DNA of 64,000 nt, from assembly GCA_018713745.1 (NCBI GenBank), contig DVOH01000013.1:13959-77958 (forward strand). The letters run 5' to 3'. The DNA comes from Candidatus Stercoripulliclostridium merdipullorum. Lineage in GTDB: Bacteria; Bacillota; Clostridia; Christensenellales; DTU072. Shown here one piece after another: positions 1-64,000 of this stretch. Position 1 is the first letter of the stretch. Every line of letters begins with the position of its first letter. The translations under genes were made by a program, and so were the position numbers. The notes under the pieces are model-generated. The model was not told the origin of the DNA. It was given only the letters and a program-made list of their open reading frames with translations, and searched no databases.

Positions 1-354
1 GTCGTTCAAACGGGAAAACGCCAGTTTCAGTCCCTCTTTTTTTGCCCACTTCGCGTGTGCGTAATTGACGCGATACGGCGTCCCGTTGTATTTCAGCGCC
101 GCAAGCTCTGCCTGCGAAATCCAACGCTCGGGGAAAGCGGTCAGATCGACAAACAAATAATTCCCGCCGAAGGTGCTGACGCCGCTGTAAGGCGAATTGC
201 CCATCCCGATCGTCGTGATCGGCAGAATCTGCCAAACACTGCATGCCGTCGAACGCAAAAAGTCGATAAAATGCAATGCCCCTTTGCCGAAATCACCGAT
301 GCCGTATTCACCCGTCAACGCGCTGACCGGCAACAAAATTCCCGATTTTCTCAT
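1..354 (-). CDS. malQ: 4-alpha-glucanotransferase (amylomaltase, GH77), 5' part; runs off the left edge
   Basis: Not in the ORF track; translated by hand from ATG at 354: MRKSGILLPVSALTGEYGIGDFGKGALHFIDFLRSTACSVWQILPITTIGMGNSPYSGVSTFGGNYLFVD. This matches the MalQ N-terminus (R.SG+LL.+S+L..GIGD.G; WQ+LP; SPY). The start overlaps the upstream stop (ATGA). Confidence 0.9.
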   Translation of the reverse strand, partial: MRKSGILLPVSALTGEYGIGDFGKGALHFIDFLRSTACSVWQILPITTIGMGNSPYSGVSTFGGNYLFVDLTAFPERWISQAELAALKYNGTPYRVNYAHAKWAKKEGLKLAFSRLND

Positions 355-626
355 CGTTTGTTCTCCTTAAAAAACCGATACGGATACCGAAACCTCGGTG
401 TTGCCAGTACTTCTCCCAAGATCAGCGCCCTTCTCGCATCGGCGGGCGAAATGCCTGCCGATGTCGGCTCGGGCAACGTGGGATCGGCACTGACAACGCG
501 GACGTCATAGTGCTCCTTGCACCCTTCGTCCCCTGCCTTGACGCCGCTTTGCAATGCGACTTTTTCGACGCGTTCGGCGTTGGTTTCGGCAGGATGGGTA
601 TGCGCTTGTTTATGAATCAATTTCAT
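351..626 (-). CDS. Small hypothetical protein, positional equivalent of YqfB downstream of floA
   Basis: 91-aa ORF overlapping the floA stop and the malQ start, ending in a ..ALILGEVLATPR motif. Its position matches the third gene of the B. subtilis yqeZ-floA-yqfB operon. Confidence 0.6.
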   Translation of the reverse strand: MKLIHKQAHTHPAETNAERVEKVALQSGVKAGDEGCKEHYDVRVVSADPTLPEPTSAGISPADARRALILGEVLATPRFRYPYRFFKENKR

Positions 627-1624
627 TATTTTTTATCCCCGTCGGGCTTGGTCACCGTAGGTTGATCGGGGCTGAAAGACTTACGCATATCGGTATCCGC
701 CTGAATGTTGAGCATATTGTAGTAGTCCATTACGCCGATTCTGCCGCTCTTGAGCGCTTCGGCAAGTGCCTTGGGGACTTCGGCTTCGGCGGCAACGACC
801 ATCGCGCGCATTTCCTGCGTTTTTGCCTTCATTTCCTGTTCTTGCGCAACGGCAAGGGCGCGGCGTTCTTCTGCCGTCGCCTGGGCAATCCGCTTGTCGG
901 CTTCCGCCTGATCCATCTGCAGCTGAGCGCCGATGTTTCTGCCGACGTCGACGTCTGCGATATCGATCGACAGGATTTCAAACGCGGTTCCCGAATCCAA
1001 CCCTTTGGTCAAAACGGTCTTGGAAATCGAATCGGGATTCTCCAACACCTGCTTATGCGTTGCGGCAGAACCGATCGTCGTAACAATCCCTTCTCCGACG
1101 CGGGCAATAATCGTCTCCTCCCCTGCGCCGCCGATCAGTCGGGCGATATTGGCGCGTACCGTAACCATCGCTTTGGAGCGCAGTTCGATTCCGTCTTTTG
1201 CGATTGCCGAAATCATCGGCGTCGAAATTACTTTGGGATTGACCGAAACTTTGACGGCATTGAGAACGTCGCGGCCTGCAAGGTCGATCGCCATTGCCGT
1301 CTGAATGGACAGTTCGATATTGGCGCTGTGTGCCGAAATCAAAGCGTTGACGACTTTGATCACGTCGCCTTTTGCCATGTAATGGGTTTCGAGGGTGGCG
1401 ATATCGACTTCCAACCCCGCCTTCTTGCCGGTAATATAGGCTTCGACGATCATTGCGACTTTGACTTTACGAAGCCGCATTCCGACCAGCCGCGCCATCG
1501 AAACGGGAGCACCCGAAACCAATGCGCGGAACCAGATGTTGATCGGAACCAAGATTAAAAACAAAATAAACGCTACAATCGCGATCACTACCAAAGCGAT
1601 CCACCACATAATACACTCCTCCAA
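626..1624 (-). CDS. floA: Flotillin-like protein FloA (YqfA, SPFH family)
   Basis: N-terminal TM helix; motifs [58 protein letters not shown]; RBS GGAG upstream. Confidence 0.95.
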
Positions 1625-1645
1625 AAATTAATAATAGAAACAGGC

Positions 1646-2176
1646 TTATTCGGCCCGAATTACCGTAATTTTGCTTCCCTCGACCGAAACGACGCGGACA
1701 GCCTCGCCGTTTTTAATGAAAAACCCCTCGGTTACGACGTCATACAGAACGGCGTCGATCTCGACTTTGCCGACGGGGCGAAGATCGGTGCGTGCAACGC
1801 CGACGGCACCGACCAGTGCGGAATAGTCGGCAGTCCCGTCGGAATGCCCGAACGCAACCGCGGTACTGCTTTCGATCAAAGGAGAACGGTTGAGCCATCC
1901 TTTTTTTGCCGTCACGGCAAGAATCAGGAAGGCAATAACAATAAAAATCACATAGAAAAGCAACAGCAAAAACACCTGTGCAAAGACGTTACCGTCGCCC
2001 ACGATGGCGCGCAAAACGATGCCGACAACGGCAAGGATGCCGCCCAACACTCCGAAGATCCCGAATCCGGGCTGAAAAATTTCGATGATAATAAAGACCA
2101 GTCCGACGATCAGGCAAATCCCCGCAGGAATGGTCATTCCGCGGAACAATATCAGAAATTCGTTGACAAAACTCAT
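1646..2176 (-). CDS. NfeD family membrane protein (short YqeZ-like, C-terminal OB fold)
   Basis: Hydrophobic helices with IEIFQPGFGIFG, followed by GVARTDLRPVGKVEIDAVLYDVVTEG.FI..GE.VRVVSVEGSKITV. Start moved to ATG at 2176 (MSFV), downstream of a TTTACA-17-TATAAT promoter. Confidence 0.85.
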   Translation of the reverse strand: MSFVNEFLILFRGMTIPAGICLIVGLVFIIIEIFQPGFGIFGVLGGILAVVGIVLRAIVGDGNVFAQVFLLLLFYVIFIVIAFLILAVTAKKGWLNRSPLIESSTAVAFGHSDGTADYSALVGAVGVARTDLRPVGKVEIDAVLYDVVTEGFFIKNGEAVRVVSVEGSKITVIRAE

Positions 2177-2234
2177 AGTTACCTTGTCGAAGGGTTGCCC
2201 CTCCGCACACTCCGCTATCAATCTTTATATGGTT

Positions 2235-2263
2235 ATTATAATATACTCCGCTTCGCTTGTAAA
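2235..2263 (-). promoter_or_regulatory. sigmaA-type promoter of the nfeD-floA operon
   Basis: Minus strand TTTACA (2263-2258), 17 nt, TATAAT (2240-2235). Confidence 0.65.
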
Positions 2264-2283
2264 TACCCAACCGCACCGCAAAT

Positions 2284-2314
2284 AAAAAAGCCGACCGCTA
2301 CCGCGATCGGCTTA
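2284..2314 (-). terminator. Intrinsic terminator after the oxidoreductase operon
   Basis: Minus strand AAGCCGATCGC-GGTA-GCGGTCGGCTT followed by a T-run. Confidence 0.8.
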
Positions 2315-2329
2315 TCTTGTACGGAGTTG

Positions 2330-2863
2330 TCAGCGAACAGCGGCAAATCCCAACTCCAACGCCTTAAGGTTGGCGGGAATGACTTTGGGTTTACGGGCAA
2401 ACTTGTCTTCGATCACTTTTGCGGCAAGCTCCTTGCTTACGATCCCGCTCTTGGCAAGATAGGCACCCAAAACTACGATATTTGCGGTTTTGGCATTGCC
2501 TGCTTCGAGTGCGAGCGCGCCTGCGTCGATGTAGATGACGTCAACGTCGTTCCGTTCGACGTGATCGGGGATCAAGGAGCGGTTGACAATGACCGTTCCG
2601 CCCGGACGAACCTTATCGACAAACTTATAGAGGCTGGGTTTATTCATGGCGATCAGGCAGTCGGGAGCCGAAATGATCGGGCTTGCGACTTGTTGATCGG
2701 ATACGACAACGCTGCAGTTGCTGGTGCCGCCCCGCATTTCGGGTCCGTAACTCGGAAGCCACGTGACTTCTTTGCCGTCGGCAATCGCGGCATACGCCAC
2801 AAATTGACCGAGACTCAACACACCCTGTCCGCCGAATCCTGCTACGATAATTTTCTCTTCCAT
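2330..2863 (-). CDS. 2-oxoacid:ferredoxin oxidoreductase gamma subunit
   Basis: AGFGGQGVLSLG and WLPSYGPEMRGGTSNC motifs. Confidence 0.93.
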   Translation of the reverse strand: MEEKIIVAGFGGQGVLSLGQFVAYAAIADGKEVTWLPSYGPEMRGGTSNCSVVVSDQQVASPIISAPDCLIAMNKPSLYKFVDKVRPGGTVIVNRSLIPDHVERNDVDVIYIDAGALALEAGNAKTANIVVLGAYLAKSGIVSKELAAKVIEDKFARKPKVIPANLKALELGFAAVR

Positions 2864-3600
2864 TATTCAATCTCCTTAAAAACACCCAGCGGGAAAATCT
2901 TGGTCATTTCGGATTTCAGAAATTCCGTCGCCTGCACCGGCGTCATACCCCAGTTGGTGGGGCAAGTCGACAGCAGCTCGACCATGCTGAATCCTTTGCC
3001 TTCTTTTTGATTGCGAAACGCTTTTTGAATCGCCTGTTTTGCCTTGCGGACATTGGCGGGATCACACAAAGCGCACCGTGCAATGTAGCTCGGACCGTCC
3101 AAAGTCGCAAGCATTTCCGCCATGCGAATGGGGTTGCCGTTTGCCGCAACCGTACGTCCGAGGGGGGAGGTCGTCGTCTTTTGTCCGACCAGCGTCGTCG
3201 GAGCCATCTGACCACCCGTCATCCCGTAAATCGCGTTGTTGATGAAAATAACGGTAATGTTTTCGCCGCGCGCCGCCGCATGAATGATTTCCGCCGCACC
3301 GATGCTGGCAAGGTCGCCGTCGCCCTGATACGAAAAGACCGTTCTGTCCGGATTGCAACGTTTGATTCCCGTTGCGACCGCGGGCGCTCTGCCGTGCGCC
3401 GCTTCCTGCATATCGCAGTTGAAAAATTTATACGCAAATACCGCGCAGCCGACGGGAGCAATCCCGATAATATTGCCCTTTTCACCCATTTCGTCCAGCA
3501 CTTCCGCAACCAGACGGCAGGCAATGCCGTGGGTACAACCCGGGCAAAAACTGAAGGGAGTATCGGTCAGCAGTTCGGTTTTTTTGAATACGGTTGCCAT
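2863..3600 (-). CDS. 2-oxoacid:ferredoxin oxidoreductase beta subunit (TPP-binding)
   Basis: FCPGCTHG, PVGC, HGRAPAVATG, YQGDGD...NNAIYGMTGGQ TPP-binding motif, STCPTNW. Confidence 0.93.
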   Translation of the reverse strand: MATVFKKTELLTDTPFSFCPGCTHGIACRLVAEVLDEMGEKGNIIGIAPVGCAVFAYKFFNCDMQEAAHGRAPAVATGIKRCNPDRTVFSYQGDGDLASIGAAEIIHAAARGENITVIFINNAIYGMTGGQMAPTTLVGQKTTTSPLGRTVAANGNPIRMAEMLATLDGPSYIARCALCDPANVRKAKQAIQKAFRNQKEGKGFSMVELLSTCPTNWGMTPVQATEFLKSEMTKIFPLGVFKEIE

Positions 3601-3601
3601 C

Positions 3602-4657
3602 TTATTTGCCCTCCTTGATTACCGCTACGATGTCGTCGGGCGTCATGACGTTTCCGCCCGTTCTGCCGAAAAACGAAACCGGTTTGGCGCCGTTTACGGC
3701 GAGTCTGACGTCTTCGATCATCTGCCCCATACTGAGTTCGATCGTGACAAAACGCTTGACCGACTCTTTTGCCGCCAACGCCGCAATCTGCTTTTCGGGG
3801 AAGGGATACAGCGTAACGGGACGGAACAGCCCTGCTTTAATACCCATTTCGCGCAACGTGTGAACCGCACTTTTCGAGATCCGCGCGACCGTACCGTAAG
3901 CGACCAGAACGACTTCGGCATCGTCGCACATATATGCTTCGTATTTCAGCTCTTTTTCGGCAAGCTCGGCGTAACGGGCAAAGAGTCTGTGATTGATCTC
4001 TTCCAAAACGTCGGGTTCGATATACAGAGAGTTGATGATCCGTCTGTTTGCGCCGAAGCCCGTGCCGTCGGTCGCCCATTCTTTTTTGGGGAAGGTGGCG
4101 GGATCTTTGAATTCGGGAATTTCTACCGCTTCCATGATCTGTCCGAGCATTCCGTCCCCGAGAATCATAACGGGCATACGGTACTGATCGGCTTTGTCAA
4201 ACGCGTCGTAAATCAGATCAACGGCTTCCTGAACGGTTCCGGGTCCGTAAACCAACATATGATAATCGCCGTGGCCACCCCCTTTGACCGCCTGGAAATA
4301 GTCGGACTGAGCAGGTTGAATCCCGCCGAGACCGGGGCCGCCGCGCACCATATTGACGATTACACAGGGAAGTTCGGCACCGCAGATATAGCTGATGCCT
4401 TCCTGCTTTAAGCTGATGCCGGGCGAAGAGCTGGACGTCATCGCACGCGCGCCGCTTCCCGCCGCGCCGTAAACCATGTTGATCGCCGCAACTTCGGACT
4501 CGGACTGAATAAATACGCCTCCGACTTCGGGCAGACGTTTGCTGAGATACTCGGGAATTTCGTTTTGCGGCGTAATGGGATATCCGAAAAACGCGCGGCA
4601 ACCGCCGCGGATGGCAGCTTCTGCAATCGCTTCGTTGCCTTTCATCAATTTTTTCAT
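3602..4657 (-). CDS. vorB: 2-oxoacid:ferredoxin oxidoreductase alpha subunit (VorB-like, branched-chain 2-oxoacid type)
   Basis: KGNEAIAEAA, FFGYPITPQNE, ESEVAAINMVYGA, TSSSSPGISLKQEG, GGGHGDY. Confidence 0.9.
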   Translation of the reverse strand: MKKLMKGNEAIAEAAIRGGCRAFFGYPITPQNEIPEYLSKRLPEVGGVFIQSESEVAAINMVYGAAGSGARAMTSSSSPGISLKQEGISYICGAELPCVIVNMVRGGPGLGGIQPAQSDYFQAVKGGGHGDYHMLVYGPGTVQEAVDLIYDAFDKADQYRMPVMILGDGMLGQIMEAVEIPEFKDPATFPKKEWATDGTGFGANRRIINSLYIEPDVLEEINHRLFARYAELAEKELKYEAYMCDDAEVVLVAYGTVARISKSAVHTLREMGIKAGLFRPVTLYPFPEKQIAALAAKESVKRFVTIELSMGQMIEDVRLAVNGAKPVSFFGRTGGNVMTPDDIVAVIKEGK

Positions 4658-4667
4658 ACCGACCTCC

Positions 4668-4871
4668 TTAGCGTTCGACTTCGATGCAGACGTCCGGGCA
4701 CATCATTGCGCACATGGCGCAACCGATGCACAGCTCGGGATGGGCGGGGTACGCGACAAAATACCCGGCTTTGTTGGACTCGGTCGAAATCTCGATAACT
4801 TTTTTGGGACAGGCGTTGACGCACAACGCGCAACCTTTGCAGCCTTCTTTGTTGACGGTAATGCTTGCCAA
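4668..4871 (-). CDS. 2x[4Fe-4S] ferredoxin-like delta subunit
   Basis: CKGCALCVNACP and CIGCAMCAMMCP; TTG start behind AAGGAG. Confidence 0.9.
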   Translation of the reverse strand: MASITVNKEGCKGCALCVNACPKKVIEISTESNKAGYFVAYPAHPELCIGCAMCAMMCPDVCIEVER

Positions 4872-5184
4872 AGTAGTGCTCTCCTTTACTGTCTTTAATT
4901 ATCTATATATATTATACCTTTCCGACAAAAACTGCAAGCGATCGATCGCGGTTTTTCAAACGATGGATCGGCGATTTACGATTTTTTCGCCTTATCCCGT
5001 CCGCTATCTTTTGTCCGATATTGATCTACTCCGGATTATCCTTTCGCAAAAAAAATAAGAGGGTAAAAAATTTATATCATATTTTGTAGCTATAGCTACT
5101 ATAATATGCTGAAATGCGCATATCATCAACAGAGGATGACCTCGCGCACGTTCGCCCGATGACAAGCCATCGCGCGGGGATCAC

Positions 5185-5215
5185 AAAAAAAAGCGTCCCG
5201 TGCGGGACGCTTTTT
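5185..5215. terminator. Bidirectional intrinsic terminator
   Basis: A-run, GCGTCCC-GTGC-GGGACGC stem-loop, T-run; lies just downstream of the NYN-like gene. Confidence 0.85.
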
Positions 5216-5232
5216 GGATGCTTGCAATCAGA

Positions 5233-5808
5233 TTAGCGACGATAGTTTTTGAGGATCTCGCTGCCGGAGAGAAGACGGCTCTTGGCTTCGGCAACATAGG
5301 GATTCTCTTTGGGAGCGGCGACCACGGGCTTCGGCGCTTTTTTGACAGCGGGCTTGGTTGCAGGTGCGGCATAGCCTTCGCGGAGCGCGGAGGTCGGAAC
5401 CGCAATAAATCCCGTATACGCATAGCTGTACTTGGTTTCGGCAACGTTGATTTCGTAAACATCGATGCCTTTGCCTTTGAGCAGATTGATGACGGGGAGG
5501 ATGTCGCCTTCGCCGACAATCAGACCGACTGCGTCGATGCTGTGAGCAGCCGCGATATCGGCAGCGTCGATCACCTGACGGCAATCCAGCTTATTGCGGC
5601 GGCGCGATGCGCTGGGCAAAGAAGTTTCGTAGCCGTTTGCCGAAATGTACTCGTTGAAATCGCGGTTTCTTTTGGCAACGTAGCTGTAGAACTTACAGGT
5701 CACGACTTCGAACTTTGCTTCGAGATTTTGGACGATTTTCTTGAAGCCGGCGCAAGTCACTCTGAGGCTTGCGATATCGGCAAGGATGATCATTTTGGGT
5801 TTGTTCAT
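5233..5808 (-). CDS. NYN (LabA/DUF88, PIN-like) domain protein, degenerate
   Basis: IILADIAS...KFY...LDCRQVIDAADI...DAVGLIVGEGDILPVINLLKGKGIDVYEI follows the NYN pattern (D, D..ID, SGDGDF.P...L..G..V). It has a K/P/A-rich tail and an RBS GGAGG. Confidence 0.65.
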   Translation of the reverse strand: MNKPKMIILADIASLRVTCAGFKKIVQNLEAKFEVVTCKFYSYVAKRNRDFNEYISANGYETSLPSASRRRNKLDCRQVIDAADIAAAHSIDAVGLIVGEGDILPVINLLKGKGIDVYEINVAETKYSYAYTGFIAVPTSALREGYAAPATKPAVKKAPKPVVAAPKENPYVAEAKSRLLSGSEILKNYRR

Positions 5809-5875
5809 TGATTTCCTCCGTTCTTATAATTTATGGATTGAATCAGTAAAATACGCCTTGTTTTTTACTGTTTTC

Positions 5876-5904
5876 ATTATATCACGGCTTTTTCCATAAA
5901 TCAA
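5876..5904 (-). promoter_or_regulatory. sigmaA-type promoter of the NYN-like gene
   Basis: TTGATT (5904-5899), 17 nt, TGaTATAAT extended -10 (TATAAT 5881-5876). Confidence 0.7.
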
Positions 5905-6080
5905 GCCGCAAAATTGTTTTTTTCAAAAAATTTTGCGGCTTGCTTATTTTCGGAATCCCGAACCTCGATTTTGCGTTACGATTTGCGACGATATTTTGCG
6001 CGTTTTGTACGCCGTTTCGGATTCGGATTTGATTGTCCGGAGCATCCCTTTTGGGATACCCCGAATCTTACTTTCAGCGA

Positions 6081-6359
6081 TTACGCTTTGGTGTAAACGC
6101 TGACCTGCTTGTCGTTTCTGCCCTTGCGCTCGAAGCGTACCACGCCGTCGATCAACGCAAACAAAGTATCGTCTTTGCCGATCCCTACGTTGTTGCCGGG
6201 ATGGAATTTGGTCCCTCTTTGTCTGACCAAAATGTTGCCGGCTTTGACAAACTGTCCGTCCGCTCTCTTGGGACCCAGGCGTTTTGCCGCACTGTCACGT
6301 CCGTTACGGGAGCTACCGACACCTTTTTTGTGGGCGAATAATTGAATTTTAATAAGCAT
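6081..6359 (-). CDS. rpmA: 50S ribosomal protein L27 with N-terminal Prp-cleavable extension
   Basis: [28 protein letters not shown]. Confidence 0.98.
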
Positions 6360-6678
6360 TGTCTACTTCCTCCAATTTTACATAGCGGGGATATTGCTTT
6401 GCGATCGAGCGTACCGTTACGCGCACCGTCTCGAGAATTGCCTTGACGTCGACGCGCTTAGCGTCCTGTCCGCCGATCTCGTATCGCAGATACCCCTCTC
6501 CCTCTTTGGTTTTTACCTCGACTTTTGCGACTTCGCAAAGTCCTGCCAGTCCGCTCTGGACAGCGACCGATACTGCAGCGCAGACAACGTCCTTGCCACT
6601 CCTTGCGTATCCGGCATGTCCCTTGCTTTCGACCGACTCGATTGCGCCGTCGCGGGTAAAAACGGTTACGGTGGTCAT
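6349..6678 (-). CDS. prp: Ribosomal-processing cysteine protease Prp (YsxB)
   Basis: SKGHAGY...DVVCAAVS motif, located between rplU and rpmA. Confidence 0.93.
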
Positions 6679-6983
6679 CAGCCTACGATTTCGAGAATTT
6701 TGATCTCGGTGTACGGCTGTCTGTGTCCTTGTCTTTTACGAACGTTCTTTTTGGCTTTGTAAGTAAAAATGTCGATCTTGGGTCCGCGTCCGCTGAACAC
6801 GACTTCTGCCGTTGCGTAAGCATCTTTGACCGCGTCGCCGGCTTTGACAACGCCGTTATCGCTGACAAACAACACGGGCAATTTGACTTTTGCGCCCACT
6901 TCTTCGCTCAGCAATTCGACTTTAAGAACCGAACCGGTTTCGACTTTGTACTGTTTTCCGCCTGTCAAAACAATTGCGTACAT
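6678..6983 (-). CDS. rplU: 50S ribosomal protein L21
   Basis: MYAIVLTGGKQYKV...KRQGHRQPYT. Start set at 6983 by spacing from GGGAGGT. Confidence 0.98.
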   Translation of the reverse strand: MYAIVLTGGKQYKVETGSVLKVELLSEEVGAKVKLPVLFVSDNGVVKAGDAVKDAYATAEVVFSGRGPKIDIFTYKAKKNVRKRQGHRQPYTEIKILEIVG

Positions 6984-7001
6984 TTGCATTACCTCCCTTT
7001 A

Positions 7002-7062
7002 GGACTCGCCATCGAGGCGGCGCGGAACGCGCTCTTCGTGCCTTTTTTGTGCGGCTTTTAAT
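7002..7062 (-). ncRNA. Probable L21 leader (autoregulatory r-protein leader)
   Basis: 5' UTR of rplU carries CGCAC near its start and GCC-TCGAT-GGCGAGTC just before the RBS, resembling the Firmicute L21_leader. A -10-like TATGAT lies at 7073-7068. Confidence 0.55.
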
Positions 7063-7123
7063 AGATTATCATAGACTGCGGTATTTTGCAAGGATTTTTA
7101 TACTGTTTCCTGCAAATTCGACG

Positions 7124-9247
7124 TCATATCGCACTTACGTCGACGCGATGGCGCTGAAGTCGGATTCTGAATCTTCCGCCGTCGACATTGAAGCGATACA
7201 GCGAGGACGGTTCGGCAGCGGCAAATACCGGCGTGCGAACCGCAAGCGTCAATGCGCCCGAAGCGTACAGCAAAAATTCCGCCCCCTCTTCGCAGGCGGC
7301 AAACTGCCGCACGACAAAGGGTGCTCCGATCCCTTCGAAAACGTGTTTTCCGTCTACGCTGAGTACCGTTTTGTCTTGGTCTTTGACAACCGAAAAATTG
7401 CGACCGAACAACTTGACGTTGACCAAGCGATGATCGCCCTGTTCCAAAGTGCCGAAGCGGACGGCAGGGCGAAGATCGGAGCGGAAGTATTCGACATCCA
7501 ACAAGGACAGCATCCCGATTAAGCCGAAAAGGTTACCCGACAATGCGTCTTTGGGTTTCAATTGTTCTCCTTTTGCGTTTTTGTTCAGCGATGACGGAAC
7601 GGCATCGTATTTTTTGCGATACGCTTTCGCCGTCCTACCGACGGCAAGAGCGAGTTCGTTTGCAAGATCCCCCGCTCCCGCGCGAACCAACCCGAGCCAG
7701 ACCAAAAAATCGAGATAGGCGGACGTTTCACCCTTTCCGCTTCCTCCGAGATGCGCCGCGCCGACTCCGACAAGGGGATTTTTGCCGTAGCCGGGATGCC
7801 GTCGATCTGCCGTTGCGACCGGGCAATCCCCCCAAAACCGTTCGGGGTCGGCAAGATTGGAAATGACCGCATCCAACACATCGTTGTCGTTGATCGCGCC
7901 GGTCACCAGCGGCACAAACGAAGCGGCGCCTGCAACCCCGCAAGGATTGCCCTCTTCGTCCCGATCGCGATACATTCCCGTCGTTTCGTCATAGAATGCC
8001 CGATGAAACAGCTCTGCAAAATCCGCATAAGCCTTCCGGTATTCGACGGCGGCGTCCCCGTCGCTTAAAATACGGGCAGCGCGCCATAGCAGATCAAATC
8101 GCAGAAGTTTCAGTGCGTTTTCGCCGACATAGGCATTACCCGCGCGCCTTACAAGCGTGCGATCGGGCAAAAAAGCCGCCTTCCATTGCCGATAGCACCT
8201 GAAAAGCAGTGCGCGGTCGCGGGTACGGCAAAAATAAATCCATGCCGCAAGAACACCGACGTGCGGCTCGGTGCAGTACGCTTCGGTCTGATCGGCGGAA
8301 GGCAAACCCGCAAGCGCGGCGATCAAGGCGCTCCACGCCATTGTGTAAGGATTTCTGGTATTTTGTTTCGGTTCTTCCGTCCATTCCGTATTCCGACGCA
8401 ACGGATCATAATGCCCGTGACTTGCAATGCGGGATATGATTTGCGGCGCCTCTTCGGCAAACGGACCGCTTCCTGCCGTTTTTTCGGCGGAATAGCGCAA
8501 TTCCGCATCGCTGACGCCGCGTAACAGTTCCTCTTTGGTCGGAACTTCGCCGCGATCGCCCAGTCCGACAAACAATAACACGCGGGAGTTCTCCGCAAAC
8601 AACGTGCTTTCCATCGAACATCCGCCCGTCGCTTCATCCGACTTCAGCGTCCCTTCTCCGTAAAAGCAGGCGGTCATCGTTTCGACGCGTCCTTCTCCCT
8701 TCTCGAACAATACCTCGTAGCGATTGCGTATGACTACGTCGGTTTCGGCAAGCGACATCTGACCTTGAATAACGGCGCGTTCGGCGGCGCGGCCGAAAAC
8801 GGTCTGCCCGCGGACGGAAAATTCGGCATCCTTCGGCGCGACGGGATAGACACGCAACCGCACCGACATCTTACGCAACGAGCTGACCGATATTACGAAC
8901 GCCGTCGCGTCGTATCGCGCCATACTGACCGTCAGATCGCCATGGCACAGATAGCGGAACCGACCGGTGGGATCGACGGCAAAAAAGTGCAGACCTTCCT
9001 CCGCCATTTCGTCGGAACTAAGCCAACGTCCCCCTTTTTGACAGGAAAAGTCCACGCCCCAAACTGTACCGAGCGGACCCTCGACCAAAGCTCCGTTGGG
9101 CTTTCCGCGTTCCATCCCGAGTCCGACAAACCCGCGTTCGGGATAACAAGATGCATCGATCGGATCCCCGTTTGGCTGTTCTTCGTGAAATTCTTTGAAA
9201 TACGGCGGACGCCCTTCGAATCCGTACTCACGATTGATATATCTCAT
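7124..9247 (-). CDS. GH63/MGH1-like (alpha/alpha)6-barrel protein with eroded catalytic motifs
   Basis: Barrel-type segments AFYDETTGMYRDRD, SFVPLVTG, LADPERFWGDCPVAT, FLVWLGL; RBS GGGAGG; start overlaps the upstream stop. Confidence 0.6.
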   Translation of the reverse strand: MRYINREYGFEGRPPYFKEFHEEQPNGDPIDASCYPERGFVGLGMERGKPNGALVEGPLGTVWGVDFSCQKGGRWLSSDEMAEEGLHFFAVDPTGRFRYLCHGDLTVSMARYDATAFVISVSSLRKMSVRLRVYPVAPKDAEFSVRGQTVFGRAAERAVIQGQMSLAETDVVIRNRYEVLFEKGEGRVETMTACFYGEGTLKSDEATGGCSMESTLFAENSRVLLFVGLGDRGEVPTKEELLRGVSDAELRYSAEKTAGSGPFAEEAPQIISRIASHGHYDPLRRNTEWTEEPKQNTRNPYTMAWSALIAALAGLPSADQTEAYCTEPHVGVLAAWIYFCRTRDRALLFRCYRQWKAAFLPDRTLVRRAGNAYVGENALKLLRFDLLWRAARILSDGDAAVEYRKAYADFAELFHRAFYDETTGMYRDRDEEGNPCGVAGAASFVPLVTGAINDNDVLDAVISNLADPERFWGDCPVATADRRHPGYGKNPLVGVGAAHLGGSGKGETSAYLDFLVWLGLVRAGAGDLANELALAVGRTAKAYRKKYDAVPSSLNKNAKGEQLKPKDALSGNLFGLIGMLSLLDVEYFRSDLRPAVRFGTLEQGDHRLVNVKLFGRNFSVVKDQDKTVLSVDGKHVFEGIGAPFVVRQFAACEEGAEFLLYASGALTLAVRTPVFAAAEPSSLYRFNVDGGRFRIRLQRHRVDVSAI

Positions 9248-9924
9248 ATTGTTTCCTCCCGCACTAACGCGTCGAGATAGTCGTCAAACGTAATTTTACA
9301 CCCGCTTTCCTCCACATACTGCTTGTCCCGCGCAATATCGACCGCTTCCACGGATTTATGAAGGAACGTCCCTATGGCGTCGGCAAACCGATCGGCGCGC
9401 AACGTTTCTTTGCCCGTAGCAAGTTGGGCATAAAAACAATCCTTCGCCCGCTCGAGTTCTCCGACCAATGCGGCAGCCGGGCGCAAAGATCGCTCGCCTT
9501 TTTTGTTTTTGTGTTCGACCGTCAGTGCGCTCCGACAGTATTCCGTCAAGCCCTTGAACTCTTCTTCCGTAAGCGAAACGTCAAACCGATAACGGGCAGA
9601 TACCGCTTTCCCCGCAAGATTCGGCGCTTTCTCCGTCATCCAGACGCGGTCAAAAATCAGTCCGGGCGGGGCGACGCGATTGCACTGTGCGCAGAAGTCC
9701 GCAACGTTGGGATGCTCGACGGCAATGGTAAAGTACTCTGCTTCGCCCCGTATCCCGAGCGGAAGCGGAACCGAAAATTTAAGCAAGGGATGGGGGTTGA
9801 ATCCCTGCGAATACAGGGGCTGAATCCCGGCGCGTTTGATGGTACGATTGACCGCGCGCTGCAGATCGATGTGCGAAATATAGACTGCCTGACGGCATTT
9901 TTGAAATTTAACGGTCAGAAACAT
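9244..9924 (-). CDS. TIGR03936-family radical SAM-linked protein (DUF2344)
   Basis: KFQK...YISHIDLQR...KRAGI..LYSQGFNPHP.LKF..PLPLG...EAEY. Start moved to ATG at 9924, overlapping the radical SAM stop. Confidence 0.88.
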   Translation of the reverse strand: MFLTVKFQKCRQAVYISHIDLQRAVNRTIKRAGIQPLYSQGFNPHPLLKFSVPLPLGIRGEAEYFTIAVEHPNVADFCAQCNRVAPPGLIFDRVWMTEKAPNLAGKAVSARYRFDVSLTEEEFKGLTEYCRSALTVEHKNKKGERSLRPAAALVGELERAKDCFYAQLATGKETLRADRFADAIGTFLHKSVEAVDIARDKQYVEESGCKITFDDYLDALVREETI

Positions 9925-11689
9925 CGTTTTGCACCTTACATGCGGCATAACGGTTGGCACCGCATCCTTTGCATCCGAATTTGCAGCTCTCTCCTTTTTC
10001 GCCGCAGAGTGCGCGCCGCCATTCACTCAGCAAAAAGGATTTTTTGACGCCGAAATCGATAAAGTCCCACGCAAACACCTTGTCTTCCGCCTGCGCCGCA
10101 GTATAACGGAAGGGATCGATGCCGCAGTCGGCAAATGCCTGCATCCACAAATCGTAGCGGAAATGCTCGTTCCAGCCGTCGAAGCGACACCCCGAACGAT
10201 ATGCCCGAACCACGACGTCGGCGAGGGAGCGGTCTCCGCGCGCAAAAACCCCTTCGAGCATCGAAGCGGTCTCTTCATGCCAATTATAATTGACGCCTTT
10301 GACCGATCGAAGGGCGGCGCGGACGATCGAAACGCGGCGTTTCATCTCTTCGACGCCGATCTGCTCCGCCCACTGGAAGGGGGTAAGCGGTTTGGGGACG
10401 AACATCGAAGTGGAAACCGTAATCGTCAGATCGCGTTTTCCCGTAACTTCGATATAAATCTTGCGAATCTTAGCGGCAAGCGCGGCGATTCCGAGCAGGT
10501 CCTCATCCCGCTCGGTGGGGAGTCCGATCATAAAATACAATTTGACGGCGCGATACCCCTGCCCGAAAGCCAGTCGCATGGTGTGATCGACGTCTTCTTC
10601 GGTGATATTTTTGTTGATGACGTCGCGCAGACGTTGCGTTCCCGCCTCGGGCGCAAACGTCAGCGAACCGCGTCGGGAGTCCCCCGTCAATTCCTCGCTG
10701 TAGCTGTCCAACCGAAGGGAAGGAAGCTGAAGTTTGACTTTTTCGCGTTCTGCAAGGGGGTGCAAATGGCGGAGCAATCCGCAAATATCGGGATAATCTC
10801 CGCTTGACAAACTGCTGATTCCCAGTTCGTCCGCACCCGTCGAAGCGATCAGCTCTTTGGCGTAGGTCAGAATCCGCTCCTGTGAGCGAACACGCACGGG
10901 ACGGTAAAAGAAGCAAGCCTGACAGAACCTACACGCGGCATAGCATCCCCGATAGAGCTCGACGACGGGACGGTCGTGCGTCACTTCGATATTGGGGACG
11001 AGAGGCGCGGTGGGAAAAGGCGCGGCGTCGAGATTTTTGACCACGGCTTTTTTGACGGGCGTAATGCAGATCCCGTTTTCCGTTTCGGTCAAAGACGGAG
11101 CATAGATCCCGTCGATTTTTTGACATTCTTCGAGGATTTTACGGCGGTTTCCTTTGTGCTTTGCGACGATCTTGGCAACGGCAAGATTGACTTCTTCCCC
11201 GTCTCCGATGCAGATCAGATCGAAAAACGGCGCAAACGGCTCCGGGTTTGCCGTACAGGGTCCGCCCGCAAACAAAATAGGATCGTCCTCGCTACGCTCG
11301 GCAGGAAAAAAGGGAATCCCCGCAAGATCGAGCATATACAAAACGTTGGTCAGAGCAAGTTCGTACTGAATACTGAACCCCAACAAGTCGAAATCCTTGA
11401 GGGGTCGACGCGTTTCCAGCGAAAACAGCGGGATGCCTTGCTCGCTGAGCGCCTTGCCCATATCGACCCACGGCGTAAAACAACGCTCGCAGACAACGTC
11501 GGGATCGCGGTTGAGAATATCATAAAGGATTTTGATGCCGAGATTGGACATCCCCACTTCGTACAGGTCGGGAAACGCAAGACAAAACGACACCTTGTGC
11601 GGCTTGGTACAGTCGGGTTGGTTGTACTCTCCCCCGACATACCGTGCGGGCTTCTCGACCGACAACAGAATCCGATCGATCGCGTTCAT
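9908..11689 (-). CDS. TIGR03960-family B12-binding radical SAM protein
   Basis: VEKPARYVGGEYN, FPDLYEVGMSNLG, RGCYAACRFC (CxxxCxxC), LTFAPEAGTQRLRDVINK, FVPKPLTPFQW. Confidence 0.93.
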   Translation of the reverse strand: MNAIDRILLSVEKPARYVGGEYNQPDCTKPHKVSFCLAFPDLYEVGMSNLGIKILYDILNRDPDVVCERCFTPWVDMGKALSEQGIPLFSLETRRPLKDFDLLGFSIQYELALTNVLYMLDLAGIPFFPAERSEDDPILFAGGPCTANPEPFAPFFDLICIGDGEEVNLAVAKIVAKHKGNRRKILEECQKIDGIYAPSLTETENGICITPVKKAVVKNLDAAPFPTAPLVPNIEVTHDRPVVELYRGCYAACRFCQACFFYRPVRVRSQERILTYAKELIASTGADELGISSLSSGDYPDICGLLRHLHPLAEREKVKLQLPSLRLDSYSEELTGDSRRGSLTFAPEAGTQRLRDVINKNITEEDVDHTMRLAFGQGYRAVKLYFMIGLPTERDEDLLGIAALAAKIRKIYIEVTGKRDLTITVSTSMFVPKPLTPFQWAEQIGVEEMKRRVSIVRAALRSVKGVNYNWHEETASMLEGVFARGDRSLADVVVRAYRSGCRFDGWNEHFRYDLWMQAFADCGIDPFRYTAAQAEDKVFAWDFIDFGVKKSFLLSEWRRALCGEKGESCKFGCKGCGANRYAACKVQNDVSDR

Positions 11690-12630
11690 AAACAGAGGGC
11701 AACGGCGCCAAGCAGCCCTGCGTCGTTCATAAGTTCGGCTTTGAGTACCTTAACATAGGGATTTCGTTTCCCGCCGTAGCTGAACCGTGTCACGCGGCTT
11801 TGCAATTTGCGGATGAAATACTCCCCTTCGTTGCTGACGCCGCCCCCGATGAGCAAAGCTTCGGGACGGAAAATGTTGACCAGATTGATCAAGCCTTCGG
11901 CAACGTATTTGACATAGCGGTTGACGACGGCAAGCCCTGCCGCATCCCCGGCACGGGCGGCAAGAAACGCCGTTCTGCCGCTGACTTTTCCTTCCTCTTC
12001 GGCAAAGCGATGCATCAGGCTGTCGGGATGACGCTCCATGGCGCGCTTGGTCTGCCGAATCAAAGCGGTTGCCGAAGCATAAGCTTCCCAGCATCCTCTT
12101 CTGCCGCAGGTACAACGCTCGCCGTCGACGCGAATGCTCATGTGTCCGCCTTCGCCGCCCGCGCCTCCTTTGCCGCTGAGAATTTTCCCTTCACGGATGA
12201 TTCCGGTACCGACGCCCGTCCCCAAAGTAACAAACACGATATTGTTCATCCCTTTTCCGCTGCCGAATTTGACTTCGCCGAGCGCCGCGCAGTTTGCGTC
12301 ATTGCCGATTTTCACGGGCAAGCCGATTTGCTTTTGAATGGCTTCGACGATGGGGACGTTTTCGAAATCGATGTTGTTGCTGTAGACGATCGTCCCTTTG
12401 TCGGGATCGATCGTACCGGGAATCCCGATGCCGATGCCGCCGAGTTCTCCGAGGGCAATCCCGAATTCATCCGCCAACGAACGGATCAGACCGACAATGT
12501 CCCCGACAATGACGTCATAATGTGCGTGCGGTTGGGTTACGACCGACCGCTTGAGATAAATCGTACCCTTTTCGTCGACGATACCGCCTTTGATGCTCAT
12601 TCCGCCGATGTCGATGCCGATATAATACAT
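11686..12630 (-). CDS. ROK family sugar kinase (glucokinase-like)
   Basis: IGIDIGG, NDANCAALGE, TLGTGVG, GEGGH, CTCGRRGCWEAYAS. Confidence 0.93.
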   Translation of the reverse strand: MYYIGIDIGGMSIKGGIVDEKGTIYLKRSVVTQPHAHYDVIVGDIVGLIRSLADEFGIALGELGGIGIGIPGTIDPDKGTIVYSNNIDFENVPIVEAIQKQIGLPVKIGNDANCAALGEVKFGSGKGMNNIVFVTLGTGVGTGIIREGKILSGKGGAGGEGGHMSIRVDGERCTCGRRGCWEAYASATALIRQTKRAMERHPDSLMHRFAEEEGKVSGRTAFLAARAGDAAGLAVVNRYVKYVAEGLINLVNIFRPEALLIGGGVSNEGEYFIRKLQSRVTRFSYGGKRNPYVKVLKAELMNDAGLLGAVALCL

Positions 12631-12662
12631 AATCCGATTTCTCCTTGATCCTTAATATATTG

Positions 12663-13601
12663 CTAAACCGTGGTATAAATCCAGCTGAATTTTCCTTCTG
12701 CAACGTAGCTTCCGTGCGCGGGCAAAAAGAAGGTGTCGCCCTTTTGCGCCGGTTGTCCCGCAATGCTCCCGCTCCCTTCCGCAACCGTAAGAGAGGCAAA
12801 GCTGTCGGTCGTCGTCAGCGTTGCGGCACCGTCGAGTACCCATTCGCTGACGGAAAAATAGGCGCAATCGGCAAGCAGTCGAACGTCGGCGTCTCCGATG
12901 CGGACAACGGGGTGCGACACGGGGCGCGCTTCGCTTTTGCGATAGTCTGCGACTGCGATTGCCTTTTCGACGTGCAACGGGCGCAGATTGCCCGAAGCAT
13001 CCCGTCGGGCATAGTCGTATACGCGATAGGTCAGATTGCTGTTTTCCTGCACTTCGATGACGGTTACGCCGCCGAGAATGGCGTGCAACGTCCCTGCCTC
13101 TACAAAAAAGCAATCCCCTTTGCGGACGGGAACGCGATTCAGAAGGTCGGTAACCGTATTGTCGTCGATTGCTTTGCGAAACTCTTCGGGCGTTACGTCG
13201 CGGGAAAATCCGTAATAAATCGCGGCACCCTCTTCGGCGTCGGCAATATACCACATTTCGGTCTTGCCGAGCTGTCCTTCTTCACGCAATGCGTAAGCGT
13301 CGGAAGGATGCACCTGCACGGACAAATCGCTTGCCGCATCGATCAGTTTGATCAAAACCGGAAACATCGGTGCGCGAAAGGCGCGGTTTCCGAACAGTTC
13401 GGGACGGGTGCGGTACAAGGTAAGCAGCGAAGTCCCTTTCTCTTCCCCTTCCGCGACAACGCTTTCCGCCCCTTCGTACGCCGAAAACTCCCAGCTTTCG
13501 GCAACGGTAGGCGTAACGGCATGTTTGTTCCATTCCGATTTCAGCTTTTTGCCGCCCCAGATATATTCGCGCAGGACGGGCGACATTTTGTAAACCTGCA
13601 T
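12663..13601 (-). CDS. manA: Mannose-6-phosphate isomerase, class I
   Basis: YIWGG, AESWE, VLIKLIDA..DLSVQVHP, KTEMWY, GTLHA, EVQENSNLTYRVYDY. Start moved to ATG at 13601 behind GAGGTG. Confidence 0.92.
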   Translation of the reverse strand: MQVYKMSPVLREYIWGGKKLKSEWNKHAVTPTVAESWEFSAYEGAESVVAEGEEKGTSLLTLYRTRPELFGNRAFRAPMFPVLIKLIDAASDLSVQVHPSDAYALREEGQLGKTEMWYIADAEEGAAIYYGFSRDVTPEEFRKAIDDNTVTDLLNRVPVRKGDCFFVEAGTLHAILGGVTVIEVQENSNLTYRVYDYARRDASGNLRPLHVEKAIAVADYRKSEARPVSHPVVRIGDADVRLLADCAYFSVSEWVLDGAATLTTTDSFASLTVAEGSGSIAGQPAQKGDTFFLPAHGSYVAEGKFSWIYTTV

Positions 13602-13730
13602 CTTGTCACCTCGGATCGATAATATATTTATCATACCAAAATTCCCCTTTTCCGTCAATCCCGAACGCTGAAAAGTCACCCGTTTTAATACCTGAACAGA
13701 GAAAATTCCTGCATGAAACCTCCGCCGATC

Positions 13731-13759
13731 TTGACACCGAAGCATGCCGCGTTTATAAT
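13731..13759 (+). promoter_or_regulatory. Consensus sigmaA promoter of the PI-PLC gene
   Basis: TTGACA (13731-13736), 17 nt, TATAAT (13754-13759). Confidence 0.85.
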
Positions 13760-13783
13760 AATTTCACGGAAACGGAGGAAGTC

Positions 13784-14821
13784 ATGAAATATCGTCGCTT
13801 ACATGTTTTGATCGTCGTATTGGCAACCGTCGCCGTCATCGGCGTCTGTCTCTCTGCCGCGTTGACCCGTCTTTTCCCGACCGGGCAACCCGACCGATCC
13901 CAAATCCGATACGAAGAATGGATGAATGCGATCGCGGACGAAGCAAAGCTGAAAGAGATCGCCATCCCTGCTTCGCACAATACAGGTTCGATCGACTGTA
14001 CGCTGGGAACTACCTCGATCCCGCTCCGCTGGCTTGATTGTCAGCAGGATACCGTGTACGACCAGTTGCGTTACGGCGTACGACTTCTTGATTTGCGCAC
14101 GGGTTACGACCCCAAAAGCGATATCGTGTATTGCGTGCACGGAACGGGATTCGGCATTCCGCTGGAAGACGCCCTTCGCGATCTCAAGCGTTTTGACGAA
14201 ACCTATCCCGGGCAATTCTATTTTGTGTCGATCAGCGTTTACGGCGTCGTACAGGGGGCGCCTGCCGAATCGATGCGCGATCTGATCGGGCGATACCTCC
14301 CCGCCGAACGCGTTTTCCCCGCCGATACCGATTTGACGGATATGACAATCGGCGCAATGCGGGCAACGGGAAAAACCTTTGTTCTGCGCACCGACCCGTC
14401 CTGGGGGATCGAAAACAGCACCTACCGCATGCACGACACCTGGACCGGCGCCGCCAATTCGGGCAGAACCGACGACAATACGGCATTATTCCTCCACCTG
14501 GAGCAGGAACTCCGCTCGGCATCCGACAGCGAATTGCTTTTGCTGTCCTTCAATCGCGGCAGCGGTGATTCGCTCGCCAAAGAACTCCCTCTCGACTTTA
14601 TGCTGGCAGACCGCGCCGCATTTTTGGAACTGATCGATCAGATCGAAAGCAATCGGCAATTTTTATCGCGCGCAAACTTCTTCAACTTCGATTATACCAC
14701 CTACGACTGGGTTCAATGCGCAAGCGTTATCGGATTGAATCTCGCCAAAAATCTCGTCCGACCCGAATTCCGTACGGCATTTTCCGCTACAATCGAACAG
14801 CGCCTTGCCGAATCCGACTGA
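13784..14821 (+). CDS. Phosphatidylinositol-specific phospholipase C-like (PI-PLC X domain) exported or anchored protein
   Basis: N-terminal hydrophobic segment; IAIPASHNTG, QQDTVYDQLRYGVRLLDLR, CVHG (both His positions present). Confidence 0.8.
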   Translation: MKYRRLHVLIVVLATVAVIGVCLSAALTRLFPTGQPDRSQIRYEEWMNAIADEAKLKEIAIPASHNTGSIDCTLGTTSIPLRWLDCQQDTVYDQLRYGVRLLDLRTGYDPKSDIVYCVHGTGFGIPLEDALRDLKRFDETYPGQFYFVSISVYGVVQGAPAESMRDLIGRYLPAERVFPADTDLTDMTIGAMRATGKTFVLRTDPSWGIENSTYRMHDTWTGAANSGRTDDNTALFLHLEQELRSASDSELLLLSFNRGSGDSLAKELPLDFMLADRAAFLELIDQIESNRQFLSRANFFNFDYTTYDWVQCASVIGLNLAKNLVRPEFRTAFSATIEQRLAESD

Positions 14822-14842
14822 TGGCAATCCCCGCCGTTCACC

Positions 14843-14871
14843 AAAAAAAGGACTCTTCGGAGTCCTTTTTT
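14843..14871. terminator. Bidirectional terminator between the PI-PLC gene and ntpD
   Basis: AAAAAAAGGACTC-TTCG-GAGTCCTTTTTT. Confidence 0.9.
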
Positions 14872-14905
14872 GATGCGTGATTGCGGCGCCTTTTATTACG
14901 ATATT

Positions 14906-15544
14906 TTATTGTTCGCGCTCACGATTGATCATATCTTTGACTTTCATCAGCCGAATGGTATTGGCGCGTTCGTTTTCGCCGAGCTTCATCGTGATGTACT
15001 TGATTGTCTCTTGCAGTTCGGGAATCATAACATATTCCAGTGCATTGACGCGGCGACGGTTTTTTTCGATCTCGTCGGCGAGCATATTGCAGGTTTTTTC
15101 CACTTCGGCAAGCCTGACGAGTTTGACCAAAAGCTCACTGAGATTGGCAATCGAGGCGTCCAGTTCCGAACTGACGCTTGCAAACGAATACGGGTACAGA
15201 TCGGTGCTTTCCCCCTCTTCGATGGCAATCGTCGGAACCGAAATGCTCATGATGTTTTTGACCGAAGACTGCAGGCGCACGGTACGCGAAGGCATCGCGA
15301 CTGCCTCTTCGATGATTTCGGTGCTGTTGACCGCACTTGCAAGCAAAAACGAGCGGAGCGACGACGTCACTTCTCCTTCGATCTCCTCGCGCAGACGGCG
15401 GTTCTCTTTGATATAAATCATAAACTGACGAATCGTCTCGTCCGATTTATCCTTGAGAAGTTTGTGCCCTCTGACTGCGGTTTTCAGGCGGTTTTTTAGT
15501 TTTCCGAGCTCCATGCGGGTCGGATTGACGTTCAATCTTGCCAT
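14906..15544 (-). CDS. ntpD: A/V-type ATPase subunit D
   Basis: VNPTRMEL..LK.RL..A.RGHKLLKDK; IEKNRRRVNALEYV.IP. Confidence 0.96.
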   Translation of the reverse strand: MARLNVNPTRMELGKLKNRLKTAVRGHKLLKDKSDETIRQFMIYIKENRRLREEIEGEVTSSLRSFLLASAVNSTEIIEEAVAMPSRTVRLQSSVKNIMSISVPTIAIEEGESTDLYPYSFASVSSELDASIANLSELLVKLVRLAEVEKTCNMLADEIEKNRRRVNALEYVMIPELQETIKYITMKLGENERANTIRLMKVKDMINREREQ

Positions 15545-15549
15545 AGCGG

Positions 15550-16923
15550 TTATTTCTTGTCAAAAAACTCTTCGAGATAGGCGTCGCGGATACGTTTCAA
15601 TTCGTTCCGGGGCAGAATCCGCAGGAGATCCCAGCCGAGATCCAGCGTTTCGACGATGGAGCGATTGGTCGTATAGCCTTGGCTGACGTAAATTTTTTCA
15701 AACTCTTCGGCAAACCGCGCAAACTTCAGATCGACTTCGGTCAACGCCGCTTCGCCGAGAATCGCGCTGAGCTCTTTTGCTTCTTTCCCGCGTGCATAAG
15801 CGGCAAACAGCTGGTTCATCGTATCGGCGTGATCTTTACGGGTTTTGGTCGCGCCGATTCCTTTGTCTTTCAGGCGGGACAGCGACGGCAAAACGTCGAT
15901 GGGCGGATTGATGCCCTTCTTGTACAGCTCACGCGACAAGATAATTTGCCCTTCGGTGATATAGCCCGTCAGGTCGGGGATGGGGTGGGTTTTGTCGTCC
16001 TCGGGCATCGTCAGAATGGGAATCTGCGTGATAGATCCCTCTTTGCCGCGAATGCGCCCCGCCCGTTCGTAAATCGTGGCAAGGTCGGTGTACAGATAAC
16101 CGGGATAACCGCGGCGTCCGGGAACTTCCTTACGCGCTGCCGAAACTTCGCGCAACGCCTCGGCGTAATTGGTGATATCGGTGATAATAACCAAAACGTG
16201 CATGCCCTTTTCAAACGCGAGATACTCGGCCGCCGTCAAAGCCATACGCGGCGTCGCGATACGCTCGATCGCGGGATCGTTGGCAAGGTTCATGAAGAGA
16301 ACGGCACGGTCGATCGCACCCGTCTTGCGGAAGTCCGAAATAAAATAATCGGCTTCTTCAAACGTAATTCCGACGGCGGCAAAGACAACGGCGAATTTGC
16401 TGTCGCTGTTGAGCACCTTTGCCTGTCTTGCAATCTGCGCCGCAAGTTGGGCGTGCGGAAGTCCCGATGCCGAAAACACCGGCAGTTTTTGTCCGCGCAC
16501 CAAGGTATTAAGCCCGTCGATGGCGCTGACGCCCGTCTCGATAAATTCGTCGGGATAATCGCGCGCAACGGGATTGATGGGCTGACCGTTGATGTTCATC
16601 CGCTTGTCGGGGATGATCGGCGCGCCGTTGTCGACCGGGCGTCCCATTCCGTCAAAAACTCTGCCGAGCATATCTTCGGATACGGCAAGCTCGATGCTTT
16701 TGCCGAGGAAGCGCGCTTTGGACGTTGCGATTTTGATTCCGGCAGAACCTTCAAACAGCTGTACCAACGCGCGGTCGCCGTTGACTTCGAGAACTTTGCC
16801 GTGACGGACGTCCCCGTCTTCCTGATGAATTTCGACCAGCTCGTCATACTTGACGCCGGCAACGCCTTCGACCAACATCAGCGGTCCGACGATTTCTTTG
16901 ATCGATTTGTATTCTTTTAACAT
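15550..16923 (-). CDS. ntpB: A/V-type ATPase subunit B
   Basis: [61 protein letters not shown]. Confidence 0.97.
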
Positions 16924-16931
16924 AGTGCCTC

Positions 16932-18683
16932 CTACCCGATCAGCGCCGCGATTTCGGCTTTCATTTCCTGTTCGATCTCTTTGAATTTTTCCCGCACGTC
17001 GGCTTCTTCGACGTATTTGCTGCGACCGATTTTTTCTTTGACGTCAAGGGCTAAGATGTCTTCGACGTCAACGTTCTTTTCGAGCGCGGACAATCCGAGA
17101 TCGTAGTTGGTCAAAATCAATTTCAGCATCCCGAATTGCTTGGGAAGGGATGCATAAGTATCGATTTCGTGAAACGCGTTTTGGTGCAGATAGTCCTCGC
17201 GGAGGGACTTGGCGCAGTCCATGGTCAGACGGTCTTTTGCGCCCAACGCGTCCATACCGACAAGACGGACGATTTCGTTGAGCTGTGCTTCTTCTTGCAG
17301 AATGCTCATGGCTCTTTGGCGCAGTACGTTCCACTCCGCCCCGATATGCTCTTCGTACCATTCGCCGAGACGGTCGCTATAGAGGCTGTAACTGGTCAAC
17401 CAGTCGATTGCGGGGAAGTGGCGTTTGTAAGCAAGCGCCGAGCTCAGCCCCCAGAACACTTTGACAATGCGAAGCGTCGCTTGGCTGACAGGTTCGGAAA
17501 TATCGCCGCCCGGAGGGCTGACCGCGCCGATCGCGCTGACCGATCCGATCAAACCCTTGCTGCCGAGCACCTGAACGATTCCGGCGCGCTCATAAAATTC
17601 GGCAAGACGGGAAGAGAGATATGCGGGATACCCTTCTTCACCGGGCATTTCTTCGAGTCGACCGCTCATTTCGCGCAAAGCTTCCGCCCAACGGGAAGTA
17701 CTGTCTGCCATGATGGCGACGTTATAGCCCATATCACGGAAGTATTCGGCAATCGTGATGCCGGTGTAAATGCTTGCTTCCCGCGCCGCAACGGGCATAT
17801 CGGAAGTATTGGCGATCAGAACGGTACGCTTCATCAACGGTTCACCCGACTTGGGGTCTTTGAGTTCGGGGAACTCGTTGAGAACGTCGGTCATTTCGTT
17901 GCCGCGCTCGCCGCATCCGACATAAACGATGATGTCCGCGTCTGCCCATTTGGCAAGCTGATGCTGAACAACGGTTTTGCCCGAACCGAACGGACCGGGT
18001 ACGGAAGCGACACCCCCTTTCGTAATGGGGAAGAAGGTATCGATTACGCGTTGACCCGTCACCATCGGGATATTGGGAGGGAGTTTTTCGGCATAAGGAC
18101 GCCCTTTGCGGACGGGGCATTTCTGCAGCATGGTCAGCGGTTTATAGGTGCCGTCGGCAAGCTCGATCTCGCAGATTTTGTCGTCGACGGTAAATTCGCC
18201 GCTTTTGATCAGCGCGATTTTGCCTTCAACGCCGGCGGGAACCATGATTTTGTGGCGGATCAGAACGTTTTCCTGTACAAATCCGATCTCATCGCCCGCG
18301 CTGACGACGTCGCCTTTGCGTACGGTGGCGACAAATTCCCATTTTTTGGAATGGTCCAGCGCACTGACTTCGACGCCGCGTGCGATACGATCGCCCGATT
18401 GACTGCGCAGCGCCATCAAAGGCCGCTGAATCCCGTCGTAAATCCCTTCGATCAAACCGGGTCCCAATTCGACCGAAAGAGGCATTTCGGTGCTGACGAC
18501 TTCGTCGCCGGGGCCGATCCCCGCGGTTTCTTCGTAAACCTGAATCGACGCCTTATCGCCGCGCAACTCGATGATTTCGCCGATCAGACGGTCTTTGCCG
18601 ACCCGAACGACGTCATACATCTTGCTTTCGCCCATTCCGCCCGCAACGATCAGAGGACCGGAAACTTTGATGATTTTTCCCAT
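16932..18683 (-). CDS. ntpA: A/V-type ATPase subunit A
   Basis: Walker [39 protein letters not shown]. Start moved to ATG at 18683 behind AAGGAG. Confidence 0.97.
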
Positions 18684-18715
18684 TGAAAACTCCTTTTGCG
18701 GCAAAGCCGCTGAAC

Positions 18716-19039
18716 CTATTTGTTGTTGAACAGAATGTCCGAGCCGATTGCCTTTTCGACATCCTTCGAGATCCCTTTCAGCCCGAATCCCGTGGTGCCT
18801 TGCGCCCCGGGGATGGGGATGACGGCAGGATACGGCCGCGCTTTGTAGCGGGCAAGGATTTCGGGAATGGTTTCGGCGATATCTTCGGTAATGAAGATGA
18901 CGGAATACTCCCGCGCAAGTTTTTTGAGACGCGCTTCGGCGTCAAACACCGTCTTTGCGTCGAACACGTCGACGCCGAGGGCTTTGAACGCCAGAACGCT
19001 GTCTTTATCGCCGATGACGGCAATCCTGTTATTCGGCAT
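18716..19039 (-). CDS. ntpG: A/V-type ATPase subunit F (NtpG in Enterococcus hirae naming)
   Basis: [17 protein letters not shown]...PAVIPIP...VEKAIGSDI. Confidence 0.93.
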
Positions 19040-20015
19040 AAACGGACCTCAGTCTTTTTTTGATTTCGGCGCGTTGTACCCCGTTTTTGATGCAAACGAG
19101 GACAATGCGGAGCACTTTGATTTCGGTTTGTTTGGCGATATAATATCCCATCACGGGCGCGACCGAAAAGATATCGTGGCGCTCTTTGCGGAAAATATCG
19201 AGGAGATAATTGTCGCGCGCGGTGTCAAACCCTTCCAATCCGCTTTCGAGATAACGCTCGTAAAGCCCCTTGTAATCTTTGCCGCGCAACAACTCCGGAA
19301 GTTTTGCCTCCGCGTCGGCAAACGCACCCTTGAATTCGGACTCCGCAATATCGCCGCCTTCGACGAAATTGGAGGCAAAAAATGCATAGCTTCCGCCGAT
19401 TTTCGCCGTTCGCAGGAAGGACGCGATGTTGAGAGAATCGACCAGAACGGTAAAGTAACGTTTGACTTCGGGCGCGATGCGCGGAGCCGACAAACGCTCT
19501 TTGATGTCGAGATACATTGCCCGATCCAGTAAGGTATCGATCAGACGGGGACTTTTTTGGGTGACGAAGGCTTTTTTGATCGCGCGAACCGCTTCGTCGA
19601 TGAAGGGATTGATGCGAACTTCTTCGGCGGCAAGTTTCTCTTTGAGTTCGGCAACGGGAATCAAACCGCCTTCGAGCAGCATATCGGCGGGATCGGAATC
19701 CTGATATTTTGCTTTCAGCAGCGCCTTGACGTTGTGATAGTCGGCTTTTAAGAAAAAGCACTCGAATCCTACCCCTTCGGGCGCGGTTTCTGAGATAAAT
19801 TTGACGAGAATGCTTTCCTCCGCCTTCAAAATCTTCTCAAACCGATACGGATCGTCCAAGATCATACCGCCGCCGCAACCCGCTTCGACCAGAATCCGGA
19901 CGGCGTCTTCGACGCGGGTGCAATCGAGCATCCGATTCAGACGCTCGGAGCTGAACAATCCCTCTTCTTTGGCCTTGACGACGGCATTGGCGAACAACAG
20001 ATCTTCTCTCATCAC
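19029..20015 (-). CDS. ntpC: A/V-type ATPase subunit C
   Basis: DYHNVKALLK, D.NI..FLR, PVMGYYIAKQTEIK.LR; operon position. Confidence 0.9.
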   Translation of the reverse strand: MMREDLLFANAVVKAKEEGLFSSERLNRMLDCTRVEDAVRILVEAGCGGGMILDDPYRFEKILKAEESILVKFISETAPEGVGFECFFLKADYHNVKALLKAKYQDSDPADMLLEGGLIPVAELKEKLAAEEVRINPFIDEAVRAIKKAFVTQKSPRLIDTLLDRAMYLDIKERLSAPRIAPEVKRYFTVLVDSLNIASFLRTAKIGGSYAFFASNFVEGGDIAESEFKGAFADAEAKLPELLRGKDYKGLYERYLESGLEGFDTARDNYLLDIFRKERHDIFSVAPVMGYYIAKQTEIKVLRIVLVCIKNGVQRAEIKKRLRSVYAE

Positions 20016-20590
20016 CGTTCTCCAAACAGTTTTTCGGCGACCTCGGCTTCGATCTCCTCGCGCAACGCCTGCAGCTCGACGTCGAAGGAAAGATTTTTTT
20101 CCATATTACCCGACGCGATGACGACGCCCCCGCTGATCGGCACATACTCCGAAGCACGGGTCAAGCGGATCTTGCGTTTTTTGCCGAGTTCTTCGACAAA
20201 TTTTTTGGTGATCGTACGCGCGTCGCGTTCGGCAACGTACACGACGTCGCCGTCCTCGGCACACGAAAGCATCCCTTCGATCAGCTCGAGATATTTGGGA
20301 CGAGGTAAAGCGAGGATCTGATCCAACGCCTCTTTGAACGTACGGTCCAGAATCTCCTTTTTGGCACGCAACAGAACTTTTTTGACTTCGAGATTGGCTA
20401 CGCTGATGCGCCGCTTGACAATATCGTCACGGAGCGCAAACGTTTCGGCGACGTTTTTTTGGCGATATTCGGCAATCTCCCGTTCGGTTTCGGCAAGAAG
20501 CTCCCGAGCTTTGGCGTTGCCTTCTTCCAGCGTGGAATTGGCATTTTTACGCGCGTCGTCCAGGATCCTCGAAACGATGGTTTTGGACAT
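20012..20590 (-). CDS. ntpE: A/V-type ATPase subunit E
   Basis: IVSRILDDA coiled-coil N-terminus; ISGGVVI...EKNLSFD; operon position. Confidence 0.9.
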   Translation of the reverse strand: MSKTIVSRILDDARKNANSTLEEGNAKARELLAETEREIAEYRQKNVAETFALRDDIVKRRISVANLEVKKVLLRAKKEILDRTFKEALDQILALPRPKYLELIEGMLSCAEDGDVVYVAERDARTITKKFVEELGKKRKIRLTRASEYVPISGGVVIASGNMEKNLSFDVELQALREEIEAEVAEKLFGER

Positions 20591-20608
20591 AATCAGACCT
20601 CTTGTGGC

Positions 20609-23188
<2,580 letters not shown>

Positions 23189-23202
<14 letters not shown>

Positions 23203-23509
23203 ATCTTGCCCTGAATGCCTCCGCAATCGCTTTTGCCTGCTTTGCGGTTTCGGTGTTGCGGATGAGTTCTTCCCCCGCTTTTTGCCCGATCTCGAGAATT
23301 TCGCGATAGCGTTCTTCCCCTTCCTGCTCCGCCGAGGCAATGATTTTTTTGCGCTCCTCTTTGACCGACTCTTTGGCGGCGGCAATCATTGCCGTACGCT
23401 CGGCTTCGGCGTTGAGATTGACTTCGCGCGCTTCTGCCAGCGCGTCTTTGACGATTTGCTCCGCCTCCGCTTCGGCGGCGACGATTTCGTTGACGATCTC
23501 TTGTATCAC
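23189..23509 (-). CDS. ntpF: A/V-type ATPase peripheral stalk subunit G/H (NtpF-like)
   Basis: Ala/Glu-rich coiled coil IVAAEAEAEQIVKDA; first ATPase gene; GTG start overlaps the rpiB stop. Confidence 0.8.
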
Positions 23510-23958
23510 TTGCCTGCCTCCCGCGCCTCGATCGCGGCAATCTTGTCGATGCGCGTCTGATGACGCCCTCCCTGAAATTGGGAAGTCAAATAAATCTTAA
23601 CCAATTTGTATGCGGTATCGGCGTCGGTAATTCTGCCGCCGATCGCCATGATGTTGGCGTTGTTGTGTTCGCGGCACATTTGAGCCTGAAACGCGTCCGT
23701 GACGTGCGCACAGCGGATGCCTTTGACCTTGTTGGCGGCGATGGAAATTCCGATGCCCGTGCCGCACATCAGAATTCCGAGATCGGCTTCGCCCGCGACG
23801 ACGGCGTCGGCAACCTTGACGGCGTAATCGGGATAATCGACGGACTCGGCAGTAAACGCACCGTAATCGCAGGATTCGTGTCCGCAATCCGCAATGGCTC
23901 TGTTCACGGCGTTTTTCAGGACAATCCCGCCGTGGTCGCAACCGATGGCAATTTTCAT
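23506..23958 (-). CDS. rpiB: Ribose 5-phosphate isomerase B
   Basis: IAIGCDHGG, DYPD, CGTGIGISIAANKVKGIR, HNNAN, FQGGRH..RIDKI. Confidence 0.96.
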   Translation of the reverse strand: MKIAIGCDHGGIVLKNAVNRAIADCGHESCDYGAFTAESVDYPDYAVKVADAVVAGEADLGILMCGTGIGISIAANKVKGIRCAHVTDAFQAQMCREHNNANIMAIGGRITDADTAYKLVKIYLTSQFQGGRHQTRIDKIAAIEAREAGK

Positions 23959-24016
23959 AACGACCTCCTCGGAACTTCGACAAAGGATCTGCGCCCGTCG
24001 AAAAGATATTTATACT

Positions 24017-24045
24017 ATTATACACGAAGCAAGGAGTGCAATCAA
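24017..24045 (-). promoter_or_regulatory. sigmaA promoter of the rpiB-ntp operon
   Basis: TTGATT (24045-24040), 17 nt, extended -10 GTGTATAAT (TATAAT 24022-24017). Confidence 0.75.
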
Positions 24046-24087
24046 GTATTTCGGAAAAAAATGGCAAAAACCCTTTGATCTCTTTCT

Positions 24088-25074
24088 TTAAGAAAGGACG
24101 ACGCCCCCCGTCGATTTGGACAAACGGTTTTGCAAGGAGTAGAATTCTCTGCGATCGGAAAAATCCTCCAGCAGAAGCAGATCGGCTGTTTTTTCGGCGT
24201 TGCGCATTGCCGAAAAGACATTGCGCATGCAATCGGCGGGCGTATTGCCGAGATCGATCACGGGCAAATCTCCGCACGCGCGGACAAACGGCGTCGATCC
24301 GATGATGACGACGCGCGCGCCTTCTTCCATACGACGGCGCGCTTCGCGGGCGGCAACCTCGGGCGAACGGGCGGCCTGACAGGCGCAGGTCGGGGCATAA
24401 TGACGATACTTCATTCCGGGCGCCTCGGCAATCAGAACCTTCCCCTTGAAATCGACGACTTTGCCGAGATATACCGACAGCATCTCCGCCGTGATTGCGC
24501 CGGGACGCAGAACGACGGGAACTTCCTTACTGAGATCGAGGACGGTGCTTTCGATCCCGATATCCGAGCATCCCCCGTCGAGAATCAGCGGAATTCTGCC
24601 GTCCATATCTTCCAGAACGTGACGGGCTTCGGTCGGACTGATCCTGCCCGACACGTTGGCGCTCGGCGCCGCGACCGGACACCCTGCCGCACGAATCAAC
24701 GCCCTTGCAATCGGGTGGTTTGGGATTCTGATTCCGACCGTTCGGAGCCCTCCCGTCGTGGTTTCGGGAAGATCCTCTCGCTTAGGCAATATCAAAGTCA
24801 AGGGACCGGGACTGAATACTTCCATCAAGGCGACGGCGGTTTCGGGGACCGATGCCGCAACCTTTCCGATGTCGGCGGGATCGGCAATATGTACGATCAA
24901 AGGGTTGTCTTGCGGGCGGCCTTTTGCTTCAAAAATTTTGGCGACGGCGCGGGCATTGAAGGCGTCTGCGCCCAGTCCGTAGACCGTTTCGGTCGGAAAA
25001 GCAACAACCTCTCCGTTCCGCAACAGTTCCGCCCCGTATCCGATCTGTTCGATGCCGCCTACAATCGTCTTCAT
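24088..25074 (-). CDS. sua5: L-threonylcarbamoyladenylate synthase (Sua5/YwlC)
   Basis: VAFPTETVYGLGA, KGRPQDNPLIVH, PGPLT, AAPSANVSG, GIESTV, PGMKYRHYAP. Start moved to ATG at 25074, overlapping the upstream stop. Confidence 0.95.
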   Translation of the reverse strand: MKTIVGGIEQIGYGAELLRNGEVVAFPTETVYGLGADAFNARAVAKIFEAKGRPQDNPLIVHIADPADIGKVAASVPETAVALMEVFSPGPLTLILPKREDLPETTTGGLRTVGIRIPNHPIARALIRAAGCPVAAPSANVSGRISPTEARHVLEDMDGRIPLILDGGCSDIGIESTVLDLSKEVPVVLRPGAITAEMLSVYLGKVVDFKGKVLIAEAPGMKYRHYAPTCACQAARSPEVAAREARRRMEEGARVVIIGSTPFVRACGDLPVIDLGNTPADCMRNVFSAMRNAEKTADLLLLEDFSDRREFYSLQNRLSKSTGGVVLS

Positions 25075-26918
25075 CAGCTCAACCTGTAAATAACGCCCCG
25101 TCCGTTTTCGACGGTGATAACGTGCGTTTTCATAAAGACGCCGTCTTGCAGGAAGGTTTCGACCACCGACAGCACTTCGCAACGTTCGGGGATCAGTTGC
25201 GTGCCGTCATTGGCATAAAGCCCGTAGCCTTTGTCCTTGATCAATGTCGTATAAACGCCGTTGCGCAGAGAATATACGTTCTGTAATTCGGTTGCGGCGC
25301 CGTTCTTGCCGATCCGATAGAAGGTACGGAGGGGCAGCGTTTTGTCGGGATCTTCGGGATCTTCGACCATATCGAGCTTGGAGCCCGTCGCATAATCTCC
25401 GACAAAGATCGTCAGCTCGTAATATTCGAACGGAACGGCAATCGAGTCGGTTTCCAGATTAAACGCCCCTGCCATCTGCGTATAATTGTTAAGATTATAT
25501 TCGTAAGCGATCATCATCCCCGAATGAATGGCAACGGGGTCGTAGCCGACTTTGGACTCCAACGCGCGAACGACGACTTCGTTGTCCTGCATGTCGTAAT
25601 AGGACGCATTGCGCGCGGGAATGGCAAACTCGGGGTCGGCGCTCATATAACCTTTTCCGTCGACATATACCAAGGGCATGGCAAGCGATTCGATCAGTTT
25701 GGCGTTCGCGTCGCGATTGTACATGGCAAACGAAACGTCCCAGACGATTTCGTCTTCGATATAATAGTAATAATAGTAATAAACGATCGAATACTCTCCT
25801 TTGGCAACGGAGGAGGTGGGAACAACGGGCTGCGCGTAAAGGGGACGCGCAATGCCGTCTGCCTCTTTGAAGCCTTCGTTGGTATAGGAAGAGTTGAGAG
25901 CGTCCGTCATGGTACGGATATAGTTGTCCGTATAAGGATTGGCGACCAGAACGACGCGATCGGTGGTATAGGTTTGTCCGGACAAAATGTTATAACGCAC
26001 CGAACGGATTTTGAGATAAGTGACGGTATCGGGGTCGTCTTCGTCGGGTTTTGCGATATCGTATCCCGCAAATTCGGAATTGGAGGAATACGTCCCGCTG
26101 AGGATAAACCAATGATTGCCGAGATAATACACCGAAGTCGAAACGCCCGAGGACGACAATCCGTCATCGGCATTGAAGGGCGAATACCGATCGGTACGGA
26201 CAAAACTACCCTTTTCGATTCGATTGAAATCATAAAAGGTTACGGTATTTTTTTGCGCGGTAACGAGATAGGACTGATCGAAGCAATAAAAAGCCGTGCC
26301 GTTTGCGACCTCGGGGATATGAGCGACCTTAAGGGGACGTCTGCCGCTGCGATAGTCGTAAACGGTGGCATACCCGGGATCGGTCACTTCGGTTTCGCCG
26401 TCGCCGAGCATGACGAAATAGCGATCGTCCAAAAACTGCATCTGCGTAATCAGCGGGGCATAATCGTAACTGAAGCCCCATTCCCAGCCCGAGTCTTCGC
26501 CGCGGAATTTGACCAAACCGACCTTGGACTCGAGTTCTGCGCCCTGAATCATAAAGCGCACGACAATGGCGTAATCGCCGAAAATATCCAAAATCCCCGC
26601 ATAGCGCGGCGCAAGATACACTTCGGTATCGGAACAAAGCCCGTAAACGGTATAAAGCGGTTCGGGATCCTCTTCCTCTTCGTCCGCATCGGGATCGTAG
26701 ATATGGTAAGCCGTAATAAACACGTCGCTTTCGGCGTCATAAGAAGCAACCTGTACGCCTTCGGGCAGGGTTAAAGAAACTTCGGCTTTCCGATACGGAT
26801 CCGTCGACGCGAAGTTGTTGAAATAATTCGGAAATTCTCCCGTCTTATCCTTGCACGAACCTAAGGAAACGGCAAGCATCAGCACGAGAAGCAGCAATGC
26901 CGCGACAAATTTTTTCAT
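25074..26918 (-). CDS. Uncharacterised lipoprotein, beta-rich (WG-repeat or propeller-like C-terminus)
   Basis: MKKFVAALLLLVLMLAVSLGS-C lipobox; acidic and aromatic-rich sequence; segments like IAVPFEYYEL and YGLYANDGTQLIPER. Start moved to ATG at 26918. Confidence 0.75.
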   Translation of the reverse strand: MKKFVAALLLLVLMLAVSLGSCKDKTGEFPNYFNNFASTDPYRKAEVSLTLPEGVQVASYDAESDVFITAYHIYDPDADEEEEDPEPLYTVYGLCSDTEVYLAPRYAGILDIFGDYAIVVRFMIQGAELESKVGLVKFRGEDSGWEWGFSYDYAPLITQMQFLDDRYFVMLGDGETEVTDPGYATVYDYRSGRRPLKVAHIPEVANGTAFYCFDQSYLVTAQKNTVTFYDFNRIEKGSFVRTDRYSPFNADDGLSSSGVSTSVYYLGNHWFILSGTYSSNSEFAGYDIAKPDEDDPDTVTYLKIRSVRYNILSGQTYTTDRVVLVANPYTDNYIRTMTDALNSSYTNEGFKEADGIARPLYAQPVVPTSSVAKGEYSIVYYYYYYYIEDEIVWDVSFAMYNRDANAKLIESLAMPLVYVDGKGYMSADPEFAIPARNASYYDMQDNEVVVRALESKVGYDPVAIHSGMMIAYEYNLNNYTQMAGAFNLETDSIAVPFEYYELTIFVGDYATGSKLDMVEDPEDPDKTLPLRTFYRIGKNGAATELQNVYSLRNGVYTTLIKDKGYGLYANDGTQLIPERCEVLSVVETFLQDGVFMKTHVITVENGRGVIYRLS

Positions 26919-26954
26919 AATCCGATTATAGCACAGCGATGCGGGATTCGTCAA
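26916..26954 (-). promoter_or_regulatory. sigmaA promoter, probably giving a leaderless mRNA for the lipoprotein
   Basis: TTGACG (26954-26949), 18 nt, TGcTATAAT (26930-26925), CGGATT, ATG; no Shine-Dalgarno. Confidence 0.7.
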
Positions 26955-27030
26955 CGAACCGCAACGCAATGCCCCTTCTCCCATACGATTCGCGTTTTCA
27001 TAAATCGCCGCGCCTTTCATATAGTTTAGT

Positions 27031-27495
27031 ATGAAACTTTTTAAGAAACTGATTGCCGCCGCGGCAGGACTTGCCTATATCTTTGTCGTCGGATACTGTT
27101 CGGGGATTCTGACCGACACCGCAACCGAATTTTATACCGGGCTGAAGCAAGCCCCCTTTCTGCCGCCCGACGCCGCTTTTCCCATCGTTTGGAGCATTAT
27201 ATACGTCCTGCTCGGCATCCTCGTCGCGGTCGGCGTTTATCGCCCCGAACTCCGCAAGTCCCTCCTTTTGCTCGGAGGGCTGGGCGCACTCAATATTTTG
27301 TGGTGTGCGACGTTTTTTGTGTGGCAGTCCCCCCTCGCCGCTCTCGGAATACTTGCAGTACAGCTTGTCGTCGTGCTTGTCCTGACGGGGTTCTACATCC
27401 GCAACACGCCGTGGCTCTGGTTGGCGATGATTCCCGTTGCGGCGTGGTACGTTTACGCCTTCCTCCTCAATTACGCCGTCGTCCTGCTCAACTGA
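27031..27495 (+). CDS. tspO: TspO/MBR family tryptophan-rich sensory protein
   Basis: FYTGLKQAPFLPP...FPIVWSIIY.LLG, LN.LW...FF, PV.AW..YA.LLN. Confidence 0.88.
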   Translation: MKLFKKLIAAAAGLAYIFVVGYCSGILTDTATEFYTGLKQAPFLPPDAAFPIVWSIIYVLLGILVAVGVYRPELRKSLLLLGGLGALNILWCATFFVWQSPLAALGILAVQLVVVLVLTGFYIRNTPWLWLAMIPVAAWYVYAFLLNYAVVLLN

Positions 27496-27496
27496 A

Positions 27497-27518
27497 AAAC
27501 GCCCCCGAAGGGGCGTTT
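27497..27518. terminator. Terminator between the convergent tspO and rnfB genes
   Basis: AAACGCCCC-CGAA-GGGGCGTTT. Confidence 0.75.
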
Positions 27519-27538
27519 CTTCTTGCAATCACAGTCGG

Positions 27539-28324
27539 TCAGCGAACTTTCAGAATCACCTTTGCCGGGCATTTCTCGGCACAAAGTCCGCAAGCGGTAC
27601 ACAGATTGTAATCGAACTGCGGCAGATTGTTGACCATCTTGATCGCGCCGACGGGGCAGGCTTTGGCGCACAGCCCGCATCCGATGCACCCGTTTTTACA
27701 TACGGCGCGCACGTCTTTGCCGCGATCGGTATTGGAACAGGCGACATAGTAAGTCGCGTCTTTCGGAATGCGCTTCATCAGTTTTTTCGGACAGTTGCGG
27801 ATACAGGCACCGCACTGAATACAATTCTGCTGATTGACGTACGCCACCCCGTCGCGGATTTCGACGGCATGATAGGCGCAGGCATTAACGCAAGTCCCCA
27901 TGCCCATACAGCCGACGGGGCACGCCTTTCTGCCCCCCGCCAACAATTCGACCGAAGCGCAGTCGCCGTATCCCTGATACGAATACTTGTCGGCGCAGGC
28001 GTTGCCGCCATTGCAGGCGCATACGACGATCGTCTCTTCGTCCACTACACCTTCGCCCCCGAGAACGGCAAGGATTTTTTCTTTATTCTCCTTGGACGTA
28101 ACACTGCAGTCCCCGAGTTTTGCCGTGCCTTCCACAACGGCTTTTGCAAAATCGGCACAACCCGCTTTGCCGCAGGCGCCGCAGTTTGCCCCTGCCAGAA
28201 GATCGTTGACGCTCTCGATCCGAGGATCCTCCTTGACGGCAAACTTTTTGGAACAGTAGGCAATCGCAATCCCGAATACGATTGCGATCACGGTAAGAAT
28301 CAGGACGGGAAACACAATTTCCAT
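27539..28324 (-). CDS. rnfB: Rnf electron transport complex subunit B
   Basis: N-terminal TM; LAGANCGACG..GC; CPVGCMGMGTCVNAC, CIQCGACIRNCP, CIGCGLCAKACP, CTACGLCAEKCP. Confidence 0.95.
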   Translation of the reverse strand: MEIVFPVLILTVIAIVFGIAIAYCSKKFAVKEDPRIESVNDLLAGANCGACGKAGCADFAKAVVEGTAKLGDCSVTSKENKEKILAVLGGEGVVDEETIVVCACNGGNACADKYSYQGYGDCASVELLAGGRKACPVGCMGMGTCVNACAYHAVEIRDGVAYVNQQNCIQCGACIRNCPKKLMKRIPKDATYYVACSNTDRGKDVRAVCKNGCIGCGLCAKACPVGAIKMVNNLPQFDYNLCTACGLCAEKCPAKVILKVR

Positions 28325-28333
28325 ACAGCCCTC

Positions 28334-28915
28334 CTAAAACATCAATCCGCTGAACGCGGCAAATCCCATCGACATCAGAGATGCGGCAATCAGCGTAATC
28401 GGAAACCCTTTGAAGGGTTTCGGGATATCCGAAGTTTCCAGTTTTTCGCGAATCCCGGCAAGAATCAGAATGGCAATCGTAAAGCCCACGCCGCTTGCGA
28501 TCCCGTTGATAAAGGCATACCACACGGTTTGCTCGGCAAGCGAAGTGACGTTCATGATCGCAACGCCCAAAACGGCACAGTTGGTCGTGATCAAAGGAAG
28601 ATACACGCCCAGCGCGCTGTACAAAGACGGACTGAAGCGTTTGACGACGACCTCGACGATCTGAATCAGCGAAGCAATGACCAGGATGAACACGATGGTC
28701 TGCAGATACTGAATGCCGACCTCAACCAACAGAAGGTTCAGCCCGTAAGTGATGACGCTTGCCACCCCCATGACGAAAATAACCGCACAGCCCATGCCGA
28801 GGGCGGTTTCGGTTTTTTTGCTGACGCCGAGGAAGGGGCAGATTCCGAGGAACTGCGACAGAATAAAGTTGTTGACAAAAACGGCATTGATGATGATCAG
28901 AATGACGTACGGCAT
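28334..28915 (-). CDS. rnfA: Rnf complex subunit A
   Basis: VFVNNFILSQFLGICPFLGVS, YLPLITTNCAVLG. Confidence 0.96.
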   Translation of the reverse strand: MPYVILIIINAVFVNNFILSQFLGICPFLGVSKKTETALGMGCAVIFVMGVASVITYGLNLLLVEVGIQYLQTIVFILVIASLIQIVEVVVKRFSPSLYSALGVYLPLITTNCAVLGVAIMNVTSLAEQTVWYAFINGIASGVGFTIAILILAGIREKLETSDIPKPFKGFPITLIAASLMSMGFAAFSGLMF

Positions 28916-29646
28916 TATTGAACCCCTCCTTCCTCATCGGCACGTTCTGCCAATTCGACGGCGGCTTGCATTTCGGGAGAATCTTTTTTCGCCGAAAGAG
29001 CGGCGCGACGCGCGGCGCGTTTGCGATCGATTGCGTCAAAAATCTGATTGTAAACAACCATCAGCAATCCGAAGGCGAGGAAGCCCCCCGCGGGCAGAAT
29101 AAAAATCGTCATGGCGACATCCTGCAATCCGGGGATGGCATAACCGAAGACCGAGCCTGCGCCCAAAAACTCACGGAACAAGCCCATAAACGTCAGCGAA
29201 ACCGTAAATCCGAGACCGATGCCCAGTCCGTCCATCATCGACGGCAGGACGGGGTTGACCGAAGCAAAGGATTCGGCGCGGGCAAGGACGATACAGTTGA
29301 CGACGATCAGCGGAATAAACAGCCCTAACGTTTCGTACAAATCGGGCAATGCGTAATTCATCACCATTTCGACAACGGTACTGAAGGTTGCGATGACCAG
29401 GATAAAGCACGGGATGCGCACTTTTTGGGGGATAAAGTTGCGCAGAAGGGAGACGATGGCGTTTGCGCCGATCAGAACGAACGTCGTTGCCAGTCCCATC
29501 GAAAGCCCGTTGATCGCGCTGGTCGTAACGGCAAGCGTGGGACAGGTGCCGAGTACCAAGCGGAACACGGGATTGTTTTTGACAATGCCCGCAGGAAGCG
29601 GAGCAACGATTTCGGAAAGGGAAAGATTGGTGCGTTTTTTAGCCAT
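28915..29646 (-). CDS. rnfE: Rnf complex subunit E
   Basis: NNPVFRLVLGTCPTLAVT, GLFIPLIVVNCIVLARAE, LPAGGF. Confidence 0.96.
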   Translation of the reverse strand: MAKKRTNLSLSEIVAPLPAGIVKNNPVFRLVLGTCPTLAVTTSAINGLSMGLATTFVLIGANAIVSLLRNFIPQKVRIPCFILVIATFSTVVEMVMNYALPDLYETLGLFIPLIVVNCIVLARAESFASVNPVLPSMMDGLGIGLGFTVSLTFMGLFREFLGAGSVFGYAIPGLQDVAMTIFILPAGGFLAFGLLMVVYNQIFDAIDRKRAARRAALSAKKDSPEMQAAVELAERADEEGGVQ

Positions 29647-30215
29647 TATTTACCCTCCAGAAACAAGTAGGCTTTGACCGCGGCTTCCACGGCATAGCGG
29701 ACGCCCGTCGACGAGCGGGTTGCGCCGGTGACGTAAGCGACGTCGATCCCTGCCGCGCCGCCCGCCGTACCGGATGCGAAATCGAAGTCATCGACGGAAT
29801 ATTTGGTAAACTGCTTAAGATAGCTGTCTTCCAGCAATTTACTGCCGATCCCGGGCGTTTCGCTCGCTTTGTATTTGATCACGTCTTTGATCAGATCGTC
29901 TTTGATGATGACGATCAGCTCGATGCCCGAACTGCTGTAGGCTTTGTCGGACTTGGCAATCATAATATAAGCGCCGTCCTCTGCGCGATAGCAGTTGGAA
30001 ATCGACGTATCGGGACGGTCGACATATCCCGTCCAATCGAAGGTCTGATCGGTCAAAGGGGCGCTGTAAACTTCGCCGATTTTTTCGCGCAGGCGCGCTT
30101 CCTCGTCGACAATCGTAAACATATGCACGACGCTGAGAACCAGCGCGGCAAAAAAGGCGATGACGGCGAGGCTGACGACCAGTCGCACGCTTTCATTATC
30201 GATTTTCAGTTTCAT
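29646..30215 (-). CDS. rnfG: Rnf complex subunit G (FMN-binding)
   Basis: N-terminal TM; SETPGIGS; VTGATRSS flavinylation motif. Confidence 0.88.
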   Translation of the reverse strand: MKLKIDNESVRLVVSLAVIAFFAALVLSVVHMFTIVDEEARLREKIGEVYSAPLTDQTFDWTGYVDRPDTSISNCYRAEDGAYIMIAKSDKAYSSSGIELIVIIKDDLIKDVIKYKASETPGIGSKLLEDSYLKQFTKYSVDDFDFASGTAGGAAGIDVAYVTGATRSSTGVRYAVEAAVKAYLFLEGK

Positions 30216-31234
30216 TTGCTCCCCTCCTTTTTGGCGCGCGCGGGCTTGCGGTATCCGAAAGGACGGGGTACCGTGATTTTATCGAGCAAAGGCGTGAGCA
30301 TATTCATCAACAGAATGGCGATACTTGCGCCTTCGTTGTAACCGCCGTAGCGCCGAATAATGACCGTCATAAGTCCCGCGCCCGCGGCATAGATTACCGT
30401 CCCCCAGAAGGTATCGGGAGAGGACGCGTAGTCGGTCAGCATGTAAAACGCGGCAAACAGCAATCCGCCCGAGAGCAAGGTGGGCAGAACGTACGTCCAA
30501 CCGCTTTTGTAAAAGATCAGTGCCGAAATCGCAGATGCCGCAAGATAGATCAGCGGAATTTTGAAGTCGATGATCTTCATAACGATCAGATAGATTCCGC
30601 CGAGCAAAATGGCAAGGGCGCAGACTTCGCCGATCGAACCGCCGATTCTGCCGAGGAAAAGATCAAGGAGATTGACGTCCGATAACGCAATCCCCTGCAA
30701 GCCCGCGTTCTTGATCGCGCCGAGGGGCGTTGCCGTCGTGACGGCATCCACACCGAGTCCGGTCAAAAACGCCTTGCCCCCCAGCGCGGCATAATCGACG
30801 GGCGCGATAAACCGCGTCATCGGTCCTGCCCAGGAGAGGAGCAGGAAGACGCGCGCCGTTGCCGCGGGATTGGCAAAGTTTTTGCCCAGCCCGCCGAAGA
30901 GCATTTTGACGATCATAATTGCAAAGATCGAGCCGACGACGGGGACATACAGCGGAATCGTCGGGGGAAGATTGAGCCCCAAAATCATGCCCGTCACCAC
31001 GGCGGACAGATCGGATACGGTCTGCGGTTTTTTGCGGATCAAGTTGAACAGCATTTCGGCAAGCACCGCCGCAATGACCGAAAGCAATACGACCAACAGG
31101 CTGTACAGTCCGTACAACACAACGCCCGCCACCAACGGAAACGCAAGCGCGATGATGACGTGCAACATAATCGTCTGCGTCGTCAGCTTGCTCCCGACGT
31201 GCGGAGAGGAAGATACGATCAGTTTTCCGCTCAT
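30212..31234 (-). CDS. rnfD: Rnf complex subunit D
   Basis: SSSPH, DLSAVVTG, KMLFGGLGKNFANPA, DAVTTATPL, GSIGEVC, TDYASSP. Confidence 0.96.
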   Translation of the reverse strand: MSGKLIVSSSPHVGSKLTTQTIMLHVIIALAFPLVAGVVLYGLYSLLVVLLSVIAAVLAEMLFNLIRKKPQTVSDLSAVVTGMILGLNLPPTIPLYVPVVGSIFAIMIVKMLFGGLGKNFANPAATARVFLLLSWAGPMTRFIAPVDYAALGGKAFLTGLGVDAVTTATPLGAIKNAGLQGIALSDVNLLDLFLGRIGGSIGEVCALAILLGGIYLIVMKIIDFKIPLIYLAASAISALIFYKSGWTYVLPTLLSGGLLFAAFYMLTDYASSPDTFWGTVIYAAGAGLMTVIIRRYGGYNEGASIAILLMNMLTPLLDKITVPRPFGYRKPARAKKEGSK

Positions 31235-32532
31235 TTTTGACCTCCTGCTTCACGCTCGCGAATCAGTTTTTTGGCAAGCCGCTGCGACTGTACCAAAGGA
31301 CGTTTGGCGGGACAGACGTAGGCGCAACAACCGCATTCGATACAACTGAGCGGATAGTATTTTTTGGCTTCTTCGATTTTGCCGGCAAGGATCAGGGCGT
31401 CCGTCATCATGGGCATCAGCCCGATGGGACAGACTCTCGCGCAACGCGCGCAGTTAATGCACGGCGTCGGTTCGACGGCGCGGATTTCGTCCTCCTGCAA
31501 CAACAGGAGCGCCGACGTCCCCTTGGCGGTCACGCTGTCCAGCCCTGCCATACCGATGCCCATCATCGGGCCGCCCGATACCGCTTTGCTGTATTCTTTT
31601 GCGCCGCCGAGATAGGCGACAACATCGGTCAGCGGCGTCCCGATCCTTACATACAGATTGGCGGGTCGGTTGATTCCTTTCCCCGATACCGTCATATATC
31701 TTGCATAACACGGTTTACCGAGGCGAACCGCTTCATAAATCGCATACGCGGTCGAAATATTCAGCACGATATATCCGACGTCGGAGGGAAGCCCGCCGTT
31801 GGGCACCTTCTCCCGCGTCAGGGCATAAATCAGCTGTTTTTCGCCCCCTTGGGGATATTTGGTCTTGAGCGCGCAGATTTCGGTATTGGCGGCACGCACC
31901 CCCGCCCGCATTGCGGCAATCGCTTCGGGCTTGTTGGATTCGATCCCGATCAGTACTTTGGGCGCGCCTAACGCGATGCGGATCAGCTCGATTCCGTCCA
32001 GCACCCCTGCCGTCAGATCGCGCATCATGCGATCGTCGGTCGTAATATACGGCTCACACTCCGATCCGTTGATGATCAACGCCTTGATGGGTGCCCCCGT
32101 CTCCAGTTTGACGTGGGTGGGGAAGGTTGCTCCGCCCATCCCGACGATTCCGCAATCCTTGACGCGCTGAATAATTTGCGCGGGCGTCGGATCGGACAAC
32201 GGCTCCAAAAAGGCGGTTTCGTCTTTGCCGTCCCCGGCGATCACGATATGCTTGATTTTGCGACCTTGGGCATTGACGCGCATTTCAAAGCCTTCGACAA
32301 CGCCCGATACCGAACTGTGAACGTTGGCACTGACCTTACCGTTCGCCAAGCCGATGAGGGTTCCGACCTTGACGGCGTCCCCCTTCTCGACGGCGGGCGT
32401 ACAGGGTGCGCCGATGTGTTGCGACAACGGAATATAGACCTTATCCGGTACCGGCAACGTTTCAAACGCCGCATCCCGGGTCAGATCTTTGCATTCCTTG
32501 GGGTGAATCCCCTTTCTGAACGTGAATCTCAC
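31231..32532 (-). CDS. rnfC: Rnf complex subunit C
   Basis: GIHP, PLSQHIGAP, GIVGMGGATFPTHVK, NGSECEPYITTDDR, KYPQGGEKQL, CINCARCARVCP, CIECGCCAYVCP. Start moved to GTG at 32532 behind AGGAGG. Confidence 0.95.
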   Translation of the reverse strand: MRFTFRKGIHPKECKDLTRDAAFETLPVPDKVYIPLSQHIGAPCTPAVEKGDAVKVGTLIGLANGKVSANVHSSVSGVVEGFEMRVNAQGRKIKHIVIAGDGKDETAFLEPLSDPTPAQIIQRVKDCGIVGMGGATFPTHVKLETGAPIKALIINGSECEPYITTDDRMMRDLTAGVLDGIELIRIALGAPKVLIGIESNKPEAIAAMRAGVRAANTEICALKTKYPQGGEKQLIYALTREKVPNGGLPSDVGYIVLNISTAYAIYEAVRLGKPCYARYMTVSGKGINRPANLYVRIGTPLTDVVAYLGGAKEYSKAVSGGPMMGIGMAGLDSVTAKGTSALLLLQEDEIRAVEPTPCINCARCARVCPIGLMPMMTDALILAGKIEEAKKYYPLSCIECGCCAYVCPAKRPLVQSQRLAKKLIREREAGGQK

Positions 32533-32590
32533 CGCTCCTCCTTTTGAATCGCCGACTTCTGTCAGTCGACCGAAATAAGATTCTTTCATT

Positions 32591-32619
32591 ATGATATCAA
32601 AAAAGACGCCGAAAGTAAA
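32591..32619 (-). promoter_or_regulatory. sigmaA promoter of rnfCDGEAB
   Basis: TTTACT (32619-32614), 17 nt, TATCAT (32596-32591). Confidence 0.6.
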
Positions 32620-32642
32620 TAGTCCCGTCTGTATTTTTCCAT

Positions 32643-32672
32643 AAAAAAGACGCGCACTATGGCGCGTCTTTT
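32643..32672 (-). terminator. Intrinsic terminator after the 1589-aa gene
   Basis: AAAAGACGCGC-6 nt-GCGCGTCTTTT stem with a T-run on the minus strand. Confidence 0.85.
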
Positions 32673-32687
32673 GTCATCTTATTCCGA

Positions 32688-35600
32688 TCAGAGTTCGCTG
32701 TCGTCGTCGACGGGGTTGTCTTTTTTCTTGTTTTGTTTTTGTTTGTCGACTTTTGCTTTGAGATCGGCGGGAACGTTGCTCTCGACTTTGGGCTTCTTGG
32801 CGTATTTGTCGAGTTTCTTCTTGACCTTACGGTAGGTCAGTACGACGATAACCGCAATCAGAATGGCACCGATGACGATCGAGGCAATCAGCAACCAAAG
32901 CTGCGTATTCATGCCGCCGCCCTTGCCGTCGTCCTTGTCTTTGTCGCCGTCGCCTTCGCCGTCGGTCGACTCTTTCTTTTCGAATTGATAGGTCTTCATC
33001 GTGCTGGCGGCTTTCTGCTCGTCGGTCATTGCGTTGTATTCGGCAACTTTTGCTTCGTATTCGGTCTTGTCGGGCAGTTTGACAACCGAAACGTTGTCGA
33101 TGGCGACAATGCCGCGGAAGAAATCTTTTTCGTCGTTCTCGTACGTTCCGAGATAGAAGGCGATCTTGTTGGACGAAATCGAGGACTCCTGCTCGTTGTA
33201 GAGATAGAAGGTATACTCGACCATTCCGTTCGCGTTCCGAGAATCGGCAATCTCGATCGTCTCCCATTTGGAAGAATCGTCGCCGTGAATGAAACGGAAT
33301 TCCGCGGTCTTGCCCGAAGGCAGGAATGCGCGTGCATAGAACGTTACCTTATAGTAACTGCCGGCGGCAAGCGAGAAGCCCGACGACATCGTATAAGACT
33401 GTCCGTTGGCCTCGACGTTGGTCATCATCAATACGTTTTGTCCGAACGCCCAGTTGCCGCCCAGGAAGTTCTGAAGCGCCGTTGCGTCGACGTCGTCGCC
33501 GAGATCGGACAGGAAGGAGGAGTTATCTTTGAGCAATGCAAGATAATCTTCCAGCTTGTCGACGTTGTAGATACCGTACAGCATCGCGGGTCCTTCTTCC
33601 GCATCCTCGTCGTAATCGACGCCGTCGGTCACGATCCCGTGCGTATAATCTTTGGCGGCATTGCCTTGTTCGCCGTAGGTATCGCTTGCGGTATAAATAT
33701 CGAAGGAATCGGTCGTGTAGTCCAACACCTTATAAATATACTGATTCGAGAAGAATTCGGTCTGCTTTCCGTCGGCATTCTTGATGGTGTTGAGGGCAGC
33801 CCATTTGTTCTCAAGGGTGAGATCGAAGTCCTCCGCATCCTCCGCGCCGTACGCAAGACGGTTGAATTCGGCTTCGTCGGTCAGCGTCACAAAGCGGATA
33901 TCGTCAAAGTACACCGTGCCTTTGGACAAACCTTTTTTGATGGTTTCTTTGACTTTGTCGGGATTATCCTCGTCGTACCCATCTTCCCCTTCGGTATACT
34001 TGATATCTTCGTCGACGGCATACTTGTTGCCGAGGAACAGTTCGAGCTTGAAGGACGCGCTCGATACGTTGGTTTTGATATAGAAGCGATACTGCTTCCA
34101 GTCGCCGCCCGTCGATTGGTTGACATAACCGATATATTCGCCGTCCACGGCGTAATCTTCGCCGTCATAGGTCTTACGGGCAAACACGTTGGAGGTATTG
34201 CTGATGGTGATGCTCGCCTTTGCGTCGCCTTCGGTCTTGACCCATACGCTCAGCATATAGTAGCTGTTGGAGCTCAAAGACTTGGACGAGCTCATCGTAT
34301 AACCGCCGCGCGTATAGAAGTTGGGCGACGATACCATCAACAGATTGTCGCTGGTCGTGCTCTTGTAATAGAAGTCGTCGGTCACGCCCGCGGGCAGCGC
34401 GTAGAAATTGTCTTTGTCTGCGATTCCGTCATAATTTTTGTAATTGACGATACCGAAATCGTACTCGAAGGGATTGACCAGGCTCTCGTCGATCGTATTG
34501 TCGGGCGTCTCGGGATCGTAATTGTTGGTGACCGAGGAGCTTGCCGACGAAATGACTTCGAGTCCGTCGACGATGCCGAACGCGCGAACGGTAAACTTCC
34601 CGCGATAGCTGACGGTGATGGGCCACTCGGTGGCGGGCGCCGTTTCGCCGTCGCCTTCGATCACGGCAAGCAGAACGTTTTCTTTTTTGACGGTTTTATC
34701 GGGATCTTCGGGATCGCTGACCTCGATTTCGTCGATAAACACATAATACTTGGTCGCGTGATCGACCTTGGACCATGTCAGTTTGCCGTCTGCGATCTTG
34801 AGATTCTTGGGCGTGGCAAGGTTGTTGACGGGAGAAGTTACCGTCCAGCTTGCGGGCACCGCGACGCCGATCAGGTTGCCGTTTGCGTCAAACAACTCTT
34901 CGGTATCGTCGGAGAAGTTGGAGCTGTCAAGGTTGGCAAAATATCCGTTGGTCACGGTATTGGACGTGCTGACGTTGCTTGCGATGCTGTGCGAAGCGGT
35001 ATACGTCCCGGTCTTTGCCGCATTGAACTCGGTATATTTGATTTCTTTAAAGGTAATGGCGGTCAGATACGCGACACCCTTCAGATGGCTTGCCGGCGTA
35101 AAGACGTCGCCCGAACCCATCGTGAGCTTAAACGAAAGATCCTTGGCTTCATCGGGCGAACCTTTGATATAGAAAACGACTTCCTGCCATTCGTTTTCGA
35201 CGTTAAGCTTGCTGAGGCTGGTCAGCGTCGTGTCCCCCGAAAGAAGCGAAATCGTCACGCCGTTGTCCGCGGTCAGCCCTTCGGTGCGGAGCCAGAACGA
35301 GAAACGGTAGAAGCCGTTGGCGCGAACCGTGAGCTTGTCTTCGGGCGCCGCGTCTTCGGGAATGACATACGAAAGCGAAGTCGCCGTATATTCCTTATTA
35401 TAAAGTGCGACAACGTTGAACGGCGTTTTGGCGTCGTTATACATGACGCGGAGGGTATCGGAAGGCGTCAGTCCCGCCAATGCGCCGCCCGCGGCAAACA
35501 CCGGGCTGTCCGCTCCCGTCTTGGTTCCGTTGACGATGCCGACCGTTGCCGCGGCGGGATCGGTACGTTCGTCCTCAAACTTGAATTGCCAGGTATCGTC

Positions 35601-37457
35601 GCCTTCGAGCGAAACATAGTCTTCCGCCATCGATTGCATCAGACCGAAGCGTTCGATGTCGCCGTCAACCAACGCCGAAAGCGTGTCATACTCGACGCCT
35701 TCCAGCGCGGCGTCGGACACCTCGATCGAAACATTGTCGAACATTGCGCCGCCGACCATGAGATATTCGCTTTCCCATGCGCCTTCGCCGTACCAGAATT
35801 CGAGATAGACCTGACGGTCGCTCAATTCGTTACCTTTGATATAGAAGGTCAGTTGTTGCCAGGCACCGATGGCGTCGGTTTTTTGGACCAAGCTGTCCTC
35901 TTCGACCGAAACACCCGTCAGTTTGGCATGGGCAAACACGTTGGACGCTCTTCTTTCGTAGTCCTCTTTGAGGGCTTCGTAGTCGGCAAGCTCTTCATCG
36001 TATTCTTCCCATTTTTCCCAGATTTTCAGCAACTCGTCGTAGTTGTCGTCCTCGGGATCGGGCTTTGCCGCAGGACGCTCTTCGGTGGGCTTTTCAGGTT
36101 CTTCCAAGGCAAATTCGGGGACCCAAACATACGCCCAAACACTGATCTTGTAATACTTGTCTTTTTCGATCAGCAACGTGTTGCGGCTCTTGTAACCCAC
36201 GCCGCTTGCGACAAAGTCGGGGTGATAGATCAGCAACGCTTCGCTCTCGAGATCGATCGAGTTGTCGCTTGCACGCGCTCCCGTCAGAAGGAAATTGCCT
36301 TCGTCGTCAAAGAAATCCTCACGCGGCGGAGCGTTGAAGTCCCCGTTGTTTTTGTCGTGGAAGGTGTCAATCCATTTGCCGTCCTTATCTTTTGTCCAGA
36401 ATTTGGACATATCGAAGATCCCCGCCGTACTGCTTGCCGAGCTGTAAGACGGAAACTCGGAGCGATCCTCGAGGTCTTCGGTCCCGATCATCTGGGTGTA
36501 CTTCGCGGTCGAACCGCTTTTGGCGGTATAGTAATTGATGGTGGTGGTGGAGTTATAAGTGCTGGTGAAGGTGTACTGCGACTCGTAACGGAAGTTGGGA
36601 TCTTCAAACCGAGCGCTTGCGGTCGCAACCTGTCCGTTGGTAACGTTTTCGCCGAGGGCGTCGACTTTGGCTTCGTAAGCGGACTTCTCGATTTCGGTCA
36701 TAACGACGTTATCGAAGAATACCGCCCCTTTGGTCAGACGGGGGTTGATGTTTTCTTCGATCGACGATCCGAGATATTTGGGACCGTGTCCGATCCAAAG
36801 TTCGATGTAAACCGAACGGTTTTCGTAATTGTTGCCTTCGATGTAGATGTCGTACGTTTTCCAGTCGCCCTCGGTGTTGATCGAAGTGAACTCGGCATAG
36901 ACGCCGTTGGTGACGTACAGCCAGGCGCCCTGCAGATCGTTTTCTTTGTCGAACAGCTGGGTGGCGACGTCAACGGAAATCTTATAATAAGTATCCTGCT
37001 TGATCGAAATGGACGAACTGGATTTATAGAAAACGGAACCTTTGTTGGAGGGCAACGCAATGATCATGGCGTTGGAATCCTTAAAGTTGCCGTTCTCGTC
37101 TTTGGGGGTATTGGGCGCGACGCCGGGGTTTTTAAGGCTTTCGCTGATGACGGACTTGCCGGCGTTGAACTTGTCGGCAGTCAGATCGACGACGCCCATC
37201 TGTGCGTTGCTGTAGGTCGTTGCGGCGCTGGTCTTGGACCAACCTTTGACGACGTCCTTAAGATAAGAACTGCCGGTGGAATTGGATGCCGTGGCAAACG
37301 AGCCGTTGGTAATCAGGGCGTTGTCGACGACCTCTTCCTGATTTTCGTCCTCGTCGGGGTCGGGATCTTTGGGGGGCTGACACGCGGCAAGCATGCACAG
37401 CGCAAAGACCAGAATCAGGACGAGAAAAATGGTAAGATGCTTGAAGGATTGTTTCAT
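32688..37457 (-). CDS. Large cell-surface protein: lipoprotein signal, five repeated CBM-like beta-sandwich modules, an Fn3-like insert, C-terminal TM helix and basic tail
   Basis: LAA-C26 lipobox; repeated Y[YF]..S[VF]W...W....FYI.G...LG.G...G..[FY]D[ND][VI] pattern; TM QLWLLIASIVIGAILIAVIVVLTY followed by RKVKKK. Confidence 0.8.
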   Translation of the reverse strand: MKQSFKHLTIFLVLILVFALCMLAACQPPKDPDPDEDENQEEVVDNALITNGSFATASNSTGSSYLKDVVKGWSKTSAATTYSNAQMGVVDLTADKFNAGKSVISESLKNPGVAPNTPKDENGNFKDSNAMIIALPSNKGSVFYKSSSSISIKQDTYYKISVDVATQLFDKENDLQGAWLYVTNGVYAEFTSINTEGDWKTYDIYIEGNNYENRSVYIELWIGHGPKYLGSSIEENINPRLTKGAVFFDNVVMTEIEKSAYEAKVDALGENVTNGQVATASARFEDPNFRYESQYTFTSTYNSTTTINYYTAKSGSTAKYTQMIGTEDLEDRSEFPSYSSASSTAGIFDMSKFWTKDKDGKWIDTFHDKNNGDFNAPPREDFFDDEGNFLLTGARASDNSIDLESEALLIYHPDFVASGVGYKSRNTLLIEKDKYYKISVWAYVWVPEFALEEPEKPTEERPAAKPDPEDDNYDELLKIWEKWEEYDEELADYEALKEDYERRASNVFAHAKLTGVSVEEDSLVQKTDAIGAWQQLTFYIKGNELSDRQVYLEFWYGEGAWESEYLMVGGAMFDNVSIEVSDAALEGVEYDTLSALVDGDIERFGLMQSMAEDYVSLEGDDTWQFKFEDERTDPAAATVGIVNGTKTGADSPVFAAGGALAGLTPSDTLRVMYNDAKTPFNVVALYNKEYTATSLSYVIPEDAAPEDKLTVRANGFYRFSFWLRTEGLTADNGVTISLLSGDTTLTSLSKLNVENEWQEVVFYIKGSPDEAKDLSFKLTMGSGDVFTPASHLKGVAYLTAITFKEIKYTEFNAAKTGTYTASHSIASNVSTSNTVTNGYFANLDSSNFSDDTEELFDANGNLIGVAVPASWTVTSPVNNLATPKNLKIADGKLTWSKVDHATKYYVFIDEIEVSDPEDPDKTVKKENVLLAVIEGDGETAPATEWPITVSYRGKFTVRAFGIVDGLEVISSASSSVTNNYDPETPDNTIDESLVNPFEYDFGIVNYKNYDGIADKDNFYALPAGVTDDFYYKSTTSDNLLMVSSPNFYTRGGYTMSSSKSLSSNSYYMLSVWVKTEGDAKASITISNTSNVFARKTYDGEDYAVDGEYIGYVNQSTGGDWKQYRFYIKTNVSSASFKLELFLGNKYAVDEDIKYTEGEDGYDEDNPDKVKETIKKGLSKGTVYFDDIRFVTLTDEAEFNRLAYGAEDAEDFDLTLENKWAALNTIKNADGKQTEFFSNQYIYKVLDYTTDSFDIYTASDTYGEQGNAAKDYTHGIVTDGVDYDEDAEEGPAMLYGIYNVDKLEDYLALLKDNSSFLSDLGDDVDATALQNFLGGNWAFGQNVLMMTNVEANGQSYTMSSGFSLAAGSYYKVTFYARAFLPSGKTAEFRFIHGDDSSKWETIEIADSRNANGMVEYTFYLYNEQESSISSNKIAFYLGTYENDEKDFFRGIVAIDNVSVVKLPDKTEYEAKVAEYNAMTDEQKAASTMKTYQFEKKESTDGEGDGDKDKDDGKGGGMNTQLWLLIASIVIGAILIAVIVVLTYRKVKKKLDKYAKKPKVESNVPADLKAKVDKQKQNKKKDNPVDDDSEL

Positions 37458-37499
37458 TCTGCCACCTTTGTTTTTTAGGACTTATATTTTAATAACATA

Positions 37500-37538
37500 G
37501 GTAATATCAATATTACCATATCTCGAAAAGAAAGACAA
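37500..37538 (-). promoter_or_regulatory. sigmaA promoter of the 1589-aa gene with an overlapping palindrome
   Basis: TTGTCT (37538-37533), 17 nt, TGgTAATAT (TAATAT 37515-37510); palindrome GGTAATAT-CA-ATATTACC at 37500-37517. Confidence 0.6.
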
Positions 37539-37644
37539 CTGCTTGAAAATGAATTTTTGGTGAAATTCTTAAAAAAACGGAAGGGCGGAAAAAGAAGGAA
37601 AATTTACGAATTTTTTTCGGAAAAAAGTGGACGCGGGCGGTTGA

Positions 37645-39048
<1,404 letters not shown>

Positions 39049-39075
39049 GCCCCGATCCGATTCTTCCGCAAGACG

Positions 39076-39103
39076 AAACGCCGTGCCGACGCACGGCGTT
39101 TTT
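39076..39103 (+). terminator. Intrinsic terminator after gdhA
   Basis: AAACGCCGTGC-CGAC-GCACGGCGTTTTT. Confidence 0.88.
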
Positions 39104-39139
39104 GTGTGTCCGACAATTGGTCTATCCCCGACGCGAGCG

Positions 39140-39155
39140 CATACAATTTAGTATG
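39140..39155 (+). promoter_or_regulatory. sigmaE-like -10 box, leaderless start of the spoVB-like gene
   Basis: CATACAAT (39140-39147), TTAGT, ATG (39153); no Shine-Dalgarno; -35 not convincing. Confidence 0.55.
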
Positions 39156-40688
39156 GCAAGCGGCAAACTGTTCCGCGCCGTCACCGTCGTCACAATGTTT
39201 TCGGTGATCACGCGCGCCCTTTCGTTCCTGTTCAAAATTTATCTGTCCCGCACGTTGGGCGCCGAGGTGATGGGGCTGTATCAGATTGCTCTGTCGATGT
39301 TCTTTCTGTTTTCGGCACTGTCGGCAAGCGGACTGCAGACCGTCCTCTCCCGCAAAACCGCCGAGCTCCGTGCCGTCGGCAAAACCGAAAATATATTTAC
39401 ACTGTTTTCGGCAACCTTTTTGATCGGATCGGGAATCGCAACAGCCACGTTTCTGATTATCTTACTTTGCCGCCCCATTCTGCCCGACCTGATGTCGGAC
39501 GCAAGAAGCATCCCGCTGTTTCTGCTGATGTCGCCCGCGTTGATTACCACCTGCATCTATTCGACGGTACGCAGCTGGTTCTGGGGCAACAAGCAATTCA
39601 CTTATTTCGGAATCACCGAAACGGTGGAAGAAGTCTTACGGATTCTGTTCACCCTCCTGTTTGTCTCGGGGATCGTGTCCAACATTTCGGGCGCATACGG
39701 CGTTGCGCTTGCCTTTACCGTTTCCGACGCCGTTGTCGCGCTGATCCTTCTTGTTTTGTATTTTGTCAAAGGAGGAAGACTTGCCCGCCCTACCCTTGCC
39801 GCCGCCCGCAGCGTCGCGCTGCCCGCATTGCCCCTTTCGGTTATGCGCGTTTTCGGGGGGCTGGTCGGCACCATCCTTGCTTTGATGCTCCCTGCCCGTC
39901 TGGTTGCAAGCGGCATCTCGGTCGCCGAAGCGACGGCAGGCGTCGGCAGAATCGCGGGGATGGCAAACCCCCTTCTGTTTGCGCCCAACGCCCTGATCGG
40001 TTCGCTTGCCGTCGTACTGATCCCGGAGATGAGCGAAAGCCGCGCCAAACAGAATTTTTCCGCGCTGAACCGCCATATCAACGGCGGAATCTCCTTCGGA
40101 ATCGTCGTCAGCGGACTCTTTTTTACCGTATACGCCGCACTCGGCATTCCGCTGACCGAACTTCTGTTTGCCGACACCCTTGCGGGCGAATATCTCCGTT
40201 ATGCCGCGTTTACGATGTTGCTGACGCCGATCAATATCGTACTCGGCAGTGCCCTTAACAGCATCGGCGCCGAAAAGGACTCTTTCTATTCGTTTGCCTT
40301 CGGCACCGTCCTGATGTTGATTGCGTTTTATTTCCTGCCGCGCTATCTCGGTTTGTACTCCGTCATCGCGGCAAACGCGCTGTATCAGATCGCTTCCATT
40401 GCCGGAAACGCTTGGTTTCTCGCTAAAAAAACAAAGGTGTCTTTCCGCTTCCCGCGCACGTTGCTCCTCGTAACGGTCATTGCGCTGCCTGCAATCTATT
40501 TCACCTCTCTCCTTTACGGTCTTCTTCGGGACGTCCATACCGTCCTCGCGTTGACGGTTGCCGCTCCGCTCGGCGCAGGCATGTATCTTTTGCTTTCCTA
40601 TGTCTTCGGACTGATCGAAACGGACGGATTCCGCATCTCTTCCGTTTTTCCGCGAAAAAAGTCGGTCAAACGTTTGCCAACCCCCTGA
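39153..40688 (+). CDS. SpoVB-like MOP/MATE-superfamily flippase (oligosaccharide flippase family)
   Basis: ITRALSFLFKIYLSRTLGAEVMGLYQIAL...SG; about 14 hydrophobic segments; SLAVVLIPEMSE. Start moved to ATG at 39153. Confidence 0.8.
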   Translation: MASGKLFRAVTVVTMFSVITRALSFLFKIYLSRTLGAEVMGLYQIALSMFFLFSALSASGLQTVLSRKTAELRAVGKTENIFTLFSATFLIGSGIATATFLIILLCRPILPDLMSDARSIPLFLLMSPALITTCIYSTVRSWFWGNKQFTYFGITETVEEVLRILFTLLFVSGIVSNISGAYGVALAFTVSDAVVALILLVLYFVKGGRLARPTLAAARSVALPALPLSVMRVFGGLVGTILALMLPARLVASGISVAEATAGVGRIAGMANPLLFAPNALIGSLAVVLIPEMSESRAKQNFSALNRHINGGISFGIVVSGLFFTVYAALGIPLTELLFADTLAGEYLRYAAFTMLLTPINIVLGSALNSIGAEKDSFYSFAFGTVLMLIAFYFLPRYLGLYSVIAANALYQIASIAGNAWFLAKKTKVSFRFPRTLLLVTVIALPAIYFTSLLYGLLRDVHTVLALTVAAPLGAGMYLLLSYVFGLIETDGFRISSVFPRKKSVKRLPTP

Positions 40689-40693
40689 TCCTT

Positions 40694-40708
40694 TGCTATA
40701 ATCGGATT
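40694..40708 (+). promoter_or_regulatory. Extended -10 sigmaA promoter of the THF riboswitch-folT transcript
   Basis: TGcTATAAT (TATAAT 40697-40702), CGGATT, then the first base of the aptamer at 40709. Confidence 0.75.
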
Positions 40709-40801
40709 GCAGAGTAGACAAGATGCGTTAAGTGCCGCGGAATGGGATGTCGTCCGCGGACGAAAGGCTTAAGCCTGCGGTATCTTGTCGCGTCCGTTGC
40801 A
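40709..40801 (+). ncRNA. THF (tetrahydrofolate) riboswitch aptamer
   Basis: GCAGAGTAG...GCGTTAAGTG...GAATGGGATGTCGTC...ACGAA...GCGGT...GCGTCCGTTGCA matches the THF-I consensus. It lies upstream of a FolT-like gene, and a downstream hairpin CTCCT-GCAA-AGGAG (40834-40847) covers the RBS. Confidence 0.92.
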
Positions 40802-40855
40802 AGTGTAAATTTCTATGCACTTTCTTTAAGACGCTCCTGCAAAGGAGGTTTTTTT

Positions 40856-41392
40856 ATGTCCCGCACTTATGTTGCCAAACTCACCACGATCCGCATTGCC
40901 TATATCGCGGTCCTCGCCGCGCTCAGCGTTGTCTGCAATGTCTTTTCCATCCCGATCGGACCCAACCGCTATATTTCCTTTGCATATATCCCTTGTTTTG
41001 TCGCAGGGTTGTTTATGGGACCGGTTGCAGGGCTACTGGTCGGTCTGGTCGGGGACGTCCTGGGCGTACTGATCTTCCCGACAGGCCCCTGGATTCCGCT
41101 GATTACGTTGAGTTCGGCACTGCTCGGTTTGATCCCGGGTCTGATTTCCAAAATTCCGCGCCTCAATCCTTATCTCAAAATCGCCGTTGCGTTTGTCATC
41201 GTGTTTTTCGTCTGTACGGCGGGATTCAATACGTTGGGACTTTGGCTCACCTATGCCGCCGGCAAAAAAACGTTCTGGGTCTACCTTGCAGGGCGACTCC
41301 CCTTACAAGCGCTCGTTCTCGGAATCAACGTCGTACTGATGTATGCGCTGTATCCGGTGGCAAAACGGTTTTTGTTCGCGCGGTTTGCCTGA
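40856..41392 (+). CDS. folT: Folate-family ECF transporter S component
   Basis: AVLAALSVVCN.FSIPI...ISFAYIP..VAG..MGPVAG..VGLVGDVLG; THF riboswitch upstream. Start moved to ATG at 40856 behind AAGGAGG. Confidence 0.88.
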   Translation: MSRTYVAKLTTIRIAYIAVLAALSVVCNVFSIPIGPNRYISFAYIPCFVAGLFMGPVAGLLVGLVGDVLGVLIFPTGPWIPLITLSSALLGLIPGLISKIPRLNPYLKIAVAFVIVFFVCTAGFNTLGLWLTYAAGKKTFWVYLAGRLPLQALVLGINVVLMYALYPVAKRFLFARFA

Positions 41393-41767
41393 TTACAAAA
41401 TATTGCCGATTCTGAAACCGTACATTTCTTTCAACGCCAGCGTCGTGGCGTAAATCCGGTTGAGCAAAGCATTGGCGCTGTCGTAATCCTCGGCTTCGAC
41501 GGCGCCGATCAGTTCGCCGTAAGTGGTTTCGATTTCGTTCAGCTGAATATGCGGCAGAAACAATTCCATATACCGATGCCGCTTTTGCCACCACAAATGG
41601 GTTGCGACCACATCTTCCAGGCGATAGGTTTCGTCGGGCGAATCAAGGATTTCCTCCAGTTTTTCGCCGAAAGACTCAAACGTTTTGCGGACGAAAATCT
41701 CTTCCACGATCCCCGAAGCAAGCAGCAAGACGACGATAACGATGGCGATGGTCAGTTTATATTTCAC
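41393..41767 (-). CDS. DUF4363-family protein
   Basis: N-terminal signal or TM segment, W...HRYMELFLPHIQLNEIE, ends ..IGNIL; GTG start overlapping the DUF421 stop, the usual pairing in Clostridia. Confidence 0.7.
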   Translation of the reverse strand: MKYKLTIAIVIVVLLLASGIVEEIFVRKTFESFGEKLEEILDSPDETYRLEDVVATHLWWQKRHRYMELFLPHIQLNEIETTYGELIGAVEAEDYDSANALLNRIYATTLALKEMYGFRIGNIL

Positions 41768-42426
41768 GCTCCCACCTCCTCGACAAAAAACGCGCCTTCC
41801 TTGGGTTGGACAAACAGCTTTTTCCCCTCCGTCGTCAACAATACGATATCCTTGACATTCAACCCTTTGCGATTGAGATACGCGTCGATTTCCTCTTTTT
41901 TTCTGCCGCAAACCGAAAAATTACAGTCAATGTGCCGCCCCTCGACAATCAGTCCGACGGGGACCGACTGCGGAACGGGCGCGCCTTCGCGTTCGAGAAC
42001 CGAAACGTTGCCGTTGGTCTCGACAATGGCGTACGCAACCTGTTCGACGCTGAAGTATCCGGCATTCCGAATACTTTCGAGAAGATCGTTGACGTTCATA
42101 TTGAGTTTTTTGAGATTTTCGGAATTGATGCCGTCCCGATCGACGACAATCATCGGCTTCCCGTTCAGCACTTTGCGGAAGCGGACGGATTTGGTCGACA
42201 ACAGCGTCATAAAATAGTGCAACACAAACACCGTCAATACCGGAATCAATCCGTATACCAACGGGATCGAATTGTCTTGCATCGGCGTGCAGGCAAGTTC
42301 GGCAACCGCCAACGTGATGACAAATTCAAACGGTTGCAATTCGCCGATCTGCCGTTTGCCCATCAGGCGCAAGCCGAGCAGCAACAACAAAAATATCAGA
42401 ATGGTGCGCGTCAGAATTACCAGCAT
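41764..42426 (-). CDS. DUF421/YetF family membrane protein (spore inner-membrane type)
   Basis: LRLMGKRQIGELQPFEFVITLAVAELA, GKPMIVVDRDG...LKKL.MNVNDLLE.IR..GYF, AIVETNG..SVL. Confidence 0.88.
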   Translation of the reverse strand: MLVILTRTILIFLLLLLGLRLMGKRQIGELQPFEFVITLAVAELACTPMQDNSIPLVYGLIPVLTVFVLHYFMTLLSTKSVRFRKVLNGKPMIVVDRDGINSENLKKLNMNVNDLLESIRNAGYFSVEQVAYAIVETNGNVSVLEREGAPVPQSVPVGLIVEGRHIDCNFSVCGRKKEEIDAYLNRKGLNVKDIVLLTTEGKKLFVQPKEGAFFVEEVGA

Positions 42427-42460
42427 ACCCGTAGTATGCTGAAAGCGGAGGCAATTATCC
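42424..42460 (-). promoter_or_regulatory. sigmaG-like promoter, leaderless start of the DUF421 gene
   Basis: GGATA (42460-42456), 17 nt, CATACTA (42438-42432), CGGGT, ATG (42426); the -35 overlaps the uvrA stop codon. Confidence 0.65.
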
Positions 42461-45277
42461 CTCCAGCAAAGGCTTCAGATAGGCTCCGGTGAAACTTTGC
42501 TCGCATGCCGCAACTTCTTCCGGGGTTCCCGCCGCAACCAGCGTACCGCCGCCGTCCCCGCCCTCGGGTCCGAGATCGACGATATAATCGGCAACTTTGA
42601 CGACGTCGAGATTGTGTTCGATGACGATGACGGTATTGCCGCCGTCGGTCAGGCGTTGCAGAATGGCAATCAACTTGGCGACGTCGTGCACATGAAGCCC
42701 CGTTGTCGGTTCGTCCAGAATGTACAGAGTCTTGCCCGTACTGCGCTTGCTGAGCTCGGTCGCAAGCTTGACCCGTTGCGCTTCTCCTCCGCTTAAGGTG
42801 GTCGAGGGCTGGCCCAGTTTGATGTAACCCAGTCCTACGTCTTTCAGGCATTTGATCTTGGAATAGATCTGCGGCACGTTTTCAAAAAACACGCAGGCAT
42901 CGTCCACCGTCATTTCCAAAACGTCGTAAATATTTTTTCCTTTATAACGGACTTCGAGCGTTTCGTGATTATACCGCTTTCCGTCGCAGACTTCGCACGG
43001 AACGTAAACGTCGGGCAAAAAGTGCATTTCGATTTTGATAATCCCGTCGCCCGAACAATTTTCGCACCGTCCCCCCGCGACGTTGAAAGAAAAACGCCCC
43101 GCTTTGTATCCTCTCGCCTTGGCGTCCTGCGTCATCGCAAACAGCTCGCGGATGGGCGTAAACACGCCGGTATAAGTTGCGGGGTTACTCCGCGGCGTTC
43201 TGCCGATCGGACTTTGATCGATATTGATAATCTTGTCGAAATACTCCGAACCCTCGATGGCGTCGTACTTCCCTTTGGTCTGCGTCGCATTGTTGAGACG
43301 GTTGGCAAGCGCGGGCGACACGATTCCGTTGACCAGCGACGATTTGCCGCTGCCCGACACCCCCGTCACCGCCGTCATCAGCCCGACAGGGAAGGATACG
43401 TCGATCCCTTTGAGATTGTTCTGCCTTGCCCCCCTTACCGTCAGAAATCTGCCGTCCTGCGGTCTGCGACGGTCGGGAAGCGGAACCGATTTCCGTCCCG
43501 CAAGATAGTCCCCCGTCAAAGAGTCGGGACAAGCCATGATTTCTTCCACCGTCCCTTCGGCAACCAAATATCCGCCGTTGACCCCGGCTCCGGGTCCGAT
43601 GTCCACGATGTGATCGGCGGCACGAATGGTCTCGTCGTCATGTTCGACGACGATCAGCGTATTGCCCAGATCGCGCAGGCGCAACAAAGTATTCAGCAGT
43701 TTTCGGTTGTCGCGCTGATGCAATCCGATACTCGGCTCGTCGAGGATATACAAGACACCCGTCAGTCCGCTGCCGATTTGCGTGGCAAGGCGGATCCGTT
43801 GCGACTCACCCCCGCTCAGCGTTCCCGCCGACCGCGAAAGGGTCAGATACCCAAGCCCGACGTCGACCAAAAATCTGAGCCGCTCCCGGATTTCTTTGAC
43901 AATCGGTTCGGCAATCGTCGCTTCCCGTCGATTCAGGGACAGGTTTGCCATAAACGCCGCAAGATCGACAACGGGCATTTCCGAGAGTTCCGCGATGTTT
44001 TTGCCGCCTACCGTTACGGCAAGGACTTCCTTCTTCAGGCGTTTCCCGTGGCAGACTTCGCAAGGATAAGACGTCATCAGTCGCTCGATGTCGGCTTTGA
44101 CGGCATCCGATTGCGTTTCGTTGTAACGGCGATTGAGATTGTTGACGATCCCTTCGAATCTGCTTTCGTACTGCGCGCTCATCCGCTTGGACTCCCATCG
44201 AAGCGAAAGCGTCTCTCCTCCCGTCCCGTACAGAATGATGTGACGGATCCGCTCCGGAAGATCCTTCCAGGGCGTATCGAGAGAAAATCCGTACTTCTCG
44301 GACAGCGCGCGGAACTGCATTTCCGCCATCTTGCCGAAATCCATCAGCATCCAGCCCGAAACGCGGATGGCACCCGCCCGCAAAGACAGCTCGGGATATT
44401 TGACGACCTTATCGGGATCGACTTCGCTGCGAAAGCCCAGTCCCATACAGTTGGGACACGCCCCGTACGGCGCGTTGAACGAAAACATGCGCGGGGTCAG
44501 TTCGGGCATCGACACGTCGCAATCGGGACAGGCATATCGGGTTGAGAACAACGTTTCTTCCCCTTCGCAATCGACGGCAACCAGTCCGTCGGCAAGTTTG
44601 AGCGCGGCTTCGACGCTGTCGGTCAGTCGACGGGACATCCCCTCTTTGACGACCAGACGGTCGACTACAACCGAAATCGTATGTTTGACGTTTTTGTCCA
44701 GGTTGATTTCTTCATCGAGCGTATAAACGATCCCGTCGATTTTGACGCGCAGATATCCGCTCTTTTTCAGCGATTCCAGCTGTTTGACGTACTCGCCCTT
44801 TCTGCCGCGCACGATGGGAGCAAGCAACAAAATTTTGCTTCCCGCGGGGTAAGCCATGATTTTTTCGGTGATCTGATCGACGCTGATGCGTCTGACTTCC
44901 TTTCCGCAAATCGGACAATGCGGTATCCCAATATTGGCAAACAGGAGCCTGAAATAGTCATAAATCTCGGTCACCGTCCCGACTGTGGAACGGGGATTCT
45001 TGCTGGTCGTCTTTTGATCGATGGCAATGGCGGGCGAAAGTCCGTCGATGCTTTCGACGTTGGGTTTGTCCATCTGCCCGAGAAACTGTCTGGCATAGCT
45101 CGACAAACTTTCGATATAGCGGCGTTGACCTTCGGCAAACAGCGTGTCGAAGGCAAGCGAAGACTTGCCGCTTCCGCTCAGCCCCGTAAACACGACCAGC
45201 TTGTCGCGCGGAATCGTGACGTCGAGATTTTTGAGATTGTGTACTTTTGCACCTTTGATTACGATACGGTCTTTCAT
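42455..45277 (-). CDS. uvrA: Excinuclease ABC subunit A
   Basis: [14 protein letters not shown], zinc-finger cysteines, [37 protein letters not shown]. Confidence 0.99.
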
Positions 45278-45288
45278 AGTGATAATCT

Positions 45289-47256
45289 TTATTTTTTGTT
45301 TCGTGCGTTCTTTAATGCCGCAATGCGGTCGCGCAAGACGATCGCCGTTTCAAAATCGTACGCCGCGCTTGCCTGCGCCATCAATCCGCGCAAACGCTCG
45401 ATTTCGGCACCGATCTCACGCTTCGACAATTTTTCGCTGTCCGCTTCGGCTTTTTTGCTGATCACCAGCGTGTTGGCAATGGGTTTTACGATAGTGCGCG
45501 GCTCGATGCCGTGCAGACGGTTGTAGGCTTGTTGCTTTTCGCGACGGCGTTCGGTCTCCTCCATCGCTTCGCGCATACTGCCCGTAATCGTATCGGCATA
45601 CAGGATGACGCGGGCGTCCTTGTTGCGCGCCGCCCGCCCCACCGTCTGAATCAGCGACGTGCGCGAGCGCAAAAATCCTTCTTTGTCGGCGTCGAGGATG
45701 GCAACCAGCAATACTTCGGGGATGTCCAGCCCTTCCCGCAGCAGATTGATGCCGACGATGACGTCGATCTCCCCTTTGCGCAATTTGGTAATGATGTCGA
45801 TCCGCTCCAACGTATCGACATCGCTGTGCATATACTGCACCTTGATATGCCGCTCTTTGAGATAATCGGTCAGACTTTCCGCCATGCGCTTGGTCAGCGT
45901 AGTGACGAGAACTCTGCCGTTTTCTTCGATCGCGGTGTTGATTTCCGAAATCAGATCGTCGATCTGCCCCTCTGTTTTCCGTACGGTGATCGGAGGATCG
46001 ACCAATCCCGTCGGTCTGATGAGCTGTTCGGCTACGTTTTGCGCGCGCTCCAGTTCGTACGGAGCGGGCGTTGCGGAAACGCAGATCATCTGTTTGATCC
46101 TGTGATCGAACTCCTCAAAATTGAGCGGACGGTTGTCAAACGCCGCCGGAAGACGGAAGCCGTAGTCGACCAGATTGGTTTTGCGCGCGCGGTCGCCGTT
46201 GTACATACCGCGCACTTGGGGAAGCGTGATATGACTTTCGTCGACGAACAAGACAAAATCGTCGGGAAAATAGTCCATCAGCGTAAACGGCGGCTCGCCG
46301 GGCTTACGCCCGTCGAAATAGCGGGAATAGTTTTCGATCCCGTTGCAGTACCCCATCTCTTTGATCATTTCGAGATCGTACGATACGCGCTCGCGAATCC
46401 GTTGCGCTTCGATCAACTTGCCGCGCTCTTCGAAATACGCCACGCGTTCTTTCATATCGGCGCGGATTTGTTCGAGTGTCGCTTCGATCTTTTCGTCCCC
46501 GACAACGTAGTGCGAAGCGGGAAAAATCGCGGCGTGCTTAAGCTCGGAAAGGGTCTTGGCACTCGTGACGTCAAACTCGACAATCCGCTCGATCTCGTCG
46601 TCAAAAAACTCCACGCGCAAGGCGATCGAACTGTTGCCGGACGGAAAAATCTCCAACGCATCGCCCCGTACGCGGAAGGTCGAACGCATAAAGTCGATAT
46701 CGCTGCGTTTGTATTGCACCTTGACCAGACGGTCGATCAGCTCGTCACGCTCGATCCGATCGCCGGGACGAATGCTGACGACGTTGCGATAATACTCTTC
46801 CGGGGCACCGAGACCGTAAATACAGGAAACCGAAGCGACAACAATCACGTCGTCCCGCTCGCCGAGAGAAGACGTTGCGGAGTGGCGCAGTTTGTCGATC
46901 TCGTCATTCAGGGCGATTTCTTTTTCGATATAAGTATCGCTGCGGGGGATATAGGCTTCGGGCTGATAATAATCGTAGTAGCTGACAAAGTACTCTACGC
47001 GATTGTGCGGAAACAGCTCGCGGAATTCGTTGCAAAGCTGTGCCGCAAGCGTTTTGTTGTGGGCGATGACCAACGCGGGCTTTCCGACGTTGCGGATGAT
47101 GTTTGCCATCGTAAACGTCTTACCGCTTCCCGTCACGCCGAGCAGAACCTGGGTTCGATCCCCCCGCATAAGCCCCTCGGTCAGGCTGTCGATTGCCTGT
47201 TGCTGATCGCCGCAGGGACTGTATTCCGATTGCAGTTGAAAACGATGATGTTCCAT
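45289..47256 (-). CDS. uvrB: Excinuclease ABC subunit B
   Basis: [50 protein letters not shown]-terminal UVR domain. Confidence 0.99.
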
Positions 47257-47618
47257 TATCCGATGATGGCGGCAATGATGACTTTGACCAGATATCCCAG
47301 CAAAGCAAACGCTACCGTGACAATAATCCGTTTGATGATTTTGCGACGGGATTTTTTCTTCTCCCGCTCATAACCCTTCCCCTTTTCGGTAAGAACGATA
47401 CAAAAAATCTCCTTTTCGTCACGCTTGGCAACGTCAAAGGCAAAATATCCGTCGATGGCAAGTGCCTCGAGGGTCGGTTTGAGATCGTCCTCGCGAAAAT
47501 CAACGCCGTACGGAATCTTCTGCAACAACTCCAGCGGCGTCAGCAAACATTGTCCTTCCGCCCCTGCCGCCGCATATATGACGTTCATCATGACTTTTTC
47601 TTTTTTGGAAATGACCAT
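47256..47618 (-). CDS. Hypothetical membrane-anchored winged-helix-like protein (second of a pair)
   Basis: [10 protein letters not shown]...FCIVLTEKG, then a basic stretch and a C-terminal TM helix; RBS GAGG; stop overlaps the uvrB start (TAATG). Confidence 0.7.
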
Positions 47619-47627
47619 AGACGCCTC

Positions 47628-48014
47628 TTATGCCAGCTGACCGATCAGAAATACGGCAAGCCCGATCAGTCCGCTCCCGAGCAACGCACCGAAAAACGCC
47701 GCCCAAAAAGAAGTTTTTGCCATGCGTTTGTAGTCAATCCGCACATTGATTGCGGTATCGGTAATCTTGTTGCGCTCGGTCTCGACCAACAATTTGCCCT
47801 TCGGCGTCACGGCAATGCAATACTCGGCGGCGCTCCGATACTTGATTGTCACCAGCCCCGTCAGGCTGAGATCGCGGAGTGCGTCGTCGACTTCGGCGTC
47901 GCCCGCCCCCGCAGGCAGTGCTTCTGCCATACGGGATTTGGAGATCACGACGGCGCCGCCGTCGGGTGCGGCGTCGGTCAGAAGTCCCAATAAAAGATTG
48001 CCGTAAGGATTCAT
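47628..48014 (-). CDS. Hypothetical membrane-anchored winged-helix-like protein (first of a pair)
   Basis: LRDLSLTGLV...YCIAVTPKG, then a C-terminal TM helix FWAAFFGALLGSGLIGLAVFLI. Start moved to ATG at 48014. Confidence 0.7.
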   Translation of the reverse strand: MNPYGNLLLGLLTDAAPDGGAVVISKSRMAEALPAGAGDAEVDDALRDLSLTGLVTIKYRSAAEYCIAVTPKGKLLVETERNKITDTAINVRIDYKRMAKTSFWAAFFGALLGSGLIGLAVFLIGQLA

Positions 48015-48049
48015 ACCGATATTATAGCACACGCGCCGATTTCCGTCAA
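48012..48049 (-). promoter_or_regulatory. sigmaA promoter (leaderless) of the wHTH-wHTH-uvrB-uvrA operon
   Basis: TTGACG (48049-48044), 17 nt, TGcTATAAT (48026-48021), ATCGGT, ATG. Confidence 0.8.
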
Positions 48050-48053
48050 TCGA

Positions 48054-48067
48054 CGAACAAATGTTCG
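48054..48067. promoter_or_regulatory. LexA (SOS/Cheo) box
   Basis: CGAAC-AAAT-GTTCG, an exact fit to the Firmicute consensus CGAACRNRYGTTCG, 4 nt upstream of the -35. Confidence 0.88.
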
Positions 48068-48115
48068 GCGGCAGTGACAAATTTCGATTCTACCCCCAAA
48101 CCTTCCCCCGTTTGC

Positions 48116-48144
48116 TTGTCGCACAGCCCCATTCGTGCTATAAT
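48116..48144 (+). promoter_or_regulatory. sigmaA promoter of the acyl-CoA synthetase
   Basis: TTGTCG (48116-48121), 17 nt, TGcTATAAT (TATAAT 48139-48144). Confidence 0.7.
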
Positions 48145-48171
48145 ATTCGATAACGCAAAAGGAGAACCGCT

Positions 48172-49833
48172 ATGAATCTGTTGCACAAATATCTCAACCG
48201 TACCGATTTCAAAGACTACCGTGACTTTGCCGACAACGTCAAGCTCAATCACGTCGATCAGTTTAACTTCGGATACGACGTTGTAGACGAATATGCACGG
48301 ATCGCCCCCGAAAAACGCGCCCTCGTTTGGTGCGACAAACACGGGGAGGAGCGCATTTTTACCTTTGCCGACATCTCGAAAGAATCCAACAAAATCGCCA
48401 ATATGCTGCGGGCGAAGGGACTGAAAAAAGGCGACTTCGTCATGACGATGCTCAACCGCCGCTACGAATACTATCTCGTCTGTGTCGCTTGTTGCAAACT
48501 GGGTCTGACCCTGATCCCCGCGACCTACCTTTTGACCGAAAAAGACATCGAATACCGTTGCAACAATGCCGAAGTCAAGGCGTTGTTCTGCATCAACGAG
48601 GACGAAGTCATCGAATACGTCAATCGCGCCACCCCTTATTGCACCACGTTGCTATATCGCTTCACCGTCGGAACGCGCGATGGATTCCTCGATCTGCATG
48701 CCGAATACGAAGGGTGTTCCGACGTCCTCGATTTGCCCCTTTCCGAGCGTCCCGCTCTCGGCGATACCATGTTGGTGTATTTCACCTCGGGGACAACCGG
48801 CTATCCCAAAATGGTAGCGCACGACTTCAAATACCCCTTGGGGCACATTATGACGGCGTATTTCTGGCAAGCCGTCGTCGACGACGGGCTGCACTTTACC
48901 TCTGCCGAATCGGGCTGGGCTAAATTCAGCTGGGGCAAAATTTACGGGCAATGGCTCTCGGGCAGCGCGGTATTCTGCTACGATTATTACGGACGCTTCA
49001 CGCCGACCGATCTCCTGCCGCTGATCGGCAAATACGGGATCACCTCGTTCTGCGCGCCCCCCACGATCTACCGCTTCCTGATCCGCGAAGACCTGTCGAA
49101 ATACGACTTCTCCTCCCTGGTCAGCTGTACGACGGCGGGCGAACCCCTGAACGCCGAAGTGTCCCGTCAGTTCTACAAAGCAACGGGACTGACCATCCGC
49201 GAAGGATTCGGACAGACCGAAAGCGCGGTCATTCTGGCAACGTTCCGCTATTGCAAGGCGGTTCCCGGCAGCACGGGACTTCCCTGCCCGATCTACGACC
49301 TCGTCCTCTTGGACGACAACGACGAAGTCGTAACCGGAACCGACTCGGTCGGAGAAATCTGCATCCGACTCAGCAACGATCAATTTGGGCTTCTGCACGG
49401 CTATCATAAGGATCCCGAACGCACACAAAACGCACTCGGCACCGGCTACTATCATACGGGCGATCTGGCGACGAAAGACAGCGAAGGCTACTTCTGGTTT
49501 GTCGGCAGAAAGGACGATATCATCAAGTCCAGCGGCTACCGCATCGGACCGTTTGAAGTCGAAAGCGCGCTTCAGGAACATCCTGCCGTACTCGAATGCG
49601 CCATTACGGGCGTACCCGATCCCCTGCGCGGACAGATCGTCAAGGCAACGATCATCCTTAACAAAGGATACGAGCCGAGCGACGAGCTGGTCAAGGAACT
49701 GCAAAATCACGTCAAACACGCAACCGCGCCATACAAATACCCCCGCGTCATCGAATTCGTCAAAGAACTTCCCAAGACGATCAGCGGAAAGATCAAACGT
49801 ACCGATATCCGCAAGCAGGACAAAAAGGCCTAA
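48172..49833 (+). CDS. AMP-forming acyl-CoA synthetase (short/medium-chain)
   Basis: YFTSGTTGYPKMV, TAGEPLN, EGFGQTES, YHTGD, FVGRKDDIIKSSGYRIGPFEVES, PKTISGKIKR. Confidence 0.93.
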   Translation: MNLLHKYLNRTDFKDYRDFADNVKLNHVDQFNFGYDVVDEYARIAPEKRALVWCDKHGEERIFTFADISKESNKIANMLRAKGLKKGDFVMTMLNRRYEYYLVCVACCKLGLTLIPATYLLTEKDIEYRCNNAEVKALFCINEDEVIEYVNRATPYCTTLLYRFTVGTRDGFLDLHAEYEGCSDVLDLPLSERPALGDTMLVYFTSGTTGYPKMVAHDFKYPLGHIMTAYFWQAVVDDGLHFTSAESGWAKFSWGKIYGQWLSGSAVFCYDYYGRFTPTDLLPLIGKYGITSFCAPPTIYRFLIREDLSKYDFSSLVSCTTAGEPLNAEVSRQFYKATGLTIREGFGQTESAVILATFRYCKAVPGSTGLPCPIYDLVLLDDNDEVVTGTDSVGEICIRLSNDQFGLLHGYHKDPERTQNALGTGYYHTGDLATKDSEGYFWFVGRKDDIIKSSGYRIGPFEVESALQEHPAVLECAITGVPDPLRGQIVKATIILNKGYEPSDELVKELQNHVKHATAPYKYPRVIEFVKELPKTISGKIKRTDIRKQDKKA

Positions 49834-49864
49834 CGACCGTTGCTTGCAACAAACATCGTGACAT

Positions 49865-49894
49865 AAAAAAGCACCCCGGTTAGGGTGCTTTTTT
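49865..49894. terminator. Bidirectional terminator between the acyl-CoA synthetase and hom
   Basis: AAAAAAGCACCC-CGGTTA-GGGTGCTTTTTT. Confidence 0.9.
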
Positions 49895-49912
49895 GATCGG
49901 TTCGGAAGCAGG

Positions 49913-51187
49913 TTACATGACGCGAATAACGGCGTCGACGGCAACGACTTCGTTGAGGGAATTGATTTCGGCAATCGCTTGGTTGAGATTGTTTTCGCCC
50001 GTCTTGTGAATCATAAACAGAAGCGACGCTTTGCCGTCCTCCGCAGTCTGTTGCAGGCTGTTGATACTGACGCCGTATTTTGCAAAAACGCCCGCGATTT
50101 TGGCAAGCACGCCGCTCTTGTCGGCAACGGTCATGCGGACGTAATATTCGCTTTCGAAATTGGCGGCAAAGTCCTCGTCGCGTACGCCCGCCGCGCTGTT
50201 GTCGAAGGGGCAATAGCGGTGTTCGGTCTGCTTGGCGCAATAGACGATGTCGGAAACAATCGCGCTTCCCGTCGGCAGATCGCCTGCGCCCCTGCCGTAC
50301 AGCATAATATCCCCGACGTTGTCGCCGACGATGAAGCAAGCGTTGAAGCTGCCTTTGACGCCGGCAAGCGGATGCTCGTCCGGAACGAATGCGGGGTGAA
50401 CGCGGGCTTCGATTTTGCCGTCAACCAGCTTGCCGATGGCAAGAAGTTTGAGCGTAAAGCCGAACTGTTTGCCGAACTCGATGTCCTGTTTGCTGATTTT
50501 GCTGATCCCTTCGCGATAAATCTTGTCGATGGGGACGCGCTTGTGGAAGCAGAGAGAGGACAGAATGCTGAGCTTGTACATGCTGTCGAATCCGTCTACG
50601 TCGGCAGAGGGATTGGCTTCGGCATAGCCGAGTCGTTGGGCTTCTTTCAGAACATCGGCGTACTCCAGTCCTTCGTCCGCCATTTTGGTCAGAATATAGT
50701 TGGTCGTACCGTTGAAGATCCCCATGATCGACTGAACATGGTTGCCTTGCATCCCTTCGGTCAAGGTACGGATGACGGGAACCCCGCCCATACAGCTTGC
50801 TTCGAAATACAGCCCCGCGCCGCCTTCTTTTGCCGCCGCTTCGAGATCGCTCCAATGTTTGGCGACCAGCTCTTTGTTGGCGGTGACGACGCTCTTGCCG
50901 GCTTTCAGGACGGCGATCAAAAAGGAACGCGCCGGTTCGATTCCGCCGAAAAACTCGGCAACAATCTTGATGTCCTTGTTGTTGACGATATTGGCAACGT
51001 CCGTCGAAACGATGGCGGGATCGACGCCCAATGCCTCGACCTTGGTCATATCGCGTTCGAGAATGTGCATAATCTCAAGATCGACACCCTGCACCTTGCG
51101 GATGTAATCCTTGTTAGCGGTCAGAATCCGATAGGTTCCGCCCCCGACGGTACCTAAGCCCATCAAAGCAATTCCGATTTTTTTCAT
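49913..51187 (-). CDS. hom: Homoserine dehydrogenase with C-terminal ACT domain
   Basis: GLGTVGGG, VVTANK, FEASCMGGVP, GIFNGTTNYIL, GYAEANP..DVDG.D, GRGAG..PTGSAI. Confidence 0.96.
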   Translation of the reverse strand: MKKIGIALMGLGTVGGGTYRILTANKDYIRKVQGVDLEIMHILERDMTKVEALGVDPAIVSTDVANIVNNKDIKIVAEFFGGIEPARSFLIAVLKAGKSVVTANKELVAKHWSDLEAAAKEGGAGLYFEASCMGGVPVIRTLTEGMQGNHVQSIMGIFNGTTNYILTKMADEGLEYADVLKEAQRLGYAEANPSADVDGFDSMYKLSILSSLCFHKRVPIDKIYREGISKISKQDIEFGKQFGFTLKLLAIGKLVDGKIEARVHPAFVPDEHPLAGVKGSFNACFIVGDNVGDIMLYGRGAGDLPTGSAIVSDIVYCAKQTEHRYCPFDNSAAGVRDEDFAANFESEYYVRMTVADKSGVLAKIAGVFAKYGVSINSLQQTAEDGKASLLFMIHKTGENNLNQAIAEINSLNEVVAVDAVIRVM

Positions 51188-51197
51188 TACGTTCTCC

Positions 51198-51974
51198 TTA
51201 TTTATGATTGAATTCGTACAAAAGTTTGAGTCCTTTCAGGGACAGCGCACGGTCGACAATATCGATGCAATGCTTATTGTCGGCAGTAACCAGCTCGCTC
51301 ATACCGCCCGTTGCGATGACTTTGACGTCTTCGCGGCCGAGTTCGCGCTTCATCTCGGCGACGATCCCTTCGACCAGTCCGGTAAAGCCGTAAATGATCC
51401 CCGCCTGCATATTCTGAATGGTCGTCTTGCCGATAATCGACTCGGGGCGCACCAATTCGATCCGCGGCAGTTTGGCGGCGGTATTGGTCAACGCCTCGGC
51501 ACTGGACTTAATCCCCGGGGCGATGGCACCGCCGAGAAACGCACCGTTTTCGTCCACGATCCCGAAGGTTGTCGCGCTGCCGAAATCGACGGTAATACAG
51601 GGTCCGCCATAAAGATGATAAGCGGCGACGGCGTTGACGATACGGTCGGCGCCAAGCTCTTCGGGGACAAGGTACTGAATGCTGACCTTGCCGAGATCGA
51701 TGCCGCTGTGGACGGTAATCGGCTTCTTTTTGGTATAGAAGCGACACATATGCTCGATGGTATAATTCAGCGCGGGCGTAACCGACGACATAATCATCCC
51801 TTCGACGTCGGCAAAACTATATCCCTGACTGGAGAGAAGGTCGTAAAATACCATCCCGAATTCGTCCGCAGTCTTGGTATGATCGCTGGCAATACGCCAG
51901 GTACGTTCGATTTTGCCGTTTTTGAGCACACCGATCTTGATGTTGGTGTTGCCCAGATCCAAGAGAATGACCAT
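51198..51974 (-). CDS. coaX: Type III pantothenate kinase
   Basis: LDLGNTNIKIG, LGADRIVN, VDFGSATTF, FLGGAIAPG, VIATGG. Confidence 0.95.
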   Translation of the reverse strand: MVILLDLGNTNIKIGVLKNGKIERTWRIASDHTKTADEFGMVFYDLLSSQGYSFADVEGMIMSSVTPALNYTIEHMCRFYTKKKPITVHSGIDLGKVSIQYLVPEELGADRIVNAVAAYHLYGGPCITVDFGSATTFGIVDENGAFLGGAIAPGIKSSAEALTNTAAKLPRIELVRPESIIGKTTIQNMQAGIIYGFTGLVEGIVAEMKRELGREDVKVIATGGMSELVTADNKHCIDIVDRALSLKGLKLLYEFNHK

Positions 51975-52158
51975 AAAACCGTTACCTCTGAGCCTTTAGG
52001 AAAATTGTATCATAAACCCCGGATTTCGTCAAGGCGACAAGACCCATCCGAGCCGCTTGAAAAAGACGGAAAACCTCGAGATATGCCCATCTTTTCCCCT
52101 TTGGCTTCCGATGAACGTATGCCGATATGCGCATCTTGACAAATGCTGCCCCGACACG

Positions 52159-52186
52159 AAAAAACCCGCCCCTTTCGGGACGGGTG
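52159..52186 (-). terminator. Terminator of the alpha operon
   Basis: Minus strand ACCCGTCCC-GAAA-GGGGCGGGT followed by a T-run. Confidence 0.85.
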
Positions 52187-52210
52187 TTAATCGGATCGGA
52201 TGACAAGATG

Positions 52211-52723
52211 TCAGATCAGTTCGATGATGCAAAGGTCTGCATCGTCGCCGCGGCGGGTACCCAGCTTGATGATGCGGGTGTAGCCGCCACCTTGCTGCAG
52301 CTCTTGCGCGCGCTCGTCATAGCGAGGAGCGTATTCGCGGAAGATTTTTTCGATCAAGGGATGTTTGACGTCTTTGGTGCGTTCGACAAAGGCGCTTTTA
52401 CTCTCTTTGTCACCCTTGATTTCTTTGAGATCTTCGAGGTTTGCCATCATTTTGCGGCGGGCAGCCAGCTTCTTGGGTCCGTCGTTGACGAATTCGACTT
52501 CGATCTTTTCGTCTTTCATGTTGGTTTTGAGTTTTTTGACGGTGACGGTGTCCTTGTAGGTCTTGATGCCCAGCGTGATCATTTTTTCGGCGACTTTACG
52601 CACTTCTTTGGCGCGTTCTACCGTCGTTTCGATCTTGCCGTACCAAAGCAACTCGGAAGCCTGACTGTACACCATTTGTAATCTTTGATCGGTTCTTTTC
52701 CCTAATTTTCTTGCAATAGCCAT
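52211..52723 (-). CDS. rplQ: 50S ribosomal protein L17 (long form with internal insertions)
   Basis: RKLGKRTDQR, GKIETT.ERAKE, GGYTRIIKLGTRRGD. Confidence 0.95.
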   Translation of the reverse strand: MAIARKLGKRTDQRLQMVYSQASELLWYGKIETTVERAKEVRKVAEKMITLGIKTYKDTVTVKKLKTNMKDEKIEVEFVNDGPKKLAARRKMMANLEDLKEIKGDKESKSAFVERTKDVKHPLIEKIFREYAPRYDERAQELQQGGGYTRIIKLGTRRGDDADLCIIELI

Positions 52724-52733
52724 TGTTAACTCC

Positions 52734-53684
52734 TTACTCGTCCTTATTGTTCAGGCTCAGTCCCATGCTTTCGAGCTTCTTGATCACTTCGTCAAGAGAC
52801 TTTCTGCCGAGGTTTCTGACCTTGAGCATATCCTCTTCGGTACGCTTGACAAGGTCTTCCACCGTATAAATCCCCGCGCGCTTCAGGCAGTTGAGCGGAC
52901 GAACCGAAAGTTCGAGCTCTTCGATGCTCATCGAAAGCGTGCGTTGTCCGTTGTCGTCGTCGCGCGTCACCAAAATGTCGCGGTCTGCCATATTGTCGAC
53001 CAGGTTGATGAACAGTTTGAGATGATCGTCCATCACCTTTGCCGCGAGCGAAATCACTTCGCGGGGGCTGGAAGCCGCGTTGGTCTTGACGGTAATGCGC
53101 AGCTTGTCGTAGTCGATCGATTGTTCGACACGGGTACTTTCGACAGAGTAGCTTGCCGCCAATACGGGCGAAAACAGCGAGTCGATCGGGATATAGCCGA
53201 TGGCGGCTCTGGGATTTTTGTTGTCCTTCGCGCTGACGTAACCTCTCCCTACGCCGATGGTCATTTCCATATTGATGGAGCCGCCTTCGTCCAGGGTGCA
53301 GATGTATGCGCCGGGGTTCATCACTTCGATTCCGGTGGGGAACTCGATATCGCTTGCCGAAATCACGCCGGGCGTGTTGCGTACGAGATGAACGGGAGTG
53401 GGTTCGAATTTTTCGGGATTGTGCACCTTGATCGCAAGCTCTTTGAGGTTGAGGATGATGTCTGCAACGTCTTCGCGCACGCCGGGAATGGTGGAAAATT
53501 CGTGCTTGACGCCTTCGATCTTGATGCCGATGATGGCTGCGCCGGGCAGCGCGGTGCAGAGCACGCGACGGAGACAGTTGCCGATCGTCGTGCCGTAACC
53601 CCGTTCGAGCGGTTCGACGGTAAAGACGGCTTCGGCGTTGGAAGTTTCTTCGGCGGTGATTCTGGGTTTGAACATTTCCATCAT
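52734..53684 (-). CDS. rpoA: RNA polymerase alpha subunit
   Basis: EPLERGYGTTIGN.LRRVL, HEFSTIPGVRED, LELSVRPLNCLKRAGI, RNLGRKS. Confidence 0.98.
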   Translation of the reverse strand: MMEMFKPRITAEETSNAEAVFTVEPLERGYGTTIGNCLRRVLCTALPGAAIIGIKIEGVKHEFSTIPGVREDVADIILNLKELAIKVHNPEKFEPTPVHLVRNTPGVISASDIEFPTGIEVMNPGAYICTLDEGGSINMEMTIGVGRGYVSAKDNKNPRAAIGYIPIDSLFSPVLAASYSVESTRVEQSIDYDKLRITVKTNAASSPREVISLAAKVMDDHLKLFINLVDNMADRDILVTRDDDNGQRTLSMSIEELELSVRPLNCLKRAGIYTVEDLVKRTEEDMLKVRNLGRKSLDEVIKKLESMGLSLNNKDE

Positions 53685-53704
53685 AATTAAGAGCCTCCCG
53701 ACAA

Positions 53705-54328
53705 TTATTTCGAGTACAACTCGATGATCATATGTTCGGCAATCGACAGATCAACGTCTTCCCGTTTGGGCAGTTCGACAATCGAACCGGTCAGAGTCGC
53801 GGGATCGAAGGTCAGCCACTTGGGCATATTGGCGATCTTGCTCTCTTTGAGTTCGGTAAAGTATGCGTTGGCGCGTTTGTTCTCTTTGACGGCGATGACG
53901 TCGCCCGCTTTGGTCAGGTAGGAAGCGATGTCGACTTTTTTGCCGTTGACGGTGATGTGTCCGTGGTTGACAAGCTGTCTTGCCTGCGCGCGGCTGGAGC
54001 CGATGCCCATGCGGTAAACAACGTTGTCAAGACGGCGTTCAATCAGGCTGAGCATGTTTTCGCCGGTAACACCGCGCATTTTTTCAGCCATTTCGTAGTA
54101 CATATGGAATTGTTTTTCGAGCAAACCGTAGGCGCGTTTGGCTTTTTGTTTTTCACGCAGCTGAACGCTGTAAGGAGTGCTTTTTTTGCGCGCGGCGCCG
54201 TGTTGTCCGGGCGCAACGGGACGTTTTTCCATCGCGCAGGCGCGGGAGAAACATCTGTCCCCTTTCAAAAATAACTTGCAACCTTCGCGTCTGCAAAGTT
54301 TGCATACAGGTCCGGTATATTTCGCCAT
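53705..54328 (-). CDS. rpsD: 30S ribosomal protein S4 (Zn-binding form)
   Basis: [42 protein letters not shown]. Confidence 0.98.
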
Positions 54329-54346
54329 TCTTCTATCCTCCTATGA

Positions 54347-54739
54347 TTACAATCTGCGGCGTTTGGGCGGGCGGCAGCCGTTGTGCGGGATCGGAGAAAC
54401 GTCCTGAATCTTCGTCACCTCGAGTTCGGCAACCTGCAGGGCGCGGATGGCGGATTCTCTGCCTTGTCCGGGACCTTTGACATAAACTTCTACGCGACGC
54501 AAACCGTGATCTTTGGCGACTTTGGCGGCGTCTTCGGCAACCATCTGAGCGGCATAGGGAGTCGCTTTGCGGCTACCCTTGAGCCCGAGTTTACCGGAGG
54601 ACGACCAGCTGATCGTGTTGCCCGAAAGATCGGTGATCGTAACGATCGTGTTGTTGAAGGAAGCGTGGATGTGCACTTGTCCTTTTTCGATATGTTTGAG
54701 ATCTTTTCTTCTCTTGATTGCGGATCTTCTGACAGCCAT
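54347..54739 (-). CDS. rpsK: 30S ribosomal protein S11
   Basis: [38 protein letters not shown]. Confidence 0.98.
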
Positions 54740-54751
54740 CTTAGATTCCTC

Positions 54752-55123
54752 CTATTTCTTCTTCGCACGACCGACGGTACGCTTGGGACCTTTGCGGGTG
54801 CGAGCATTCTGCTTGGTGGACTGACCGCGGACGGGAAGACCTTTTCTGTGTCTTACGCCACGGTAGCAACCGATTTCCTGCAGACGTTTGATATTGAGCA
54901 TGACGTCTCTTTTGAGGTCGCCCTCGACGTGCAGATGCTCTTCGATGTAATCACGAATTTTGACAACCTGGTCTTCCGTCAGATCTTTGACACGGGTATT
55001 GGGGTCGATCTCGCAAGCTTCGAGAAGCTTGTTCGAGGTGGTACGCCCGATCCCGTATATATAGGTGAGACCGATTTCAACTCTCTTTTCACGCGGTAAA
55101 TCCACACCGGATATACGAGCCAT
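54752..55123 (-). CDS. rpsM: 30S ribosomal protein S13
   Basis: [40 protein letters not shown]. Confidence 0.98.
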
Positions 55124-55263
55124 TTAGTAACCTCCGAAAAAATTTTGATTGGTATGATATCTATATCCGATCATCAGGATAAACCGTGTGGAAGCCGGTT
55201 CAGCCGCTCCCGATGACATATACGGAACAGTTTGCAGCGATCCGCCTCAGCAAACCCCTGCAA
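55124..55263 (-). ncRNA. Structured 5' leader of the rpsM (alpha) operon, candidate r-protein leader
   Basis: About 140-nt UTR with stems GTTTGC/GCAAAC (55255-55230) and TCATCGGGA/TCCTGATGA (55216-55171). Confidence 0.4.
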
Positions 55264-55269
55264 TTTGCA

Positions 55270-55298
55270 ATTATACCATAAATAACTTCCGCTTGCAA
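55270..55298 (-). promoter_or_regulatory. sigmaA promoter of the rpsM-rpsK-rpsD-rpoA-rplQ operon
   Basis: TTGCAA (55298-55293), 17 nt, TGgTATAAT (TATAAT 55275-55270). Confidence 0.75.
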
Positions 55299-55365
55299 AC
55301 AAAATCACGCATTTGCAAGCGAAAGTCATCGGTTTTTTTGATTCAAATCGGAAAAAATTGATCCG

Positions 55366-55482
55366 TCAGCCTTGTTTCTGCTTGTGGTTGGGGTACTTGG
55401 AGCAGATGACCATAACTTTTCCGTTGCGTTTGATGATTTTGCACTTATCGCACATCGGCTTGACCGAGGGTCTGACTTTCAT
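55366..55482 (-). CDS. rpmJ: 50S ribosomal protein L36 (Zn-binding form)
   Basis: Not in the track; hand translation [38 protein letters not shown]; RBS AGGAGG. Confidence 0.97.
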
Positions 55483-55499
55483 TGTATTGTCCTCCTGAA

Positions 55500-55718
55500 T
55501 TATTTGTTGCGGAACGTAATCCTTCCTTTGTTGTAGTCGTAAATACTGACGGCGACTTTGACGGTATCGCCTTTTTGAACCTTGACGTAATTCTGACGCA
55601 TTTTGCCCGACAGATACGCAATGATCTCGTGCCCGTTTTCGAGTTCGACACGGAAGCGTGCCGAGGGGAGCAATTCGGTAACTTTGCCTTCCAATTCAAT
55701 GCTGTCGCTTTTCGACAT
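55500..55718 (-). CDS. infA: Translation initiation factor IF-1
   Basis: [30 protein letters not shown]. Confidence 0.97.
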
Positions 55719-55733
55719 AAACCTCTCCTTCGA

Positions 55734-56009
55734 TTAAATGGAACCGTTATAATTGCGCAATGCGCTTTTGATTTCGGCGTCGAACACCTTTTTCCCTTCG
55801 GCGAGCTTGTCGCCGATTTTGTCAAACACTTCGTGCTGAAAGCGGAGGTGTTTGATTTTTTTGAGTTTGGGCGAGTCGATCCGGCGTTGGTCGCCGTCTG
55901 CGATCTTGACAAAGACGGAGTCGACGATCTCGACGATCAGGTAGAACCTGCCGGCGTCGCGCCCCGCCGTTGAAAAGACGACTCTGCCCAGTTGAGGGGA
56001 TTGATCCAT
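55734..56009 (-). CDS. KOW-domain RNA-binding protein (L14e-like)
   Basis: GRVVFSTAGRDAGRFY.I...V..ADG..R....PK.KK.KHL; conserved position between map and infA. Confidence 0.88.
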   Translation of the reverse strand: MDQSPQLGRVVFSTAGRDAGRFYLIVEIVDSVFVKIADGDQRRIDSPKLKKIKHLRFQHEVFDKIGDKLAEGKKVFDAEIKSALRNYNGSI

Positions 56010-56022
56010 AATCAGCCACCTG

Positions 56023-56769
56023 TCACAGGGTAATGATTTCGACGCCGTCCGAACCGATGACGACGGTGTTCTCGTAATGCGCGGAAGGCGAACCGTCCGC
56101 CGTCACGATCGTCCAGTCGTCCCCCGGAACCTGCGCGACTTTGCGCGATCCGAGGTTGATCATGGGTTCGATGGCAAGCGTCATGTTTTTGCTCACGCGA
56201 ATCCCTCTGCCCGCGATCCCGTAATTGGGTACGCTGGGATCCTCGTGTACGGTCGTGCCGATGCCGTGTCCGACGAGTTCGCGCACGACGGAAAATCCGT
56301 TGGCTTCGACAAACTTCATGATTGCCGCGCCCAGATCACCGAGGCGTGCGCCGTCTTTCAGAACGGCGATTCCGCGGAAAAAGCTTTCGCGGCACACGTC
56401 CATCAATTTGCGCTTCTCGGGAGAAACGCTGCCGATTGCAAAGGTACGCGCGGCGTCGGTATGGAAGCCGCCCAGTCCCGCGCCCACGTCGATTTTGAGG
56501 AGCATCCCCTCTTCGAGAACGCGGTTGCCGGGAATCCCGTGTACGATTTCGTCGTCGATCGAAGCGCAAATCGTGTTGGGGAAGCCGCCATAGCCCAAAA
56601 AGGACGGGACGGCATGATTGCGCTTGATATAGTCGTAGGCGATGGCATCCAGACGCCGGGTTGTTACGCCGGGCTTGGCATTCTCGCCGATCAGCTCGAG
56701 GACGTCGCGGGTAATTGCGCCCGCCTTACGCATCAAAGCGATTTCTTCTTCCGACTTGACGGTAATCAT
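56023..56769 (-). CDS. map: Methionine aminopeptidase type I
   Basis: CASIDDEIVHGIP, KIDVG, HTDAART, GHGIG..VHEDP, AIEPMIN, AHYENTV. Confidence 0.97.
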   Translation of the reverse strand: MITVKSEEEIALMRKAGAITRDVLELIGENAKPGVTTRRLDAIAYDYIKRNHAVPSFLGYGGFPNTICASIDDEIVHGIPGNRVLEEGMLLKIDVGAGLGGFHTDAARTFAIGSVSPEKRKLMDVCRESFFRGIAVLKDGARLGDLGAAIMKFVEANGFSVVRELVGHGIGTTVHEDPSVPNYGIAGRGIRVSKNMTLAIEPMINLGSRKVAQVPGDDWTIVTADGSPSAHYENTVVIGSDGVEIITL

Positions 56770-57386
56770 TTGCGGTCGAGGATCTCCTTGACGGCGACAA
56801 ATACTTCGTCGATCGAGCGGTTGCCGTCGACGTTGTACAAGACGCCTTTTTCGGCATAGTACTTGACAAGAGGTTCGGTCGTCTTGCGGTAAACCTCAAG
56901 ACGGTTTTTGATCGTTTCCTCTTTGTCGTCGTCGCGGATGTAAAGGGGCTGACCGCACTTGGCGCAGGTGTCCTTGTGGTAGGTCGAAATGTGATAGCTC
57001 TCGCCGCAACGGCACGTCCGTCTTCCGGTCAAACGCGCGGTGATAACGGAGAAATCCACTTCGATATTGATGACGGCGTCGATGTCGGTCAGACGGTCGA
57101 GCGCCTCGGCCTGCGGAATGGAACGGGGAAAGCCGTCCAGCAGGAAGCCTTTGGCGCAGTCCGCCTCTTTGAGACGGGCGTCGACGATCCGAACGACGAC
57201 GTCGTCGGGGACAAGCTGCCCTTTGTCGATGAAGGATTTGGCATAGACGCCGATCTCGGTGCCCTTCGCGATGTTGGAGCGGAAGGCGTCTCCGGTGGAG
57301 ATATGCGGGATGGCGTAATGCTGAGCGATTTTGGTCGCCTGGGAGCCTTTGCCGGCTCCCGGAGCGCCTAACAGAATTACTTTCAT
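56766..57386 (-). CDS. adk: Adenylate kinase
   Basis: LLGAPGAGKGSQA, HISTGD, LLDGFPRS. Confidence 0.97.
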   Translation of the reverse strand: MKVILLGAPGAGKGSQATKIAQHYAIPHISTGDAFRSNIAKGTEIGVYAKSFIDKGQLVPDDVVVRIVDARLKEADCAKGFLLDGFPRSIPQAEALDRLTDIDAVINIEVDFSVITARLTGRRTCRCGESYHISTYHKDTCAKCGQPLYIRDDDKEETIKNRLEVYRKTTEPLVKYYAEKGVLYNVDGNRSIDEVFVAVKEILDRK

Positions 57387-57387
57387 A

Positions 57388-58710
57388 TTATTTAAGGAAT
57401 CCTTTATTGTTCTTGATCAGGAGCTGCGACTCGAGCTGCTTCTGGAATTCGAGGGCGACCGAAACGACGATCAGAAGTCCCGTTGCCGAGAAGGCGTTGT
57501 TGAATCCGAAGGTAGCAAAGCCGTCGACCTGCTGCAGGATCAAGGTGGGGATCAACGCGATAATCGCAAGGAAGAGCGCGCCGAATAAAGTGAGACGGTT
57601 GTTGATTTTGCGAAGGTGATCGCTGGTGGCTTTTCCGGGGCGGATGCCGGGGATGAAGCCGCCGTTTTGCTGAAGCATACGCGCCACGTCATCGGGATTG
57701 AACTGAATCTGAGCGTAGAAGTACGCAAAGAAGATAATCAGGATGAACGCGATGAGCGGATAGAGTTTTCCGTTGGTGCCGAGCCACTCCGTCCACCACA
57801 GACCGAAGCCCGAGGTGCTTGCTCCTGCAAACTGGATGATCATCTGCGGGAACATAATCAAAGAGGTTGCAAAGATGATGGGCATAACGCCGCTTGCATT
57901 GACTTTGATCGGGATGTGGGTGGATTGACCGCCGTACATTTTGTTCCCTTTGATCTGTTTGGCATACTGAACCTGAATTTTGCGGTCCGCCATATCGACG
58001 AAAACGATAAAGACGAAGAGCACCAGAACCAGCAGGATAAATCCGAGGAGATACCAGATACCGGTCAGATCGCCCGACTTGACCTGTTCGTGGATGGTGC
58101 TGCCCGCGGCGGTCAGGATCGAATTGCCGAGGGTGGAAATGATGCCGATGAAGATGATCAGCGAAGTCCCGTTGCCGATGCCGTACTCGGTGATGCGTTC
58201 GCCGAGCCACATGACGAGGGAAGATCCGCCCGTCAGAATCAGGACGATACAGATCATCGTGAAGATTTCGCTGGTCTTGCTGTCGCCGAAGACGGGAGCG
58301 ATGAAGTCCTGCCAGGCGAACATGATGCCGATCGCCTGAATGATGGCGAGCAGAATCGAAAGATAACGCGTGTATTGCGTAATTTTTTTGCGCCCTTCTT
58401 CCCCGTCCTTCGAAAGTTTTTCGAGTTTGGGGATGATGAGGGTCAGCAACTGCATGATAATGAATGAGTTAATAAACGGCACGATACCGAGGGCGAAGAT
58501 GGTTCCGTTCTGGAAGGAACTCCCCGTGACGGTACTGAGCATTTGCAGAAAGTCATTGTTAGCAACGGTCGTGAAGCCCATTTCCGCCACGTTCAGCCCC
58601 GGGATCGGCACGAAACATCCGATTCTGTAAATCAGAATCAGGATGAACGTGTAGAGCATTTTCTTCCGAATATCGGGAGAAAGGAAGGCATTCTTGATGG
58701 TCTGGAGCAT
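57388..58710 (-). CDS. secY: Preprotein translocase SecY
   Basis: IFALGIVPFINSFII, WLGERIT..GIGNG.SL, IPIKVNASGVMPIIFA, FIPGIRPG. Confidence 0.98.
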   Translation of the reverse strand: MLQTIKNAFLSPDIRKKMLYTFILILIYRIGCFVPIPGLNVAEMGFTTVANNDFLQMLSTVTGSSFQNGTIFALGIVPFINSFIIMQLLTLIIPKLEKLSKDGEEGRKKITQYTRYLSILLAIIQAIGIMFAWQDFIAPVFGDSKTSEIFTMICIVLILTGGSSLVMWLGERITEYGIGNGTSLIIFIGIISTLGNSILTAAGSTIHEQVKSGDLTGIWYLLGFILLVLVLFVFIVFVDMADRKIQVQYAKQIKGNKMYGGQSTHIPIKVNASGVMPIIFATSLIMFPQMIIQFAGASTSGFGLWWTEWLGTNGKLYPLIAFILIIFFAYFYAQIQFNPDDVARMLQQNGGFIPGIRPGKATSDHLRKINNRLTLFGALFLAIIALIPTLILQQVDGFATFGFNNAFSATGLLIVVSVALEFQKQLESQLLIKNNKGFLK

Positions 58711-59153
58711 TAGCGCACCTCAGCTTTACCGCCTGCTTTTTCGATGATTTCGGCAGCCGATTTGGTGAATTTTTTGGCTTGAACCGTCAAGGCTTTGGAC
58801 AGTTCGCCCTGTCCGAGAACCTTGAGTCCGTACGGTTCGATTTTGCTGATCAGCCCTGCCGCCTTGCAAAGTTCGGCGGTGACGACGCTGCCGGCCTCGA
58901 ACACTTCGAGCTGACCGACGTTAACCACGGAATAGACTGCTTTGAATTTGTTTTTGAAACCTTTTTTGGGAAGACGTCTGGTGATCGGCATTTGTCCGCC
59001 TTCAAACCCGGGACGAACACCGCCGCCGCTTCTTGCCCATTGACCTTTGTGGCCCTTGCCGCTCGTTTTGCCGAGACCCGAACCGATCCCTCTGCCGAGA
59101 CGTTTGCTCGCTGTCACCGCGCCGTCGGCGGGAGCCATCGTATGCAATTTCAT
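58710..59153 (-). CDS. rplO: 50S ribosomal protein L15
   Basis: RLGRGIGSGLGKTSGKGHKGQ, FEGGQMP..RRLPK. Confidence 0.98.
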   Translation of the reverse strand: MKLHTMAPADGAVTASKRLGRGIGSGLGKTSGKGHKGQWARSGGGVRPGFEGGQMPITRRLPKKGFKNKFKAVYSVVNVGQLEVFEAGSVVTAELCKAAGLISKIEPYGLKVLGQGELSKALTVQAKKFTKSAAEIIEKAGGKAEVR

Positions 59154-59167
59154 AATAAGCTACCTCC

Positions 59168-59347
59168 TTAAATTTCTTCGACGCGGACGAGGTGCGAGAC
59201 CTTTTGGATCATGCCGCGGATGACGGCGTTGTCGTCGTGCACTTTGCTTTGTCCGACCTTTTTGAGCCCCAGGGCGGCGACGTTGGCTTTTTGCTTTTCG
59301 AGGCAGCCGATGGTGCTTTTGATAAGAGTAACTTTGATCTGTTTCAT
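59168..59347 (-). CDS. rpmD: 50S ribosomal protein L30
   Basis: Not in the track; hand translation MKQIKVTLIKSTIGCLEKQKANVAALGLKKVGQSKVHDDNAVIRGMIQKVSHLVRVEEI. Confidence 0.96.
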   Translation of the reverse strand: MKQIKVTLIKSTIGCLEKQKANVAALGLKKVGQSKVHDDNAVIRGMIQKVSHLVRVEEI

Positions 59348-59356
59348 AATCCCCTC

Positions 59357-59875
59357 CTATCCTTTGATTTCTTCGACGGTCTTACCGCGGAGGGCGGCAA
59401 TCTGGTCGATGGTCTTAAGACTCTTGAGTCCGTTGATCGTCGCTTTGACGCAGTTGATGGGGTTGTTGCTGCCGATCGACTTGGTGCGGATGTCCTTGAT
59501 GCCGCTGACTTCGAGTACGGCACGGACGGCACCGCCCGCGATCACGCCGGTACCTTCGGTTGCGGGCATCATGATGACTTTGCCGCGTCCGAAAATCCCC
59601 GTCGTTGCGTGCGGAATGGTGTTGTTGTCGCTTGCGATCGTAAACATCGATTTGATCGCGGCTTTGTTGGCCTTCTCGATCGCCTCGGGAACTTCGGCGG
59701 CTTTGCCCATCCCGGCGCCGACTCTGCCTTTGCCGTCACCGACAACGACGAGAGCCGAGAAGCGCATGTTCCGACCGCCCTTGACAACCTTGGTAACGCG
59801 GTTGACGGCGACGGTCTTTTTGATGAACTCGTCTCTGTGTTCTCTGTTGGATCTTTCTCTGTCATTTCTTGCCAT
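59357..59875 (-). CDS. rpsE: 30S ribosomal protein S5
   Basis: [33 protein letters not shown]. Confidence 0.98.
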
Positions 59876-59886
59876 GGTTCTTTCTC

Positions 59887-60255
59887 CTAAAACTCGAGTC
59901 CGGACTTTCTCGCGCCGTCGGCAAGAGCCGCTACGCGACCGGTGTAAAGGTAGCCGCCGCGATCGAACACAACCGCTTTAACACCTTTTTCCAACGCTCT
60001 TTCGGCGATGATGTTGCCGACGATGGTAGCCGCTTCGACTTTGGATTTGCCTTCGACCTTGGCGGCGATTTCCTTTTCGACGGTGCTGGCGGCGCAAAGG
60101 GTAACCCCTTTGACGTCGTCGATCACCTGAGCGTAAATGTGATTCAAAGACCGATAAACATTGAGACGCGGCGCTTCGGCAGTGCCGGAAATCTTGTTGC
60201 GCAATCTGATATGTCTTTTTTGTCTGACCTGATTCTTGTTGATTTTGTTAATCAT
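59887..60255 (-). CDS. rplR: 50S ribosomal protein L18
   Basis: [27 protein letters not shown]. Confidence 0.98.
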
Positions 60256-60269
60256 ACCGGGCTCCTCCT

Positions 60270-60812
60270 CTATTTGGCGTTCGATTTGCCTTCTTTGCGG
60301 ATGATGGTTTCATCCTTGTAGCGGATGCCGTAGCCGTGATAAGGTTCGGGCTTGCGGATCGCTTTGATGTCCGCGGCAAACTGACCGACCTGGACTTTGT
60401 CGATGCCTTTGACGCAGATCTCGGTGGGAGAAACGACGGCGAGTTCGATGCCTTTGGGGGGCACGACGTCGACGGTGTGGCTGTAGCCGACCGAAAGAAC
60501 GACTTTGTTGCCTTGCGCGACCGCTTTGTAACCGACGCCGGCGATGACCAGGCTCTTCTCATAGCCCTTTTCGACGCCGACCACCATGTTGTGGATCAGC
60601 GCGCGGTACAGACCGTGAGCGGCTTTGACGGCTTTTTCTTCGCTGGCACGGGTGACGTGTACGACGCCGTCTTCGACCGATACGCCGATTTTGGGGTTCT
60701 CGATCGCTTGGGTCAGGGTGCCTTTGGGTCCCTTGACGGTTACGACGCCGTCTTTGAATTCAACCGAAATCCCGTTGTTCAGCTTGATGGGAAGTCTACC
60801 GATTCTCGACAT
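60270..60812 (-). CDS. rplF: 50S ribosomal protein L6
   Basis: [28 protein letters not shown]. Confidence 0.98.
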
Positions 60813-60822
60813 AACGCACCTC

Positions 60823-61227
60823 CTACCAGATATAGGCGAGGACTTCGCCGCCGGCGCCGATGGCGCGGGCTTTCTTGTCGGTCATCACGCCCTTGGAGGT
60901 CGAGATGATGGCAATACCCATACCGTTGAGGACTTTGGGAAGGGCGTCACTCTTGGCGTAAATGCGCAGACCGGGTTTGGAAATGCGCTTCAGACCGTTG
61001 ATGACCTTCTGTTTGTCGGCGGTATATTTCAGTTCGATGTGAATGGTGTCCTGCACCTGGTTTTCCGCCTTGACGACGGTAGCCGATTTGATGAAGCCTT
61101 CTTCCACGAGGATTTCGGCAATGGACACTTTGATTTTGGATGCGGGAACATCCACGGACTCGTGTTTTGCGGTGAGACCGTTGCGGATACGGGTGAGCAT
61201 ATCTGCGATGGGATCTGTCATACTCAT
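60823..61227 (-). CDS. rpsH: 30S ribosomal protein S8
   Basis: [35 protein letters not shown]. Start moved to ATG at 61227. Confidence 0.98.
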
Positions 61228-61238
61228 TGTTACACCTC

Positions 61239-61424
61239 CTACCAGCTTGCTTTGCGGACGCCGGGGATTTCGCCCTTGTACGCGAGTTCTCTGAAGCAAA
61301 TTCTGCAAATACCGTACTTGCGGAGGACGGCGTGCGGTCTGCCGCAGATAGAGCAACGGGTATATTCTCTCGTCGAGAATTTCTGCTTCTTTTGTTGCTT
61401 ATTGATCATGGATTTTTTAGCCAT
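61239..61424 (-). CDS. rpsN: 30S ribosomal protein S14, type Z (Zn-binding)
   Basis: RCSICGRPH...[20 protein letters not shown]. Confidence 0.98.
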
Positions 61425-61436
61425 TCTTTTGACCTC

Positions 61437-62027
61437 CTACTTTGCAAAAGGCATACCGAGCAACTTCAGAAGTTCTCTTGCCTCTTCGTCGGTGTTTGCG
61501 GTGGTTACGAAGCTGACGTCGAAACCTCTGACCTTTTCGATCTGGTCGTAAGCGATTTCGGGGAAGATCAGCTGTTCTTTGATGCCGAGGGCGTAGTTGC
61601 CTCTGCCGTCGAAGGACTTCGCGGAAATCCCTTTGAAGTCGCGGACGCGGGGCAGCGCGATCGAAATCAGTTTGTCAAAGAAGTTCCACATGCGTTCACC
61701 GCGGAGCGTAACCATGGCGCCGATGTTCTGGTTCTGTCTGACCTTGAAGTTGGCAACCGATTTTCTGGCTTTGGTGACGATGGCTTTCTGCCCGGCAATC
61801 TGTTCGAGTTCGCCGACGGCAAGCTGCATGCTCTTGGGGTTGTCCTTGATGTCGCCCATACGCATGTTAAGTACGATCTTTTCGAGTTTGGGAACCTGCA
61901 TGATCGAGCTGTACGCAAAGGTCTTCATCAGAGCGGGAACGACTTCTTCGGTGTATTTGACTTTGAGGCGGCTGACTTCCTTGACGGGAGCGGTGACCTC
62001 TACTGCTTGTTCTGCTTTTTTCGCCAT
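61437..62027 (-). CDS. rplE: 50S ribosomal protein L5 (short N-terminal extension)
   Basis: [37 protein letters not shown]. Confidence 0.98.
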
Positions 62028-62042
62028 TTTTAAGCCTCCCTA

Positions 62043-62498
62043 TTATTCTTCGGTAGCGGCGGGTTTCGCCTTCTTTCTGACGGCGGCTTTTGCCTTGGGT
62101 GCCGCTTCGGTCGTTGCTGCGGCGTCGGCGTCTGCCTTTTTGGCGCGGGTCTTCTTTTGAGCGGGCTTCTTGGTCACGAGGACTGCGCCGCACTTTTTGC
62201 AGATGCGCACCTTTTTGCCGTCCTGCTCGGCATAGCCGACGCGGGTGGGCGTGTTGCAAGCCGAACACACGGGCATGACGTTGCTGATATCGACGCTGCC
62301 GGGTTGTTCGATGATGCCGCCTTTGTCCGAAGCCTTGCGGGCTTTGACCGCTTTTTTGTTGACGGTCACAAGTCCTTTGCCTTCGATCAGCACGCGGTGA
62401 TTGTCTTTGTTGACGGCGAGAACCTGAGCGGTTTTGCCCTTGTCCTTACCGGCGATGATCATAACGTAATCGTCTTTTTTTACGCTGAATTTTGCCAT
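62043..62498 (-). CDS. rplX: 50S ribosomal protein L24 with CxxC...CxxC and a long Lys/Ala-rich C-terminal tail
   Basis: KKDD.VMIIAGKDKGK, DISNVM, CSAC...CKKC. Start moved to ATG at 62498. Confidence 0.96.
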   Translation of the reverse strand: MAKFSVKKDDYVMIIAGKDKGKTAQVLAVNKDNHRVLIEGKGLVTVNKKAVKARKASDKGGIIEQPGSVDISNVMPVCSACNTPTRVGYAEQDGKKVRICKKCGAVLVTKKPAQKKTRAKKADADAAATTEAAPKAKAAVRKKAKPAATEE

Positions 62499-62508
62499 TG
62501 TCTGCCTC

Positions 62509-62877
62509 CTAAAGAACCTCGGGAGCAAGAGAAATGATCTTCATGTAGTCCTTTTCTCTCAATTCTCTCGCGATTGGTCCGAAGATACGCGATCCGCGGG
62601 GTTGCTTCTGGTTGTCGATGATGACCGCCGCGTTGTCGTCGAATTTGATGTGCGTGCCGTCTTTACGCATAATGCCTTTGTGCGTTCTGACGATAACGGC
62701 TTTGACCACGTCGCCCTTTTTGACGGTGCCGCCGGGGGTCGCCGTTTTGACCGAAGCCACGATCACGTCGCCGATGTTGGCGCTTCTGACATACGATCCG
62801 CCCAGGATCCGGATGCACATAATCTCTTTGGCTCCGCTGTTGTCTGCTACTTTCAGTCTGGTTTGAGGTTGAATCAT
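62509..62877 (-). CDS. rplN: 50S ribosomal protein L14
   Basis: [43 protein letters not shown]. Confidence 0.99.
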
Positions 62878-62888
62878 AATGTGCCTCC

Positions 62889-63143
62889 TTACTTCGCTTT
62901 CTCGATGATGGAGACCAAACGCCAGTTCTTATCTTTGGAGAGGGGTCTGGTTTCCATAACCTCGACTTTGTCGCCGATGCCGCACTCGTTGTTTTCGTCG
63001 TGGGCTTTGAGCTTCTTGGTGCGGAGAATATACTTTTTGTACAGAGGGTGTTTGATTTTTTGTTCGACGGCGACGACGATGGTCTTGTCCATCTTATCGC
63101 TTACGACCACACCGACTCTGGTTTTTCTGAGATTTCTTTCCAC
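62889..63143 (-). CDS. rpsQ: 30S ribosomal protein S17
   Basis: [33 protein letters not shown]. Confidence 0.98.
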
Positions 63144-63158
63144 TGTCGTGTCCTCCTG

Positions 63159-63404
63159 TTATGCCTTCTTTTTGGCTCTGGTCTTTTTGGCGGCCTTCTC
63201 GGGCTCGACGGAAAGACCCAGTTCTCTTTGACGAAGCACGGTCTTGGCGCGCGCGATGTCGCGTTTGCAAGTGACCAGCACCATCGGATTGGAGAGTTGG
63301 TTGGTTGCGTGCTTAAATCTGAGGTTGAACAGCTCTGCTTTGAGCTCGTTGATCTTTTTGACCAGTTCCTCGTTGTTCATTTCAAAAAAGTTGTTCGCTT
63401 TCAT
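63159..63404 (-). CDS. rpmC: 50S ribosomal protein L29 with basic C-terminal extension
   Basis: ELKAELFNLRF..ATNQL.NP....KRDIAR.KT; start overlaps the rplP stop (TAATG), with an alternative start at 63410. Confidence 0.96.
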   Translation of the reverse strand: MKANNFFEMNNEELVKKINELKAELFNLRFKHATNQLSNPMVLVTCKRDIARAKTVLRQRELGLSVEPEKAAKKTRAKKKA

Positions 63405-63838
63405 TAGCATTCACCATCCTCTGCTTGTAAATCGGCTTTCTTGACAAACTTGCACTTGATCGGCAGTTTGTGGGACGCAAGTCTCAAAGCCTCTCTCGCG
63501 ATCTCCTCGCTGACGCCTGCCATCTCGAACATGATTCTGTCGGGTTTGACAACGGCTGCCCAGTATTCGGGAGTACCTTTACCGCTACCCATGCGGGTTT
63601 CGGCGGGTTTTTTGGTGATGGGCTTGTGCGGGAAAATGTTGACCCATACTTGTCCGCCACGCTTGATATATCTCGTCATAGCGATACGGGCGGCTTCGAT
63701 CTGGTTGCTGGTGATCCAGGCGGGTTCGAGCGCCATCAGTCCGTATTCGCCGTAGGCGATGACGTTACCGCGCATTGCGCGACCGGTCATTCTGCCACGG
63801 TGTTGCTTTCTTCTTTTCACACGTTTGGGCATTAACAT
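63404..63838 (-). CDS. rplP: 50S ribosomal protein L16
   Basis: [31 protein letters not shown]. Confidence 0.99.
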
Positions 63839-63839
63839 A

Positions 63840-64000
63840 TTAGTCGTTACCTCCTTTCACCTTGGTGAACACTTCACCTTTATAGATCCAAGCCTTGACG
63901 CCGATGATACCGTAGGTGGTGTGCGCTTCGGCAAACCCGTAGTCGATGTCGGCTCTCAGGGTCTGAAGGGGGATCGAACCTTCGTGGTAACTTTCGCTCC
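63840..64000 (-). CDS. rpsC: 30S ribosomal protein S3, 3' end only
   Basis: Hand translation ..[52 protein letters not shown]; truncated by the window edge. Confidence 0.96.

Follow-up and report, generated by a model that had tools for sequence, protein, structure and literature searches.

Paired winged-helix proteins with predicted membrane anchors lead the uvrB-uvrA operon in one order of Clostridia

The operon and its promoter

The window, the whole 64,000-nucleotide stretch of Candidatus Stercoripulliclostridium merdipullorum DNA that was analysed, carries uvrB and uvrA behind two small genes, here called A and B, and a promoter with an adjoining SOS box:

48054..48067, no strand assigned: perfect Cheo/SOS box CGAAC-N4-GTTCG, a putative LexA operator, reading CGAACATTTGTTCG on the minus strand (48067..48054)
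48021..48049, minus strand: sigma-70-type promoter TTGACG-17-(TGc)TATAAT, 11/12 in the promoter scan plus extended TG
47628..48014, minus strand: gene A, 128 aa, predicted tail-anchored winged-helix protein
47256..47618, minus strand: gene B, 120 aa, predicted tail-anchored winged-helix protein, the conserved core paralogue
45289..47256, minus strand: uvrB, 655 aa; Pfam UvrB_inter, UvrB, Helicase_C and UVR
42455..45277, minus strand: uvrA, 940 aa; Pfam UvrA_inter, UvrA_DNA-bind and ABC_tran

In the Pfam search the UvrB and UvrA family models scored far above their cut-offs. The spacer between A and B is 9 nt and includes an AAGAGG Shine-Dalgarno sequence for B, the start of uvrB overlaps the stop of B (TAATG), and 11 nt separate uvrB from uvrA; through the TAATG overlap, uvrB appears to be translationally coupled to B. 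The promoter scan gave no promoter-like site on the minus strand within A and B, and terminator-like matches were at or under expectation (7, against 9.8 in shuffled sequences), with no convincing internal terminator. The unit A-B-uvrB-uvrA is driven by one strong predicted promoter, and RNA contigs for A, B and uvrB are present in chicken-gut metatranscriptomes from untreated gut samples. Reading of the sequence confirmed the gene order, gaps and overlap of the original prediction, its statement that no terminator interrupts the genes (to which the lack of an internal promoter-like site can be added) and, together with the gaps in relatives, the co-orientation and coupling with uvrB-uvrA.

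Reading towards gene A, the box is followed by TCGA, TTGACG (48049..48044), a 17-nt spacer ending in TGC, TATAAT (48026..48021), ATCGGT and the ATG at 48014, so that, counted from the inferred start, it occupies −53..−40, with 4 nt between it and the −35 hexamer downstream, as had been claimed. Only 6 nt separate the −10 box from the ATG of gene A, so that the mRNA should be leaderless or nearly so. An equal −10-to-ATG spacing (4–8 nt) is found at the orthologous loci L002, L003, L006, L012 and L016, and, as weak evidence, no metatranscriptome RNA contig reaches beyond 47981 on the upstream side.

A perfect box by itself is no more than chance would supply in this genome: the 1.73 Mb hold two copies against ~1.8 expected (our composition estimate), the other lying inside a coding frame that we take to resemble gyrB/parE. 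Boxes with one mismatch or fewer are likewise at chance level in the window (7 against 6.1 expected). It is the position of the box, not its occurrence, that exceeds chance, since a box directly against the −35 of the uvrBA promoter would arise at ~1e-4 (our estimate, for an 80-nt target). Four strain contigs from four studies differ at nine intergenic sites, all nine within 48096–48148 and none in 48014–48067; the box is thus invariant across four strains of the species while the adjoining spacer varies. The genome also contains lexA (at C20), the organism's own lexA has AAAACTTTTGTTTG, and a second promoter-embedded box, AGAACAAATGTTCG, is found with a promoter on one side and a phage-type regulator on the other. 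The predicted LexA operator is therefore plausible at this promoter, in this genome.

Two related proteins with a PadR-like fold

AlphaFold2 models of both proteins have the winged-helix topology H-b-H-H-b-b followed by a long C-terminal helix (pLDDT 90.4 for A and 83.4 for B). Foldseek matched the A model to MarR, ArsR and PadR winged helices and the B model to PadR, LmrR and MecI with TM-scores of 0.55–0.68, the top hits for B being PadR, LmrR and Rv3488; the models agree in this with the winged helix-turn-helix of the PadR family and its long alpha2-alpha3 loop. The two proteins share one layout, with YCIAVTPKG in A and FCIVLTEKG in B, then a basic stretch and a C-terminal hydrophobic helix, and they are paralogues (25% identity, E 0.002 by BLASTP; 94.9% probability, E 4.7e-8 by profile-profile comparison). 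The winged-helix fold, the relatedness of A and B and, by hydropathy, the single C-terminal membrane helix in each had all been anticipated in the original prediction, and all were upheld.

Each protein ends in one long C-terminal hydrophobic helix, its only hydrophobic segment, preceded by positive charge and followed by a median of 3.5–4 residues; both are thus predicted to be tail-anchored, N-in, with a cytoplasmic winged-helix domain. The TM helix of A has a conserved face with a glycine zipper (small residues at 105/106, 109/110 and 113/114) and that of B a conserved face T/A101-A105-S/G108-K/R112. A belongs to a fast-evolving paralogue family, the N-terminus being kept in 20 orthologues, and B has a mean column identity of 60% over 20 genera. 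Cytoplasmic (winged) helix-turn-helix domains held by one TM helix are also found in ToxR and CadC, which have a sizeable extracytoplasmic sensor domain, and in RodZ, where the tethered domain serves protein binding (to MreB) and not DNA binding. Those proteins have OmpR- or Xre-type domains and large outer domains, whereas A and B resemble PadR, MarR and MecI in fold, not OmpR, and end about four residues past the TM helix.

By sequence, B is a remote relative of PadR. The B profile aligned with a PadR protein over an ...L-x-P-x-L-x-x-L-x-x-DGYF stretch (hhalign, 94.6% probability, E 7e-8), and a PadR protein was the sole hit of the family search outside the order; this one profile-to-sequence match is the only link of B to PadR sequences, and even at E values up to 1 the PadR model PF03551 matched none of the members tested, 20 of B and 20 of A. 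The short subfamily-2 PadR proteins (LmrR, Rv3488, CdPadR_0991) likewise consist of a winged helix and one long C-terminal helix. PadR is, however, a soluble homodimer that binds a palindromic operator, whereas A and B are two diverged paralogues in which a basic stretch and a TM anchor stand in place of the C-terminal dimerisation helix.

The canonical DNA-binding triad of PadR is Tyr20/Tyr42/Lys67 (PMC5728393). In the hhalign alignment, the tyrosine of the GYE motif (Tyr20) is replaced in B by Leu, Ile or Met and that of the GTIYP motif (Tyr42) by Glu, Gln, Lys or Ala, the equivalent of Lys67 is ambiguous, and the Arg-Arg of PadR helix 3 is lost. The helix in the recognition position (helix 3) carries net negative charge in both proteins (B −2.9, A −2.5), it begins with Asp or Glu in all 20 B sequences, and the net charge of the A winged-helix domain averages −5.8. 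With the PadR tyrosines replaced and this helix acidic in the A and B families alike, the two proteins are unlikely to bind specific DNA sequences. Two basic patches are conserved in B, an N-terminal KKEK and a juxtamembrane, wing-proximal linker of +6, and these may bind DNA non-specifically, or lipid.

Linkage to uvrB and LexA control in relatives

A has no match among Pfam, NCBIfam, PHROG or PADLOC families, and neither Pfam nor NCBIfam has a model for the A/B family, whose named members are all 'hypothetical protein', so that the family is undescribed, as had been proposed. It occurs only in the order to which the window belongs (Christensenellales-type MAGs), in which B forms 229 representative clusters and A is found alongside B in nearly all loci. 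The original prediction rested on a single genome for its link to uvrB, and the relatives sustain it: all 20 loci, which represent 16 genera of the family as well as a second family, have the A-B-uvrB trio; B adjoins uvrB in every one, and in 16 the two genes overlap at stop and start or are at most 12 nt apart. The order is unchanged in distant members (L036, L061, L062), B is kept 2 nt from uvrB in reduced genomes of ~0.8–1.0 Mb, and at L069, which is rearranged to A-uvrB with B divergent, both genes are still at uvrB. The genes upstream of the pair differ from locus to locus (acyl-CoA synthetase, homoserine dehydrogenase, a protein of Xre type by sequence pattern, other unidentified ORFs), and uvrB is the constant partner while these genes change. 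The pair is not adjacent to uvrB at L063, and at L037 B is separated from uvrB by two other genes. Fifteen genomes of the same order have uvrB without the pair, including a congener of a carrier (G019 and G004, respectively). The pair is thus dispensable; where present, in this one order of Clostridia, it stays beside uvrB through rearrangements and genome reduction.

LexA control is another matter. In B. subtilis, uvrBA/dinA is a LexA-repressed operon. For Clostridia, LexA control of uvrBA is established in C. difficile (PMC4234289), where a GAAC-N4-GTTC operator lies at the uvrB-uvrA promoter, as it does in the present genome, which also has lexA. Compared with LexA-repressed uvrBA operons of Firmicutes, the operon described here has two extra leading genes and a probably leaderless mRNA, and its operator is not conserved in sister genera. 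A box matching CRAAC-N4-GTTYG is present at the A promoters of only 2/20 orthologous loci (L001 and L012), although lexA was found in 19 of the 25 genomes searched; in G008, G009 and G013 no lexA was found, yet the pair is present. Judged from these promoters, LexA control of the pair is not conserved, and the proposal of an SOS module, which conservation of the box was to have strengthened, does not hold for the family. LexA repression would be a species-level addition to the operon promoter and not a defining feature of the pair.

A possible membrane accessory of nucleotide excision repair

Our tentative proposal is that the pair serves nucleotide excision repair as a membrane-anchored accessory, a protein-interaction module tied to UvrB/UvrA. 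A and B would assemble as a hetero-oligomer via their conserved TM faces and juxtamembrane helices; the idea of an A–B heterodimer is reasonable, and the dimerisation of short PadR proteins through their C-terminal helix offers a parallel. Their acidic winged-helix surfaces would contact other proteins, UvrB and/or UvrA being the likeliest, and it is from such contacts together with the TM assembly that we infer the accessory role. The pair could then dock, sequester or co-assemble Uvr proteins at the membrane, and translational coupling would keep its output in fixed proportion to UvrB. A bolder version, which we think rather unlikely, has A/B act at the membrane as a receptor dedicated to the damage-search complex of UvrA/UvrB, the DNA-reading face of a PadR-type protein having become an acidic, protein-binding and possibly DNA-mimicking one.

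The linkage of the genes could instead reflect shared expression needs and not physical interaction. A and B would then be a membrane pair unrelated to repair, acting for example in envelope or membrane homeostasis, which shares the strong constitutive promoter of uvrB because both need steady expression. Such hitchhiking fits the many genomes in the order that have uvrBA but not the pair, the loci L063 and L037, and the first 470 residues of UvrB, in which we found no pair-specific substitutions beyond phylogeny. Against this stand the constancy of uvrB beside changing upstream neighbours, the tight or overlapping junctions in 16/20 loci, and a linkage that has withstood inversion of B at L069 and reduction of the genome, and we regard the explanation as unlikely, if a serious one. 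The membrane-tethered DNA-binding heterodimer of the original prediction, tethering DNA, damaged or bulk, to the membrane or regulating transcription from there, is improbable. The fold is nearest to DNA-binding regulators of the PadR, MarR and MecI types and the basic patches of B are conserved, but the acidic helix 3 in both families, the loss of both PadR tyrosines and the negative charge of the A domain all argue against it, and the 20 promoters have no palindrome in common.

Two further readings seem very improbable to us. YneA, SosA, ChiZ and SidA/DidA are SOS-induced, small, single-pass membrane inhibitors of division, and A and/or B might act in a similar damage-induced checkpoint, being in this genome small single-pass membrane proteins downstream of a LexA box; a new architecture is conceivable, given that the known checkpoint proteins do not share a fold. 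The YneA/SosA type, however, has an N-terminal TM segment and an extracellular C-terminal effector, whereas A and B have the reverse topology, with a folded cytoplasmic bulk, only ~4 residues outside and no LysM or extracellular domain. In relatives the A/B genes are not SOS-linked but uvrB-coupled (L063 excepted), 18/20 orthologous promoters lacking a LexA box even though most of the genomes have lexA; gut samples on which no damage was imposed contain transcripts, and a strong consensus promoter with fixed uvrB coupling suits a housekeeping role. Equally doubtful is a membrane-sequestered regulator in which the acidic domains hold a soluble factor (a repressor, a sigma factor or even LexA) and thereby adjust the expression of uvrBA or other genes. 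Sequestration at the membrane is an established theme, as in anti-sigma factors, both proteins are PadR-derived by ancestry and an acidic surface could mimic DNA, but the pair has no linked gene that might encode such a partner, G008, G009 and G013 have it with no lexA found, and nothing specific speaks for this reading.

For the proposed membrane accessory, the nearest parallel in inferred role is that of ElaB, YqjD and YgaM, bacterial tail-anchored tethers proposed to hold the ribosome at the membrane. Like A and B they combine a soluble N-terminal domain with a C-terminal TM anchor, but they have no sequence or fold relation to the pair and differ in partner and lineage. To our knowledge, nucleotide excision repair has been joined to the membrane in a single earlier proposal, made for E. 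coli, which lacks A and B. There, UV-dependent recruitment of Uvr proteins to the inner membrane was reported (Lin, Kovalsky & Grossman 1997; PMC146856, cited in PMC5007444), the report, as cited, identifying no tethering factor; later single-molecule imaging in E. coli gave no evidence for such recruitment (PMC5007444). If the receptor version of our proposal were true, A/B would be the first factor known to bring nucleotide excision repair to the cytoplasmic membrane in bacteria. The incorporation of the pair at the front of the uvrB-uvrA operon across the order hints at a membrane-linked partner of excision repair.

Operon layout and the putative LexA box

On the minus strand the start of the operon reads CGAACATTTGTTCG-TCGA-TTGACG-(17 nt ending TGC)-TATAAT-ATCGGT-ATG, and a promoter scan gave this promoter 11/12 matches plus an extended TG. 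The genes that follow are listed below.

Genes of the operon
47628-48014, minus strand: gene A, 128 aa, starting at the ATG at 48014
47256-47618, minus strand: gene B, 120 aa, 9 nt after A and behind an AAGAGG Shine-Dalgarno sequence
45289-47256, minus strand: uvrB, its start overlapping the stop of B (TAATG)
42455-45277, minus strand: uvrA, 11 nt from uvrB

Pfam searches confirmed the identities of UvrB and UvrA. Everything that the original prediction stated about the sequence (box, promoter, gene order, overlap and spacings) is correct, and its claim that the operon lacks an internal terminator was borne out, as a terminator scan of the operon returned fewer terminator-like matches than expected from shuffled sequence. 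An internal promoter for uvrB was also sought, and no promoter-like site was found on the coding strand within A or B. A longer TTG-initiated frame of 150 aa was rejected as gene A because it contains the promoter and because the 20 orthologues align from the ATG (MNKKxLxVL...). In six loci, each from a different genus (the window, at 48014-48026, and the relatives' loci L002, L003, L006, L012 and L016), 4-8 nt separate the -10 box from the ATG of A, a leaderless layout; the remaining orthologues have ordinary Shine-Dalgarno leaders.

In three metatranscriptome runs (chicken or gut), RNA contigs match parts of A (47753-47981), of B (47393-47559) and of uvrB, which shows that all three genes are expressed in vivo without imposed damage. 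These runs consist of contigs, which show expression rather than the 5′ end; none reaches upstream of 47981, an extent compatible with a transcription start at or near the ATG of A. At the other end of the operon (42426-42470), the ATG of a DUF421 (YetF-type) gene lies 28 nt beyond the uvrA stop with no terminator between, so read-through out of uvrBA is possible; a GGGATA-17-CATACTA motif overlaps the end of uvrA. On the plus strand, a divergent promoter (TTGTCG-17-(TG)TATAAT, 48116-48144) drives an AMP-binding acyl-CoA synthetase gene (48172-49833), and within-species variation in this intergenic region falls mostly at that promoter, including its spacer, not at the A promoter or the SOS box.

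The window's genome encodes LexA and holds two perfect boxes against approximately 1.8 expected from its composition; a perfect box on its own is not beyond chance, and it is the position that matters. The other perfect box lies inside a coding frame resembling a gyrB/parE topoisomerase gene. Boxes with one mismatch occur at chance level in the window, where a box-like site at 40157 was rejected because it lies within coding sequence, and genome-wide scans allowing up to one mismatch returned mostly chance matches in coding regions. The box before A occupies -53 to -40 and abuts the -35 element, so that LexA, bound as a dimer, should block access of RNA polymerase. Across four independent strain contigs, nine sites vary in 48096-48148 but not one in 48014-48067, a split with a chance of about 0.02 by our own estimate. 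Judged from sequence, the box before A is probably a working LexA operator.

Control of uvrBA by LexA is ordinary in Clostridia (C. difficile, PMC4234289). The pair itself had been described as an SOS module, a label that does not survive comparison with its relatives: among 20 A promoters only those of L001 and L012 carry a box (the latter CAAACAATTGTTTG, 19 nt upstream of the -35), although lexA was found in 19 of the 25 genomes searched, and three pair-carrying genomes have no detectable lexA. LexA control is not a property of the A-B module.

The lexA promoters of other families in the order carry CGAAC-N4-GTTTG and CAAAC-N4-GTTTG boxes, and from the order's lexA promoters we derived the relaxed consensus CRAAC-N4-GTTYG; across the lexA loci examined (L041-L044, L050, L053 and the organism's own) the order uses both CAAAC-N4-GTTTG and CGAAC-N4-GTTYG. 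The organism's own lexA (G000:C20:4050-4260) has only AAAACTTTTGTTTG, over a -35, and its region also holds two direct CGAACCGT half-sites 52 nt apart. No canonical box was found before recA in this genome, where recA directly follows cinA. Outside the window (G000:C37:60540-61130), a TTGACA-17-TATACT promoter is followed 13 nt on by AGAACAAATGTTCG, a Shine-Dalgarno sequence and the gene for a 167-aa phage-type sigma/ArpU-like regulator (phrog_36, E 1e-9; weak Sigma70_r4_2). This regulator is probably a late activator, under LexA control, of a prophage or phage-like element. A near-perfect box on another contig of the genome (CGAACAAATGTTCC, C57:430; 415-460) was rejected as an operator: it forms the loop of a hairpin that, with the T-run after it, makes an intrinsic terminator at a gene's 3′ end, and serves as a warning for SOS predictions based on the motif only.

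Distribution and linkage to uvrB

Word-based homologue searches returned only near-identical proteins, and the family was recovered by whole-genome and profile searches. B is present in 24 of 41 related genomes. Related contigs bear the names Candidatus Stercoripulliclostridium, Christensenellaceae, Catabacter and 'Clostridia bacterium' MAGs, and the window's organism was found in gut metagenomes of chickens and birds. Scanning 1.84 billion representative proteins with the B HMM gave 229 clusters, with a length of 117-125 aa in nearly all of the matches listed, and every named member is annotated 'hypothetical protein'. In 300 genomes sampled from the whole class, the B profile gave 10 matches in the same order; elsewhere there was one weak match, to a PadR regulator.

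Of the features whose conservation the original prediction proposed to check, the gene arrangement is conserved and the box is not. The order A-B-uvrB was found in 20/20 loci fetched from relatives, which represent 16 genera of the window's family and one locus from a second family, and in 16 of them B and uvrB overlap or are separated by 12 nt or less. The upstream neighbour varies (an acyl-CoA synthetase in either orientation, homoserine dehydrogenase, an Xre-type protein by sequence pattern, and other ORFs). More distant loci L036, L061 and L062 keep the same order. Elsewhere A precedes uvrB with B divergent (L069), two genes separate B from uvrB (L037), or the pair sits away from uvrB (L063). 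In genomes of approximately 0.8-1.0 Mb, 2 nt separate B from the uvrB that follows it, and A lies close by in divergent orientation. Six genomes of family f19 (G090, G123, G153, G181, G208 and G338), 0.8-1.0 Mb and rated about 100% complete, have B adjoining uvrB and look like strongly reduced Christensenellales-type lineages.

In fifteen genomes of the order, one of which shares its genus with a carrier, nothing resembling A or B lies upstream of uvrB, so the pair is dispensable and was lost repeatedly, yet where present it is tied to uvrB. Within the first 470 residues of UvrB, two columns separate pair-carrying from pair-lacking genomes, a difference that we judge likely to be phylogenetic.

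Fold, membrane anchoring and PadR ancestry

AlphaFold2 models built from 20-sequence alignments of each family were confident (pLDDT 90.4 for A and 83.4 for B); in both, the elements come in the canonical winged-helix order (H1-b1-H2-H3-b2-b3) and a long helix then extends to the C-terminus. In Foldseek searches of the PDB, both matched solely winged-helix regulators: PadR, LmrR, Rv3488 and MecI for B (TM-scores 0.55-0.68), and MarR, MepR, BpsR and small ArsR/HxlR-like proteins for A; a viral fold library gave generic winged-helix matches only. The two proteins match each other by BLASTP (E 0.002) and by profile across the winged helix (hhalign 94.9% probability, E 4.7e-8), and the families are, by this similarity, paralogous. 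The winged-helix fold and the kinship of the two proteins, both predicted originally, are thus supported, as is the single C-terminal transmembrane helix. Each protein has one hydrophobic segment, in the last ~23 residues (mean Kyte-Doolittle 19-residue maxima 2.2-2.3), and none was found within the first 80. It is preceded by net charges of +2.1 in A and +5.0 in B and followed by a median of 3.5-4 residues in the two families, and A and B are therefore predicted to be N-in tail-anchored proteins of which practically nothing lies outside the cell.

The transmembrane helix of A has a glycine-zipper pattern, with small residues at 106, 109, 110, 113 and 114 in 19-20 of 20 sequences, and that of B a conserved face (T/A101-A105-S/G108-K/R112), which points to specific helix-helix packing rather than generic anchors. 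B forms the conserved core (mean column identity 60%) and A evolves fast (33%), with a linker of variable length. The A orthologue of L015 (genome G023) has a Glu/Lys/Ala-rich insert of ~45 aa between winged helix and transmembrane helix, and in the B-family members P0100, P0119 and P0131 the winged helix itself is interrupted by inserts of 60-90 aa; linker and loop lengths thus seem free to vary.

Nothing significant was found for A or B in Pfam, NCBIfam, PHROGs or PADLOC, nor for their profiles against PDB sequences, where the best match of B was the eIF3a PCI winged helix (E 0.04). The sole match of the B profile outside the order in the 300 genomes, the weak PadR match, gave 94.6% probability in hhalign (E 7e-8), aligning the PadR stretch GYEI...EGTIYPILRRLTKDGYF to PlEIL...E-DLePxLxaLxxDGYF of B. 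In B. subtilis PadR the DNA-binding residues conserved across the family are Tyr20, Tyr42 and Lys67 (PMC5728393). In B, Leu/Ile/Met and Glu/Gln/Lys/Ala stand in place of the two tyrosines, and helix 3 has lost its Arg-Arg. The mean net charge of this helix is -2.9 in B, where 20/20 sequences have Asp or Glu as its third residue, and -2.5 in A, whose whole domain averages -5.8. Canonical major-groove reading by either protein is therefore unlikely, and the earlier description of the pair as DNA-binding is probably wrong. B is a PadR derivative by ancestry; we do not class it as a PadR regulator because it fails both the family sequence model and the DNA-binding triad.

Candidate roles of the pair

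With its architecture, its ancestry, the loss of DNA-reading residues, its restriction to one lineage and its tight uvrB linkage established, the question becomes what the pair does. Short PadR proteins dimerise through the C-terminal helix and a duplicated dimer typically turns into a heterodimer, from which we infer that A and B pack via their conserved transmembrane and juxtamembrane helices. In such a complex, two acidic winged-helix surfaces would lie a few nanometres away from the membrane, where they could bind a basic partner. Since UvrB-UvrA is the only constant genetic partner of the pair, and both proteins carry DNA-binding surfaces, we tentatively favour a membrane-anchored adaptor or holding site for Uvr proteins, a reading that may well prove wrong.

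It is possible, though we doubt it, that the pair simply hitchhikes on the uvrB promoter. DNA binding of a non-canonical kind seems improbable: B has conserved basic patches, an N-terminal K-K-E-K and a juxtamembrane LKEKGxSYxRDKKxxRRK of net charge +6, which could contact lipid head groups or, non-specifically, nucleic acid, but the lost PadR tyrosines and Arg-Arg and the acidic helix 3 speak against it. We give little credence to a checkpoint on division, as the topology is opposite to that of YneA and SosA and the pair has no SOS link in relatives, and equally little to sequestration of a regulator. ToxR also differs, as A and B have no external domain. RodZ, or the tail-anchored ElaB/YqjD tethers, are what we take to be closest in working principle, by analogy only.

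The pair, as linked to uvrB, is real and undescribed, as originally proposed, with no curated family match and no published description found in the literature; it is an arrangement of known parts that is new. Nucleotide excision repair in bacteria is commonly treated as the work of a closed soluble set, UvrA, UvrB, UvrC, UvrD/PcrA and Mfd. We know of a single earlier proposal that connects it with the membrane: a 1997 report, as cited in PMC5007444, that Uvr proteins are recruited to the inner membranes of E. coli upon UV, which single-molecule imaging did not confirm (PMC5007444). Here an uncharacterised membrane-anchored pair is coupled to uvrB by a stop-start overlap. The pair is conserved throughout an order of Clostridia that are abundant in the gut, and is kept in genomes of ~1 Mb. 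Whatever its function, it is a clear case of a PadR transcription-factor fold turned into a tail-anchored domain, probably without DNA binding, and A and B define a protein family missing from current libraries. Should the pair bind Uvr proteins, repair would gain a spatial layer, and an old, contested claim that repair proteins relocate to the membrane after UV would be reopened, in a form testable with two small proteins.
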